Source: a virus. Taken from it: DNA of 40,956 nt. This document shows, piece by piece, positions 1-40,956 of this stretch. A program made the position numbers and the translations under genes. Positions within the stretch are counted from its first letter, which is position 1, and every line of letters begins with the position of its first letter. Location: the IMG/VR virus record IMGVR_UViG_3300045988_162559; one strand, written 5' to 3'. Under the pieces are notes generated by a model. It saw nothing but the letters and a program-made list of their open reading frames with translations. It was not told the DNA's origin and did not search any database.

Positions 1-119
1 ATAGAACAAGATGATAATACTTTAATGACTAAAGAAGAATTTATGGAAAATATACCACAAAGTTTTGTACTTATAAATAACTTAGCTAATGAATTAGCTA
101 ATCCAAAGCAAAAAAAAAT
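1..119. repeat. Terminal overlap: 1..119 is identical to 40838..40956 (circular closure of the contig)
   Basis: Base-by-base comparison of both window ends, including the A9 run. An ORF runs continuously across the junction. Confidence 0.95.
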
Positions 120-156
120 TTCAGGAGCGCCTTTACCCAAGCAACAAAGAAGATAA
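1..156 (+). CDS. Tail assembly chaperone (gpG-like), C-terminal part; continuation of 40640..40956 through the circular junction
   Basis: Frame 1 is open from base 1 to TAA at 154..156. It lies between the major tail protein and the tape measure gene, the canonical gpG position. Confidence 0.8.
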   Translation: MEQDDNTLMTKEEFMENIPQSFVLINNLANELANPKQKKISGAPLPKQQRR

Positions 157-365
157 CAGGAGCAAAAAAAATAAAAATACCTAAATTTAAACTAGAGGAC
201 ATAGAGGATTATTATACCTACTATGTCCTTATTTTGGGCATAAGCGAGGATTTATTTTGGAATATAGATATATCTTCTTTAGAAGGTATAGTTGCTAATA
301 AAGTAGCATATGACAACTACATTAGTTATGTAAAACAAAGAGAATTAGAAAGGAGGGGAAGATAA
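111..365 (+). CDS. gpT-like extension of the tail chaperone, reached by a programmed -1 frameshift (gpGT-like product)
   Basis: Slippery A_AAA_AAA at 111..117 in the zero frame. The -1 frame is open from the slip site to TAA at 363..365, which directly abuts the tape measure ATG at 366. Confidence 0.75.
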   Translation, partial: KKNFRSAFTQATKKITGAKKIKIPKFKLEDIEDYYTYYVLILGISEDLFWNIDISSLEGIVANKVAYDNYISYVKQRELERRGR

Positions 366-3035
366 ATGGCAAATAAAACACAGGCACAAATAGAATTTAA
401 AGCTGTAACTTCGGATTTTAGGTCTGGTATAAGAGATATAAGCAAAGATATGACTACTTTTTCGAATGAATTGAGATTAAATGCTACTCAGTTAAAAGGA
501 AATTCAGACGATATAAATCTATTAGAACAAAGACAAAATATATTACAACAACAATATGCAGCATCAAGCCAAAAGGTAGAATTATTAAATCAATCATTAG
601 AACAGGCGAAAAATATACTTGGAGAAAACTCCAATGAATACAGAAATCTTAATAATGAGTTACTTAGAGCACAAACTCAACAACAAGCTATACAAAATGA
701 AATAAATCAAACATCACAAAGACTTAATGATTTAAGAAGTGCAAGTCAAGAAGCTGGACAAGAAATAGGACAGTTAGGAAATGATACAAATTCATTATCT
801 AGATTAACTACAGAAATAGATCAGCAACAACAAGAGTTAAATAGACTAAAAGAAGAATATAAAAATGTAGTATTAGAGCAAGGACAAAGTTCAAATGAAG
901 CTCAGCAATTAGCAAGTAGAATAGGACAGTTATCTAATGATTTAAGGGAAAACCAAAATAGATTGCATGAAGTTAGTAGTGCTGCTGATGAATTAGATAA
1001 CAGTTTAAATGATGCTGCAGATGGAGCACAAGAAGCTGGAAATGCACTAGAAGATGCATTAGCTATAGAAGGTGTAGACGAGTTAACAGATGCATTTAGT
1101 GGAATAGCAGACAGTGTAAAAGAATTTGGATTAGAAGGACAAAGTTCGCTTAATCAATTGCAAGCACAATTAGGGCTTACAAACGATGAAATGGGCGAAT
1201 TTGAAGGAATAATAAATGAAATTTATGCAGATAATTTTGGAGAATCACTATCAGATATAGGCGAGAATATGGCATTGGTACATCAAAACACAGGTTTAGC
1301 AGGAGAGGCGCTAAAACAATGTACAGAAGATGCATATCTTTTAAGTGATGTTTATGAAATTGACATAGCTGATAGTACAAAAGCAGCAGATGCATTAATG
1401 CAGAAGTTTGGACTTACAGCAGATGAAGCATATAATCTTATAGCACAGGGAGCAGAAAGCGGACTTAATAAAAATGATGATTTAATTGATGTAATTACGG
1501 AATATTCTCCTTCTTTTGCTAATGCAGGATATTCAGCTGAGGACATGTTTAATGCTCTTGCAAATGGGGCAGAGACAGGGGCATTTAGTGTAGACAGTTT
1601 AGGTGATGCATTTAAAGAAATGAATATAAGAATTATGGACGGTTCAGCCGATGATTATTTAAAAAAGTTAGGGTTTAATGCTGATGAGTTTCGTGAAAAA
1701 TATGCAAAAGGTGGAGATAGTGCTAAACAAGTCACACAGGAAATGATAGAGCGTTTAAGCAAAATGAAGGATAAGCAAGAACAATATAATGTAGGTGTTG
1801 GTATATTCGGAACAATGTACGAAGATAATGCTGCAGAAGCTATATTTGCGTTAGGAGATCTTAATGGAGAGATAGATAATTCTAGAGACAAATTAGGTGA
1901 AATGAACAAAGTCAAATATAATGACTTAGGAAGTGCACTTGAAGGAACGAAAAGAATATTACTTACAAACTTACAACCTGCGATAAGTGCAGTAACAAGT
2001 GGAATAACAACATTATTACAAAGTTTTGCTAATATGCCTAAACCTGTGCAACTGGTAATAACTGCTGTAGTAGCATTAGGAACGGCTTTTGTAGGAATAA
2101 CAACAGTTATAGGAATGGTTTCATCTGTAGCTGGAATATTTACATCGGGGTGGAGTGTTCTCACCGGGGTATTTGCAGCAGTTAAGACGAGAGTAATTGC
2201 AGCAACAGGTGCTATTGGAGCAATAAGTGCACCAGTTTTAATAGCAATAGGAGTTATAACAGCATTAGTTGCTATTGGTGTACTACTGTATCAAAATTGG
2301 GACACAGTAAAAGCAAAAGCAACAGAGGTTTGGAATGCAGTAAAAGACACTATATCTAATGTGTGGGAAGGAATTAAGAATGTATTTAGTACAGTATTAA
2401 GTGCTATACAAACAGCTATACAAATGTATTTTGATATGTATAAGACAATAATAGTTACTATTATAACTGCAATAAAGACAGTAGTAACAACAGGTTGGAA
2501 CGGAATAAAAGCAGTATTTACTACAGTTTTAAATGCAATTAAGTCAGTAGTATCAAATGCATTTAATGGTATTAAATCTACTATTACAACGATATTAAAT
2601 GCAGCTAGATCAGTTGTATCTAATGTTTGGAATGGAATAAAAAGTGTTGTAAGTAATGTATGTAGCGGTATATCAAGCACTGTATCAAATAAATTTAATT
2701 CAATTAAAAGTACTATATCTAATATAATGAATAGCGCTAAAAGTATAATGAGTAATATTTGGAATGGAATAAAGTCTACTGTAAGTAACGTTTGTGGAGG
2801 TATTACAAGTATAGTTTCTAATAAATTTAATGCAGTGAAAAATACAATATCTAATGTAATGAATAGTGCTAAAAATGTAGTATCAAATGGCATTAGTAAA
2901 ATAAAAGGATTTTTCTCAAATTGTCACTTAAGTTTCCCTAAAATAAAGCTACCTCATTTTTCAATTAGTGGAAAACTTAGTGTAAATCCTCCAAGTGTAC
3001 CCCATTTTAGCGTTAATTATGGCGCGGTAGCTTAG
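366..3035 (+). CDS. Tail tape measure protein, exon 1 (the last few codons of the ORF read into the intron)
   Basis: RBS AGGAGGGG precedes the ATG. Coiled-coil Q/N/E-rich N-terminus, a TP901-type TMP core (ADALMQKFGLT...ITEYSPSFANAGYS), a hydrophobic segment and three 44-aa WNGIK repeats. The ORF ends ...PPSVPHFSVN then YGAVA-stop, which lacks the usual TMP C-terminus. Confidence 0.9.
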   Translation: MANKTQAQIEFKAVTSDFRSGIRDISKDMTTFSNELRLNATQLKGNSDDINLLEQRQNILQQQYAASSQKVELLNQSLEQAKNILGENSNEYRNLNNELLRAQTQQQAIQNEINQTSQRLNDLRSASQEAGQEIGQLGNDTNSLSRLTTEIDQQQQELNRLKEEYKNVVLEQGQSSNEAQQLASRIGQLSNDLRENQNRLHEVSSAADELDNSLNDAADGAQEAGNALEDALAIEGVDELTDAFSGIADSVKEFGLEGQSSLNQLQAQLGLTNDEMGEFEGIINEIYADNFGESLSDIGENMALVHQNTGLAGEALKQCTEDAYLLSDVYEIDIADSTKAADALMQKFGLTADEAYNLIAQGAESGLNKNDDLIDVITEYSPSFANAGYSAEDMFNALANGAETGAFSVDSLGDAFKEMNIRIMDGSADDYLKKLGFNADEFREKYAKGGDSAKQVTQEMIERLSKMKDKQEQYNVGVGIFGTMYEDNAAEAIFALGDLNGEIDNSRDKLGEMNKVKYNDLGSALEGTKRILLTNLQPAISAVTSGITTLLQSFANMPKPVQLVITAVVALGTAFVGITTVIGMVSSVAGIFTSGWSVLTGVFAAVKTRVIAATGAIGAISAPVLIAIGVITALVAIGVLLYQNWDTVKAKATEVWNAVKDTISNVWEGIKNVFSTVLSAIQTAIQMYFDMYKTIIVTIITAIKTVVTTGWNGIKAVFTTVLNAIKSVVSNAFNGIKSTITTILNAARSVVSNVWNGIKSVVSNVCSGISSTVSNKFNSIKSTISNIMNSAKSIMSNIWNGIKSTVSNVCGGITSIVSNKFNAVKNTISNVMNSAKNVVSNGISKIKGFFSNCHLSFPKIKLPHFSISGKLSVNPPSVPHFSVNYGAVA
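2496..2891 (+). repeat. Three tandem 132-nt (44-aa) repeats inside the tape measure gene
   Basis: TGG of the WNGIK motif recurs at 2496, 2628 and 2760. Copies 2 and 3 are very similar (VSNVC[SG]GI[ST]S.VSNKFN..K.TISN.MNSAK). Confidence 0.85.
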
Positions 3036-3832
3036 AAATAAGTTATTAGAATCAACCAAAATCGGTCTGTTTAACAGATATATAATTAATAAATTAAGAA
3101 AGGAATGAAATATATTTATGATATATAGAATATACTGTCTTAAAAATGAATTAGATGAAATTGTTTATGTAGGTCAAACAAACAGAGAATTAAGTGTTAG
3201 ATTAAGTGAACATAAAAGAAGATTTGAAAATAGAAAATATTATACAATACATTTATTAGAAGAAACTACTGATTTAGATAAAGCTAATGAATTAGAAACA
3301 TATTATATTAAAAAATATAACACAGTTGAAAATGGTGAAAATATAACTTATGGAAAAGGTACTAAAAGTTTAGGTGCAAATGAAACTTCTTTTAAAAAAG
3401 GCAATACTTTTTGTAAAATGGGAACTAAAAAAGTAGAATGCATTGAAACTGGGGAAATATTTGATAGTATAACCGAATGTTCAAAAAAACTAAACCTAGA
3501 TGCTTCAAATATTAGTGCTGTTTGTAAAGGTAAAAGAAAGTCGACTGGTAATAAACATTTTAGATTTATTTAATTAATTATAAAGAGAGGCTAAAGCAAT
3601 TTATATTAAAATTGCTATGCTAATACCGAGGTAAACTAAGAAATTAAAAAGTCTTAGTCACTGTAACGCATAGGAGTTGAACCTATGCTTTTTTATTGGA
3701 AAAGTATAGAATAAAAGATTCCCACGAGTGGTTGACACCTTAATATTAAGTTAAAGGTGATGATATATGCTGAACTTATAGGAAACTATAAGAACTATAG
3801 GATAAAAAGCCTATAGGATAACAAATTGCAGT
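3014..3832 (+). mobile_element. Putative group I intron interrupting the tape measure gene (boundaries uncertain by a few nt)
   Basis: The TMP reading frame resumes at 3833 with WYKQGGIMTQPTIFG, and no start codon precedes the WY motif. The insert carries a GIY-YIG ORF flanked by non-coding sequence rich in stem-loops: gcaattt/aaattgc, actaag/cttagt, gcatagg/cctatgc, cttatag/ctataag and ctatagg/cctatag. Confidence 0.6.
3118..3573 (+). CDS. GIY-YIG homing endonuclease (intron-encoded), with a C-terminal NUMOD1/IENR1-like DNA-binding tail
   Basis: N-terminus MIYRIYCLKN...IVYVGQT...RLSEHK...ELETYYIKKYN...GEN fits GIY-YIG. The C-terminal KKVECIETGEIFDSITECSKKLN is typical of I-TevI-like enzymes. 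Confidence 0.8.
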   Translation: MIYRIYCLKNELDEIVYVGQTNRELSVRLSEHKRRFENRKYYTIHLLEETTDLDKANELETYYIKKYNTVENGENITYGKGTKSLGANETSFKKGNTFCKMGTKKVECIETGEIFDSITECSKKLNLDASNISAVCKGKRKSTGNKHFRFI

Positions 3833-4156
3833 TGGTACAAACAAGGCGGGATAATGACACAACCAACTATATTTGGAGTAAATGGTAATACTTTACTTGG
3901 TGGCGGAGAAATGGGAGGTAGAGGAGAGGCTATTCTTCCACTAGATAACTTTTATAATTATTTAGATTCAAAATTAGACAAATTTATTAGTGAAGATAAT
4001 ACAGCAAGTGAAGTCAGAAGGTTATCAAATATAGTTTCAAACTTAGAACTTAAATTAGATATAGATGGTAGAGAATTTACTAGAACTGCAGTAGCACCAA
4101 ATCAAGATGAATTAGATGATTATAATACAACTAGAAATATGAAATTAAAATACTAA
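3833..4156 (+). CDS. Tail tape measure protein, exon 2 (ORF track lists 3854..4156 from an internal Met)
   Basis: The frame is open from 3806. WYKQGGIMTQPTIFG...GEAILPL is the conserved extreme C-terminal TMP motif expected right after ...PHFSV(N) of exon 1. Confidence 0.7.
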   Translation, partial: WYKQGGIMTQPTIFGVNGNTLLGGGEMGGRGEAILPLDNFYNYLDSKLDKFISEDNTASEVRRLSNIVSNLELKLDIDGREFTRTAVAPNQDELDDYNTTRNMKLKY

Positions 4157-4174
4157 ATAAGAAGGAGGGGTAAA

Positions 4175-4885
4175 ATGGAAAAAAAATTAATATTTAATAA
4201 TATTTGTTCAGAAGAATTAGAAATAATAGTTGTTGAAGGCCCTCCAGAAGTGTTGTCAGAAGAAGAATATGAAGAAATAAGTATAGAAGGTAGAAATGGG
4301 ACAGTTACTATAAATAAAGGTACATTTCCAAATATAGAAAAGAGTTTTATTTTAACTACTATAAATTTAGATCAAGACATAAATCTAATGATAGAGAAGG
4401 TTAAAAAATGGTTATTTGATATAAAAGATAATAAATTATTATATTCAATTGAAAATAAATATAACATTGTAAAAAAAGTTATTATTGAGGAAGATATAAA
4501 AACAACATTTGAAGAATTTGGAGACTTTAAAGTTAAATTTATTTGTGAACCTTTTTATTATAATTTATTAGAAAAAAATATAATAGTAACACAAAAACAA
4601 ACGACTATATATAATAGTGGTGATTTTACAAGTGCCCCGAAGATAATTATATACGGAACAGGAGATTTACAGATAACGATTAACGATACTACTGTACAGA
4701 TTAATAATGTTGATGAAAGAGTTTTGCTAGATAGCAAACTTTTTTTATGCCTAGATAAAGATAATAATAATAAAAGTATAGATATGATAGGAAATTTCCC
4801 TTTGTTAGATAAAGGGGAAAATACTATAACATGGATAGGAAGTATAACCAAGTTAGACATAGAACCAAGGACTATTTATAGATAG
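4175..4885 (+). CDS. Distal tail protein (Dit, siphovirus tail family)
   Basis: Sits directly after the TMP and has RBS GGAGGGG. The size (236 aa) and the N-terminal IFNNI.SEELEI...ISIEGRNGT pattern fit Sipho_tail proteins. Confidence 0.7.
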   Translation: MEKKLIFNNICSEELEIIVVEGPPEVLSEEEYEEISIEGRNGTVTINKGTFPNIEKSFILTTINLDQDINLMIEKVKKWLFDIKDNKLLYSIENKYNIVKKVIIEEDIKTTFEEFGDFKVKFICEPFYYNLLEKNIIVTQKQTTIYNSGDFTSAPKIIIYGTGDLQITINDTTVQINNVDERVLLDSKLFLCLDKDNNNKSIDMIGNFPLLDKGENTITWIGSITKLDIEPRTIYR

Positions 4886-4896
4886 GAGGGAGTATT

Positions 4897-7800
4897 ATGA
4901 ATAAAGCAGTTAAAATATGTATTTTCAATAAAAATACTCCTAAAGAAACGGTAATTTTGAGTAATGGTGATGCAATACTTGATAATATTTGTACAAGCTG
5001 CAAAGTTACAGAAAATTTAGATGGGACATATGGATTAGATGCAGAGTTTATAATTGACGATGATGGATTGTGGGAATATCTACAAGAAGAAGCTATATTA
5101 AAAATAAAGGTTGATTATGGAGATGAATATTTCAGGATAACAAAACCAAGAAAAACACGAAATAGAATAATCATATACGCTATACAAGTCACAATATATG
5201 AAACTATTCACTTATGGCTTAATGATGTAAGGCCTACTGGATTAAATGGAACAGCAGCAATAAATTGGATATTAGATGGGGCGGTAGGAGTTAAAGAATT
5301 AGAAGTATATTCTAATATATCTGCATCTAATACTGCTTACTATGAAGATATGAATATGTATAAAGCTATACATGATTGTGATCAATCATTTCTCAACCGC
5401 TGGGGAGGAGAAATACAAAGAAGAGGATATCTTTTAAAAATACTTGATAAAGTAGGAAAAGATAGAGGAGTACAAATAAGGTCATGTAAAAATTTAAAAG
5501 GATTTGAAGCAAATACAGATGTAGATAGTATTACAACTAGAATTAAACCAAAAGGTTATGACGGAATAACCATTAATGGCTTTATAGATAGCCCTATATT
5601 GAATAATTATGCTAGAGCTTATACTAAAGAATTTACTTATAGTGATGTAAAAGTAAAATCTTCAGAGAGTGAAACAGAAGGATTTAACACACTAGAAGAA
5701 GCTCAGGCCGAACTAAAAAGGTTAGCACAATTAGAATATACCGAAAATAATGTAGATATTATCAGTGCGGATTATACTATAGATTTTGTTGATTTAAGTC
5801 AAACTGAAGAATATAAAAACTATATAAAAGCAGAAAAAGTTTATATAGGCGATGAAGTATCAGTTTTTGAAAGTAAATTAAATATAAATGTAGTTGTAAG
5901 AGCAATAGAAAGAAAATACAATGTTTTAACACAGAAAGTAGAAGAAATAAAACTATCAAATAAAGATATAGGTAGAAAATCAATAAATGACGTAATGATT
6001 GATATTTCAAAGGATATAGAAAAGAATGATAATTCAATAGAAAAATGGATACAAAGTTTTATAAATTCAGGAATAAAGGACAGTTATGTATTTTACAATA
6101 AAGAAGAATTAGTTGTATGTGATAGCCCTACTATAGAAGAAGCTATACATGTATGGAGATTCAATAAAAATGGATTAGCACATAGTGCAAATGGATATCA
6201 AGGACCATATGATGTAGCTTTAACAGCAAATGGCCAAATAAATGCAAATATGATTTTAGCGGGTACATTAAAAGGACAGTATATAGATGCTAGAAATATG
6301 GTTATAAAAGATGAAGATGGAAATGTAACCTTTTCAGTAGGTAGTGATGCGATTGTAAGAATGATACAAGGACTTATAGATATTTCAGATGAAGGTATAA
6401 GAATAAACTTACAAGATAGTGAAGGTAATATAGTAGGATATGTTGTATATGACGGTCAAGGAGTTCAAATATTTACAAATGATGATGAGCCAATAAGTTC
6501 ATTCCATAGAGAAGGTTCATATGCTGAAAAGTTTGTTGTAGATAGATTATATTGCCCAGCGGTGGTTCAAGTCGCTGACCTAAATGGGTGTCCTTCAGAC
6601 TGGTATATAGGGGAAACAGCTACAGGAGATAAAACAGGAAGAGACCAAAATAACAAGGCTGACTCACTTAGTACAGTTTTAAGAAATGTAAAAAATTATG
6701 GAACAAAATTTGATGCCAAACTTACAATCCATATAGAAGATGGATGTGTAATAAATGAAAAGGGCTTAGTCCTACAGGACTGTATGGGTACAGTAATTAG
6801 CTTAAAACTTGGGGCAAATGTGGTTATAAATTGTGAATCCTTTAGTATAGAGGACTTATCCAGTAGAATATTTATAGAGTATGTATCAGATAAAAGACTT
6901 GTTGGAGGTGAGATTACTCAAGCTGATTATAATAAGTACCCAATTATTAACTCGACTTCAGATGATTCAGTAATAAGTGTTCGACACGTGGATTATATAG
7001 AAATAAGAGGTATAAGATTTGAGGGAGTTGAGGGAGCTACTGGTATCAAAGGATTAGCAGGAACAAATTTAGTTGTTGATGACTGTGATTTCTTTGGGGT
7101 AGACCAATGTCTAAAAGCAGATGGTAGCTCAAATGTGTCTCTTGGGTGGTGTTCAGGTAATGTTGATAAATTAGCATCAATTTACAATGGTTCAATTTTG
7201 ACTACAAGCAGAAGAATACCGAAATACTCAAATGAAGAAATGGTTTATGTTGCAGAAAATGCGATATTTATTAAAAGTCAATATTCTTATGTTCAATATG
7301 ATACATTGCATAGTTCGAGCGGTTCGTCATCAGGAGGAAGTGGTACTAATTTGAATGATGTATTTTCAATACCGACTTCAAACCTTTACACAATGGTTGA
7401 GGGCACAGGTAAGGTCACTTCAGCTCGTAAAGGTTATACAGGTCAAGGTAAATATAAGACTCTTAAAGCTCATAGAGGTTATATAAAATTACCGATAACT
7501 AGTATACAGTCAGTTATGGCGAATAAAAAATCCTATACATTAAAATTAAAATTAACAAGACTTAAGACAGAGCATGGATATGACTCAAAGACTCCGCATC
7601 CAATATTTAGAGCAACAGGAGGCTCAGCAGGTGCGACTGATTATTGGGACTCAAACGTTAAATTTGCAAGGGGAGAAACTCAAACTCTTACTTTGCCAAC
7701 AAGTATAGTACAAGCAATAGAAAAAGGTGCAGATACATTGGAGTTATGGGCATCAAGTAACCAAGAACAGCAATATGCCTTCTTTGGTGATGTAGTGTTG

Positions 7801-9540
7801 ACTATAGAAGGGGAAAATACATCACAAGGCGATACCGATAAACCAGGTACTGATGTAGGTAGTGGTGAGACTGCATATTCAGCAGTAGGTACTACCACAG
7901 CCAACTTAAACGTTAGAAAAGGTGCAGGCTCTAGTTATGCAATAATTACAACACTAGCACAGGGCACAAAAGTAAATATAGTGGCTAAAGATAATGCGAC
8001 AGGATGGTATAAAATAACTTATAATGGAGCTTATGGCTATGTATCAAATAAATATATTACTATAGAATCAACAGGTGGAGGAACAACTCCAGATAAAAAC
8101 ACAATTTATGATTTCCCATATGCAGATGAGATGGTAGAAGTTGGGATGACATATTGGAGAGTGTGTGACCAGGAATATACAAGTGGCCAATCATGGTCAC
8201 AAGGTTTTACCTATAGAAGTGCTAATACACCATTAAGTGGAACTTGTAAAGCGGACCAAGATGTTGCAGGGTCATTATGGGAGGCAGTAACTAGAAGTGG
8301 TAAAACTAGACATTATAAGGCGATAGACTGTAGTACATTCTCAGGTATGATGACAAAAGGACTTGAATATGTGAATGGACCATATGCTAATAAAACAAAC
8401 TTTACTAATTTCCGTAAAAATATATTACAGAAAAGCAGTAAAAAATGGGCATTTAATATGGTCAAGGCAGATGGTACATGGGCAAGAGAGGCAGCAGCTC
8501 AATGTGAGTATTTCGATAGAGTTGGCCTTGGAATTGTATATTACAGAAATGTAGATACAGGAAAAACTTACGGAAGCAAAGGCTCAACTGATGATAATTT
8601 CTCACCAATAAAAAAAGGGGACTTAATATTCTATTCTAAAAAAGACTCTAGCGGAAATTGGAAACAACCTAATAGATATATGAAGGTTTCTCATGTAGCA
8701 GTATGTTATGGAGATAATTCTAGTGGTAAAAAGTCAGTTATAGAATCTACAAATGGAACTATGAGTAAAAACCATACGTTCGATGATGGGACAACAATTA
8801 ACGCTGGTATAAGAATAGTTTCAATAGCAGGGACTTCTGGGTATGCTGATGATATCGTAATGGTAGTAAGACCTCAACCTAGCCACTATAATGGAAATAT
8901 TCCAGGAGGTGGAACAGAAAGTGGAGGTACTGGCGGAGGTACAACAGGTGACGGAGTAACTGATACAGGTACTACAGAATATACAAATTGTGTTTCAGAA
9001 CAAGGTACAATAGACGGCAATAAATATGTATATAAATTAAAACAATGTAAAATAACTGCATATGGTGGAGACAGTGGAAGTGCTTGTAATATACCATTGA
9101 ATTTAGGTCGTACTTGTGGTTCATTCAACCTTCCGTATGGAACAAAAGTCTACATTCCAAGCCTTAAAGGTAAAAGTATTACAGACGGAAATGGAAAAAC
9201 AGTAACTTGTGATGGTATATTTACAGTAAACGATACGGGTGTCGGCGGAACAGACTTTGACCTTTACATGAGTACTAAGTCAGATACAAATGCAGAAAGT
9301 GTATTTGGAAATACAAGAAGAGAAGATGTTTACATTCTAAGTTATGGAAGTGGTTATGGATATGCTTGGAGTTATACTAAATCTTATGAATGGGCATATA
9401 AAAATGGCACATTAAGTGCATATAAGGTAGCTTTCAAAGATTACATTAAGTACGGAGGTACATTAATAAACTTCCTTAAATTCAAAAATGATGATGCAAA
9501 TATAAGAAGCTCAACTTATTGGAGCATATTAAACAGTTAA
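4897..9540 (+). CDS. Tail-associated lysin (Tal): endopeptidase-tail N-domain, beta-helix-like middle, SH3b, NlpC/P60-like and 3D domains
   Basis: Position after Dit. SH3b-like segment (NLNVRKGAGSSYAIITTLAQGTKVNIV...GWYKITYNGAYGYVSNKYI). Cys/His pair (IDCSTFSGMM ... SHVAVCYG). C-terminal 3D-domain pattern (ITAYGG...LPYGTKVYIP...TVNDTGVGGTDFDLYM). Confidence 0.8.
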   Translation: MNKAVKICIFNKNTPKETVILSNGDAILDNICTSCKVTENLDGTYGLDAEFIIDDDGLWEYLQEEAILKIKVDYGDEYFRITKPRKTRNRIIIYAIQVTIYETIHLWLNDVRPTGLNGTAAINWILDGAVGVKELEVYSNISASNTAYYEDMNMYKAIHDCDQSFLNRWGGEIQRRGYLLKILDKVGKDRGVQIRSCKNLKGFEANTDVDSITTRIKPKGYDGITINGFIDSPILNNYARAYTKEFTYSDVKVKSSESETEGFNTLEEAQAELKRLAQLEYTENNVDIISADYTIDFVDLSQTEEYKNYIKAEKVYIGDEVSVFESKLNINVVVRAIERKYNVLTQKVEEIKLSNKDIGRKSINDVMIDISKDIEKNDNSIEKWIQSFINSGIKDSYVFYNKEELVVCDSPTIEEAIHVWRFNKNGLAHSANGYQGPYDVALTANGQINANMILAGTLKGQYIDARNMVIKDEDGNVTFSVGSDAIVRMIQGLIDISDEGIRINLQDSEGNIVGYVVYDGQGVQIFTNDDEPISSFHREGSYAEKFVVDRLYCPAVVQVADLNGCPSDWYIGETATGDKTGRDQNNKADSLSTVLRNVKNYGTKFDAKLTIHIEDGCVINEKGLVLQDCMGTVISLKLGANVVINCESFSIEDLSSRIFIEYVSDKRLVGGEITQADYNKYPIINSTSDDSVISVRHVDYIEIRGIRFEGVEGATGIKGLAGTNLVVDDCDFFGVDQCLKADGSSNVSLGWCSGNVDKLASIYNGSILTTSRRIPKYSNEEMVYVAENAIFIKSQYSYVQYDTLHSSSGSSSGGSGTNLNDVFSIPTSNLYTMVEGTGKVTSARKGYTGQGKYKTLKAHRGYIKLPITSIQSVMANKKSYTLKLKLTRLKTEHGYDSKTPHPIFRATGGSAGATDYWDSNVKFARGETQTLTLPTSIVQAIEKGADTLELWASSNQEQQYAFFGDVVLTIEGENTSQGDTDKPGTDVGSGETAYSAVGTTTANLNVRKGAGSSYAIITTLAQGTKVNIVAKDNATGWYKITYNGAYGYVSNKYITIESTGGGTTPDKNTIYDFPYADEMVEVGMTYWRVCDQEYTSGQSWSQGFTYRSANTPLSGTCKADQDVAGSLWEAVTRSGKTRHYKAIDCSTFSGMMTKGLEYVNGPYANKTNFTNFRKNILQKSSKKWAFNMVKADGTWAREAAAQCEYFDRVGLGIVYYRNVDTGKTYGSKGSTDDNFSPIKKGDLIFYSKKDSSGNWKQPNRYMKVSHVAVCYGDNSSGKKSVIESTNGTMSKNHTFDDGTTINAGIRIVSIAGTSGYADDIVMVVRPQPSHYNGNIPGGGTESGGTGGGTTGDGVTDTGTTEYTNCVSEQGTIDGNKYVYKLKQCKITAYGGDSGSACNIPLNLGRTCGSFNLPYGTKVYIPSLKGKSITDGNGKTVTCDGIFTVNDTGVGGTDFDLYMSTKSDTNAESVFGNTRREDVYILSYGSGYGYAWSYTKSYEWAYKNGTLSAYKVAFKDYIKYGGTLINFLKFKNDDANIRSSTYWSILNS

Positions 9541-9554
9541 TAGGAGGTGTTAAC

Positions 9555-12500
9555 TTGATTAAGTATGATTATGAAATAACTGTAAATGGAAATCAAGCAA
9601 AATTAAATAAAGACATATATTTATTCAGAGGAAATAAGAATGTACATTATTATTTTGCTGTAAAAAATGCTTCTTTTAATTTTAAAGGAAGTACAGATTT
9701 AATAGAAAAAACAAACGCAATAAACGCAGCTGTAACGGTTATAAAACCGAATAATGTAGAAGTAGCAAGTGCAATTGCAAAAGTTGAAAATGGGAAAATA
9801 CACCTTAAGGTAACAGAAGATCTAATCGATGAAGAAGTAGAAGTCGGAGATTTTGATTTGGTATTTGATTTGTTCGATGATACTGACGGGGCAGTAACAA
9901 TTCCAAAAGTAATAGGACAATTCCATGTACTAGAAAGACCATGCACAACTCCCATTTCCGAATTGGTAGCAACTAACACAACAAATGAAGTAGACCAGGC
10001 TCTAACGGATTATGCTATTGTTACTTATGCAGAGCCTGTAGCTTCTACAAATGCAGACGGAACTTTTGCTAAAAAAACATGGGTAGCAAAAGAAAAAATT
10101 ACAACAGCAGAGTTAAACAGAATGGAAGAAGGTATAAGCGATGTTAGTTCGCAATGTAAAGATATTGCGAACAATTTTAAATTAGTTGCAGGCGCTAATA
10201 ACGCTATAAAATTAATGTTCGGAACAAAAGAACTATCTAGTATTACCATAAATGGTGGTACAGTAGACCCAACGCCAACACCTAATACTTATACTGTAAC
10301 TAATAATTTGTCCAACGCTAGTACCTCAAATAGTGCTACATCTGTAAAAGAAGGTACATTTTATAGTGCTACCATAACTGCTAGTAGTGGATATAGATTA
10401 AAATCTGTAACAGTAATTATGGGCGGTGTAGATATAACAAGTTCTGTATATTCGAATGGTAGAATATCTATATCTGATGTTACTGGAAATATTAGTATAA
10501 CAGTTACAACTGAATATATTACAAGTGAAATAACAACATATACCATAACTAACAATCTATCACATGCTAGAAATAGTAATACCGCAACAACTATAGAAGA
10601 AAAGTCTTCTTATAATGCTACTATAACTGCTGATAGCAATTATAGAATAAAAAATGTAACAGTAACTATGTACGGCACAGATATTACAAATGATGTCTAT
10701 TCAGGTGGTAAAATAATTATACCTAGAGTTATTGGAAATATTGTCATAACAGTTACTACTGAATACGTTTCAGGTGGAGGAGATGAGTCAAACTTAGACG
10801 GACTATTAAAAGATAGATTATTAGTATGGCATGATGAATTTGATGGTCAAACACTAGATACTAGCAAATGGAGATATGCAACTCATAATAGTGGTGGTAG
10901 TGAACAACAAGCGTACACTGTAGGTAGAACAGAAAATGTAAGAATAGCTTCTAGCAACTTAATACTAGAAGCAAAAAAAGACGGCTATGTTAGTGGTTAT
11001 ACTTGGAGTAGTGGACGTATAGACACTAGTGGTTTAGCAGGATTCCGATATGGAAGGCTAGAAGCTAAGCTAAGATATGACGTAAAAACTGGTTCATTTC
11101 CTGCTTTCTGGACAATTGGTACTTGCGCATATTATCCAACAGGTACAGATGTTCATGGTGTTCATAAGAGTAAAGGAACTCAATGGGCACAAAATGGTGA
11201 AATAGATATGTTTGAAGGTAGAGGAACTAATAGTGAAATCAGTCAAGGTGGCTGGTATAATCAAGATGACGGAAAAGGCAATATGAACATGGTATTTGGT
11301 ACTAAAAATATTGATGCTTCTCAATATCATGTATATGCTGTAGAATGGACAGAAACAACAATTATCGCATATATAGACGGTGTTGAAACTGGAAGAAAAA
11401 ATATATCTGATATAACATCATGGCATAGACCTCAATATATCATATTAAATATGGCAGTTGGTTCTACAGGTGGATATCCTGCTGATGACTGTACTTCAAT
11501 GAAAATGGAAGTTGATTGGGTTAGAGTTTATGCACCAGTTGGAGTTACAGAAAAAACAGAGGTTCAATCTATTACATTAAGTCAAAATAATTTATCATTT
11601 AATATGGGTGATGACCCAATAGATGTATATTATACTGTAAATCCTTCTACAGCTTGGGATAATAATGTTAACTATGAATCTAACAACCCTAATGTGGCGA
11701 CTGCTTATGGTTCAAGAATAACTCCTGTGGGTACAGGTAATTGTAAAATAACAGCTAGAGCAACTAATGGAGTTACAGCGACTATTAATGTAACTGTGGC
11801 ACAAAATACAAGTATAAATGCTGAAAGTATTGCATTAAATAAAAATACATTATCAATCTATAATGGAACTAACAGTACACTTATTGCAACTGCTACACCT
11901 GCTAACCATACTGATTCGATTCTTTGGAAATCAAGTAATACTAATGTAGCGACAGTAAGTAATGGCGTTGTTACAGGTAAAACTAAAGGTGTTTGTACTA
12001 TAACAGCTTATTCTAGTGCAAATTCGAGTGTAAAAGCTGATTGTTCTGTAACAGTCAAAGAGGCTGTGCAGTTAACAGGACACCCAACATCAGGATTAAC
12101 TCTTCAATTAGATAGAAATGGTATGTCTAGTACGTCATGGACAAATGCAATAGATAATACTCCACTACAATGGAAAGTTGCTAATAATAACTCATCAGAT
12201 ATAGCTTCATATATGGTATTTGACGGAAATAGTTTCTATTGGGCAGGAGCAAACTATAAAGACCATTTAACATTAAGTGGATTTAGCCGTTATTATGACT
12301 TTGGAGAATCACAAACTGTAATACTTGCAGGTGATTTTACGAACGTAAAAAATCCTATCTTATCAAATAAGCAAAAATTATCACAAAATACTAATCTAGC
12401 TTGTATGAACAACAACGGAATAACATATTCTGATGCAAGTGGTGCTAAATTAGGCTCAATAAATTTAACTACATCAGAACAAAATTATAATATAAATGGT

Positions 12501-12752
12501 TGTATAGCATTACGTTACAATAAGACATCTTTAAGAGTAGATACTGATACTATGGCGTTTACTGGTAGTACTGTAACAAATAAAAATATTACATTATCAT
12601 CAGCATTTAGCCAAGGTAGTTACCCTGCATTGTTAGGAAATGTTAGTACAGCTGGAATATACTTTAAAGTAGTATTAGTATATAATAGAGTATTATCAGA
12701 TACAGAAATACAAACAGCTATGCGAGCTATAAAAACTTTTTTAAATTCGTAA
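9555..12752 (+). CDS. Receptor-binding/baseplate protein: BppU-like N-terminus, duplicated 77-aa domain, GH16-like glycoside hydrolase, two Big_2-like domains, lectin-like C-terminus
   Basis: The TTG start at 9555 lies 7 nt after AGGAGG; the track ORF from 9519 overlaps the Tal end. GH16 signature LVWHDEFDG...NGEIDMFEG (11196..11219)...VDWVRVY. Big_2-like repeats (ITLSQNNLS..., IALNKNTLS...). Confidence 0.7.
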   Translation: MIKYDYEITVNGNQAKLNKDIYLFRGNKNVHYYFAVKNASFNFKGSTDLIEKTNAINAAVTVIKPNNVEVASAIAKVENGKIHLKVTEDLIDEEVEVGDFDLVFDLFDDTDGAVTIPKVIGQFHVLERPCTTPISELVATNTTNEVDQALTDYAIVTYAEPVASTNADGTFAKKTWVAKEKITTAELNRMEEGISDVSSQCKDIANNFKLVAGANNAIKLMFGTKELSSITINGGTVDPTPTPNTYTVTNNLSNASTSNSATSVKEGTFYSATITASSGYRLKSVTVIMGGVDITSSVYSNGRISISDVTGNISITVTTEYITSEITTYTITNNLSHARNSNTATTIEEKSSYNATITADSNYRIKNVTVTMYGTDITNDVYSGGKIIIPRVIGNIVITVTTEYVSGGGDESNLDGLLKDRLLVWHDEFDGQTLDTSKWRYATHNSGGSEQQAYTVGRTENVRIASSNLILEAKKDGYVSGYTWSSGRIDTSGLAGFRYGRLEAKLRYDVKTGSFPAFWTIGTCAYYPTGTDVHGVHKSKGTQWAQNGEIDMFEGRGTNSEISQGGWYNQDDGKGNMNMVFGTKNIDASQYHVYAVEWTETTIIAYIDGVETGRKNISDITSWHRPQYIILNMAVGSTGGYPADDCTSMKMEVDWVRVYAPVGVTEKTEVQSITLSQNNLSFNMGDDPIDVYYTVNPSTAWDNNVNYESNNPNVATAYGSRITPVGTGNCKITARATNGVTATINVTVAQNTSINAESIALNKNTLSIYNGTNSTLIATATPANHTDSILWKSSNTNVATVSNGVVTGKTKGVCTITAYSSANSSVKADCSVTVKEAVQLTGHPTSGLTLQLDRNGMSSTSWTNAIDNTPLQWKVANNNSSDIASYMVFDGNSFYWAGANYKDHLTLSGFSRYYDFGESQTVILAGDFTNVKNPILSNKQKLSQNTNLACMNNNGITYSDASGAKLGSINLTTSEQNYNINGCIALRYNKTSLRVDTDTMAFTGSTVTNKNITLSSAFSQGSYPALLGNVSTAGIYFKVVLVYNRVLSDTEIQTAMRAIKTFLNS
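10287..10766 (+). repeat. Tandem duplication of a 231-nt (77-aa) domain within the RBP gene (10287..10517 and 10536..10766)
   Basis: TYTVTNNLSNAS...ISITVTTEY against TYTITNNLSHAR...IVITVTTEY. The two copies are collinear throughout. Confidence 0.85.
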
Positions 12753-12923
12753 TCTAAAAATATTATGAACTAATTTACCAAGTAAGTAAGATCATAGAGC
12801 AGTTAAAAAATGGTATTTAAACCAACTTATAGTATAATAACTGTAAGGGGGTGAAAAAGATGTAAAATGTGAGAATACAAAAAATAAAAACAACTATATA
12901 ATTAAAAAAACTAAATCTATTTT

Positions 12924-12957
12924 AAAAAGGACTGTAGCGGTACAGTCCTTTTTTATT
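12924..12957 (+). terminator. Rho-independent terminator after the tail module
   Basis: aaaaaggactgta-gcgg-tacagtccttttt followed by a T run. Confidence 0.8.
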
Positions 12958-12975
12958 TACAGAAAGGAATTTTGC

Positions 12976-13209
12976 ATGAATGATGAATGGTTAAAAGACA
13001 CACTAAAGAGACACGATGAAAGGCTGCAAAGACATTCTGAAAGAATAGACAAACTAGAAAATACACAGTCTGAAATGGCAGTAAAAATAGAAAATCTATG
13101 CAATACTATAGACAAATTAGCAAGCAACTTAAACAAACTAACTTATGCAATTATAACAGCATTGGTTAGTTTTTTCTTTTATGCAATACAAAATAATTTA
13201 TTTAATTAA
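12976..13209 (+). CDS. xhlA: XhlA-family lysis-associated protein
   Basis: 77 aa with an N-terminal coiled coil (RHDERLQRHSERIDKLE) and a single C-terminal TM segment. It lies immediately upstream of the holin. Confidence 0.6.
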   Translation: MNDEWLKDTLKRHDERLQRHSERIDKLENTQSEMAVKIENLCNTIDKLASNLNKLTYAIITALVSFFFYAIQNNLFN

Positions 13210-13221
13210 TAGGAGGTAGTT

Positions 13222-13479
13222 ATGTTTGATTTAAATTTATTAGGTAGCTATTTAGTTTTAGTAGTAGTAGGTATTTGTGTATGTGTAGGATATGTTATAA
13301 AAACAAGTTTTAGTTTTATAGATAATAAATACATACCTTGCATCATGGCACTTTTAGGGTGTGCTTTAAACATATGGATAGCTGGATATGTAAGTCCAGA
13401 AGTTATACTTGGTGGATTATTTTCAGGACTTGCTTCTGTAGGCTTACATCAAACTTTTAAGAACTTGATAGAAAAATAG
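13222..13479 (+). CDS. Holin (Hol44-like small holin)
   Basis: 85 aa with RBS AGGAGG and 2-3 hydrophobic segments (NKYIPCIMALLG..., GLASVGLHQTFKN). It lies between xhlA and the endolysin. Confidence 0.7.
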   Translation: MFDLNLLGSYLVLVVVGICVCVGYVIKTSFSFIDNKYIPCIMALLGCALNIWIAGYVSPEVILGGLFSGLASVGLHQTFKNLIEK

Positions 13480-13576
13480 ATATAAATACTTTATAAGGTA
13501 ACTGTAAGGTGCTTAGAGAACCGATAAGAAGGTCGATTTTTTAAGCATCTTTTATTTTCAGAAAGGAAGTGTTATT

Positions 13577-14452
13577 ATGAGTAAAAAATATTTAGTAGCT
13601 ATAGATGCAGGACATGGTATGCATACAGAAGGTAAACAATCAGTACCAATGTCAAAAAATTTGTATATAGATAATGAATTAGTAAGAGCAAAAGGAAAGA
13701 TCATCAAAGAAAATGAATGGAACAGAGGTGTAAGCGAATACTTATCAGCTGCACTAAAAAGATGTGGTATAGATACAATGTTTACAGCAGATATGACAGG
13801 TAAAACAGATATTGCCTTGTCTACTAGAGCAAGTAAAGCTAATAAAGCTAAAGCAGATATATTAATTTCAAATCACTATAATGCAATAGGAAGCTGTGCT
13901 AAATGGCAAACTCGAGTTAAAGGGTTATTAGTATTAAGAACTAAAAATTGTTCTGAAAAATCTATAAAATTAGGAAAATTAGCAGTTAAGCATCTTAAAA
14001 AAGACATAGACTATGAATATAGTTATGGTTTAATGCGCGATGTAGATATGAGTGGATTTACATTAGCTATACTTAGACAAACAACAATGCCAGCAATATT
14101 AATCGAGTATGGTTTTATGGATTATTGGAATGAAGCAAAACTTATGCTTGATAAAAAACATCAAGAAAAATGTGCTGAAGCAGTTTGTAAGTCAGTATGT
14201 GAATATTTCGGAGTAACTTATATAGCAGAAAAGCAAGAAGCTAATAAAACTAAGTATGTTAGAATATTACAAGATATAAACATACATAGCAAACCAGATT
14301 TTGATGCTGCTAATGTAATAGGTAAAGTTACTGCTGGTGGAGCTTATACTGTAGTAGAAACTATAAAAAGAACTGGAACAGATATGTATAAACTAAAATC
14401 AGGAGTATATATAACAGCATCACCAAAATATGTAGAAGTGTTTTATAAATAG
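13577..14452 (+). CDS. Endolysin, N-acetylmuramoyl-L-alanine amidase (Amidase_3) with a C-terminal SH3-like binding domain
   Basis: AIDAGHG...ISNHYNA...LIEYGFMD motifs. The C-terminus YVRILQDINIHSKPDF...YKLKSGVYITASPKYV is SH3-like. Confidence 0.85.
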   Translation: MSKKYLVAIDAGHGMHTEGKQSVPMSKNLYIDNELVRAKGKIIKENEWNRGVSEYLSAALKRCGIDTMFTADMTGKTDIALSTRASKANKAKADILISNHYNAIGSCAKWQTRVKGLLVLRTKNCSEKSIKLGKLAVKHLKKDIDYEYSYGLMRDVDMSGFTLAILRQTTMPAILIEYGFMDYWNEAKLMLDKKHQEKCAEAVCKSVCEYFGVTYIAEKQEANKTKYVRILQDINIHSKPDFDAANVIGKVTAGGAYTVVETIKRTGTDMYKLKSGVYITASPKYVEVFYK

Positions 14453-14463
14453 GATTATCGGAC

Positions 14464-14513
14464 GCGACCGATAGCGACCGATAGCGACCGATAGCGACCG
14501 ATAGCGACCGATA
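14464..14513. repeat. Five perfect tandem copies of the 10-bp unit GCGACCGATA (iteron-like)
   Basis: Read directly. An inverted half-copy TATCGG at 14456..14461 precedes it. Each unit is 60% GC in a strongly AT-rich genome. Confidence 0.95.
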
Positions 14514-14566
14514 ATGTATAAATATTTCAAATACAGTCGATACTTCTAATAAAGGAGGTGTCGGCC

Positions 14567-14650
14567 ATGAAAAAAATAGCATTGGAAATAACAGGGCGCA
14601 TTGCATATCTAGGAATTGGAGTAGCAAGTGCTATATTAATAATGATGTAA
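14567..14650 (+). CDS. 27-aa hydrophobic peptide (MKKIALEITGRIAYLGIGVASAILIMM), possibly a type I toxin-like or small membrane peptide
   Basis: Strong RBS AAAGGAGGTG lies 6 nt before the ATG. There is one TM-like segment. A hairpin follows at 14656..14678 (ggccaaggg-attat-cccttagcc). Confidence 0.5.
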   Translation: MKKIALEITGRIAYLGIGVASAILIMM

Positions 14651-14956
14651 TGGTAGGCCAAGGGATTATCCCTTAGCCTATTATAATTTACTAGCTTTGT
14701 ACTGATAGTTAACCTTTTTATAAAAAAATGATAAAAAGCTTGTCCACGTATATTTTTGAATTTATATGATATTAAAATTAAACTGGATAAATGAAAAATT
14801 AAAATATAAAACAATGCTATACCCAAAATACGAAATATATAATAAATAAATATAAGTAAAATATAAAAAAAATATAAAAAATCTAAAAAAAGTGTATAAA
14901 AATTTTTGAACTGGAAATAATATAAGTATAATAAATAAGAATTAAATAAAAATATA

Positions 14957-15012
14957 TCCCTGTTACTTTAGTTATTTTTAATTTCAAATTGAAACGGGAA
15001 AAAATAACTAAA
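14957..15012. repeat. Nested inverted repeat: 13-bp perfect arms (14967..14979 / 15000..15012) enclosing the palindrome tttcaaattgaaa (14982..14994)
   Basis: tttagttattttt and aaaaataactaaa are exact reverse complements. tccctgtt/aacggga gives an alternative pairing. Confidence 0.9.
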
Positions 15013-15030
15013 AATAAAAGATGGGGGAGT

Positions 15031-15080
15031 CTGCGCGGCGGGGCCAATAAATAAAAAGAAATTGGCGCTGCTTTTTATTT
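15031..15080 (+). terminator. Terminator-like hairpin in a GC-rich island (gccaat-N12-attggc, then gctgc and a T run)
   Basis: gggggagtctgcgcggcggggccaat...attggcgctgcttttt. No annotated gene lies directly upstream, so it may end an sRNA. Confidence 0.4.
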
Positions 15081-15265
15081 ATTTAAACCACTCGATTGTA
15101 CAAGCCTAACTCTAGCGATATCAACAAAAAATAGTGTGAAGCGCAAAAAACACACTTCACATAATCAATCACATAGTTAATCAAATAAATTTCACAAAGT
15201 AGTCAAATATGTGAACCGTATTGCATATATATATTAAATATAAAAAGAAAAAGGGGGAAAATAAT

Positions 15266-15841
15266 ATGCAAGAACGAGATTTAAAAATTTTAAGTTTTTT
15301 AACTATGTGTAGAATATGTACTAGAAAACAAGTACAGGAATTATTATTTCCAGATGTACATGAAAATATACCACTTAGAAGATTAAAAAAATTAACTGAT
15401 GAAGGTTATATAAATAGAAAGATGTTTAATGTAGAAGGTACTAAGAATATGTACGTATACTATCTTGATAAACAACCTAAAAAGAAATTAATAACACATG
15501 ATCTTTATATAACTGATTTTTTAGTGAAGCTTATAAAGAATGAATATGAAATTTTAGATTTTAAGAAGAGTCCACAAATAGGCAATATAATTCCAGATGC
15601 ATACTTGAAGATAAGAAAAAATAAAAGAATAAAACGAATTTTACTTGAAGTCCAAATAAGTCCTAATGACTGCTTATCAAAATATAAAGAAATTAAAGAG
15701 ATAATAATAGAAAATACAGATTGGCCTGTTATGCCTATATTATATGTTATTAATAATCAAGGCTTAAATAAAAGAATGAAAGATATAAAAGTTATATATG
15801 ATAGCATAAAAATAGAAAAGGTAGGTGATATAATTGATTAA
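15266..15841 (+). CDS. Replication-relaxation family-like protein (N-terminal wHTH plus a PD-(D/E)xK-like core)
   Basis: The ATG at 15266 follows GGGGGA; the track ORF begins upstream at 15221. RDLKILSFLTMCRICTRKQVQELLF...LRRLKKLTDEGYI is wHTH-like. THDLYITDF...IIPDAYLKI...ILLEVQIS is nuclease-fold-like. Confidence 0.6.
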   Translation: MQERDLKILSFLTMCRICTRKQVQELLFPDVHENIPLRRLKKLTDEGYINRKMFNVEGTKNMYVYYLDKQPKKKLITHDLYITDFLVKLIKNEYEILDFKKSPQIGNIIPDAYLKIRKNKRIKRILLEVQISPNDCLSKYKEIKEIIIENTDWPVMPILYVINNQGLNKRMKDIKVIYDSIKIEKVGDIID

Positions 15842-16910
15842 TCTATTTATAGATAGTATATTTAATGCTGCTAAATCAATAGAGAATATAGTATTAAAAA
15901 AGAAGTATAACTGGGATAAATTATTCTTTGAGATTAACCTATGTAATCGTAGTAAAGAATATCCTATATTACATCATCAATATAAAGATAATGATTTTTA
16001 TTTTACAATTCCTATAGGGCTTTCAATAAATGATTTTATAAAATATAAAATAGAAATAGCTACTTTTCTAAAGGTAAATCCAGATAAACTAAAGATAGAG
16101 TATAAAAACAAGTTGATATTAATTCATATAAATAACAATGATGAAAAATACAATTATAATGATTTTTGCTTTGACGATAAAAAAGGAGTGCCAATCGGAA
16201 TAGATTTAGACACACATAATATTGTTTACTGGTACTATAGTTCAGCAAATGAATGTCACCTATTAATTGCAGGGGCGACGGGTTCAGGCAAATCAGTTTG
16301 TTTAGATGTAATTGTCAATAATCTAATAAAGAGAAAAAATATAGATTTGTATATTCAAGATACAAAATTAATAGATCTGTATCAATATAAAAATAAATGT
16401 AAGTATTATGGGGAAGGTAAAAATGGTATAGAGGACATTATGGAAGAATTAACAGAGGAAATGGAAAAAAGATATAAAGTTTTAAGAAGAAATAAAGATA
16501 AGAAATATAAAGCTATATTCTTAATAATAGAAGAGTTAGCAAGTTTTAATCCAAAGATAGATAAGGAATTTTATAGATTACTAGGAGAACTATTAGCAAA
16601 AGGTAGAGCAGCGAGTATTTATGTAATACTGACAACACAAACACCTTATGCTGAAATATTACCAGGAATTCTGAAATCTAATATTAACACAAAAATTGGA
16701 TTAAAGGTAAATACAAAGGAAGCAAGCAAAGTAATAGCAGGAGATTATGAAGCTTTAATGAATTTGAGAGGAAAAGGACATGGAAAGATTTTTACAGGAA
16801 ATAGTGTAAGAGAGATACAATGCTTTGAAATAAAAAAAGAAGCATCTACTGCTGCAACAGTAAATGCTCCAGATAGTAATAAGGCCAACAGAACCGAAAA
16901 AACTATCTAA
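15834..16910 (+). CDS. FtsK/SpoIIIE-family DNA translocase-like ATPase, soluble (no TM segment)
   Basis: Walker A LLIAGATGSGKS (16272..16295), Walker B AIFLIIEE, GRAASIYVILTTQTP and LRGKGHG. The TTG start overlaps the upstream stop by 8 nt, so the two genes are translationally coupled. Confidence 0.8.
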   Translation: MINLFIDSIFNAAKSIENIVLKKKYNWDKLFFEINLCNRSKEYPILHHQYKDNDFYFTIPIGLSINDFIKYKIEIATFLKVNPDKLKIEYKNKLILIHINNNDEKYNYNDFCFDDKKGVPIGIDLDTHNIVYWYYSSANECHLLIAGATGSGKSVCLDVIVNNLIKRKNIDLYIQDTKLIDLYQYKNKCKYYGEGKNGIEDIMEELTEEMEKRYKVLRRNKDKKYKAIFLIIEELASFNPKIDKEFYRLLGELLAKGRAASIYVILTTQTPYAEILPGILKSNINTKIGLKVNTKEASKVIAGDYEALMNLRGKGHGKIFTGNSVREIQCFEIKKEASTAATVNAPDSNKANRTEKTI

Positions 16911-16929
16911 TAATATTATAATAGTATAC

Positions 16930-16967
16930 AGAAAGAAGTACAAATAATTTTTACTGTACTTCTTTCT
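16930..16967 (+). terminator. Terminator after the FtsK-like gene
   Basis: 13-bp perfect stem agaaagaagtaca / tgtacttctttct with a 12-nt loop, then atttta. Confidence 0.65.
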
Positions 16968-16974
16968 ATTTTAG

Positions 16975-17026
16975 TGCTTGTACTAAATAACATTAACCAG
17001 GTGGTGATAGTAACTTAGTACAAGCA
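16975..17026. other. 52-bp dyad (12-bp perfect arms tgcttgtactaa / ttagtacaagca around a 28-bp core): candidate attP for the serine integrase
   Basis: It lies 15 bp from the integrase stop codon. The size and imperfect inner symmetry (accaggt centre) match what serine-integrase attP sites look like. Confidence 0.35.
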
Positions 17027-17040
17027 AATGTGTAAAAAAA

Positions 17041-18405
17041 TTATAAAAATTTAATGTCAATATTATAATTTCCATCAATAGTTATAACATCAATAAAAGA
17101 TGTCCAAAATCTTTTACGTTCGGTAGCATCTAAATTATAATATATATCTTCTATATTATCTAATATAGATAGTAATTTATCAGCATCTTTAGGAGCTACT
17201 TTTGCAACTTCTTTATTTTTTATTTCTTCTAAAGCCTGGTTAAATATAGCATAATCTTTTTTATAGTCTTCTAATGAAATCAAATCATTTAGATATAATT
17301 CTCTTAATTTATCTATTTTCTTTTGAATTTTAGCTTTATTTTGAGAAATATCAGTAGAACTTGATTTTTTTGAAGAAACATCAAAAGAATACAGATAATT
17401 TTTATATTCTTCAACTATACAATTCAAAAGTACCTTTTCAAGTTTTTTTTCATTTATAGATTTTTTCTGATCACAATCTTTATAGATGCTATATCTATTA
17501 CATCTATATGTTTTTATTACATTTTTACCACTTCTATTACTATAATGTCCGACAATTTTATAACCACAATGTGCACATTTTAAGAGGCCACTGAAAATAT
17601 AAGTTTCTTTTCTGTTATTAGATACATATTGCTTATTATTTTTCAATATCCTTTGGACATTGCTAAATTGCTCTAGAGAAATAATTGGCTCGCAGTAATT
17701 TTCTTTATAATAATTTTTAGATTTATAAGTTCCTGTATAAATTATATTTTTTAATAATTTATTAAAACTCCTAAAACTTGTAGGTTGATTATAAACATTA
17801 TTTATCTGTATAAAAGCAGCACGAGCTGACATTAATTCTTCAACCAAGTCGAAACTTTTTTTTACAACCCAAGCGGTATTTTCATCGATTGCTAACTTTT
17901 TATCTACAATTTTATAACCCTTTGGAACACTACCGGATATAACTTCATTTCTTTCAATCTTGTATCTAAATACGTCTTTTATACGTTCAGAGGTTTTATC
18001 CAGTTCTCTTTCTGCTAAAGATAATTTTAAGTTAAATGTAAATTTACCATCTGCAGTTGAAGTGTCTATGTCATCTTCGAAAATTGCTTTCATACAGACA
18101 TTATTACTCTTAAATTGTTGGTCCAATAAATTAGCATCTATTATATTTCTACTTAATCTATCTAATTTTGTAAAAAGAACTATATCAAATTTATCAAGAT
18201 CTGATAATAGATTTTGTAATCCTTGTCTTTTTGTGTTTTTAGCGGTTAAACCTTCATCAATATAAAATTTATATATTTTATAATTATTTCTTTTACAATA
18301 TTGCTTCAAATCTTCTTTTTGTGCTTCTATAGATAATCCATGAAGCTTTTGTTCTTCATGAGATACTCTACAATAGCAAGCAGCTTTTTTAACTATTGTT
18401 TCCAT
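17041..18405 (-). CDS. Large serine recombinase (phage integrase)
   Basis: Resolvase-type N-terminus AACYCRVSHEEQKLHGLSIEAQ, recombinase domain, Cys cluster CAHCGYK...RCNRY and a C-terminal coiled coil. The start at Met-24 of the track ORF (METIVKK) is preceded by AAGGGG. Confidence 0.9.
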   Translation of the reverse strand: METIVKKAACYCRVSHEEQKLHGLSIEAQKEDLKQYCKRNNYKIYKFYIDEGLTAKNTKRQGLQNLLSDLDKFDIVLFTKLDRLSRNIIDANLLDQQFKSNNVCMKAIFEDDIDTSTADGKFTFNLKLSLAERELDKTSERIKDVFRYKIERNEVISGSVPKGYKIVDKKLAIDENTAWVVKKSFDLVEELMSARAAFIQINNVYNQPTSFRSFNKLLKNIIYTGTYKSKNYYKENYCEPIISLEQFSNVQRILKNNKQYVSNNRKETYIFSGLLKCAHCGYKIVGHYSNRSGKNVIKTYRCNRYSIYKDCDQKKSINEKKLEKVLLNCIVEEYKNYLYSFDVSSKKSSSTDISQNKAKIQKKIDKLRELYLNDLISLEDYKKDYAIFNQALEEIKNKEVAKVAPKDADKLLSILDNIEDIYYNLDATERKRFWTSFIDVITIDGNYNIDIKFL

Positions 18406-18578
18406 TATGATTACCCCTTTGCTAAATGTTATAGTATATAAATATTTTAAACAATAAATTTTGGATTTACTCATAAAATATAATTTTTTTAAAAATTTTT
18501 TTTAATAAGTTACTTTTTAGTTATAAATAAATAAACAGATTTCTATCATATAAAAACGCCAATTTTGGGGAGACTAAA

Positions 18579-18800
18579 ATGAACGAAAGGAAAAAGGATA
18601 TGATAGAAATTAAAATACGTGAAATGCGAGATAAAAAAAGAATATCTTTAAGAACATTAAGTAGAAAAACGAAGATAAGTATAGGGGCATTAAATAATTA
18701 TGAAAATAATAAAACAAGTCCAACATTAGATAATATTGAAGAAATAGCAAAGGCACTTAATTGTAAAATAACCGATTTATTTGAGTCAGAATATAAGTAA
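18579..18800 (+). CDS. XRE-family HTH regulator (73 aa), divergent from the integrase
   Basis: ISLRTLSRKTKISIGALNNYENNKTSPTLDNIEEIAKAL is an HTH_3 pattern. RBS GGGGAGA. Confidence 0.75.
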   Translation: MNERKKDMIEIKIREMRDKKRISLRTLSRKTKISIGALNNYENNKTSPTLDNIEEIAKALNCKITDLFESEYK

Positions 18801-18808
18801 ACAAAAAA

Positions 18809-18830
18809 AGTGTTCATATATATGAACACT
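18809..18830. terminator. Perfect 22-bp palindrome agtgttcatatatatgaacact (terminator-like, with an A run on the 5' side)
   Basis: Read directly. The T run is present only for minus-strand transcription. Confidence 0.4.
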
Positions 18831-18906
18831 TTGGGAAAAATGTAGAAAAATAAAGAAAATGTAACTACAATCAAACTATAAAAAATAAAACCAAAATTCA
18901 AAAAAG

Positions 18907-18961
18907 TTGCACGATTAAAAGAAAAGATTTACAATTATAATTAAATCGAACGTAAGTTCGA
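18907..18961 (+). promoter_or_regulatory. Sigma-A-like promoter (TTGCAC-17-TACAAT) followed by the dyad tcgaac-gtaa-gttcga (18946..18961)
   Basis: -35 at 18907..18912 and -10 at 18930..18935. The dyad lies just downstream of the predicted transcription start. Confidence 0.55.
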
Positions 18962-18988
18962 GATAAATTCAAACAGGGGGATTTAAAA

Positions 18989-19132
18989 ATGGATAAAAAG
19001 CTAGATAAAAAGCTAGATAAAAAAGAAAAAGATTTATATACAGAAACAATAATAAAAATGATAAAAAATATGAATGAAATTGAAAAGAAGAGAATATATA
19101 AATTTGTATCATATGTTTATAATAGAAAATAA
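18989..19132 (+). CDS. Hypothetical 47-aa protein (MDKKLDKKLDKKEKDLY...)
   Basis: RBS CAGGGGGA, its own promoter and a shared bidirectional terminator. Absent from the track because it is under 60 aa. Confidence 0.45.
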   Translation: MDKKLDKKLDKKEKDLYTETIIKMIKNMNEIEKKRIYKFVSYVYNRK

Positions 19133-19157
19133 GTCCAGGAAACTGGACTTATTTTTT
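19127..19157. terminator. Bidirectional terminator between the 47-aa gene and the repressor gene
   Basis: aagtccag-gaaa-ctggactt, flanked by A/T runs on both sides. Confidence 0.75.
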
Positions 19158-19536
19158 ATTCTGATTCTTTCTTTATTTCTAGAAATCTATCAATTATTTT
19201 TTCTAGTGTTTCTAATTCATCTTCACTTAAAGAAGCAAAAGTTTTAAATAAATTTTTATGAAAATTATTTTCTCCAGTCATTATATAATCAATTTTTGCC
19301 AAATAATCTTCATCATCTTTATTATTAGAAAACATTTCACCTTCGCCAGTTGTAAGCCACATATAATCAACTTTGAACTCACTACAAGTCAACTTTATAC
19401 TTGCCTCTTTTAAGTTATATTTTCCATTTTCAATATCGCTTACAGTATTTGCCTTTAAACCTATTTTTTCGCCAAAGTCTTTTTGAGTCATTTTTAAAGT
19501 TTTTCTTAAATATTTTAATCTTTCACCTTTATTCAT
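19156..19536 (-). CDS. CI-like phage repressor (XRE HTH, 126 aa)
   Basis: LKYLRKTLKMTQKDFGEKIGLKANTVSDIENGKYN is an HTH_3 pattern. It is divergent from the early operon. Confidence 0.75.
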   Translation of the reverse strand: MNKGERLKYLRKTLKMTQKDFGEKIGLKANTVSDIENGKYNLKEASIKLTCSEFKVDYMWLTTGEGEMFSNNKDDEDYLAKIDYIMTGENNFHKNLFKTFASLSEDELETLEKIIDRFLEIKKESE

Positions 19537-19554
19537 GATATCACCTCTATATTA

Positions 19555-19583
19555 ATAATATCGGAAAGCGAAAAAAAAATCAA
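19555..19583 (-). promoter_or_regulatory. Repressor-gene promoter (minus strand TTGATT-17-TATTAT)
   Basis: -35 is the complement of 19578..19583 and -10 the complement of 19555..19560. The AATATCGGAAA box at 19557..19567 overlaps it. Confidence 0.55.
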
Positions 19584-19591
19584 TAAATTTA

Positions 19592-19644
19592 TTGACAAAT
19601 ATCGGAAAATGAAATAATATATAAGTATAAAATCGAAATGCGAT
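19592..19644 (+). promoter_or_regulatory. Early lytic promoter (TTGACA-17-TAATAT) with operator boxes
   Basis: -35 at 19592..19597 and -10 at 19615..19620. A second AATATCGGAAA box (19598..19608) lies in the spacer, and an atcgaaatgcgat element lies at 19632..19644. Confidence 0.65.
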
Positions 19645-19663
19645 AAAAAAGGGGGATAAAAAG

Positions 19664-19828
19664 ATGAAAAACGAAAAAATAGAAAAAATAGAAAATATAG
19701 CTGAAAAATTTATGTCATTAGACGAAAAATCAAAACAATTTGTTGCTGGATATATGTCAGCTAGAATTGAAGCAGCAGAGGAAATAAAAAAGCTAAAAGA
19801 ACAAATTAAAGCAATAAAGGCGAGTTAA
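19664..19828 (+). CDS. Hypothetical 54-aa early protein
   Basis: RBS AAGGGGGA. It is the first gene downstream of the early promoter. The hairpin aggcgag-ttaat-ctcgcct overlaps its stop codon. Confidence 0.5.
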   Translation: MKNEKIEKIENIAEKFMSLDEKSKQFVAGYMSARIEAAEEIKKLKEQIKAIKAS

Positions 19829-19850
19829 TCTCGCCTAAGGGGGAATACGA

Positions 19851-20000
19851 GTGAAAGCTAAAAATGAACCTAAAGTAAAATTCATAAATGAACTTGACAT
19901 AAATAAATTAACTAAAGGCCTAGAAAGTATATTAGGTAAAAAATACAATGTGGACATAAAAATAACAGCTACAAAGAAAACTGATAGAGAGGGGGCTTAA
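19851..20000 (+). CDS. Hypothetical 49-aa protein (GTG start)
   Basis: RBS AAGGGGGA lies 6 nt upstream of the GTG. The gene is tightly packed against the next gene. Confidence 0.4.
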   Translation: MKAKNEPKVKFINELDINKLTKGLESILGKKYNVDIKITATKKTDREGA

Positions 20001-20002
20001 AG

Positions 20003-20236
20003 ATGAAAAAGATAGTAGAATTTACACTTCAAGAAGCATCTGATTTAGAGGATATCTTTGAACGCCAAATAATAGAACTTACACAAAGTATTAACGGGTT
20101 TAAAAGAAATAAGTTGAAAGCATCTACTATTTCTTCAATAGAGGGATATGAAGAACTGATTGAAAGATGTGAAAAAGCAAGAAATATCAATAGAAATTTA
20201 CTAAAGAAAATAAGAGAAACTAAAATAACAAATTAG
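20003..20236 (+). CDS. Hypothetical protein (77 aa)
   Basis: ORF with RBS GAGAGGGGG. No recognisable motif. Confidence 0.5.
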   Translation: MKKIVEFTLQEASDLEDIFERQIIELTQSINGFKRNKLKASTISSIEGYEELIERCEKARNINRNLLKKIRETKITN

Positions 20237-20248
20237 GGGGGAAAGATT

Positions 20249-20731
20249 ATGAAACACTTAGAAGATTTGACAGTTAAAGAATTAAGACAAGCAGCAAAAG
20301 AACTAAATGTAAAAGGAAGAAGCAAAATGAATAAGGCAGAATTAATTGAAGCCTTAAAGACAAGAGAACCAAAGAAAGAAAAAACAGAAGAAAAGACTAA
20401 TCAAGAAGCTAATCAAAACACAGATCATAAAGTAGTAAGAAAAATAGTACAAAATAAAAATACAGATTCTAAAGGACTAATCAGAATATGGCACGATGTA
20501 GTGAGAACATTACCACCAGGAACACCAGTAACAGTTAAGATGTTTTCAGATGAAGATGTAATAAAAACATTTACTGGAAGACTTAAAGAAGGCAATAGAA
20601 AAAGGGATGATGGATTGCAAGATGTTTTTATAAAAATAAGAGCTAAAAAACCTTTCAATATACAACTTTACGATAACATTCAAGTATTTATGACAGAAAA
20701 AGATTATCAGAAAGCACGATATGGTGAGTAA
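20249..20731 (+). CDS. Protein with an N-terminal Rho_N/SAP-like (HeH) domain
   Basis: LTVKELRQAAKELNVKGRSKMNKAELIEALK is the classic Rho N-terminal/SAP-like helix-extension-helix pattern. RBS GGGGGGA. Confidence 0.5.
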   Translation: MKHLEDLTVKELRQAAKELNVKGRSKMNKAELIEALKTREPKKEKTEEKTNQEANQNTDHKVVRKIVQNKNTDSKGLIRIWHDVVRTLPPGTPVTVKMFSDEDVIKTFTGRLKEGNRKRDDGLQDVFIKIRAKKPFNIQLYDNIQVFMTEKDYQKARYGE

Positions 20732-20786
20732 TTTTTATACTCTAAAATAAATTCTGAGTAGTAAAGAGAAGGGGGAAAGATAAAAA

Positions 20787-20906
20787 ATGGTAGTTTATTT
20801 CAAAGATGAGGAAACAATGGTTATAGAAACAGAAGGCAACAAAGTAGAAATCAAAATAAAAGATAAAAATCAAGATAAAAACTTGAAATTAGAGTTTGAA
20901 AAATAG
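20787..20906 (+). CDS. Hypothetical 39-aa protein
   Basis: RBS AAGGGGGAAAG lies 7 nt before the ATG. Below the ORF-track size cutoff. Confidence 0.35.
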   Translation: MVVYFKDEETMVIETEGNKVEIKIKDKNQDKNLKLEFEK

Positions 20907-21040
20907 CTAGAAAAATTAAAGTAAAATCAAGTCGAGAGTTGCACCAATCACGGTGTTTACTGACTTGATAATACTATTAACTTTAGAACATATAATAAAT
21001 AATTTTAATTTATATTATTTATGATTTGGGGGAAGTAAAA

Positions 21041-21799
21041 ATGTCATATATACAAAAGACAATAATATCAGGGAAAGTAGTAGAAGTTATAAAACAGTAT
21101 GACAGAAAACACTTCCCTAAAGGTAAACATACTAAGTTTAAGAAAAGTGATATTAGAGGACCAAAAGAAAATAAAACTACTGAACAACAAGAAAAAGTGA
21201 ATTATAGACAAAAAGAATTAAAACTTACTAGACTATTAAATTGTAACTTTCAAGGTGGAGATTATCATATAGTTTTTTCTTATAAAGAAGATCTTAGACC
21301 AAATAGCATAGAAGAGTTAAAAGATGATAAAAAGAAGTTGCTAAGAAAAGTAAGAACTGAATATAAAAAACAAGGAAAAGAACTTAAATATATAGCAGTA
21401 GCGGAAGTAGGAAAAAGAAAAGCATTACATTTCCATTTTGTTGTTAATCAAATTGATACGAGTATATTCCAAAAATGTTGGACAAAAGGATTTATAAAAA
21501 TAAGTCTATTAGATAATTCAGGACAATATAAAGATTTAGCGGCTTATTTATTAAAATATACTAAAACAAATAAAGAAGAAGCTAAACAACTTAATGGTGC
21601 TGCATGGAACAGTAGTAAAAATTTAGACAAGCCAGTTGTAAAAGTAAAAGTAATAACAAGAAGTCAATTTTTTAAAGAAGAAGTAACACAATCAAAAGAA
21701 TATAAAGAGTATTACTTAGAAAAAGATAGTGTTTATACAGGCTTTAATGAGTTTACTGGTTATAAATTTTTTAAATACACACTAATTAGATTGAATTGA
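21041..21799 (+). CDS. HUH-type rolling-circle replication initiator-like protein
   Basis: KRKALHFHFVVN (HUH motif) and LAAYLLKYTKT (Tyr motif) in the expected order. The start at ATG 21041 follows GGGGGAAG. Confidence 0.5.
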   Translation: MSYIQKTIISGKVVEVIKQYDRKHFPKGKHTKFKKSDIRGPKENKTTEQQEKVNYRQKELKLTRLLNCNFQGGDYHIVFSYKEDLRPNSIEELKDDKKKLLRKVRTEYKKQGKELKYIAVAEVGKRKALHFHFVVNQIDTSIFQKCWTKGFIKISLLDNSGQYKDLAAYLLKYTKTNKEEAKQLNGAAWNSSKNLDKPVVKVKVITRSQFFKEEVTQSKEYKEYYLEKDSVYTGFNEFTGYKFFKYTLIRLN

Positions 21800-21813
21800 T
21801 AGGGGGAATTGAG

Positions 21814-22251
21814 TTGAGTAAATATAGTAAAACATATTATCTAAGAGAAAAAAGAGAAGATTCCGAACAAATGCAAATTATAAATTACTGTAATAGTATG
21901 AGTGCATATATACCAGAATATGAAATGATTTATCATATACCGAATGAAGGTAAAAGAAAAAATGGGGCTAAGCTAAAAAGAATTGGATTAAGAAAAGGTG
22001 TGCCAGATTTGTGTATGCCAGTACCTCGAATGGGATTTCATGGCCTATACATAGAACTTAAAAAAGATAGTACTAAAAAGGCAAGTAAAGAGCAACAGGA
22101 ATGGCTATTTAAGTTAGAGCAACAAGGATATGCAATATCACTTTGTTATGGAGCAGTTGAAGCAATTAATCTTATAACTGCTTATATGGATTCTGACTAT
22201 GAGACATTCAAAGATAACTATAGAAATGCGAAAGGTGAAAAAAGATACTAA
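21814..22251 (+). CDS. VRR-NUC domain nuclease
   Basis: YHIPNEGKR...KGVPDLCMP...GLYIELKK...EQQEWLFKLEQQGY (PD...ExK). The TTG start lies 6 nt after AGGGGGA. Confidence 0.7.
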   Translation: MSKYSKTYYLREKREDSEQMQIINYCNSMSAYIPEYEMIYHIPNEGKRKNGAKLKRIGLRKGVPDLCMPVPRMGFHGLYIELKKDSTKKASKEQQEWLFKLEQQGYAISLCYGAVEAINLITAYMDSDYETFKDNYRNAKGEKRY

Positions 22252-22266
22252 TAGGGGGAATAAACA

Positions 22267-23235
22267 GTGATAATAGATAAATTTATTGTACACATGCTGG
22301 ATATAAATTTAGACAAACCGATGTTAGCTGACTTTATAGGAAAAGATTATTCAGATGTAGATAAATTCTTAAAGAAGCTTATAACAAAATGCCAAAAACA
22401 TGATGAAACAATGAGGGCAAAATGGAAATATGCTGAAGAGTTTATTCAAGATTGTTGTAACAGCATTTTTGAGGATGAGGATAATTTCACAAATGCGAGT
22501 AAACAAATAGCAGCACATTATTATGACTTAATGAAGAATAACAATATATTAGAACCAGTAACACTTGTTATATGTCAATATACAGTAAATGGAACTCAAA
22601 ATATAGCAATTATGAGATTAGAAAATAAAAAGACATATAGTACAACAGTAGATCTTATAGAAGATAAATTTAATATAAATATTATTGAAAATAAGAAAAC
22701 CATTTCAACTGCATTAAAACAATGTGCATTAATACATGAGGATAATTTAATGCCACTATATGACTTAGTAATATTAGATAAAGAATCAAGTGAAGAATCA
22801 ATATTTAAGGACTTTCTAAAGGCTGAAATAATAAGAGATGATACATATAAAACTAGAGTATTTATAGATATAGCACAAATGTATATTGATGTAGGATTTG
22901 AAAAGATGGATAAAAAAGAAGCTGCTATAAGAACATTAGAGTGTATGCTTGATACAACAAGTAACATGGATATAAATAAATTTATAGATTTAAGCGGTAT
23001 AGATAGAGCTATAAAAGTGACATTAGAAAAATACGATATCTATGACAGTTTTAATATAGATAAAAAAGTAGTAGAAAAAGAGTTTAAAGTAAGATCAATA
23101 AAAACGGATACTGGATTTGTTATAAAAAATAAATTTAATGCATTTAGAGATAGTAGTAAATACAGAATTGTAAATAATCCAGATGGAACGACGGATTTGT
23201 TGATAAAAAATATTCAGTATTTTAAGGAGGGGTAG
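22267..23235 (+). CDS. Nucleoid-associated protein-like (NdpA/YejK, NA37 family-like)
   Basis: The N-terminus IIDKFIVHMLDINLDKPMLADF resembles the family signature, and the size is about right at 320 aa. GTG start after AGGGGGA. Confidence 0.45.
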   Translation: MIIDKFIVHMLDINLDKPMLADFIGKDYSDVDKFLKKLITKCQKHDETMRAKWKYAEEFIQDCCNSIFEDEDNFTNASKQIAAHYYDLMKNNNILEPVTLVICQYTVNGTQNIAIMRLENKKTYSTTVDLIEDKFNINIIENKKTISTALKQCALIHEDNLMPLYDLVILDKESSEESIFKDFLKAEIIRDDTYKTRVFIDIAQMYIDVGFEKMDKKEAAIRTLECMLDTTSNMDINKFIDLSGIDRAIKVTLEKYDIYDSFNIDKKVVEKEFKVRSIKTDTGFVIKNKFNAFRDSSKYRIVNNPDGTTDLLIKNIQYFKEG

Positions 23236-23237
23236 AA

Positions 23238-24050
23238 ATGGACAAGAATTTAATGATATTTGAAGGTAAACAAGTAGAAGTATTTGAGTTTAGTGGGGAT
23301 GTTTTATTCAATCCTTATGATGTAGGTAGATGTTTAGATATGTCAGAAGCTACAGTTAGAGACCATGTTAGAAAATTTAATGATAAACAAGTTAAGAAGC
23401 TAACTAATAAAGCAGTTTTAGATGCTGGTTTAACCAACATCCGAAAATTAAATAATGCTGGTGAAAATTTCTTAAAAGAAGCTGGAGTTTACAAGTTAGC
23501 TTTTAAATCTCATAAAGAAAGTGCTGAAAGATTTCAAGATTGGGTTACAGATATAGTATTACCTTCTATAAGAAAGACTGGAGGATATATACCAGTATCA
23601 GAAGATGAAGATGATGCAACTATAATGGCAAGGGCTTTATTAGTAGCACAAAAGACAATAGATAATAAAAATAAGGAATTAGAAGCTAAGACAAAAGAAT
23701 TAGAAGATAAAAATAGATTCATAAATCAAATAGCAGAATCAAGAAATTCATTATTAGTAAGAGAGGTAGCTAAAATAATTTCTAAATCAGACAGTAATAT
23801 CCTAATAGGTGAGAAAAGATTGTATGAGAAGCTTAGAGAGTGGGGATGGGTACATTATAAAGGAACAGAACCAAAGCAATATGCATTAGATAGAGGATAC
23901 TTAGAGGTAAAAGAAGGGACAGTTACAAATCAATCAGGTACATTTACATACTATACAACAAAAGTAACAGGAAAAGGACAAAAACGAATACTTGAAAAAT
24001 TGTTAAAAGAACAATCAGAAAAAAATAAACAGTTAAAGATAGACATTTAA
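23238..24050 (+). CDS. Antirepressor (Bro-N domain plus KilAC domain)
   Basis: FEGKQVEVFEF...FNPYDVGRCL...FQDWVTDIVLPSIRKTGGY fits Bro-N. The C-terminus VREVAKII...RLYEKLREWGWV fits KilAC. Confidence 0.8.
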   Translation: MDKNLMIFEGKQVEVFEFSGDVLFNPYDVGRCLDMSEATVRDHVRKFNDKQVKKLTNKAVLDAGLTNIRKLNNAGENFLKEAGVYKLAFKSHKESAERFQDWVTDIVLPSIRKTGGYIPVSEDEDDATIMARALLVAQKTIDNKNKELEAKTKELEDKNRFINQIAESRNSLLVREVAKIISKSDSNILIGEKRLYEKLREWGWVHYKGTEPKQYALDRGYLEVKEGTVTNQSGTFTYYTTKVTGKGQKRILEKLLKEQSEKNKQLKIDI

Positions 24051-24112
24051 CTTAAAAGACCTTCTAATTTAGATATTTACAAGATTAGAAGGTAATAAAA
24101 GGGGGAGTAAAG

Positions 24113-24694
24113 ATGTATGAAGCTGTAAAAGAAATTACAAATGATTTAATTAAAAAGAAATACATAAAAAGTGAAAAAGATATAGCTTTACATGTAGATT
24201 CAAAACTAGATCAGTATTGTTTTAGATTCAGCAATCCAATACAAAGAGAAAACTTAAAACAAAGCATAATAGAAAATGCATTGAAAGGTCGTTTGGAAGT
24301 GAAAAAGCCTAAGATTGTTAGAAATAGAAAAAAATCACGACGAGAAGGAAGAAGTTTTATAGTAGTTGATTTTTGTAAAAAAGGTAAAATTCATTATTAC
24401 AATTCTTTAGCAGAAGGGTGTAGAGAATTAAAATTGGACCCAAGTAGAGTAGGAGATTTTCTAAGAGGAGAGAATTACTACTATTTACCTAGAAAAAGAA
24501 AATGGATTATCAATACAGATATGGAGGAAAATGAAGTGATAATAGAACACTTAGAGGAAATAGTGGAAAATGCAAGAGAGTTATATGAAGTAGAAAATAA
24601 ATGTGAATATACAGGCAAGATGAATATGAGAGAAGCTATTGATATGGCAATAAAAATAACAGAAGAAAGAATAAAAAATGAATATAGATTTTAA
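24113..24694 (+). CDS. Hypothetical protein with a possible NUMOD1/IENR1-like HTH segment
   Basis: FIVVDFCKKGKIHYYNSLAEGCRELKLDPSRVGDFLRG resembles homing-endonuclease DNA-binding modules. No catalytic motif is visible. Confidence 0.35.
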   Translation: MYEAVKEITNDLIKKKYIKSEKDIALHVDSKLDQYCFRFSNPIQRENLKQSIIENALKGRLEVKKPKIVRNRKKSRREGRSFIVVDFCKKGKIHYYNSLAEGCRELKLDPSRVGDFLRGENYYYLPRKRKWIINTDMEENEVIIEHLEEIVENARELYEVENKCEYTGKMNMREAIDMAIKITEERIKNEYRF

Positions 24695-24705
24695 GGAGAA
24701 TTAAG

Positions 24706-25137
24706 ATGATTAAATACATATGTGATAAATGTGGGAAAGAAGTAAAAAGAATAGAACTTAGACAAATAGAAGTTTTAGATGCTGATGGAAATATAAAAAA
24801 AGCAGGTATACATTGGTGTGAAGATTGTGTATCTAAAATAAATGAAATGAATAGGGTTTCTTTTCCTATTTTAGATACATCAGGAATAGCATTTGAAGTA
24901 GAACTAGATAAATTAAAAGAAGAAACAGAAGAACTATTAGGCGCTGCAATTAAATATAAAACAAATGAAATTGTAACAATAGACAATGTAATAGAAGAAA
25001 GTTACGATGTGATACAAGTAGTTGTAAATATTATTGATAGATTAGGGCTTATGGATTATATGCAAGAAGGCTTAGAAAAGCATATTGAAAAACTAAAAGG
25101 TAGAGGATGGGAGTTTAAAGAGGTGAGTAAAAAATGA
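24706..25137 (+). CDS. Zn-ribbon plus MazG-like nucleotide pyrophosphohydrolase domain protein
   Basis: CDKCGKE...WCEDC, then LKEETEELLGA...IEESYDVIQVVVNIIDRLG (EExxE...ExxD pattern). Confidence 0.45.
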   Translation: MIKYICDKCGKEVKRIELRQIEVLDADGNIKKAGIHWCEDCVSKINEMNRVSFPILDTSGIAFEVELDKLKEETEELLGAAIKYKTNEIVTIDNVIEESYDVIQVVVNIIDRLGLMDYMQEGLEKHIEKLKGRGWEFKEVSKK

Positions 25138-25298
25138 AATTAATTTTATTTTTAGGAATTTCACTAATATTTAGTGCTGGTTTTGTAGCAGGAGCAACAT
25201 GGAATTACATACATACTGTTAATAGACAAGTAGAACGTATAGACAGATATTTAGAAGAAGAAACAAGAAAATTTAAAGAAAAAGAGGGGAATAGATAA
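25134..25298 (+). CDS. Small membrane protein (54 aa)
   Basis: ATGA overlap with the upstream stop and TAATG overlap with ssb. N-terminal TM segment MKLILFLGISLIFSAGFVAGA. Confidence 0.5.
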   Translation: MKLILFLGISLIFSAGFVAGATWNYIHTVNRQVERIDRYLEEETRKFKEKEGNR

Positions 25299-25720
25299 TG
25301 AATAGTGTAGTATTGGTGGGTAGATTAACAAAGGACCCAGAACTAAGATATATACCAGGAACAGGAACTGCAGTTGCAACATTTACAATGGCAATAAATA
25401 GAGATTACAAGAAAAAAGATGGAAAAGTAGAAACAGACTTCATACCTGTACAAGTTATAGGAAAAGCAGCTGAATTTTGTGCAAATTATATAACAAAAGG
25501 TAGATTAGTAGCAATTCAAGGAAGCATAAGAGTAGATAGATATGAAACACAAACAGGAGAAAATAGAACATTTACAAAGGTAAGTGCAAGAAATATAAAA
25601 CCTTTGGACTATGTGAAGAAAGACAATAGCAATTCAGATACAAATCCAAGTTTTGAACCTGCAGAAGGATTAGATCCAAACGGATTTACAGCCATAGATG
25701 ATGAAGAGATACCCTTTTAA
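25298..25720 (+). CDS. ssb: Single-stranded DNA-binding protein
   Basis: VVLVGRLTKDPELRY...FIPVQVIGKAAE...GRLVAIQGSIRVDRYE OB fold and an acidic tail DDEEIPF. Confidence 0.95.
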   Translation: MNSVVLVGRLTKDPELRYIPGTGTAVATFTMAINRDYKKKDGKVETDFIPVQVIGKAAEFCANYITKGRLVAIQGSIRVDRYETQTGENRTFTKVSARNIKPLDYVKKDNSNSDTNPSFEPAEGLDPNGFTAIDDEEIPF

Positions 25721-26006
25721 TTTTGACAGTACCGAGATAATGACATTTAGAGATAAACAAAATAATATAAGGCATTTAATAGGTAAAGAAGAAGATTATA
25801 GTAGTAAAAAACAATTCTATAATTACTTAGTAGGAAACAATATTCAATGTAATTTTGAACAAATAGAGGAAAAATATATAAGATATTATCCTATATTACC
25901 AAAGAAAGCAGAAGAAGCTTATAAAATAGCAGAGGGTGAAGGATACACCTTCTGCAAACCTACTAGAGGAGCATTTTTAGTATATGTACTGAAATTAGAT
26001 AAATAA
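25698..26006 (+). CDS. Hypothetical protein (start uncertain; may begin at an internal ATG near 25741)
   Basis: ORF only. It overlaps the ssb 3' end. Confidence 0.4.
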   Translation: MMKRYPFNFDSTEIMTFRDKQNNIRHLIGKEEDYSSKKQFYNYLVGNNIQCNFEQIEEKYIRYYPILPKKAEEAYKIAEGEGYTFCKPTRGAFLVYVLKLDK

Positions 26007-26024
26007 AGGGGTGAATTAAACAAG

Positions 26025-26573
26025 ATGAATATAGCAGAGAGAAATGAATTAATAGAAGATAATTTAAATCTAGTCTATTTTATGATCGAAAAACACTTTG
26101 CAACTTATGTAGATAGAGATGAGTTGATAGGTATAGGATATGAAGGAATTATAAAAGCTGCAGATAAGTTTGATAAAAGTAAAAATATAAAGTTTTGTAC
26201 TTTTGCTTGTAAATGTATTCACAATGAGATTACTAAATATTTAAATACATTAAATTACCATTGTAGAAAAGCAAATATGGTAGCTTGTTCAATTGATAAT
26301 AAAATAGAAGATTGCATAGGAGAAGATTTAACTTTTAAAGAAGTTCTTAATATTAATGAAGACTATTCTATAGTTGTTGCAGAAGAAATATTAAATAGAG
26401 CTAATTCTTTAGTTGCAAATGGTAGATTTATTTTAGAAAAAAGAATTGCTGGATATACATTTAGAGAGATAGGCCAAATGTTGAATATAACAGGCCAAGC
26501 TGTGATGAAAAGGTTATCTATAATAAGACAGTATTTAAATTTAAAAGAGGCGGACAATGAAAACATTAACTAA
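26025..26573 (+). CDS. Sigma-70 family RNA polymerase sigma factor (regions 2 and 4), copy 1
   Basis: NLNLVYFMIEKHF...GYEGIIKAADKFDKSKNIKFCTFACKCIHNEI fits region 2. GYTFREIGQMLNITGQAVMKRL fits the region 4 HTH. Confidence 0.75.
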   Translation: MNIAERNELIEDNLNLVYFMIEKHFATYVDRDELIGIGYEGIIKAADKFDKSKNIKFCTFACKCIHNEITKYLNTLNYHCRKANMVACSIDNKIEDCIGEDLTFKEVLNINEDYSIVVAEEILNRANSLVANGRFILEKRIAGYTFREIGQMLNITGQAVMKRLSIIRQYLNLKEADNENIN

Positions 26574-26643
26574 ATTTGAAAAAGAAGAAATAAAAACAAT
26601 CAAGTATGAGCAACTAAGTTTTATATAGGAGGATATAAAGAAA

Positions 26644-27183
26644 TTGAATACAGAAGAAAAAAACAAATTAGCAGAAGAAAATTTAGGATTAGTTTATTTA
26701 GTTGTAAACAAAGAATTTACTTATGAAAAAACTACAGAAAGCGATAGAGAAAACTACATAGAAGAAGGTATGATTGGATTAGCAAAAGCTATTAATACAT
26801 TTAATCCAAGTAAAGGTGCTAAATTTAGTACATATGCTTATACATGCATAAAATTTGAAATAAATAACTATGTAAGAAAGAAAAACAATCATAAAAGAAA
26901 AATAAACTATGTTTGTAAAAATTCAATAGATGAATATATAAAAACTCACAAAGATATTTTAATGGATACGAAAGATGCTTATTCTTCTTTAGTAAATAGA
27001 GATGAAATATTAAATATACTTGGAAAGATGAAGATAAAAAATATAAAGTATATCACTTTAAAACGTGCAGAAGGTTATACGTATGAAAAAATAGGTAATA
27101 AAATTGGAGTTAGTAAAGAAACAATACGAGCAAGATTGAATAAAGCTAAAAAAGAATTAATCGAATTAGGAATAACTGCATAA
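26644..27183 (+). CDS. Sigma-70 family RNA polymerase sigma factor, copy 2 (paralogue of 26025..26573)
   Basis: NLGLVYLVVNKEF...GMIGLAKAINTFNPSKGAKFSTYAYTCIKFEI and GYTYEKIGNKIGVSKETIRARL. TTG start. Confidence 0.75.
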   Translation: MNTEEKNKLAEENLGLVYLVVNKEFTYEKTTESDRENYIEEGMIGLAKAINTFNPSKGAKFSTYAYTCIKFEINNYVRKKNNHKRKINYVCKNSIDEYIKTHKDILMDTKDAYSSLVNRDEILNILGKMKIKNIKYITLKRAEGYTYEKIGNKIGVSKETIRARLNKAKKELIELGITA

Positions 27184-27194
27184 GGGAGGATAGT

Positions 27195-27422
27195 ATGGAA
27201 GAAAAATACATATACAAGTGTGAATATTGCGGGAAAGTTTACGACTGCAGAAAGCAAAAACATTATACGATTGACATTCCTGGAGAAAAGTTTTTAAAAC
27301 AAACTTGCAGTTTGAAATGTGCAGAAAAGTATAAAGACAGATTAATAGAAGATGCTGAAAAAAGATGCTTAAATCTAAGACAAAATACTAAAATTGTTGA
27401 ATATTGCAAGGAGGGAATATGA
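27195..27422 (+). CDS. Small Cys-rich (zinc-ribbon-like) protein
   Basis: YKCEYCGK...CSLKC. RBS GGGAGGA. Confidence 0.5.
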   Translation: MEEKYIYKCEYCGKVYDCRKQKHYTIDIPGEKFLKQTCSLKCAEKYKDRLIEDAEKRCLNLRQNTKIVEYCKEGI

Positions 27423-27486
27423 TAAAAGCACAAAGAGAAATGCCAACAGTTAGTGACCAGTTATGTTTATTTTAGGGGGTGATAGA

Positions 27487-27630
27487 TTGATATTAAGTAG
27501 AGTAAATGAAATAGTACATATAGCTAAAATTTATATGATTGTATATAAGTTAGAGCCAATGCAAGCAATAGAATGTGCAATACAGGATATAGAAAGATAT
27601 TTGAAGGAGGAAGATTATGAGAGAGATTAA
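27487..27630 (+). CDS. Hypothetical 47-aa protein (TTG start)
   Basis: RBS AGGGGGTGA lies before the TTG. It overlaps the YopX start by 14 nt. Confidence 0.3.
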   Translation: MILSRVNEIVHIAKIYMIVYKLEPMQAIECAIQDIERYLKEEDYERD

Positions 27631-28021
27631 GTTTAGAGGTCATAATGGAATTGAATGGTTATACGATTCACAAATTTCTATAATGCCATATGGCAAAAAC
27701 GTACATTGTTTTATGCCGAATGAAAAAAATAAATCAGACCAAAATGATGTATGTAATTGGGATAGTGTTAGTTATGTAGGACAGTATACGGAAATAAAAG
27801 ATATAAACGGCACAGAAATTTATGAAGGGGATATAGTAGAAGTAGAAATTATGGAATCAATATTTGACGACTCAAAACTTATAGGAGTTGTAGAAATGAT
27901 AGAGGGTTGCTGGTGTGTTGTTAATGATAAAAAGAAGGTAGCTAAAAATCTATGGAGTGAAACAGATGTTAATCGTGTAATAGGCAATATATACGAAAAT
28001 AAAGAATTACTGGAGGGATAA
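27617..28021 (+). CDS. YopX family protein
   Basis: MREIKFRG...VGQYTEIKDINGTEIYEGDIVE...VIGNIYENKELL is the typical YopX pattern. Confidence 0.8.
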   Translation: MREIKFRGHNGIEWLYDSQISIMPYGKNVHCFMPNEKNKSDQNDVCNWDSVSYVGQYTEIKDINGTEIYEGDIVEVEIMESIFDDSKLIGVVEMIEGCWCVVNDKKKVAKNLWSETDVNRVIGNIYENKELLEG

Positions 28022-28023
28022 TA

Positions 28024-28200
28024 ATGGAAGATAGAAAAGAGTTAATAAAAGCACTTAAATTAATTAAGGAAACTTGTAAATCTGTATCAAGTAAGGAATG
28101 CGATAATATGCGAGAATTTGGGAATTGCCCTATATGTGAAATATTAGGAGATTGCACTCAAAAGGAAGTTCCAGAAGATTGGATTATATCAGAAAAGTAG
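28024..28200 (+). CDS. Hypothetical 58-aa Cys-containing protein
   Basis: The ATG lies 2 nt after the YopX stop. CxxxxxxxC...CPIC...C pattern. Confidence 0.4.
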   Translation: MEDRKELIKALKLIKETCKSVSSKECDNMREFGNCPICEILGDCTQKEVPEDWIISEK

Positions 28201-28219
28201 ATATTAGGGGGGAATAAAA

Positions 28220-28681
28220 GTGGAGGATAAAAAGAAAGGCAAAGGCGATAAACAGTTTAAAAAAGCTGAACGAAAATTATATGATTATAAAGGATTAAAA
28301 GCAGATGTTGAGTGCCTGGAATATGAATTACTAATCCTAAAAGATGAATACAATGGCTGTAAAGCTATTACATATACATCAGAAACAACAGGTGTGACAA
28401 ATAACATAACAGACACAGTATATGAAGAGTTAATAAGAAAAGAAAAAGATATACTGGATAAAACAAAAAAGATTAATAAAAAGAAAATACAAATAAAAAA
28501 AGTTGAAGCTGCAATCAGTCTATTAGATGAGACAGAAAAGAAAATTGTAGAAGCTAGATATTTTAGCAATGATAGAAGAAAAAACAATTGGAATCATATA
28601 GCTAAATTAACTGGTTACTGCGATAGACAGTGTGTAAACATAAGAGATAATTTAATAGAAAAAATAAAGAACAGATTATAG
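28220..28681 (+). CDS. RinA/ArpU-like late gene transcriptional activator (sigma region-4-like)
   Basis: AERKLYDYKGLKADVECLEYEL...LDETEKKIVEARYF...WNHIAKLTGYCDRQCVNIRDNLIEKI. It is the last regulatory gene before the packaging and late genes. Confidence 0.65.
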   Translation: MEDKKKGKGDKQFKKAERKLYDYKGLKADVECLEYELLILKDEYNGCKAITYTSETTGVTNNITDTVYEELIRKEKDILDKTKKINKKKIQIKKVEAAISLLDETEKKIVEARYFSNDRRKNNWNHIAKLTGYCDRQCVNIRDNLIEKIKNRL

Positions 28682-28694
28682 GTGCATGAAAAAA

Positions 28695-28755
28695 TTCAGA
28701 AGGATTTCAGAATTATTTCAGAAATTTTTCAGAAAACATATGTTACACTTATATT
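28695..28755 (+). promoter_or_regulatory. Four TTCAGAA boxes at an exact 11-bp spacing (28695, 28706, 28717, 28728) plus a -10-like TATATT (28750..28755): candidate late promoter/activator site
   Basis: Read directly. The last box sits where a -35 element would be, 16 nt from TATATT. Confidence 0.5.
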
Positions 28756-28804
28756 GTAGATAAATATTTGAAAACCCCAGACTCATGAATGATGTTTTAA
28801 AAAG

Positions 28805-28839
28805 ACTGATGTATATAAACTTTATGCATCAGTTTTTTT
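28805..28839 (+). terminator. Intrinsic terminator inside the late leader
   Basis: 9-bp stem actgatgta / tgcatcagt (one G-U pair) followed by a T7 run. It lies between the candidate late promoter and the first late ORF. Confidence 0.65.
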
Positions 28840-28861
28840 ATGTTTAAAGGAGTTGAAACAA

Positions 28862-29239
28862 ATGGGTAGATATATAGATATAAATAAAGTATTAGAAGCA
28901 ACTATTGAAGTACCTCAGAAGTATTGGGATATGGAAGAACTCATGAGAGAGAAACCTAATTTCGATAAGTCTGTAGGATCTAAGAAAATATATGAAAGAA
29001 AAGAATATGCTATATACAGAGTAAAGAGAGGATATATAGTACATAATACCAAGAAACATTTTGAGGAAGGACATACACATATACATAACTATAATAAAGC
29101 TAAGAGCATAATAGATTTAGCTGTAAGAAAAAAGATGCCTAATACACCAAGGAAATGGGAGATAGAATGCTTATTAAGAATAGTTAAAGATGAAAAATAT
29201 AAAAAAAAATTAAGAAGCTTATTATTAGAATTAAAATAA
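28862..29239 (+). CDS. Hypothetical protein (125 aa, basic)
   Basis: The ATG lies 9 nt after AAAGGAG. The track start at 28853 abuts the RBS, so it is unlikely. Confidence 0.5.
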   Translation: MGRYIDINKVLEATIEVPQKYWDMEELMREKPNFDKSVGSKKIYERKEYAIYRVKRGYIVHNTKKHFEEGHTHIHNYNKAKSIIDLAVRKKMPNTPRKWEIECLLRIVKDEKYKKKLRSLLLELK

Positions 29240-29304
29240 ATGTTGCGAATATTAATATAAGCAGATACTCTTTAATTAAGATTAATAACTAAAGGAGTGA
29301 GTTT

Positions 29305-29820
29305 ATGGGAAATATAAAAAGATTATTAGTAGTATTATTAGTATGTATGATATCTATTGGATGTGTTGCTTGTAGTGGAACAACATCAGAAGACAGCAAG
29401 GTTAACCTAGAAGATATGACAGGTTCAGAGAAAGTTGATTACTTTATAACAAAAGGAAAAAATGATTATGAAGCTGTAAAGAATGATGATGATAAGTTGA
29501 CTGACTTAGGGGTACAATATATAAAAGATATTGGTGAATATGTAGATAACAAGAGCCAGTTTGATAGTGATGACAACATGGAAGATATAATGACAAAAGG
29601 TAGCTTTCTAGAACAGTATGGAAAAGATAAAATGGAAATGTTTAAAACATCAGGACAAGAAGATAGTAACGGATATAAAACGGCTAAAGAAGTTAACTCT
29701 TTAGGAATGAATGCAGTACAAATGGTTAAGTATGTTTATAGAGAAGCTGAAATAAAAGAAGATGACTCTACAAAAGCAAATATAAAACAAGTAAAAGAGA
29801 GTCTAGAACAATTACAATAA
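29305..29820 (+). CDS. Secreted lipoprotein (171 aa)
   Basis: Signal peptide MGNIKRLLVVLLVCMISIGCVACSG with a lipobox-like Cys. The mature part is acidic. Hairpin at 29833..29864 downstream. Confidence 0.7.
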   Translation: MGNIKRLLVVLLVCMISIGCVACSGTTSEDSKVNLEDMTGSEKVDYFITKGKNDYEAVKNDDDKLTDLGVQYIKDIGEYVDNKSQFDSDDNMEDIMTKGSFLEQYGKDKMEMFKTSGQEDSNGYKTAKEVNSLGMNAVQMVKYVYREAEIKEDDSTKANIKQVKESLEQLQ

Positions 29821-29884
29821 TATATGATATATAAAGGATCTTATTATAATTAATGAGGTCCTTTATTATTTAGAAGGAAAGATA

Positions 29885-30337
29885 ATGAATAAGAAATTGG
29901 AAAATAAGATTAATAAAGAACTTATAATACCTAAAATAGAGTTTCAAAAACAAAATAAGGAGATAACTAAGTGGATAGAAAAGTTAGTTCAAGAAAACAA
30001 GATTATATTATTCTATCACAGTGCCAAATGGAAAAAAATGAGGAATGTGGTACTTCATGCTTATCATAACGAATGTGTATTATGTAAGTTAGATGGGAAA
30101 ATAACAACACATGATAATAGATTAAAGAATGGAGATTACAGAGGATTGCAAATACATCATATGAAGGAAATAGAATTAAATCCAGAGCATGGGCTTGAAC
30201 CAATCATTACAGATTTAATTACAGGGAAGAAGATAGTTAATCTAATTCCCTTATGTAATTATCATCATAATATGATACACGGAAAAGAAAATAATATATT
30301 GAAAGTAAAAGAACAGTTAAATAAAGAACGATGGTAA
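29885..30337 (+). CDS. HNH endonuclease (packaging-associated type)
   Basis: LQIHHMKEI...LIPLCNYHHNMIHG. It lies upstream of a P27-family terS. Confidence 0.8.
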   Translation: MNKKLENKINKELIIPKIEFQKQNKEITKWIEKLVQENKIILFYHSAKWKKMRNVVLHAYHNECVLCKLDGKITTHDNRLKNGDYRGLQIHHMKEIELNPEHGLEPIITDLITGKKIVNLIPLCNYHHNMIHGKENNILKVKEQLNKERW

Positions 30338-30371
30338 AATAAATTAGTTTATGAGACATGGGGGAATTAAC

Positions 30372-31295
30372 ATGAATAAATTAGAAAGGGACTTTATAGA
30401 AAAGTTTGATTCTATTCATGGAGATAAATGGGAATATGTAAGTGGATACATAAATAATAAGAGTAATATATTGATTAAGTGTAAAGACTGTAGAGAAATA
30501 AGAAGCGTTTCTGCGGATAGAAGCAAAAGAAAAGATGCTAATATACTTTGTAAAAAATGCAATGAAAATAATTTTAAAAAGTCATTTGATAACAAATACA
30601 TAAATGTATATGAATATATAAGAAGAGAGCACAAAGTAAATGATTTTAATAAGGATACACATATTGTTAAATGTTTAAAATGTGGAAAAATTAATAAATG
30701 GAAAGGTTCTACATTATATAATGAAAAGTTTAGTTGTAATCATTTAACAGAAAAACAAATACAACAAAGAAGATTAGAGAATGAAATAAATAACACTATA
30801 CTTGAATTAAGAAAAGAAATAAAAGATATAGAGAATAGGAATGATTTATTTAAAAAAGAATTAAATAAAATAAAAGAATGTGTATATTGTGGAATCGTAT
30901 TCTATGCTAAAGATTATAATTGGTATTGCAGTGATATATGTAAAGCTATTATGAAGAAAGAAAAACAAAAGATACATAAAAGACTAAGAGAAGCTAAAGC
31001 TAAAGAAAATGGGAAGATAGAGTGGAACATATCATTAGAAAAGTTAACACAAAGGGATAAAGGAGTATGTAAGATATGCGGAAGAGAAGTAGATATCAAT
31101 GACTATTATTATAGTGATGAAGGGTATTTTATAGCTGGTAATAATTATCCAAGTATTGATCATATAATTCCATTAGCTAAAGGTGGAACTCATACATGGA
31201 ATAATGTTCAGTTAGCTCACAGATATTGTAATAGCATTAAGAGCGACAATATAATAGAACAAGAAGAAAAACAAAAGCTGGTTTTAGAATTTTAA
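30372..31295 (+). CDS. HNH endonuclease with an N-terminal multi-Cys (zinc-ribbon) region
   Basis: The C-terminus SIDHIIPLAKGGTHTWNNVQLAHRYCNSIKSD is an HNH motif. Several CxxC pairs lie N-terminally. The start at MNKLERD follows GGGGGA. Confidence 0.8.
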   Translation: MNKLERDFIEKFDSIHGDKWEYVSGYINNKSNILIKCKDCREIRSVSADRSKRKDANILCKKCNENNFKKSFDNKYINVYEYIRREHKVNDFNKDTHIVKCLKCGKINKWKGSTLYNEKFSCNHLTEKQIQQRRLENEINNTILELRKEIKDIENRNDLFKKELNKIKECVYCGIVFYAKDYNWYCSDICKAIMKKEKQKIHKRLREAKAKENGKIEWNISLEKLTQRDKGVCKICGREVDINDYYYSDEGYFIAGNNYPSIDHIIPLAKGGTHTWNNVQLAHRYCNSIKSDNIIEQEEKQKLVLEF

Positions 31296-31332
31296 TACTT
31301 CTATGCAAAATTGATTGTATGGAAGTATTTTT
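31295..31332 (+). terminator. Terminator after the second HNH gene
   Basis: atacttctat...atggaagtat stem followed by tttttatttt. Confidence 0.6.
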
Positions 31333-31359
31333 ATTTTAAATTATTTAAATCTAATAAAA

Positions 31360-31470
31360 TACCCCCCTAGGGATATATAGGGGGTAAAATTTTTGGGGGA
31401 CTAATCAAGGCGAGGGGGAGTAGACAAACGGAAATTTCTACTTCTCACATGAGGGGGGTATTAAAATATG
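31360..31470. other. Candidate cos/packaging recognition region (G-tract cluster plus dyads)
   Basis: cccccta-N8-taggggg dyad (31363..31384), further GGGGG tracts and an agtaga/tctact dyad, in an otherwise AT-rich genome. It lies between the HNH genes and terS. Confidence 0.4.
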
Positions 31471-31486
31471 AAGGAGGTGAACATAT

Positions 31487-31834
31487 ATGGCAAGAGAAAG
31501 AAAAGCGGTAAAAGAATTAAGAGAAAGTGAAAAATATGAAAAAATTAGAGAAGATTTACTGGACCAATTAGAAAGAAATTTTACCTATGGACAACAATTT
31601 AAAGATTTAGTAGAAGATTATATGTCCCTCTGGATTGTAAAAAATCTGCTAATAGATGACATTAAAGCAAGAGGGGTTAGCATTAAATGGAATAATGGCG
31701 GTGGGCAAAGTGGATACAAGAAAAATGATAGCATAGCTGAACTTAATAAAACTAATGCGCAAATGTTAAAACTTTTAAATGAATTAGGAATTAAAGCTAC
31801 TGTAGCAGATGGTGGTGATGATGATGAATTATAA
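31487..31834 (+). CDS. terS: Terminase small subunit (P27 family)
   Basis: 115 aa. ...YMSLWIVKNLLIDDIKARGVSIKW...NDSIAELNKTNAQMLKLLNELG. It lies directly upstream of terL. Confidence 0.8.
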   Translation: MARERKAVKELRESEKYEKIREDLLDQLERNFTYGQQFKDLVEDYMSLWIVKNLLIDDIKARGVSIKWNNGGGQSGYKKNDSIAELNKTNAQMLKLLNELGIKATVADGGDDDEL

Positions 31835-32621
31835 AGTTTATTGTCATATATCCCCAAGTAATAAAGTTTATATCGGGATAACTCAGCAAGGAGTCAATAA
31901 AAGATGGCAAAATGGAAAAGGATACAAAGAAAACCAATATTTTTATAGAGCTATCCAAAAATATGGATGGGATAATTTTCAACATGAAATACTATTTGAA
32001 AATTTAACGAAACAAGAAGCAGAAAAAAAAGAAATAGAATTGATAAAAAAATATGATAGCACGAATATAAATAAAGGATACAACATATTAGAGGGTGGTA
32101 ATGCAACTTCCGGCTTAAAAGGTGAATTAAATGGAATGTACGGAGTTCATAGATACGGAAAAGAAAATCCTAACTATGGTAAAAAACATAGTGCTGAAAG
32201 TAGGGAAAAAATTAGTAAAAATCATGCTAATATGAAAGGTGGGAATAATCCTAATGCAAAAGCAATAAGAAATAAATCAACAGGTGAAATTTTCCCATCT
32301 GCAAGAGAGGCAAGTGAAAAATACGGAGTTACTCCTAGTGCAATATCATCTTCTATCAGAAGAGTAAATAAATGTGTTGGATGTTATTGGGAATATATAG
32401 ACGATCCTCAAAAAATTGAAAACATAGAAAAAATGGTAAAGGAAAGAATAACAGGCAGAAAAGGGTATAAAGTTAGAAATATTGAAACCGGAGAGGTTTT
32501 TAGAAGTCTAGCACAAGCAGGAAAAACAATCAATAAAGGGCCTGAATCAATAAGCAGAGCTATAAAAAGAAAAGGTAAAAGTGGCGGATATCATTGGGAA
32601 TATGTATTAGAAAAAGGTTAA
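31824..32621 (+). CDS. Free-standing GIY-YIG homing endonuclease with NUMOD3-like repeats, between terS and terL
   Basis: YKVYCHISPSNKVYIGIT...RW..GKGY...YFYRAIQKYGWDNF...GYNILEGG. Repeats NGMYGVHRYGKENPNYGKKHS. The likely start MNYKVY at 31824 overlaps the terS stop; the track ORF begins at 31809. Confidence 0.8.
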   Translation: MNYKVYCHISPSNKVYIGITQQGVNKRWQNGKGYKENQYFYRAIQKYGWDNFQHEILFENLTKQEAEKKEIELIKKYDSTNINKGYNILEGGNATSGLKGELNGMYGVHRYGKENPNYGKKHSAESREKISKNHANMKGGNNPNAKAIRNKSTGEIFPSAREASEKYGVTPSAISSSIRRVNKCVGCYWEYIDDPQKIENIEKMVKERITGRKGYKVRNIETGEVFRSLAQAGKTINKGPESISRAIKRKGKSGGYHWEYVLEKG

Positions 32622-32627
32622 ATATTA

Positions 32628-34277
32628 ATGAAATATATTAGAGAATATCTTGAAATTATAAAAAAAGAACCTTTTACAATGTGCAAAGAACAAAAAAAAT
32701 TCGCTACATTTATTGAATATGTATTAGAAACTGAAAAAGATAATTTATATATAGATGAAAAAAAAGTTGAAAAATATATGAGTTATATAAAATATTTTGA
32801 ATTTGACCTATTCCCTTGGGAAAAGTGCTTACTTGTTCTTTGCCTTTGTTTATATACAAAAGATTATAATTTACCAAGGTTTGATACTTCATTTATATTA
32901 GTAGGTCGAGGGGCAGGTAAAAATGCTTTCATAAGTTTTCTTACATTTTGCCTTTTGACCGAAACTAACGGTATTCGTAATTATAATATAGATATAATAG
33001 CTAACTCAGAATCACAGGCTACTACAAGTTTCAACGATGTATATAATGTATTAACTAAACCTAGCGTAAAAACAAAAATGAAAAGAAATTTTTATTGGAA
33101 TAAGGAATGTATCACTAATTTAAGAACTAAAAGTCAATTAAGGTATAAAACAAGTAATGCTAAGAGTGCGGATGGATTAAGACCAGGGGCTATTATATTT
33201 GATGAAATACATGAATATGCTAATTTTGATTTATTAAACGTACATACTACTGGACTGGGGAAAGTTAAAGACCCAAGGATATTTTACATAACAACAAATG
33301 GTTATGTAAGAGACAGTGTTTTAGATGATTTATTGGATACTTCACTAAAAATATTGGATTTTCAACAAGAAGATAATGGCATGTTACCATTCATATGTAG
33401 ACTTGACGATATGGATGAAGTACATGATGAAAAAAACTGGTTTAAAGCAAACCCATCTTTATATTATAGACCAGGATTATTAAAACAAATAAAAAAAGAG
33501 TATGTAAATTATAAAAAAAATCCATATATAAACAGTTCATTCATGACCAAAAGAATGAATTTACCTATGGCAAAAACTAAAGATATAGAAGTTACTTCTT
33601 GGGAAAATATATTAGCAACAAATAAAGAAATACCAAATTTAGAAGGTGCAAGTTGTACTATAGGATTTGACTATACTAAAGTTAATGACTTTTTAACAGT
33701 AGGATTATTGTTCCTTAAAGGTGGAGTTTATTATTGGATTAGCCATAGTTGGTTTTGTATTAATTCAAGAGATAAAGATAGAATAAAAGCACCTTTAGAA
33801 GAATGGCAAGAGAAAGGATTATTGACTATAGTCAATGATATTGAAATTAATCCAGATATTCCTTGTGAATGGGTACAAGAACAGTTAACAAAATACAATT
33901 GTGTAAAAACTGGGATAGATAATTTTAGATTGGCATTGCTATCTAAATCACTTAAAAAAATTGGAATAGATGCATCTGATAAAGAACAGGTTAAAATAAT
34001 CAGGCCAAGTGATATTATGAAGATTGTACCAGTTATAGATAGTTTATTTAATAACCATCAAATTGTATGGGGAGATAATCCTTTAATGAGGTGGTTTACA
34101 AATAATACAAAGTTAACTGATAAGACTTTAGGAAACTATGTATATGACAAGATAGAACCTAAGAGTAGAAAAACAGATGGATTTATGGCCTTTGTTCATG
34201 CTATGATTGCTGCACAAGATACATTAGAGGATGAGGATAATTCAGAATTATTCTTTATGCCACCATTAGTATTTTAA
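32628..34277 (+). CDS. terL: Terminase large subunit
   Basis: 549 aa. VGRGAGKNAF (Walker A-like), IIFDEIHE (Walker B) and a C-terminal nuclease region. Confidence 0.9.
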   Translation: MKYIREYLEIIKKEPFTMCKEQKKFATFIEYVLETEKDNLYIDEKKVEKYMSYIKYFEFDLFPWEKCLLVLCLCLYTKDYNLPRFDTSFILVGRGAGKNAFISFLTFCLLTETNGIRNYNIDIIANSESQATTSFNDVYNVLTKPSVKTKMKRNFYWNKECITNLRTKSQLRYKTSNAKSADGLRPGAIIFDEIHEYANFDLLNVHTTGLGKVKDPRIFYITTNGYVRDSVLDDLLDTSLKILDFQQEDNGMLPFICRLDDMDEVHDEKNWFKANPSLYYRPGLLKQIKKEYVNYKKNPYINSSFMTKRMNLPMAKTKDIEVTSWENILATNKEIPNLEGASCTIGFDYTKVNDFLTVGLLFLKGGVYYWISHSWFCINSRDKDRIKAPLEEWQEKGLLTIVNDIEINPDIPCEWVQEQLTKYNCVKTGIDNFRLALLSKSLKKIGIDASDKEQVKIIRPSDIMKIVPVIDSLFNNHQIVWGDNPLMRWFTNNTKLTDKTLGNYVYDKIEPKSRKTDGFMAFVHAMIAAQDTLEDEDNSELFFMPPLVF

Positions 34278-34294
34278 AAGGAGGTGAGAAAATT

Positions 34295-35440
34295 GTGAGT
34301 ATAAAAACATGGATTATGGATTTTTTAGGGGCAAATATTAATAAAGGCAAAATAGTAGATGATGTAATAGAAAATGAACTACAAGAAATATACTATAAAG
34401 AATTAGCAATTCAAACAGCTATAACTTTAATATCAAACGCAATATCAAAGTGTGAAATTAAAGTATATGAAGAAAATAAAGAAGTAAAAAATAAACTCTA
34501 CTATACTTTAAATGTTGAAGCTAATAAAAATGAAAATAGCAGTCAACTTTGGCATAAAGCTATAGAAAAAATGATTTATAGAAATGAAAGTTTATTAATT
34601 AATATAAATGAAGATTTTTATTGTGCTGATAGTTATGCGTGTGATGAATATCCTATTAAAGGGAATATTTATAAAGGAATTTCTGTAGGAAATTTACAAC
34701 TAAACAGAACATTTAAAAGTGATGAAGTATTAAGACTACAATTAAATAATGCTCATATAAAAAAATTAATTGATAGATTATACGAACAGTATGGAGAATT
34801 ATTATCTTATGCTGCTAAAAACTATAAAAAAAGCAATGGAACAAAATATAAGTTAATTTTAGACCAAGTCAAAGCATCAGATGAAAAATTCCAAGAAACT
34901 TATAGAGAAGTTGTTCAAAAGCAATTAAAAGATTTTATAGAAAATGAAAATGCAGTATACCCACAGTACAAAGGATATGATTTGCAAGATGTTTCTCCAA
35001 CTGCGAATAAAGATAGTTCTGATTTTAGGAATTTAAGAAAGGAAATGTTTGAGATAGTAGCACAAGCATTTCAGATACCAGTAAGTTTAATGCTAGGTAA
35101 TATTACTAACATGAATGAAATAACAAAAACATTCCTTACATTTTGTATAGATCCAATAGCAGATATGATTTCAGAAGAAATTACTAGAAAAACATCAGGT
35201 AATTATAATAATTGGGTTAAAGGAAATTATGTAAAAGTAGATACATCAACTATTAACCATATAGACATATTAGATGTTGCTGAAAAAGCCGATAAACTAA
35301 TAGCATCTGGAACATGCTGTATTGATGAGGTAAGAGAAATAATAGGATTTGATAAACTTAATACTGAATTTAGTATGAAACATTTTATAACTAAGAACTA
35401 TGATACAGCAGAAAATAGGCTAATAGGTGATGAACAATGA
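34295..35440 (+). CDS. Portal protein (HK97 family-like)
   Basis: 381 aa, positioned after terL. GTG start after AAGGAGGTGA. Confidence 0.8.
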   Translation: MSIKTWIMDFLGANINKGKIVDDVIENELQEIYYKELAIQTAITLISNAISKCEIKVYEENKEVKNKLYYTLNVEANKNENSSQLWHKAIEKMIYRNESLLININEDFYCADSYACDEYPIKGNIYKGISVGNLQLNRTFKSDEVLRLQLNNAHIKKLIDRLYEQYGELLSYAAKNYKKSNGTKYKLILDQVKASDEKFQETYREVVQKQLKDFIENENAVYPQYKGYDLQDVSPTANKDSSDFRNLRKEMFEIVAQAFQIPVSLMLGNITNMNEITKTFLTFCIDPIADMISEEITRKTSGNYNNWVKGNYVKVDTSTINHIDILDVAEKADKLIASGTCCIDEVREIIGFDKLNTEFSMKHFITKNYDTAENRLIGDEQ

Positions 35441-35460
35441 ACAATTAGAAGGAAATACAA

Positions 35461-35492
35461 TAGAGAGTGAATAAATCACCCTCTATTTTTAT
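35461..35492. terminator. Hairpin terminator after the portal gene; it overlaps the 3' end of the minus-strand RHH gene
   Basis: tagagagtga-ataaa-tcaccctcta (9 of 10 pairs) followed by ttttta. Confidence 0.65.
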
Positions 35493-35640
35493 AACTATTT
35501 AATAATAAAGTAATAGCTTTATCTAACAATTTAGATATTGGAATGCCCGTATCTTTAGAAAGTTGTTTTAGTTTTATTAATAATTTAGTATCAACTGCAT
35601 TAGATATAGGAGTTCTGTTTTTTAAATCTTTATTTGCCAT
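35476..35640 (-). CDS. 54-aa ribbon-helix-helix-like protein (MANKDLKNRTPISNAVDTKLLIKLKQLSKDTGIPISKLLDKAITLLLNSYKNRG)
   Basis: This is the only minus-strand ORF in the morphogenesis module and is below the track size cutoff. The beta-strand/helix/helix pattern is typical of CopG/Arc-type regulators. Confidence 0.5.
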   Translation of the reverse strand: MANKDLKNRTPISNAVDTKLLIKLKQLSKDTGIPISKLLDKAITLLLNSYKNRG

Positions 35641-35674
35641 ATTATCACCTCAAAAAAATTATAGCATTCTAAAT

Positions 35675-35709
35675 AAGTCCTTGCAAGTCCTTGGACATAA
35701 TGATATAAT
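35675..35709 (+). promoter_or_regulatory. Promoter TTGCAA-17-TATAAT with tandem AAGTCCTTG boxes (35675..35683, 35685..35693) over the -35
   Basis: -35 at 35681..35686 and -10 at 35704..35709. The direct repeat has a 10-bp period. Confidence 0.6.
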
Positions 35710-35732
35710 ATAATTAGAAAACAAATAAAAGG

Positions 35733-36623
35733 GTGATTAACGTGGAAGAAAGAGATTATAAATTATATGTTCATATAAGTCCGAGCGATAAAAGATACTA
35801 TGGCATAACTAAAATGGAAGTTAAAAATAGATGGCACAAAGGAAGTGGTTACAAAGGAAATCAATATTTTTATAGAGCAATAGAAAAGTATGGCTGGAAT
35901 AATTTCATACATGAAGTATTATTTGATAACTTAACTAAAGAGGAGGCCTGTCTATTAGAACAAATGTATATAGCTTTATATGATACTTCTAATCCAAGGA
36001 AAGGATATAATTTAACTCTTGGTGGAGAGGGGACTGTTGGAAGAACTTTTAAAATGTCAGAAGAAACCAAAAGAAAAATAAGCGAAGCACAAATGGGTGA
36101 AAAAAATCATAGATATGGTAAAGGATATTTACAAACAGGGGAAAATAACCCTATGTATGGCAAAGATGGGTATTGGAAAGGCAAACATCTTCCTCAAGAA
36201 ATAAGAGATAAAATAAGTAAAAGAAAAAAAGGGAAAAAACCGATAATATCAGAAGAACTTAGAAAAATAAAAATCAAAAATTTTAGTGGTAAAAATAACC
36301 CTATGTATGGCATACATAGATATGGCGAAGAAAATCCTTTCTATGGTAAGCATCATACAGAAGAAACTAAGAAAAAAATAAGTGAAGCTAGAAAAGGAAA
36401 ATATTGTAGAGAAAATAATCCTAATTATGGTAAAAGAATAACAGAAGAACAAAAGAAAAAAATAAGTGAAGCAAATAGTAAAAAAGTAAAATGCATTGAA
36501 ACTGGTGAAATTTTTAATAGTATAAAAGAAGTTTCATTATTGAATGGTGTTAGTAGCACTGCAATATGTAATTCTATAAAAAAAGGTACAAAATCATGTG
36601 GTTATCATTGGATGTATGCATAG
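35733..36623 (+). CDS. Free-standing GIY-YIG homing endonuclease with NUMOD3-like repeats and a C-terminal NUMOD1-like HTH, between the portal and the prohead protease
   Basis: YKLYVHISPSDKRYYGIT...RW.KGSGY...YFYRAIEKYGWNNF...GYNLTLGGEG. Repeats NPMYGK / NPFYGKHHTEETKKKIS. C-terminus KKVKCIETGEIFNSIKE. Confidence 0.8.
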   Translation: MINVEERDYKLYVHISPSDKRYYGITKMEVKNRWHKGSGYKGNQYFYRAIEKYGWNNFIHEVLFDNLTKEEACLLEQMYIALYDTSNPRKGYNLTLGGEGTVGRTFKMSEETKRKISEAQMGEKNHRYGKGYLQTGENNPMYGKDGYWKGKHLPQEIRDKISKRKKGKKPIISEELRKIKIKNFSGKNNPMYGIHRYGEENPFYGKHHTEETKKKISEARKGKYCRENNPNYGKRITEEQKKKISEANSKKVKCIETGEIFNSIKEVSLLNGVSSTAICNSIKKGTKSCGYHWMYA

Positions 36624-36630
36624 AAAATGG

Positions 36631-36661
36631 AAAAGAAGCCTTTAAACAGCTTCTTTTTTTA
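36631..36661 (+). terminator. Terminator after the GIY-YIG cassette
   Basis: aaaagaagc-ctttaaaca-gcttctttt followed by a T run. Confidence 0.7.
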
Positions 36662-36690
36662 TTTGGATTATTAAGAAAGGAGGTGATACA

Positions 36691-37455
36691 ATGAAAAAAT
36701 ATTATTCTTTAGTACAGAATAGTAATCAAGCTGACTTGTATATTTATGGTGATATTACTAGCTATCCATATCTTGAAAATGATGTATCAAGTTATAATTT
36801 AATTCAAGAACTTAATGGGATAAAAGCTGACACTATAAATGTATATATATCATCATATGGAGGGGAATGTAAGGAAGGTTTAGCAATTTATCAAGCATTA
36901 AAAAGACATTCAGCAAAAATAACAACTATTTGCGATTCTTTCTGTGCTTCAATAGCTAGTGTTATATTTATGGCTGGAGACGAAAGGATTATGTCTAATA
37001 CTGGATTACTATTTATACATAATGCTTGGGTTGAAACTTGTGGTGATTCTAATAAATTAAAAAAGGAAGCAGAAGCATTAGAAAAAATCACTCAAGCAAG
37101 TATAACAGCTTATATGGAACATATTAATATAAGCGAAGAAGAACTAAAACAAATGCTTGATGATGAAACTTGGATAACTCCACAAGAGGCAATTGAAAAA
37201 GGATTTATTACAGCTATAGTAAATGAAAAAGAAGCTGAAGAAGTTAGTCAGTCAGTTAAAAAATCATTAATGGAAGTAATTTTAAATTCTAAATCTAAAA
37301 AAGATGATGAAGACAAGAAAAAATGTCAAGATCAAGATGATGATAACAAAGATTTAGATAAAAATGATGATGAAGATGATAAAGAAAAAGATGATAAGAC
37401 TGACGATAAAGAAAAAGAACTTGTAAGTTCTTTTTTTAATGCAATAAAAGATTAA
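36691..37455 (+). CDS. ClpP-like prohead (head maturation) protease with an acidic low-complexity C-terminal tail
   Basis: ISSYGGECKEGLAIYQAL...CASIASVIFMAGDERIMSNTGLLFIHNAW. The tail is KKDDEDKKKCQDQDDDNKDLDKNDDEDDKEKDDKTDDKEKE. Confidence 0.8.
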   Translation: MKKYYSLVQNSNQADLYIYGDITSYPYLENDVSSYNLIQELNGIKADTINVYISSYGGECKEGLAIYQALKRHSAKITTICDSFCASIASVIFMAGDERIMSNTGLLFIHNAWVETCGDSNKLKKEAEALEKITQASITAYMEHINISEEELKQMLDDETWITPQEAIEKGFITAIVNEKEAEEVSQSVKKSLMEVILNSKSKKDDEDKKKCQDQDDDNKDLDKNDDEDDKEKDDKTDDKEKELVSSFFNAIKD

Positions 37456-37474
37456 ATTTATAGGAGGTAGGCAA

Positions 37475-38674
37475 ATGTCTTTTTTAGGAAATAAAAAATT
37501 AAAACAACAAGAGGTTGCAACTAAAATGCAAACTGTATTAACTGGAGGAAATGAAGAAGAAATAAAACAAGCATGGATAGAATTCCAAAATGCTATAGTA
37601 GAAGATATAAAATCCGACTTTGAAGAATATCAACAAACTGGAGATAAAAATATATTAGCACAAAGAGGTTATAGACAATTAACTAGCGCTGAAGAAAAAT
37701 TCTATAATAAATTAATAGAAGCATCAAAAATGAGAAATGTTCAACAAGCTGTAACTACTTTAACTGACTTAACTGACAATAAATTAATGCCTGAAACAGT
37801 TATAGAAGATGTTTATAGGGATTTAGTTGAAGAACACCCATTATTAAGTAAAGTTAACTTCCAATCAGTAAGATATGCTACAAAATGCATATTTAATGAC
37901 CATACTAAACAAGCAGCAGTTTGGGGAGAAGTAGATGCAGAAATAACTAAAGAAATAACTTCAGCATTCAAAGTTATGGAAATGACTCAAAACAAATTAT
38001 CTGCTTTTGCAGTAATTCCTATGGGAATATTAGATTTAGGACCAACATTTTTAGATGGATATATAAGAGCAATATTAAAAGATGCTATAGCTGTAGCTTT
38101 AGAAGAAGCAATAGTTAAAGGCGATGGAAAAGGAAAACCAATTGGATTAATGAAGAAATTAACAGGAGCATTAGATGGTGTTTATCAAGATAAAACTGCA
38201 TTATCAGTAACAGATTTTGGTGTTAAATCCATGGGGGCTTTAATAGCTAAACTAGCTAAAAATGAAAAAGGTCAAAATAGACCAGTAAGAGGTTTAACAT
38301 TAATATGTAATGCTAATGATTACTATACTTTAGTAGCACCTGCTGTAAGAGTCCAAAATATGAGTGGGGCATATGTTGACAATTTTGCATTTCCTATGGA
38401 AGTAGTAATAAGTGAAGCAGTTCCTGCTGGAAAAGCAGTAATGGCTATGTTAGACAACTACTGGATGGGTGTAGGTTTTGCTAAAGATGGAGTAATAGAA
38501 TTTTCTGATGAATACAAATTCTTAGAAGACCAAAGAACATATAAAATAAAAACATATGGTGTTGGTAGAGCTATATGCGAAAATGATGCTTTAGTATTGG
38601 ACATAAGTGGATTAGGAGAAGCTGTTATACCTGTTAAAGTAAAAGGCACTGTATCTACTAAAGAACAAGCTTAA
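37475..38674 (+). CDS. Major capsid protein (HK97 family-like)
   Basis: 399 aa, directly after the protease, with RBS AGGAGG. The N-terminal delta-like region is followed by a capsid-type core. Confidence 0.8.
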   Translation: MSFLGNKKLKQQEVATKMQTVLTGGNEEEIKQAWIEFQNAIVEDIKSDFEEYQQTGDKNILAQRGYRQLTSAEEKFYNKLIEASKMRNVQQAVTTLTDLTDNKLMPETVIEDVYRDLVEEHPLLSKVNFQSVRYATKCIFNDHTKQAAVWGEVDAEITKEITSAFKVMEMTQNKLSAFAVIPMGILDLGPTFLDGYIRAILKDAIAVALEEAIVKGDGKGKPIGLMKKLTGALDGVYQDKTALSVTDFGVKSMGALIAKLAKNEKGQNRPVRGLTLICNANDYYTLVAPAVRVQNMSGAYVDNFAFPMEVVISEAVPAGKAVMAMLDNYWMGVGFAKDGVIEFSDEYKFLEDQRTYKIKTYGVGRAICENDALVLDISGLGEAVIPVKVKGTVSTKEQA

Positions 38675-38693
38675 TCAAAGAAGGTGATTTTAT

Positions 38694-38981
38694 ATGGATA
38701 ACCTTCTTCAAAGATTAAAAGAAAAATTAAATATTACATGGACAGAGGAAGAAACAGAAAATCGTCTACAAACAATTTTAAAAGATGCTGTATCCACTTT
38801 AGATTATAAATTAGGAGCAGATGTAGATTATTCTGAGGGTATGGAAAGAAATTTATTACTTAATTATTGCATGTATGCATGGAATAACTGTGAAAATGAA
38901 TTTGACGATAATTATTTTAACAACATTATGCAGCTAAGACAAAAGTATGAGGTGGAAAAAATGAAAAATGAAAGCAATTAA
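38694..38981 (+). CDS. Head-tail connector protein (gp6-like)
   Basis: 95 aa, first gene after the capsid gene. The call rests on typical size and position. Confidence 0.55.
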   Translation: MDNLLQRLKEKLNITWTEEETENRLQTILKDAVSTLDYKLGADVDYSEGMERNLLLNYCMYAWNNCENEFDDNYFNNIMQLRQKYEVEKMKNESN

Positions 38982-39309
38982 TTATAATGATGGTTATATA
39001 AGGATTTATAAAGAAAAAAACAAAGAAAGTGATTTCGGAGCTAGGGAGAATATAAAATCTATTGACGATTTGGAATTTATAGTTAAATTAGCATATAAAG
39101 AGTGCAGTAAAAGGCAACAAGATTTAGATTTTGCAGAAGCTAGAAATAGATCCTTAAGTTTGAAAATAAAAACAAGGTTTTATAAAAATATATCTAACTA
39201 TGATAAGGTTGTTATAAAAAATATTCTTTACGATATTGTGTACTTTGATATAGATAGAGAAAAGCAAGAAATTTACTTCTATTTGGAAGAGGTGAGAGAA
39301 ATTGCTTAA
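38968..39309 (+). CDS. Head closure / head-tail adaptor protein
   Basis: 113 aa. The call rests on position and size in the connector cluster. Confidence 0.5.
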   Translation: MKAINYNDGYIRIYKEKNKESDFGARENIKSIDDLEFIVKLAYKECSKRQQDLDFAEARNRSLSLKIKTRFYKNISNYDKVVIKNILYDIVYFDIDREKQEIYFYLEEVREIA

Positions 39310-39658
39310 TGACATAAAACAAGCATTAGAAAAATTAGGATATAAAGCTTATTATGGACGTTCACTGGCAAAACCAAATGATGATTGGAATTATTTTGTC
39401 TTTAATAAAAGTAGAACATCTAGATCAGGAACAAATAGAATGGATTATAACAAATATTATCAGGTACATTTTATTTGTGAAAATTATATAGAAGAAGATT
39501 TTGAATTTAAAATAATAAAACAAGTAACAAAAGATACAAAATTAAAATTAGCTGATACAGAAATTGTATTTAATTATACAACAAAAAATAATACTGATAG
39601 AGTAGTTGAAATTTGCACAATAGAATTTACAAAAGCTAAAAAAGGTTGTGAATTATAA
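39302..39658 (+). CDS. Head-tail joining / tail completion protein
   Basis: 118 aa. TTG start after GAGGTGAG. The call rests on position only. Confidence 0.4.
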   Translation: MLNDIKQALEKLGYKAYYGRSLAKPNDDWNYFVFNKSRTSRSGTNRMDYNKYYQVHFICENYIEEDFEFKIIKQVTKDTKLKLADTEIVFNYTTKNNTDRVVEICTIEFTKAKKGCEL

Positions 39659-40050
39659 TGGCAGGGATAAATTTTTCATTAGAGTATGAAGACGTACAGA
39701 AAATACAACAAGCTATAGGAAATTATGAAGATAAAGCTGAGGACGTAATAAATAAATACATACATGGAGAAGGAAAAGACAAGTTAATAAACTCTATACA
39801 TAATTGTATACCTGTATCTGATAGGAATAAAAAGCATGCAAGAGATGCAGATTCATTAACAAATAAAAATTTCAACTTAGGAATAAGAATTACAACAAAA
39901 CAAAAATATAATTACTTAGTATTCCCAATGACAGCCAGTGGGACAAGCCAAGGGAAAAGTGAAAAGCCATTCATGGAAGAAGGAGTTAAAAAAGTAAAAG
40001 ATAATGTCGTAAATGACATTCTAGATAAGTTAGGAGGTTTGAATATATAA
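39658..40050 (+). CDS. Tail component (HK97 gp10-like family suspected)
   Basis: 130 aa. ATGs overlap the neighbouring stops on both sides (translational coupling). It lies directly upstream of the major tail protein. Confidence 0.4.
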   Translation: MAGINFSLEYEDVQKIQQAIGNYEDKAEDVINKYIHGEGKDKLINSIHNCIPVSDRNKKHARDADSLTNKNFNLGIRITTKQKYNYLVFPMTASGTSQGKSEKPFMEEGVKKVKDNVVNDILDKLGGLNI

Positions 40051-40628
40051 TGGCTAGTTATGCTAAAGTGTACTCAGATTATGAAATAAAAGAAAGTGCT
40101 ATTAAATTTAATGGCGAAAATGAAATAGCAACAACAAAAGTTGGTTGCGTAGGATCTTTAACTGAAGAGATGGATGTAAGAACAGTAACAAAAAAATGTG
40201 AAGGTGTAGTAATAAAATCTAGAACTAGAGGAACTGGAACAGGAACATTAACTGTAAGTATGCATATGCTATGGAGTTTGTATGTGAAAGTATATGGAAT
40301 GATATTCACAGATAAACTTGCAGAAGGTGTATATGGATATGGTAAAGATAGTATCCATCCAGAATTTACATGGGTTGCTAAAGTGTTAGATGAAGATGGA
40401 ATAGAAAAGTATTTAGCATATCCAAATTGTGTTATAAATTCAGGAACAAGTAAAAAAATAGAAAATGGTTCTGATGAAGTGGCAGAAATTGAAATGACGA
40501 TTGCAGTATCTCCAGATGATCAAGGCTTTGGAAAATATGAATGTATGGCAAGTGAATTGGCTTCTGGTTCTGAAATTGCGACTAAATGGTTAACTTCATT
40601 TAATTTTGAATTAATAAAAAAAGCATAG
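40050..40628 (+). CDS. Major tail protein
   Basis: 192 aa. It is the last gene before the chaperone and TMP genes, which is the canonical order. Confidence 0.7.
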   Translation: MASYAKVYSDYEIKESAIKFNGENEIATTKVGCVGSLTEEMDVRTVTKKCEGVVIKSRTRGTGTGTLTVSMHMLWSLYVKVYGMIFTDKLAEGVYGYGKDSIHPEFTWVAKVLDEDGIEKYLAYPNCVINSGTSKKIENGSDEVAEIEMTIAVSPDDQGFGKYECMASELASGSEIATKWLTSFNFELIKKA

Positions 40629-40639
40629 AGGTATAAAAA

Positions 40640-40956
40640 ATGAAATGTACATTTAAAGAATTAACATTAGAAAATGGAGAAGTTATAAAATTAACTCTAA
40701 ATTTTGCTAGATTATTGCAGCTAAAGAATAAAAGAAAAAAAGAATATGAAGAATACAATAATATATATGTAAAAGAAGATAAAGATGCGACCTTTAGTTC
40801 AATCACGATTTTATATACAGCATATTTATGCGCTAATATAGAACAAGATGATAATACTTTAATGACTAAAGAAGAATTTATGGAAAATATACCACAAAGT
40901 TTTGTACTTATAAATAACTTAGCTAATGAATTAGCTAATCCAAAGCAAAAAAAAAT
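40640..40956 (+). CDS. Tail assembly chaperone (gpG-like), N-terminal part; it runs off the window end and continues at base 120
   Basis: ATG at 40640 after AGAGGTA. The frame is open to the window end, and 40838..40956 duplicates 1..119. Confidence 0.8.
   Translation, partial: MKCTFKELTLENGEVIKLTLNFARLLQLKNKRKKEYEEYNNIYVKEDKDATFSSITILYTAYLCANIEQDDNTLMTKEEFMENIPQSFVLINNLANELANPKQKK

What the first reader, a model, noticed from the sequence alone, without database searches (positions are those of the whole stretch)
3014..3832. Tape measure gene split by a group I-like intron carrying a GIY-YIG homing endonuclease
The 889-aa ORF stops right after ...PPSVPHFSVN. The motif that normally follows in tape measure proteins (WY.KGGI...PTIFG...GEA.LPL) reappears about 815 nt downstream. 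It is in an open frame from 3806 with no start codon before the WY.

The intervening DNA holds a GIY-YIG ORF (3118..3573). It is flanked by 82 nt and about 260 nt of non-coding sequence packed with 6-7-bp perfect stems, including a thrice-repeated TATAGGA element near the 3' end.

Splice junctions compatible with a 5'-exon terminal U and an intron-terminal G exist. U3013/G3831 gives ...HFSVWYKQGG and U3013/G3828 gives ...HFSVSWYKQGG. I cannot choose between them by eye.
Basis: partly seen in the sequence, partly recalled or inferred. Interest (0 to 1): 0.6.

Follow-up and report, generated by a model that had tools for sequence, protein, structure and literature searches.

The report
Group I intron in tape-measure gene
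An 815-base mobile self-splicing-type RNA (a group I intron) that carries its own GIY-YIG DNA-cutting enzyme interrupts this phage's tail tape-measure gene; it is real and now mapped to the base, but such introns have been described in tape-measure genes since 2004-2008.

Summary

- **What it is:** Window 3014..3828 is a group I intron of subgroup IA. It splits the tape measure (TMP) gene into exon 1 (366..3013) and exon 2 (3829..4156).
- **Splice junction:** It is U3013|C3829, with G3828 as the terminal G, not G3831. More than 100 uninterrupted TMP homologues have the spacing and sequence this junction restores (..VPHFSVSWYKQGG..). The RNA conserved across relatives also ends at G3828.
- **RNA structure:** The 210-nt core recurs in about 100 phage records, always between the halves of a split gene. 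A hand-built model (P1-P9.1, P3/P7 pseudoknot) is 92.7% paired in 21 relatives, against 32-44% in shifted controls. 42 of 60 pairs show compensatory changes.
- **Rfam:** Rfam's group I model misses this subfamily. It does hit the related JCL1032 TMP intron, which the literature reports as self-splicing.
- **Endonuclease:** The 151-aa GIY-YIG gene keeps all catalytic residues and has dN/dS of about 0.2.
- **Recent homing:** A 94-95% identical phage contig without the intron shows the empty site and a co-conversion-like patch of divergence.
- **Novelty:** This is a new member of a known kind. This scan has reported TMP introns on other DNA many times.
- **Minor extra:** The endonuclease cassette sits at the P4/J4-5 boundary and is shared by diverged ribozymes.

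The parts
366..3013 (+). Tape measure gene, exon 1. The annotated-style ORF runs on into the intron to the TAG at 3033-3035.
   Evidence: PF10145. The junction is set.
3014..3828 (+). Group I intron, 815 nt, subgroup IA architecture
3010..3025 (+). P1. Exon bases GCGU (3010-3013) pair with the internal guide GCGC (3022-3025). U3013.G3022 is the wobble pair at the 5' splice site. The loop is 8 nt (3014-3021).
   Evidence: Read from the sequence. The same layout, re-tuned to the local exon, occurs in Javan355, phiCD211, 6ec, IMEP5 and L036.
3028..3045 (+). P2 hairpin, 7 bp with a GAAA tetraloop
   Evidence: Equivalent hairpins capped by a tetraloop sit at the same place in relatives.
3052..3057 (+). 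P3 5' strand UCAACC. It pairs with GGUUGA at 3730-3735 across the ORF. J3/4 AAAA (3058-3061) follows.
   Evidence: All 6 P3 pairs show changes on both sides, and 96.8% of cells are paired.
3062..3066 (+). P4 5' strand UCGGU. It pairs with ACCGA at 3625-3629.
   Evidence: 100% of cells paired. Compensatory variants occur in 6ec (ACGAU/AUCGU) and CB452P1.
3067..3588 (+). Homing-endonuclease cassette: leader, ORF and trailer. It is inserted at the P4/J4-5 boundary. A 10-bp stem (3081-3090 with 3573-3582) closes it.
   Evidence: The cassette is 83-93% identical to that of L036, while the ribozyme is only about 50% identical. The stem is kept with changed bases in L036, L039 and L037/L038.
3118..3573 (+). 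GIY-YIG homing endonuclease gene, 151 aa, with a NUMOD-like DNA-binding tail
   Evidence: Pfam; a family of 150-159 aa proteins; catalytic Y6, Y17, G19, R28, E60, N72 invariant; dN/dS 0.20-0.21.
3589..3621 (+). P5 (GGC with GCU) plus the P5a hairpin 3596-3602/3609-3615
   Evidence: Hand assignment, by comparison with ORF-less relatives. Covariation was not counted.
3625..3661 (+). P4 3' strand (3625-3629), then P6 (3630-3631 with 3659 and 3661) and the P6a hairpin (3635-3640 with 3653-3658)
   Evidence: helices 2-4. All 6 P6a pairs show double changes.
3666..3672 (+). P7 5' strand: A3666, bulged C3667, then GCAUA. It pairs with UAUGCU at 3766-3771. G3668-C3770, next to the bulge, is the predicted guanosine-binding pair.
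   Evidence: helix 5: 100% paired, with A-U/G-C and A-U/G-C covariation.
3673..3722 (+). P7.1 (3673-3677 with 3718-3722) enclosing the P7.1a hairpin (3683-3692 with 3700-3709). This extension marks subgroup IA.
   Evidence: helices 6-7. 4 of 5 P7.1 pairs show double changes.
3730..3759 (+). P3 3' strand GGUUGA (3730-3735), followed by the P8 hairpin (3736-3741 with 3754-3759)
   Evidence: helices 1 and 8.
3760..3771 (+). J8/7 (AUGAUA) and the P7 3' strand UAUGCU
   Evidence: The GAUGAUAUA form of J8/7 also occurs in the JCL1032 intron.
3775..3816 (+). P9 hairpin (3775-3781 with 3786-3792, GAAA loop) and P9.1 hairpin (3795-3801 with 3810-3816, conserved AUAAAAAG loop)
   Evidence: helices 9-12. 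All 7 P9.1 pairs show double changes.
3817..3828 (+). Conserved 3' tail GAUAACAAAUUG, ending in the terminal guanosine G3828
   Evidence: conservation across 9 phage introns stops exactly at this G.
3829..4156 (+). Tape measure gene, exon 2 (C-terminal 109 codons, SWYKQGGIMTQPTIFG...GEAILPL...)
3002..3934 (+). Exon patch that differs from the intron-less sister phage: 3002-3013 and 3829-3934, on either side of the intron. It lies between stretches that are 100% identical. It is a candidate co-conversion tract left by homing.

Best explanation
Bases 3014..3828 are a mobile group I intron of subgroup IA in the tail tape measure gene of a 40.8-kb low-GC siphovirus.

**Splicing (inferred).** The tape measure gene is transcribed through the intron. 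The RNA then folds into the group I core:
- P1 has the U3013.G3022 wobble pair, followed by P2.
- The P3/P7 pseudoknot forms, with P4-P6 alongside.
- A P7.1/P7.1a extension, P8, P9 and P9.1 complete the fold.

An external guanosine docked at the G3668-C3770 pair of P7 attacks after U3013. The terminal G3828 then takes its place. The exons are joined 3013|3829, giving a 991-aa tape measure protein reading ...PPSVPHFSV-SWYKQGGIMTQPTIFG...

**Mobility (inferred).** The intron carries a 151-aa GIY-YIG endonuclease gene (3118..3573) in a stem-closed cassette at the P4/J4-5 boundary. The enzyme should cut intron-less tape measure alleles during co-infection. Repair from the intron-bearing copy would then copy in the intron together with flanking exon sequence.

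**Shown versus inferred.** Shown here are the anatomy, the covariation, the exact junction, the empty site and the selection acting on the endonuclease. Catalysis and homing are inferred from family membership.
For: **1. A conserved RNA between halves of split genes.** Window 3616..3828 is 70-82% identical to non-coding DNA in about 100 phage records. In those records it lies just before the second half of a split gene:
- tape measure in 6ec, Javan355 and phiCD211;
- large terminase in BE02, TPWB06 and IMEP5;
- a RecD-like helicase in PJN02.

**2. Covariation.** On 21 sequences the model is 92.7% paired, against 32-44% when partners are slid by 1-3 columns. 42 of 60 pairs show changes on both sides, and 0 of 500 shuffles reach the observed values. 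P3 pairs across 559-905 nt of ORF in the ORF-bearing members.

**3. Splice-site helices in relatives.** P1 is re-tuned to each intron's own 5' exon, always with U.G at the splice site. P10 is clear in 6ec, Javan355 and phiCD211.

**4. The 3' end.** Conservation ends exactly at G3828.

**5. The junction restores the protein.** Joining 3013|3829 gives VP-HFSVS-WYK. This is the spacing in about 110 of the 120 best uninterrupted TMP homologues, out of 7641 hits.

**6. An empty site exists.** Phage contig L032 is 94-95% identical and lacks the intron. It aligns without a gap to the spliced sequence.

**7. A link to a recognised group I intron.** The 3' half of the JCL1032 TMP intron matches the window's intron (81.7% by blastn; nhmmer E = 1.7e-18). 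That intron scores 59.4 bits on Rfam RF00028, above the threshold of 50. It is cited as proven to self-splice (Riipinen & Alatossava 2004, cited in PMC6669764).

**8. No sign of decay.** The window departs from family-conserved positions at 4 of 81, and the range among members is 1-10.

**9. The endonuclease is maintained.** The catalytic residues are invariant, dN/dS is 0.2, and the relatives of 51% identity or more are almost all 150-159 aa long.
Against:
- **No Rfam hit.** RF00028 gives nothing on the window even at E <= 10. It also gives nothing on an ORF-less member of the same subfamily, phiCD211 2454-2723.
- **Weak P10.** In the window P10 is only 4 bp and offset by one base (hand reading).
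- **Unusual cassette position.** The endonuclease cassette interrupts the P4/J4-5 boundary, next to the junction that docks the splice-site wobble pair, not a terminal loop. This could slow folding.
- **Partly circular evidence for P3/P4.** Two of the 21 rows (6ec, CB452P1) had their P3/P4 5' strands located using the expected complement. In rows with several motif candidates I chose the one that paired.
Confidence: 0.9

Rival explanations
1. The intron is a dead relic. It no longer splices, and the phage makes the tape measure as two polypeptides: 889 aa ending ...HFSVNYGAVA, plus a 100-aa piece translated from ATG 3854.
For: An ATG at 3854 is preceded by AAGG 7 nt upstream. Rfam gives no hit. 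The cassette lies at the P4/J4-5 boundary, an awkward place.
Against: - Every core helix is a standard pair in the window.
- Only 4 of 81 family-conserved positions differ, which is typical of members.
- The ATG and the AAGG are simply the codons of the conserved KQGGIM motif. They are also present in intron-less homologues.
- The same cassette position is kept in at least three other introns.
- The divergent patch next to identical flanks suggests recent acquisition rather than old decay.
Confidence: 0.05
2. The intron splices, but at the reader's other junction: G3831 as the terminal base, giving ...HFSVWYKQGG.
For: G3831 is also a G, and joining there is in frame.
Against: - This junction makes the motif one residue shorter than in about 110 of 120 uninterrupted homologues.
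- RNA conservation across 9 relatives stops at G3828.
- The intron-less sister phage L032 aligns without a gap only with 3013|3829.
Confidence: 0.03
3. A free-standing homing endonuclease gene has split the tape measure gene, and the flanking structured DNA is unrelated to splicing (for example terminators or regulatory hairpins).
For: Free-standing endonuclease genes that split phage genes are known (established knowledge).
Against: - The flanks form a covarying pseudoknotted group I core.
- That core also exists without any ORF, in phiCD211 and in L019, L020 and other IMG/VR contigs.
- The core is homologous to an intron that Rfam recognises.
Confidence: 0.02

Closest known systems
Group I intron in the tape measure gene (ORF17) of Lactobacillus delbrueckii phage JCL1032 (Riipinen & Alatossava 2004, cited in PMC6669764 and PMC2504315)
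   Same: - The host gene is the same kind.
- The P3'-P8-J8/7-P7'-P9-P9.1-tail is homologous (81.7% over 102 nt; nhmmer E = 1.7e-18).
- The J8/7 variant GAUGAUAUA is the same.
- The CDS is annotated as joined in the record.
- Rfam recognises it as group I.
   Different: - JCL1032's intron is about 300 nt and has no ORF.
- It sits at another TMP position.
- It has the canonical GACUA/UAGUC P7, whereas the window has GCAUA/UAUGC.
- The 5' half is not alignable by nhmmer.
TMP-IVS1/2/3 and term-IVS1 group I introns of Bacillus cereus-group prophages (Tourasse & Kolsto 2008, PMC2504315)
   Same: - They are subgroup IA (IA1/IA2) introns in tape measure and terminase genes of Firmicute prophages.
- Homologous ribozymes carry either GIY-YIG or HNH endonucleases.
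- P1 is re-tuned to different homing sites.
- They show exon co-conversion.
   Different: The hosts and insertion sites differ. I did not align those Bacillus sequences directly with the window. In that paper the endonuclease position is described only as a domain loop.
Phage T4 td intron with I-TevI
   Same: It is a subgroup IA intron in a phage gene and encodes a GIY-YIG endonuclease with a separate DNA-binding tail. It moves by double-strand-break repair with co-conversion (established knowledge).
   Different: - I-TevI is 245 aa (from memory) and lies in the P6a loop; here the enzyme is 151 aa and lies at the P4/J4-5 boundary.
- There is no detectable sequence similarity to any solved structure.
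- td has P7.1 and P7.2 side by side (from memory), whereas here P7.1a is nested in P7.1.
Unannotated sister introns in Staphylococcus phage 6ec, Streptococcus phage Javan355, C. difficile phage phiCD211, and in contig L036
   Same: The ribozyme subfamily is the same (70-82% identity), and the host gene is the tape measure gene. L036 carries the same endonuclease cassette, with the protein 76% identical.
   Different: - They are inserted at other TMP codons. L036 sits 35 codons further on, at G|EAILP.
- 6ec and Javan355 carry HNH-type endonucleases in the P5 loop, and the phiCD211 copy has no ORF.
- The records annotate split genes, not introns.

Membership tests
Group I intron | Conserved core of paired regions P3-P9, with a P3/P7 pseudoknot and a P4-P6 domain | tested here: met
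   60 pairs are 92.7% paired, against 32-44% in slid controls. 42 pairs show compensatory change. P3 is 96.8% paired, and P4 and P7 are each 100% paired.
Group I intron | The 5' splice site follows a U that forms a U.G wobble pair with the internal guide sequence in P1 | tested here: met
   U3013.G3022 sits on top of three G-C/C-G pairs. The same arrangement, re-tuned to each exon, is found in five relatives.
Group I intron | The intron ends in a guanosine (omega G) | tested here: met
   G3828 is the last conserved base in 9 aligned phage introns. It gives the junction that protein homologues demand.
Group I intron | Guanosine-binding site: a G-C pair in P7 next to a bulged nucleotide | tested here: met
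   The arrangement is A3666-U3771, bulged C3667, then G3668-C3770. The G-C pair is invariant in 21 of 21 sequences, and the closing pair covaries A-U/G-C. That it binds guanosine is inferred.
Group I intron | Score at or above the gathering threshold of Rfam RF00028 | tested here: not met
   No hit at E <= 10 on the window or on an ORF-less sister. The related JCL1032 intron scores 59.4 bits against a threshold of 50. This is a limit of the model, not a defining biological feature.
Group I intron | Self-splicing with guanosine, and ligated exons in vivo | not testable with these tools
There is no bench.
Subgroup IA | An extra P7.1 (with P7.1a or P7.2) between the 5' strand of P7 and the 3' strand of P3 | tested here: met
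   P7.1 (3673-3677 with 3718-3722) has 4 of 5 pairs with double changes and encloses hairpin 3683-3709. The choice between IA1 and IA2 rests on recalled definitions and was not tested.
GIY-YIG homing endonuclease | GIY-YIG catalytic domain with conserved Tyr, Tyr-x-Gly, Arg, Glu and Asn | tested here: met
   PF01541 scores 29.6 bits, above the 22.6 cut-off. Y6, Y17, G19, R28, E60 and N72 are invariant in 17 relatives.
GIY-YIG homing endonuclease | A separate DNA-binding module | tested here: met
   PF22083, the I-HmuI NUMOD-like domain, scores 35.7 bits, above the 27 cut-off, at residues 114-144.
GIY-YIG homing endonuclease | Cleaves the intron-less allele and promotes homing | not testable with these tools
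   The support is indirect only: an empty site in L032 and a divergent exon patch flanking the intron.

The most novel reading that the evidence does not exclude
The GIY-YIG gene and its stem-closed leader and trailer (3067..3588) may be a mobile cassette in its own right. On this reading it homes into the ribozyme DNA at the P4/J4-5 boundary (UCGGU^GA[A/G]AGGCU) and does not only travel with the intron, or it does both. That would explain two facts. Near-identical cassettes (83-93% nt identity) sit at exactly the same structural position in ribozymes that are only about 50% identical. Those ribozymes are inserted at different sites, in tape measure genes and in at least one unidentified host gene. 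If so, the enzyme's recognition site would lie in conserved intron core DNA, a form of intron-in-intron homing.
Probability: 0.2. Interest if true: 0.5.

Novelty: new member of a known kind. Interest (0 to 1): 0.2.

Why it matters
- **Annotation.** The phage has one 991-aa tape measure protein, not an 889-aa protein plus an orphan 100-aa ORF. Tail length scales with this protein, so the correct length matters for predictions.
- **Other records.** The same subfamily is left unannotated in about 100 deposited phage genomes, where tape measure, terminase and helicase genes are recorded as split. Rfam's RF00028 does not detect it, so automated pipelines will keep missing it. The alignment made here could seed a better model.
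- **Biology.** The find is another example of well-described behaviour: IA introns in late genes of Firmicute phages, interchangeable endonuclease cargo, P1 re-tuning and co-conversion.
- **The less usual point.** The endonuclease cassette sits at the P4/J4-5 boundary and appears to move between ribozymes.

Tried and rejected
**Steps that led nowhere**
- **Rfam.** Rfam 15 covariance models gave no group I hit on window 2700..4200 at E <= 10. None appeared at the gathering threshold on the window plus 8 related loci. This reflects a gap in the model: the same search recognises JCL1032's intron and a second, different intron in phiCD211.
- **Own genome.** The window's own assembly is not held. 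The nearest record, G001, is 100% identical over 2500-4400, so it gives no empty site.
- **Solved structures.** A PDB sequence search with the endonuclease found nothing at E <= 1.
- **Covariance model.** I did not build one. An nhmmer profile of the core served instead, and it found only one copy in the window.

**Readings rejected**
- **An intein:** the insert holds stop codons in the TMP frame and a separate ORF with its own start.
- **A group II intron:** the insert is too short and has no reverse transcriptase or domain V.
- **Translational bypass:** 815 nt is far too long.
- **My first hand assignment:** I took GCAUAGG...CCUAUGC as a hairpin. Covariation showed that GGAGU pairs with GAUUCC (P7.1) and GCAUA pairs with UAUGC (P7).


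Full report
**What is in the sequence**

The window is a closed phage genome of about 40.8 kb. Its ends are identical over 119 bases, and its G+C content is 29%.

- ORF 366..3035 encodes 889 aa with a PhageMin_Tail domain. It ends ...PPSVPHFSVNYGAVA*.
- ORF 3118..3573 encodes a 151-aa protein. It matches the GIY-YIG domain and the I-HmuI NUMOD-like DNA-binding domain, both above Pfam's cut-offs.
- From 3806 another frame is open. It encodes WYKQGGIMTQPTIFG...GEAILPL... up to 4156, and its first ATG is at 3854.
- The three TATAGGA copies are at 3777, 3796 and 3812.

**A conserved RNA, missed by Rfam**

Rfam 15 gave no group I match on 2700..4200, even at E <= 10. However, blastn against phage records showed that window 3616..3828 is 70-82% identical to non-coding DNA in about 100 records. 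The hosts include Staphylococcus, Clostridioides, Clostridium, Streptococcus and Bacillus.

In every record I opened, the element lies just upstream of the second half of a split gene, and in most it follows an endonuclease ORF:
- tape measure in 6ec, Javan355 and phiCD211;
- large terminase in BE02, TPWB06 and IMEP5;
- a RecD-like helicase in PJN02.

In the nine-way alignment, conservation stops exactly at ...GAUAACAAAUUG. In the window that final base is G3828.

**Structure**

Covariation in that alignment corrected my first hand fold. The model in window coordinates is as follows.

| Element | Coordinates and pairing |
|---|---|
| P1 | 3010-3013 with 3022-3025; U3013.G3022 wobble |
| P2 | 3028-3034 with 3039-3045; GAAA loop |
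| P3 | 3052-3057 with 3730-3735 |
| J3/4 | AAAA, 3058-3061 |
| P4 | 3062-3066 with 3625-3629 |
| P5/P5a | 3589-3621 |
| P6/P6a | 3630-3661 |
| P7 | A3666, bulged C3667, 3668-3672 with 3766-3771 |
| P7.1 | 3673-3677 with 3718-3722; encloses hairpin 3683-3709 |
| P8 | 3736-3759 |
| P9 | 3775-3792; GAAA loop |
| P9.1 | 3795-3816 |
| 3' tail | 3817-3828, ending in G3828 |

I collected 22 further loci from IMG/VR with a degenerate pattern and located the cores with an nhmmer profile. In each I found the J3/4-P4 motif upstream. It lay 18-31 nt away in ORF-less members and 559-905 nt away in ORF-bearing ones.

I then aligned 21 distinct composite sequences (P3 5' strand, J3/4, P4 5' strand, then P4 3' strand to the terminal G; alignment A2). 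The results were as follows.
- 92.7% of cells are paired, against 32-44% when the 3' partners are slid by 1-3 columns.
- 42 of 60 pairs show changes on both sides.
- None of 500 shuffles reaches any observed measure.
- P3 has 6 of 6 covarying pairs across the ORF.
- P7 is 100% paired, with A-U/G-C swaps.

There is a caveat. For 6ec and CB452P1 the upstream strands were found using the expected complement. Where several motif candidates existed, I chose the one that paired.

**Splice sites**

In the relatives, P1 always pairs the last 4-6 exon bases with an intron guide sequence. That guide lies about 8 nt further on and starts with the G of a U.G pair. The guide differs from intron to intron to match its own exon (L036). 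P10 is obvious in 6ec (8 bp), Javan355 and phiCD211 (5 bp each). In the window it is weak: 4 bp, offset by one base.

Joining 3013|3829 gives ...VPHFSVSWYKQGG.... Joining at G3831 gives a protein one residue shorter. A search with the spliced C-terminal region returned 7641 uninterrupted homologues. About 110 of the 120 best show VP-x5-WYK, and many read literally VPHLSVSWYKEGG. The junction is therefore U3013|C3829.

**Empty site and signs of homing**

Contig L032 carries a phage 94-95% identical to the window across 6 kb, with an uninterrupted 945-aa tape measure gene. BLAST alignment breaks at window 3001 and resumes at 3833. The spliced window aligns to L032 without a gap.

Identity is 100% over 2860-3001 and nearly 100% over 3935-4175. 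It drops to 45-85% per 20-nt bin over 3002-3013 and over most of 3829-3934, apart from one identical bin at 3855-3874. Such a patch hugging an intron is what co-conversion during endonuclease-driven homing leaves behind. That concept is described for Bacillus introns in PMC2504315. The window's guide sequence matches its own, converted exon and not L032's.

**State of the ribozyme and the endonuclease**

The window departs from positions conserved in at least 17 of the 20 other members at only 4 of 81. The family range is 1-10. Two of the four lie in J8/7, which reads GAUGAUA. The JCL1032 intron has the same J8/7.

For the endonuclease:
- The closer relatives (51-99% identity) are almost all 150-159 aa long.
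- The GIY-YIG catalytic residues Y6, Y17, G19, R28, E60 and N72 are invariant.
- dN/dS against two relatives is 0.20-0.21.

Both parts look functional.

**Where the endonuclease sits**

By comparison with ORF-less relatives (...AAAAUCGGU-GAAGGCU...), the cassette 3067..3588 is inserted right after the 5' strand of P4, ahead of J4/5 and P5. A 10-bp stem (3081-3090 with 3573-3582) closes it. About 1.6% of shuffles give such a stem by chance.

The same cassette at the same structural position occurs in three more introns: L036, L039 and L037/L038. In each, the closing stem is kept with changed bases.

Between the window and L036 the identities are as follows:
- cassette leader 86%;
- ORF 83%;
- cassette trailer 93%;
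- ribozyme halves only 50-53%.

L036's intron sits 35 codons further along the tape measure gene, at G|EAILP. This points to transfer of the cassette between ribozymes or to recombination within conserved core sequence. Relatives such as 6ec and CB452P1 carry other ORFs (HNH-type in 6ec) in the P5 loop instead.

**Comparison with what is known**

- The JCL1032 tape measure CDS is annotated as a join. [quoted passage not shown]
- That intron scores 59.4 bits on RF00028, and its 3' half is homologous to the window's intron.
- Tourasse & Kolsto 2008 (PMC2504315) describe IA1/IA2 introns at three sites in tape measure genes of Bacillus prophages. They report homologous ribozymes carrying either GIY-YIG or HNH genes, P1 adaptation and co-conversion.
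- Cluster J mycobacteriophages have spliced introns in tail genes (PMC3706429).
- This scan has already reported tape measure introns on other DNA many times. Three of those earlier reports share sequence words with this core.

**Verdict**

The finding is a genuine group I intron of subgroup IA with an intact GIY-YIG homing endonuclease. It is a new member of a known kind. The junction is fixed at 3013|3829. Interest is low. The Rfam blind spot for this subfamily and the cassette at P4/J4-5 are the only points beyond routine.

Noticed in passing
L003 (phiCD211) 2454-3037: The phiCD211 tape measure gene is interrupted by two different group I introns only 24 nt apart. An ORF-less member of the window's subfamily ends at 2723. 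A canonical-P7 intron lies at 2748-3012 (RF00028 41.7 bits, below the threshold of 50). The record annotates only the second as Intron_gpI and records the gene as two CDSs.
   Followed up: partly
L005 (Arcanobacterium phage TPWB06) 1327-1511 and 2496-2699; L012 with three nhmmer hits: Several copies of this intron subfamily occur within a single gene region. The TPWB06 large terminase is cut into at least three pieces. The records annotate split genes and small hypothetical ORFs.
   Followed up: no
window 3002-3013 and 3829-3934, compared with L032: A patch of 45-85% identity hugs the intron, between exon stretches that are 100% identical to an intron-less sister phage. It looks like a co-conversion tract. 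Its downstream end (about 3934) lies close to the site (G|EAILP, about 3926) where the L036 sister intron is inserted.
   Followed up: partly
41 of 45 bases are identical, and it encodes KKVECIETGEIFDSI at the start of the DNA-binding tail.
   Followed up: partly
L037 and L038 2380-3100: A 152-aa relative of the endonuclease (72% identity) sits in a more diverged structured element. That element has the same UCGGUG...CACCGA P4 and an 11-bp stem closing the ORF. The nhmmer core profile does not detect it. L038 has an IS605 OrfB/Cas12f-like gene just upstream.
   Followed up: no
window 2505-2584 compared with L032 5207-5285; window 2496-2891: The tape measure genes of the window (991 aa spliced) and of L032 (945 aa) differ by one internal repeat unit.
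   Followed up: no

Follow-up and report, generated by a model that had tools for sequence, protein, structure and literature searches.

We describe a two-gene cassette at the extreme end of a prophage of a gut bacterium, which pairs a relaxase-family protein with a soluble DNA motor and which we tentatively interpret as a miniature relaxosome that carries its own motor and acts on the phage's own DNA. The window analyzed here is the full 40,956-nt stretch of IMG/VR virus record IMGVR_UViG_3300045988_162559. By sequence analysis, the cassette comprises its own promoter-like site, a repeat array, two genes and a terminator. Both genes lie on the plus strand: gene 1 at 15266..15841 (ATG at 15266, TAA at 15839-15841; 191 aa) and gene 2 at 15834..16910 (358 aa), which starts with TTG at 15834 and whose reading frame overlaps that of gene 1 by 8 nt. 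An endolysin gene (13577..14452) lies upstream of the pair and a serine integrase gene (17041..18474, minus strand) downstream; the phage also encodes a terminase, an SSB and a rolling-circle Rep (21026..21799). The preliminary description of this DNA had proposed both ORFs and their overlap, a self-contained unit in a cargo position between endolysin and integrase, and a phage already equipped with terminase, Rep and integrase, and all of these are present. It had also called the pair a candidate uncharacterized system. The searched literature yielded neither a characterized phage function for the pair nor an experimental study of it, but the pair is a recurrent cassette of Firmicute phages and phage-plasmids that has already been remarked upon in several genome papers. 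The existing labels of its genes, "moron" or "replication initiation protein," rest purely on analogy.

Judged by sequence, gene 1 encodes a small protein of the MOBC (Replic_Relax) relaxase family. This family, PF13814, includes TraX of pAD1 and MobC of CloDF13 (PMC5357655 Table 1; PMC12857230; PMC3424549). Gene 1 matches PF13814 at 34.5 bits (E = 2.9e-8; gathering score 25.3), with the alignment restricted to residues 9-70, the wHTH, a limitation that counts against the MOBC assignment. Its AlphaFold model (pLDDT 89.5) comprises an N-terminal MarR-like wHTH and a C-terminal restriction-endonuclease-like PD-(D/E)xK domain, bearing out the nuclease core suggested earlier; the motifs RRLKKLTDEGYI, IIPDAYLKI and LLEVQIS are confirmed in the translation. 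A Foldseek search with the model matched MarR/HxlR-type regulators and, weakly, Bax1, FokI, EndoMS, BamHI and other PD-(D/E)xK nucleases. Conserved residues comprise H78, D111, E128, Q130, K139 and Y140, with D111, E128 and K139/Y140 invariant or nearly so among relatives. Searches against PADLOC-DB 2.0 and Rep-family Pfam/NCBIfam profiles gave no match for gene 1, and neither member of the pair matches anything in NCBIfam above a curated cut-off.

The closest characterized counterpart is TraX of pAD1/pTEF1, which PGAP names a "replication-relaxation family protein" in pTEF1, a plasmid typed as MOBC by MOB-suite. TraX belongs to the same PF13814 family and combines the same MarR-like wHTH and PD-(D/E)xK domains, but is longer than gene 1 (261 vs 191 aa). 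hhalign places the two together over residues 8-93 (87% probability, E = 3.8e-6). A weak full-length alignment, obtained with a 139-sequence HMM (19.5 bits, bias 12.5; full-length hhalign only 21.7%), pairs D111 of gene 1 with D152 of TraX, E128 with E170, Q130 with E172, and K139/Y140 with R180/Y181, such that the D, E and (K/R)Y residues coincide. Mutagenesis by Francia and colleagues in 2013 reportedly found D152, E170, E172, K176, R180 and Y181 of TraX to be important; the positions were verified against the pTEF1 sequence. The position of E172 is occupied by Q130 in gene 1 and by D or H in distant members, and the alignment gives gene 1 no counterpart of K176; the catalytic activity of gene 1 is therefore putative.

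Gene 2 is predicted from its model (pLDDT 84.6) to be a soluble FtsK/TcpA-type α/β ATPase motor. It matches PF01580 (FtsK_SpoIIIE) at 51.1 bits (cut-off 24); both Pfam assignments made in the preliminary description thus lie above their curated cut-offs. The motifs GATGSGKS, FLIIEE, TTQTP and RGKGHG are confirmed, with Walker A at G147-S154 and the Walker B/acidic residues at E233-E234. The top Foldseek match, over the full length, is TcpA of the Clostridium perfringens plasmid pCW3 (6o1w; E = 2e-18, 349 columns), with the FtsK motor essentially tied (TMq 0.60-0.66); on the sequence level, TcpA is matched at E = 5e-8. Hydropathy and model agree with the earlier view of a complete motor that has neither membrane anchor nor gamma domain. 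Only the α/β motor of FtsK/SpoIIIE layout is present, preceded by a single low-confidence helix and ending in a disordered tail (residues 336-358) where no gamma domain was found, and no TM segment was detected (maximum 19-residue Kyte-Doolittle mean 1.48). Gene 2 therefore differs from TcpA in missing the N-terminal transmembrane region, and from FtsK/SpoIIIE, with which it shares the motor fold and Walker motifs, in being a phage-encoded protein of 358 aa that lacks the gamma (KOPS/XerD) domain, the membrane domain and the long linker. A soluble member of the FtsK family, SftA, is nonetheless able to work. NCBIfam scores fell far below cut-off for FtsK (56.6 bits vs 1566) and plasmid_TraB (24.9 bits vs 800).

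Several lines of evidence indicate that the two genes form a unit. In 27 of 29 related loci the genes overlap in the same way, gene 2 beginning with TTG or ATG at the identical position, and the two genes diverge together across relatives. Both have dN/dS values of 0.08-0.24, which identifies them as real and constrained genes. Moreover, natural fusions exist, joining FtsK to Replic_Relax (P0215) or PDDEXK_1 to FtsK (P0420, P0423, P0427). P0215 aligns with profile positions 91-180 of PF13814 at 24.1 bits, slightly under the 25.3-bit cut-off, and in this fusion the wHTH occupies the place where gamma would be. Sequence recognition for gene 2 is presumably provided in trans by the wHTH of gene 1.

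Several cis elements lie upstream of gene 1. An intrinsic-terminator-like hairpin on the plus strand at 15037..15084 (GGCGG.GCCAAU...AUUGGC.GCUGC followed by a U-rich run; RNA fold -15.9 kcal/mol) has equivalents preceding the conserved cassette core in other clades, and probably shields the cassette from upstream transcription. It is followed by a putative sigma-A promoter of the pair at 15096..15124 on the plus strand (-35 TTGTAC at 15096-15101, 17-nt spacer, -10 TATCAA at 15119-15124). Its role as promoter is inferred from promoter-like hexamers, which every cassette clade has at the corresponding site of the alignment (e.g. TTGGAC/AATACT, TTGTAC/ATAACT and CAGACA/TATACT); the minus strand of this stretch likewise fits a promoter consensus. 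Downstream, an inverted repeat, TGTGAAG/CTTCACA, with an A-rich spacer spans 15135..15161 (DNA fold z = -3.2), and its right arm forms the first copy of five phased direct repeats, TCA(C/A)A(T/A)A, on the plus strand at 15157..15214. The copies start at 15157, 15169, 15181, 15192 and 15203, with spacings of 12, 12, 11 and 11 nt, and one inverted copy lies at 15208-15214; these 58 bp hold 4 of the 19 exact TCACAWA occurrences in the 41-kb window. On the far side of the pair, the plus-strand terminator hairpin at 16930..16967, already noted in the preliminary description, has a 13-bp stem (RNA fold -16.3 kcal/mol, z = -4.2) and is 100% conserved in phage and integrated copies, leaving the cassette with insulating terminators on both sides.

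Across six other cassette clades, the repeat motif differs with the protein clade while its layout stays constant, even where the gene order is reversed (5 x 12 bp in DLc1 and 4 x 12 bp in C. perfringens p4). An inverted repeat of other sequence likewise occupies the same aligned position, e.g. TATAGATCAT/ATGATTTATA in locus L049 and CGAAATCG/CGATTTG in L045. We therefore regard 15135..15214 as a candidate recognition site and its array as the candidate target of the gene 1 wHTH. The array may be an operator, or a site akin to an oriT or an ori; an autoregulated operator or an iteron origin would just as typically show direct repeats and an inverted repeat ahead of a wHTH gene.

The position of the cassette is fixed by the attP of the serine integrase (16977..17026; arms GCTTGTACTAA and TTAGTACAAGC, crossover near 16998-17004), which itself lies outside the cassette. 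It was placed by aligning the phage with L004 and L008, two integrated copies in which similarity ends at AACCAGG. The pair is thus the last unit before attP and sits beside attR in integrated copies. It is present in all eight IMG/VR contigs that carry this serine integrase, and the same arrangement occurs in another lineage whose integrase is just 28% identical. Together, the cassette, the serine integrase and attP make up the full parts list of an integrative mobilizable element (IME).

Beyond this lineage, the gene 1 subfamily comprises approximately 1,000 clusters at 50% identity, 370 of them at E <= 1e-10, and all contexts in which this subfamily was seen are phages or phage-plasmids. 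The pair occupies variable cargo positions. The carriers are integrative siphoviruses, phage-plasmids, phi29-like podoviruses and large Bacillus phages. Every identified host is a Firmicute that forms endospores: Intestinibacter, Terrisporobacter, Clostridium, Thermoanaerobacterium, Bacillus, Priestia, Cytobacillus and Pullulanibacillus. Among 50,697 phage records, none matched 14453..17040 at the DNA level, a scan of GTDB genomes with the gene 1 alignment gave 226 pattern matches with none confirmed, and a word-index protein search with a divergent alignment mostly recovered the same close relatives.

The mechanism that we infer, from DNA binding and nicking through motor loading to where the DNA is sent, would begin with the winged helix of gene 1 binding the five phased repeats just upstream of its own gene, an interaction that would also autoregulate the operon. 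If it works as TraX of pAD1 does, the PD-(D/E)xK domain would then introduce a nick within the neighboring inverted repeat or close to it. The product of gene 2, whose translation is coupled to that of gene 1, would assemble into an FtsK/TcpA-type hexameric ATPase, be recruited to the gene 1-DNA complex and pump DNA of the phage itself. Such a machine would most likely serve to handle the circular phage genome, excised or episomal, as a plasmid-like molecule. Among the destinations, we favor mobilization in the manner of IMEs, by way of a conjugative pore that a co-resident element supplies, with relaxase-primed replication or segregation as the closest alternative.

Comparison with known systems places this proposal nearest to plasmid conjugation. 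TraX binds five direct repeats (PMC12857230). The oriT2 of pTEF1 contains a nested inverted repeat and 5.5 x 12-bp repeats, and the candidate phage site resembles it in having about five direct repeats of 12-bp period next to an inverted repeat, but has 7-bp arms where the nested repeat of oriT2 spans roughly 140 bp. MOBC relaxases typically have their own coupling ATPase, as seen for TraW-TraX of pTEF1 and for the PF13814 relaxases of Streptococcus suis IMEs, which occur with VirD4. In TraX/TraW and in the phage alike, a gene for an FtsK-HerA-superfamily ATPase adjoins the relaxase-family gene; TraW, however, is VirD4-type, whereas the phage partner is a TMD-less FtsK/TcpA-type motor, the pAD1/pTEF1 genes are carried by conjugative plasmids rather than a phage, and T4SS genes were not found near the phage pair. 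The mobilizable element CloDF13 likewise encodes the MOBC relaxase MobC with its own coupling-type ATPase (PMC3424549; PMC12857230), the same gene combination as in the phage. The phage subfamily HMM matched none of the CloDF13 ORFs, which weighs against the MOBC reading, although the mob region reads as broken ORFs in the record used. CloDF13 MobB is membrane-bound, unlike gene 2.

IMEs also contain compact modules near the integrase gene in which tcpA adjoins a non-canonical relaxase gene, there a Rep-like one (MobT, Rep_2) (PMC5357655); the combination of PF13814 with FtsK/TcpA is not described in those surveys. In the TraB/clt system, an FtsK-like motor recognizes short direct repeats carried by the element that encodes it, where the motor gene adjoins those for an integrase and an initiator protein (PMC5365140). 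The phage cassette shares the FtsK-like motor, short direct repeats and adjacent integrase with Streptomyces TraB/clt and pSAM2-type AICEs, but TraB has its own C-terminal wHTH, associates with the membrane, and transfers dsDNA between mycelia. HerA-NurA repair and HerA-Sir2/DUF4297 defence machines similarly set the gene for a hexameric FtsK-HerA-superfamily ATPase beside a nuclease gene. Gene 2 has weak Foldseek matches to HerA as well as PADLOC HerA matches, but is clearly nearer FtsK/TcpA, and gene 1 belongs to another nuclease family, with what appears to be a sequence-specific wHTH and a cognate repeat array.

Among the three readings offered in the preliminary description, plasmid-type transfer or mobilization thus has the strongest homology support, yet several observations oppose it. 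For the coupling proteins TcpA and VirD4, docking on a type IV secretion system depends on a membrane anchor, and gene 2 has no TM segment; MOB-suite types all 11 plasmids that carry a gene 1 homolog as non-mobilizable. The contexts observed for the gene 1 subfamily are all phages or phage-plasmids, and conjugative mobilization is implausible for the phi29-like carriers, which are strictly lytic and have protein-capped linear DNA. Many relatives, moreover, lie directly beside ParM/ParR partition genes, which points to episomal maintenance rather than transfer. The pair may instead serve plasmid-type replication or maintenance, a reading that we consider rather unlikely, in which gene 1 would be an iteron-binding initiator that opens or nicks an origin made up of the phased repeats and the AT-rich stretch nearby, and the motor would help to unwind, resolve or segregate the episome. 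Distant relatives adjoin ParM/ParR and Xer-like recombinases (pCKL555A, pMU3262, L042, L051, L054 and L009-L013), the authors of Bacillus phage papers interpret the pair in this way, and the label "replication initiation protein" is attached both to phrog_2190, which matches gene 1 at E = 5e-5, and to DLc1 gp10. The layout is also iteron-replicon-like, since direct repeats are combined with an inverted repeat downstream of the promoter and with an AT-rich stretch at 14780..14956 (177 bp, 12% GC); however, this stretch is conserved in close relatives only and not in diverged cassettes. Furthermore, the phage integrates and encodes a rolling-circle Rep and an SSB of its own, phi29-like carriers use protein-primed replication, and L009-type phage-plasmids carry another Rep candidate beside ParM. 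The fold of gene 1 is that of a PD-(D/E)xK nuclease and not of a WH1-WH2 or RepA_N initiator, and FtsK-type motors are not known to act as replicative helicases.

A role in defence or superinfection exclusion, whereby a prophage-expressed, sequence-guided translocase-nuclease would attack or expel incoming DNA, seems improbable to us. The moron-like build at the prophage end, with its own promoter and terminators on both sides, would suit such a role, as would the variable cargo positions of the pair and its presence or absence in otherwise near-identical B. subtilis phages (PMC9476937). In L017-L020 the pair lies beside AbiLi-like (E = 2e-45) and HicAB genes; an ATPase with a nuclease is a common defence architecture, FtsK-PDDEXK fusions occur, and the gene 2 domain resembles the ATPase domains of SspH and mad8. 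These PADLOC matches are nevertheless at the domain level only, with gene 1 unmatched, and the L017 and DLc1 versions of the pair likewise gave no system-level match. The pair is fixed rather than patchy among the eight relatives with the same integrase, its closest characterized relatives are conjugation proteins, and the clade-specific repeat array beside the genes points to a protein that works at its own locus. We give still less credence to sporulation-linked delivery, in which a gene 1-targeted motor would help phage genomes into the forespore as a phage-encoded SpoIIIE-like function. This would fit the restriction of identified hosts to spore-formers, although that restriction may only mirror the phage lineages sampled, and it would also suit the lytic phi29-like carriers. 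The pair co-occurs with phage sigma factors, both in the window (26025..27183) and in gamma-like Bacillus phages (PMC4113786), and DLc1, Bfsp1, pMU3262 (annotated SpoIIIAC/AD-like) and L009 have small 2-TM ORFs ahead of the motor gene. The cassette in the window, however, has no membrane partner, and an integrated prophage has no need of separate delivery.

The cassette is no one-off, and whichever role proves right, a pair frequently met in Firmicute phages would gain a function. Here, both proteins and the cis repeats are tied to the MOBC relaxase/coupling-ATPase system of conjugative plasmids, a link that yields a testable mechanism with named residues, defined mutants and a DNA site of 90 bp. 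If the module mobilizes or segregates phage DNA, the border between transduction and conjugation would be blurred, and the spread of related prophages among gut Firmicutes would be explained in part; should it act in defence or replication instead, its architecture would be new for such a function. It is conceivable, if doubtful in our estimation, that a minimal relaxosome gives the genomes of phages of spore-forming Firmicutes a virion-free second route through conjugative pores or the sporulation septum, in which case one DNA molecule would move both as a virus and as a mobilizable element.

The region between the endolysin gene and the cassette core differs from its preliminary description. 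The long structured leader of 800 bp, proposed to run from 14453, is interrupted by the terminator and promoter-like site described above, and an Rfam scan of the window found nothing at gathering score, the former leader giving only a chance miRNA match; a tRNA search found none. Recognition had been assigned to a 10-bp array (14464..14513) or a nested repeat (14957..15012), neither of which is a conserved part of the cassette, while the candidate site at 15135..15214 had been missed. The 10-bp array is absent upstream of gene 1 in 18 of 18 related loci and travels with the endolysin 3' flank, also where the pair lies elsewhere. The nested repeat is kept in close relatives only; diverged cassettes share sequence with the window solely from 15072 onward.

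Genes 1 and 2 lie on the plus strand, gene 1 from an ATG at 15266 to a TAA at 15839-15841 (191 aa; ribosome-binding site AAAGGGGGAA, 8 nt upstream of its start) and gene 2 from a TTG at 15834 to 16910 (358 aa). Reading the window bears out both ORFs and their 8-nt overlap as initially described, and all the peptide motifs quoted then are found in the translations. In 27 of 29 related loci the two genes again overlap by 8 nt, with an equivalently placed TTG or ATG as the start. Because pairwise dN/dS is 0.08-0.24 for both genes, at amino-acid identities from 98% down to 58%, these are constrained genes and not chance ORFs of AT-rich DNA (window GC, 28.9%). Mosaic cassettes occur in two IMG/VR contigs, L028 and L029, where gene 1 is 91% identical to that of the window and gene 2 is 81% and 71% identical, respectively, implying recombination between the two genes.

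The assignment of gene 1 to Replic_Relax holds: PF13814 scores 34.5 bits against a curated cut-off of 25.3 (Pfam), with the alignment confined to N-terminal residues 9-70. In PHROGs, phrog_9996 (function unknown) matches the full length (E = 2.6e-16) and phrog_2190 ('replication initiation protein') matches weakly; NCBIfam returns nothing. The family name combines 'relaxation', from CloDF13, with 'replication', from pUA140 (PMC3424549), and the literature equates PF13814 with the MOBC relaxase superfamily (PMC5357655, PMC3424549, PMC12857230), as in the 'Rel_PF13814/MobC' entry of Coluzzi et al. (PMC5357655). A 2025 T4SS review names as prototype TraX of pAD1, which comprises a winged helix and a PD-(D/E)xK catalytic domain, works without a covalent intermediate, and binds five direct repeats 70-120 bp from nic (PMC12857230). 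In pTEF1, a pAD1-like plasmid of E. faecalis V583 typed MOBC by MOB-suite, the TraX gene is named 'replication-relaxation family protein' by PGAP and is immediately preceded by a VirD4-type ATPase gene. A profile built from 12 relatives of gene 1 aligns to pTEF1 TraX with 87% probability (E = 3.8e-6) across the wHTH and first nuclease helix (HDLxITD vs HHLQIND). A 139-sequence subfamily HMM aligns to TraX over the full length but weakly (19.5 bits, bias 12.5; 21.7% probability when this profile is compared by hhalign), pairing D111, E128, Q130 and K139-Y140 of gene 1 with D152, E170, E172 and R180-Y181 of TraX. Francia et al. reportedly found D152, E170, E172 and R180/Y181 to be functionally important in 2013, and these residue numbers agree with the pTEF1 sequence. 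Nine very divergent gene 1 members all retain H78, D111 and E128. TraX differs from gene 1 in length (261 vs 191 aa), in having E172 where gene 1 has Q, and in K176, which is without a counterpart; the CloDF13 record has no match to the subfamily HMM. The AlphaFold model of gene 1 (pLDDT 89.5) comprises a MarR/HxlR-like wHTH followed by an α/β domain with weak Foldseek matches to Bax1, FokI, EndoMS, BamHI and other PD-(D/E)xK enzymes; its strong matches are uncharacterised proteins of Bacillus phages G and JL (TM about 0.7). Taken together, the evidence points to a sequence-specific DNA-binding protein for gene 1, probably a nickase.

For gene 2, the proposed FtsK/SpoIIIE family is likewise confirmed (PF01580, 51.1 bits; Pfam curated cut-off 24), and phrog_1358 ('FtsK/SpoIIIE-like protein', category moron) matches with E = 1.6e-46; no NCBIfam model matches above its cut-off. 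At the sequence level its RecA-like core is nearest to FtsK, and the one alignment that spans the full length is with the TcpA cytoplasmic domain (TcpA is the coupling protein of pCW3). TcpA is also the best structural match to the gene 2 model (pLDDT 84.6; E = 2e-18), with the FtsK motor nearly level (TMq 0.60-0.66) and EccC/EssC and HerA ranked far lower. The protein has no hydrophobic segment and no gamma domain, and residues 336-358 are disordered. In the natural fusion P0215 (634 aa), where FtsK precedes Replic_Relax, the wHTH occupies the place of the FtsK gamma domain; three further proteins (P0420, P0423 and P0427) are PDDEXK_1-FtsK_alpha-FtsK fusions. In Bacillus and Clostridium versions, and in the clade at 69% protein identity, small hydrophobic ORFs (61-80 aa) lie ahead of the FtsK-like gene, and for several of them two TM helices are predicted (L002 5660-5899, L001 4750-4953, L022 6221-6412, L021 7153-7386, L009 7526-7711); in L009 the ORF precedes the whole pair, and one of the set is annotated SpoIIIAC/AD-like. 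These could supply a detached membrane anchor for the motor. The window's core cassette contains no equivalent.

The limits of the cassette can be drawn from its relatives. Two contigs, L004 and L008, carry the prophage integrated, and their similarity to the window ends at ...AACCAGG (about 16998-17004), inside the inverted repeat GCTTGTACTAA/TTAGTACAAGC, with host sequence beyond. This places attP (16977-17026; core identified from the integrated copies, L004/L008 about 11736 onward) with the terminator of the pair on one side and the integrase gene on the other, and makes the pair the final unit before attR in the lysogen. The insertion target is a host gene for a patatin-like GGGxxG protein, and a 199-aa remnant ORF follows attR. 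The downstream terminator spans 16930..16967 (plus strand, -16.3 kcal/mol). The 800-bp leader that had been thought to serve the pair is cut by an intrinsic terminator at 15037..15084 (plus strand, -15.9 kcal/mol), followed by plus-strand promoter-like hexamers (15096-15101 and 15119-15124) whose place in the alignment is shared by all cassette clades. A terminator on either side therefore insulates the pair, as in a classical moron.

The stretch from promoter to ribosome-binding site contains an inverted repeat, TGTGAAG/CTTCACA (15135..15161), whose right arm is the first of five direct TCA(C/A)A(T/A)A repeats (starts 15157, 15169, 15181, 15192 and 15203), with an inverted copy at 15208-15214. 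Exact TCACAWA occurs 19 times in the 41-kb window, four of them within the 58 bp of the array. The layout is kept across cassette clades while the motif differs: ATCACA(T/C) in the 69% clade, and (A/G)CGATTT in the Terrisporobacter-type clade and GATTTA(T/C) in another, each of these two in three copies spaced 24 bp apart with a further inverted copy. The lytic podovirus DLc1 has five AGTTAC-type repeats of 12 bp, and a C. perfringens phage-plasmid has four repeats of that length. In DLc1 and this phage-plasmid the gene order is reversed (small ORF, FtsK, Replic_Relax), and the array still stands at the operon's 5' end. Judged from sequence, a site bound by the wHTH protein of its own cassette would be expected to co-vary in this way, and we regard the array as a candidate for such a site. 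The bona fide MOBC site, oriT2 of pTEF1, resembles it in layout, with a nested inverted repeat (19498..19639) beside 5.5 copies of a 12-bp repeat.

Among characterised systems, the MOBC relaxase, coupling ATPase and oriT of pAD1 come closest to both proteins and to the cis site; we therefore give first place to a relaxosome-like module for processing and translocating DNA, as a tentative reading held at somewhat under even probability. Gene 1 would act on the repeats at its own locus together with the FtsK/TcpA-type motor; we infer that it binds and nicks, that the motor is loaded and where the DNA goes, and conjugative mobilisation of the circular phage genome is the favoured use of such a module. 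The caveats are serious: the motor has no membrane anchor, the pair is also found in lytic, protein-primed phages, plasmids with homologues are typed non-mobilizable by MOB-suite, and many relatives adjoin ParM. A role in episomal replication or maintenance is possible but doubtful; in phage-plasmids the pair lies immediately downstream of ParM/ParR, and in ParM-carrying contigs of roughly 65 kb it lies between tail and lysis genes. Defence or superinfection exclusion seems unlikely. In one of its contexts the pair does lie between integrase and repressor beside AbiLi-like and HicAB genes; PADLOC yields nothing for gene 1 and domain-level matches only (mad8, SspH, HerA) for gene 2. Forespore delivery is the most improbable of these readings. 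All names and hosts encountered for the gene 1 subfamily are endospore-forming Firmicutes, and the literature links the combination of FtsK and sigma factor in Bacillus gamma-like phages to sporulation.

At 50% identity, the gene 1 subfamily falls into 1,026 clusters when E <= 1e-3 is required and into 370 at E <= 1e-10; nearly all are 170-225 aa long. In the window lineage the pair sits between the lysis genes and attP/integrase, and is present in all eight IMG/VR contigs that share the integrase; the arrangement recurs in a lineage with an integrase of only 28% identity. Elsewhere it lies between replication genes and terminase, or at the genome end in the phi29-like phages DLc1 and Bfsp1, and it occurs as a 2.5-kb indel between two 96%-identical B. 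subtilis phages (PMC9476937). Neither family is new, and the pair has drawn earlier notice: its genes are mentioned in the genome papers on Pony, RBClin15, Novomoskovsk/Bolokhovo, Izhevsk, Kirov and gamma-like phages, which speculate on injection, segregation, plasmid replication or sporulation and report no experiment on the pair. Surveys partner PF13814 with VirD4. What is new is that the phage pair is tied explicitly to MOBC relaxosomes, that a PF13814 protein is combined with a TMD-less FtsK/TcpA motor, and that the 12-bp repeat array is specific to each clade; the fusion proteins and the corrected cassette boundaries are also new.

Two upstream elements put forward as recognition loci in the preliminary description did not hold up. 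None of the 18 related loci checked has the GCGACCGATA array (14464..14513) upstream of gene 1; where the pair is upstream of the holin gene, the array trails the endolysin stop codon in variable copy number, and we rejected it as a cassette component. By its sequence context it belongs to the endolysin flank. It is a perfect 5 x 10-bp tandem array beginning 12 nt past the endolysin stop codon, in 46%-GC surroundings within a 29%-GC genome, and accompanies the endolysin 3' end in several Intestinibacter phages in 3-6 copies (L012 about 11525-11590, L009, L013, L003). The second element, a 13+6-bp nested hairpin (14957..15012), and the 177-bp, 12%-GC stretch before it (14780..14956) are kept in close relatives only; cassettes at 58-69% protein identity share sequence only from 15072 onward. 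A minus-strand gene for a 335-aa tyrosine recombinase lies directly left of this region (window 14780-15012) in L003 (8384-9391), L007 and L014, so the window may hold the recombinase's remnant control or target region. A small ORF at 14567-14650, with a strong AGGAGG ribosome-binding site, encodes a 27-aa peptide with a hydrophobic C-terminus (MKKIALEITGRIAYLGIGVASAILIMM), which may be a small membrane peptide or the product of a type I toxin-like gene. Downstream of the endolysin gene in L007 and L014, the 5' part of this ORF is conserved at about 75%.

Other genes near the cassettes or elsewhere in the window deserve mention. In L017, a three-gene cassette (Replic_Relax, a 99-aa Cys-rich ORF, FtsK) in an integrase-repressor hot spot is directly followed by an AbiLi-like ATPase gene (PADLOC E = 2e-45) and a 206-aa partner (10274-12254). 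GIY-YIG endonuclease genes adjoin the cassette in four unrelated contexts (L017 7274-7714, L020, L045-L047, L054 6660-7091), and in the variant P0166 a GIY-YIG domain is joined to a Replic_Relax-type wHTH; these may represent homing endonucleases aimed at the cassette, or a nuclease-domain swap. The window also carries adjacent phage sigma-factor genes (26025-26573 and 26644-27183; Sigma70_r2/r4, phrog_351) and, within 29885-31295 and 31809-32621, two HNH endonuclease genes upstream of terS and a homing-endonuclease gene (phrog_314) inserted between the small and large terminase genes.
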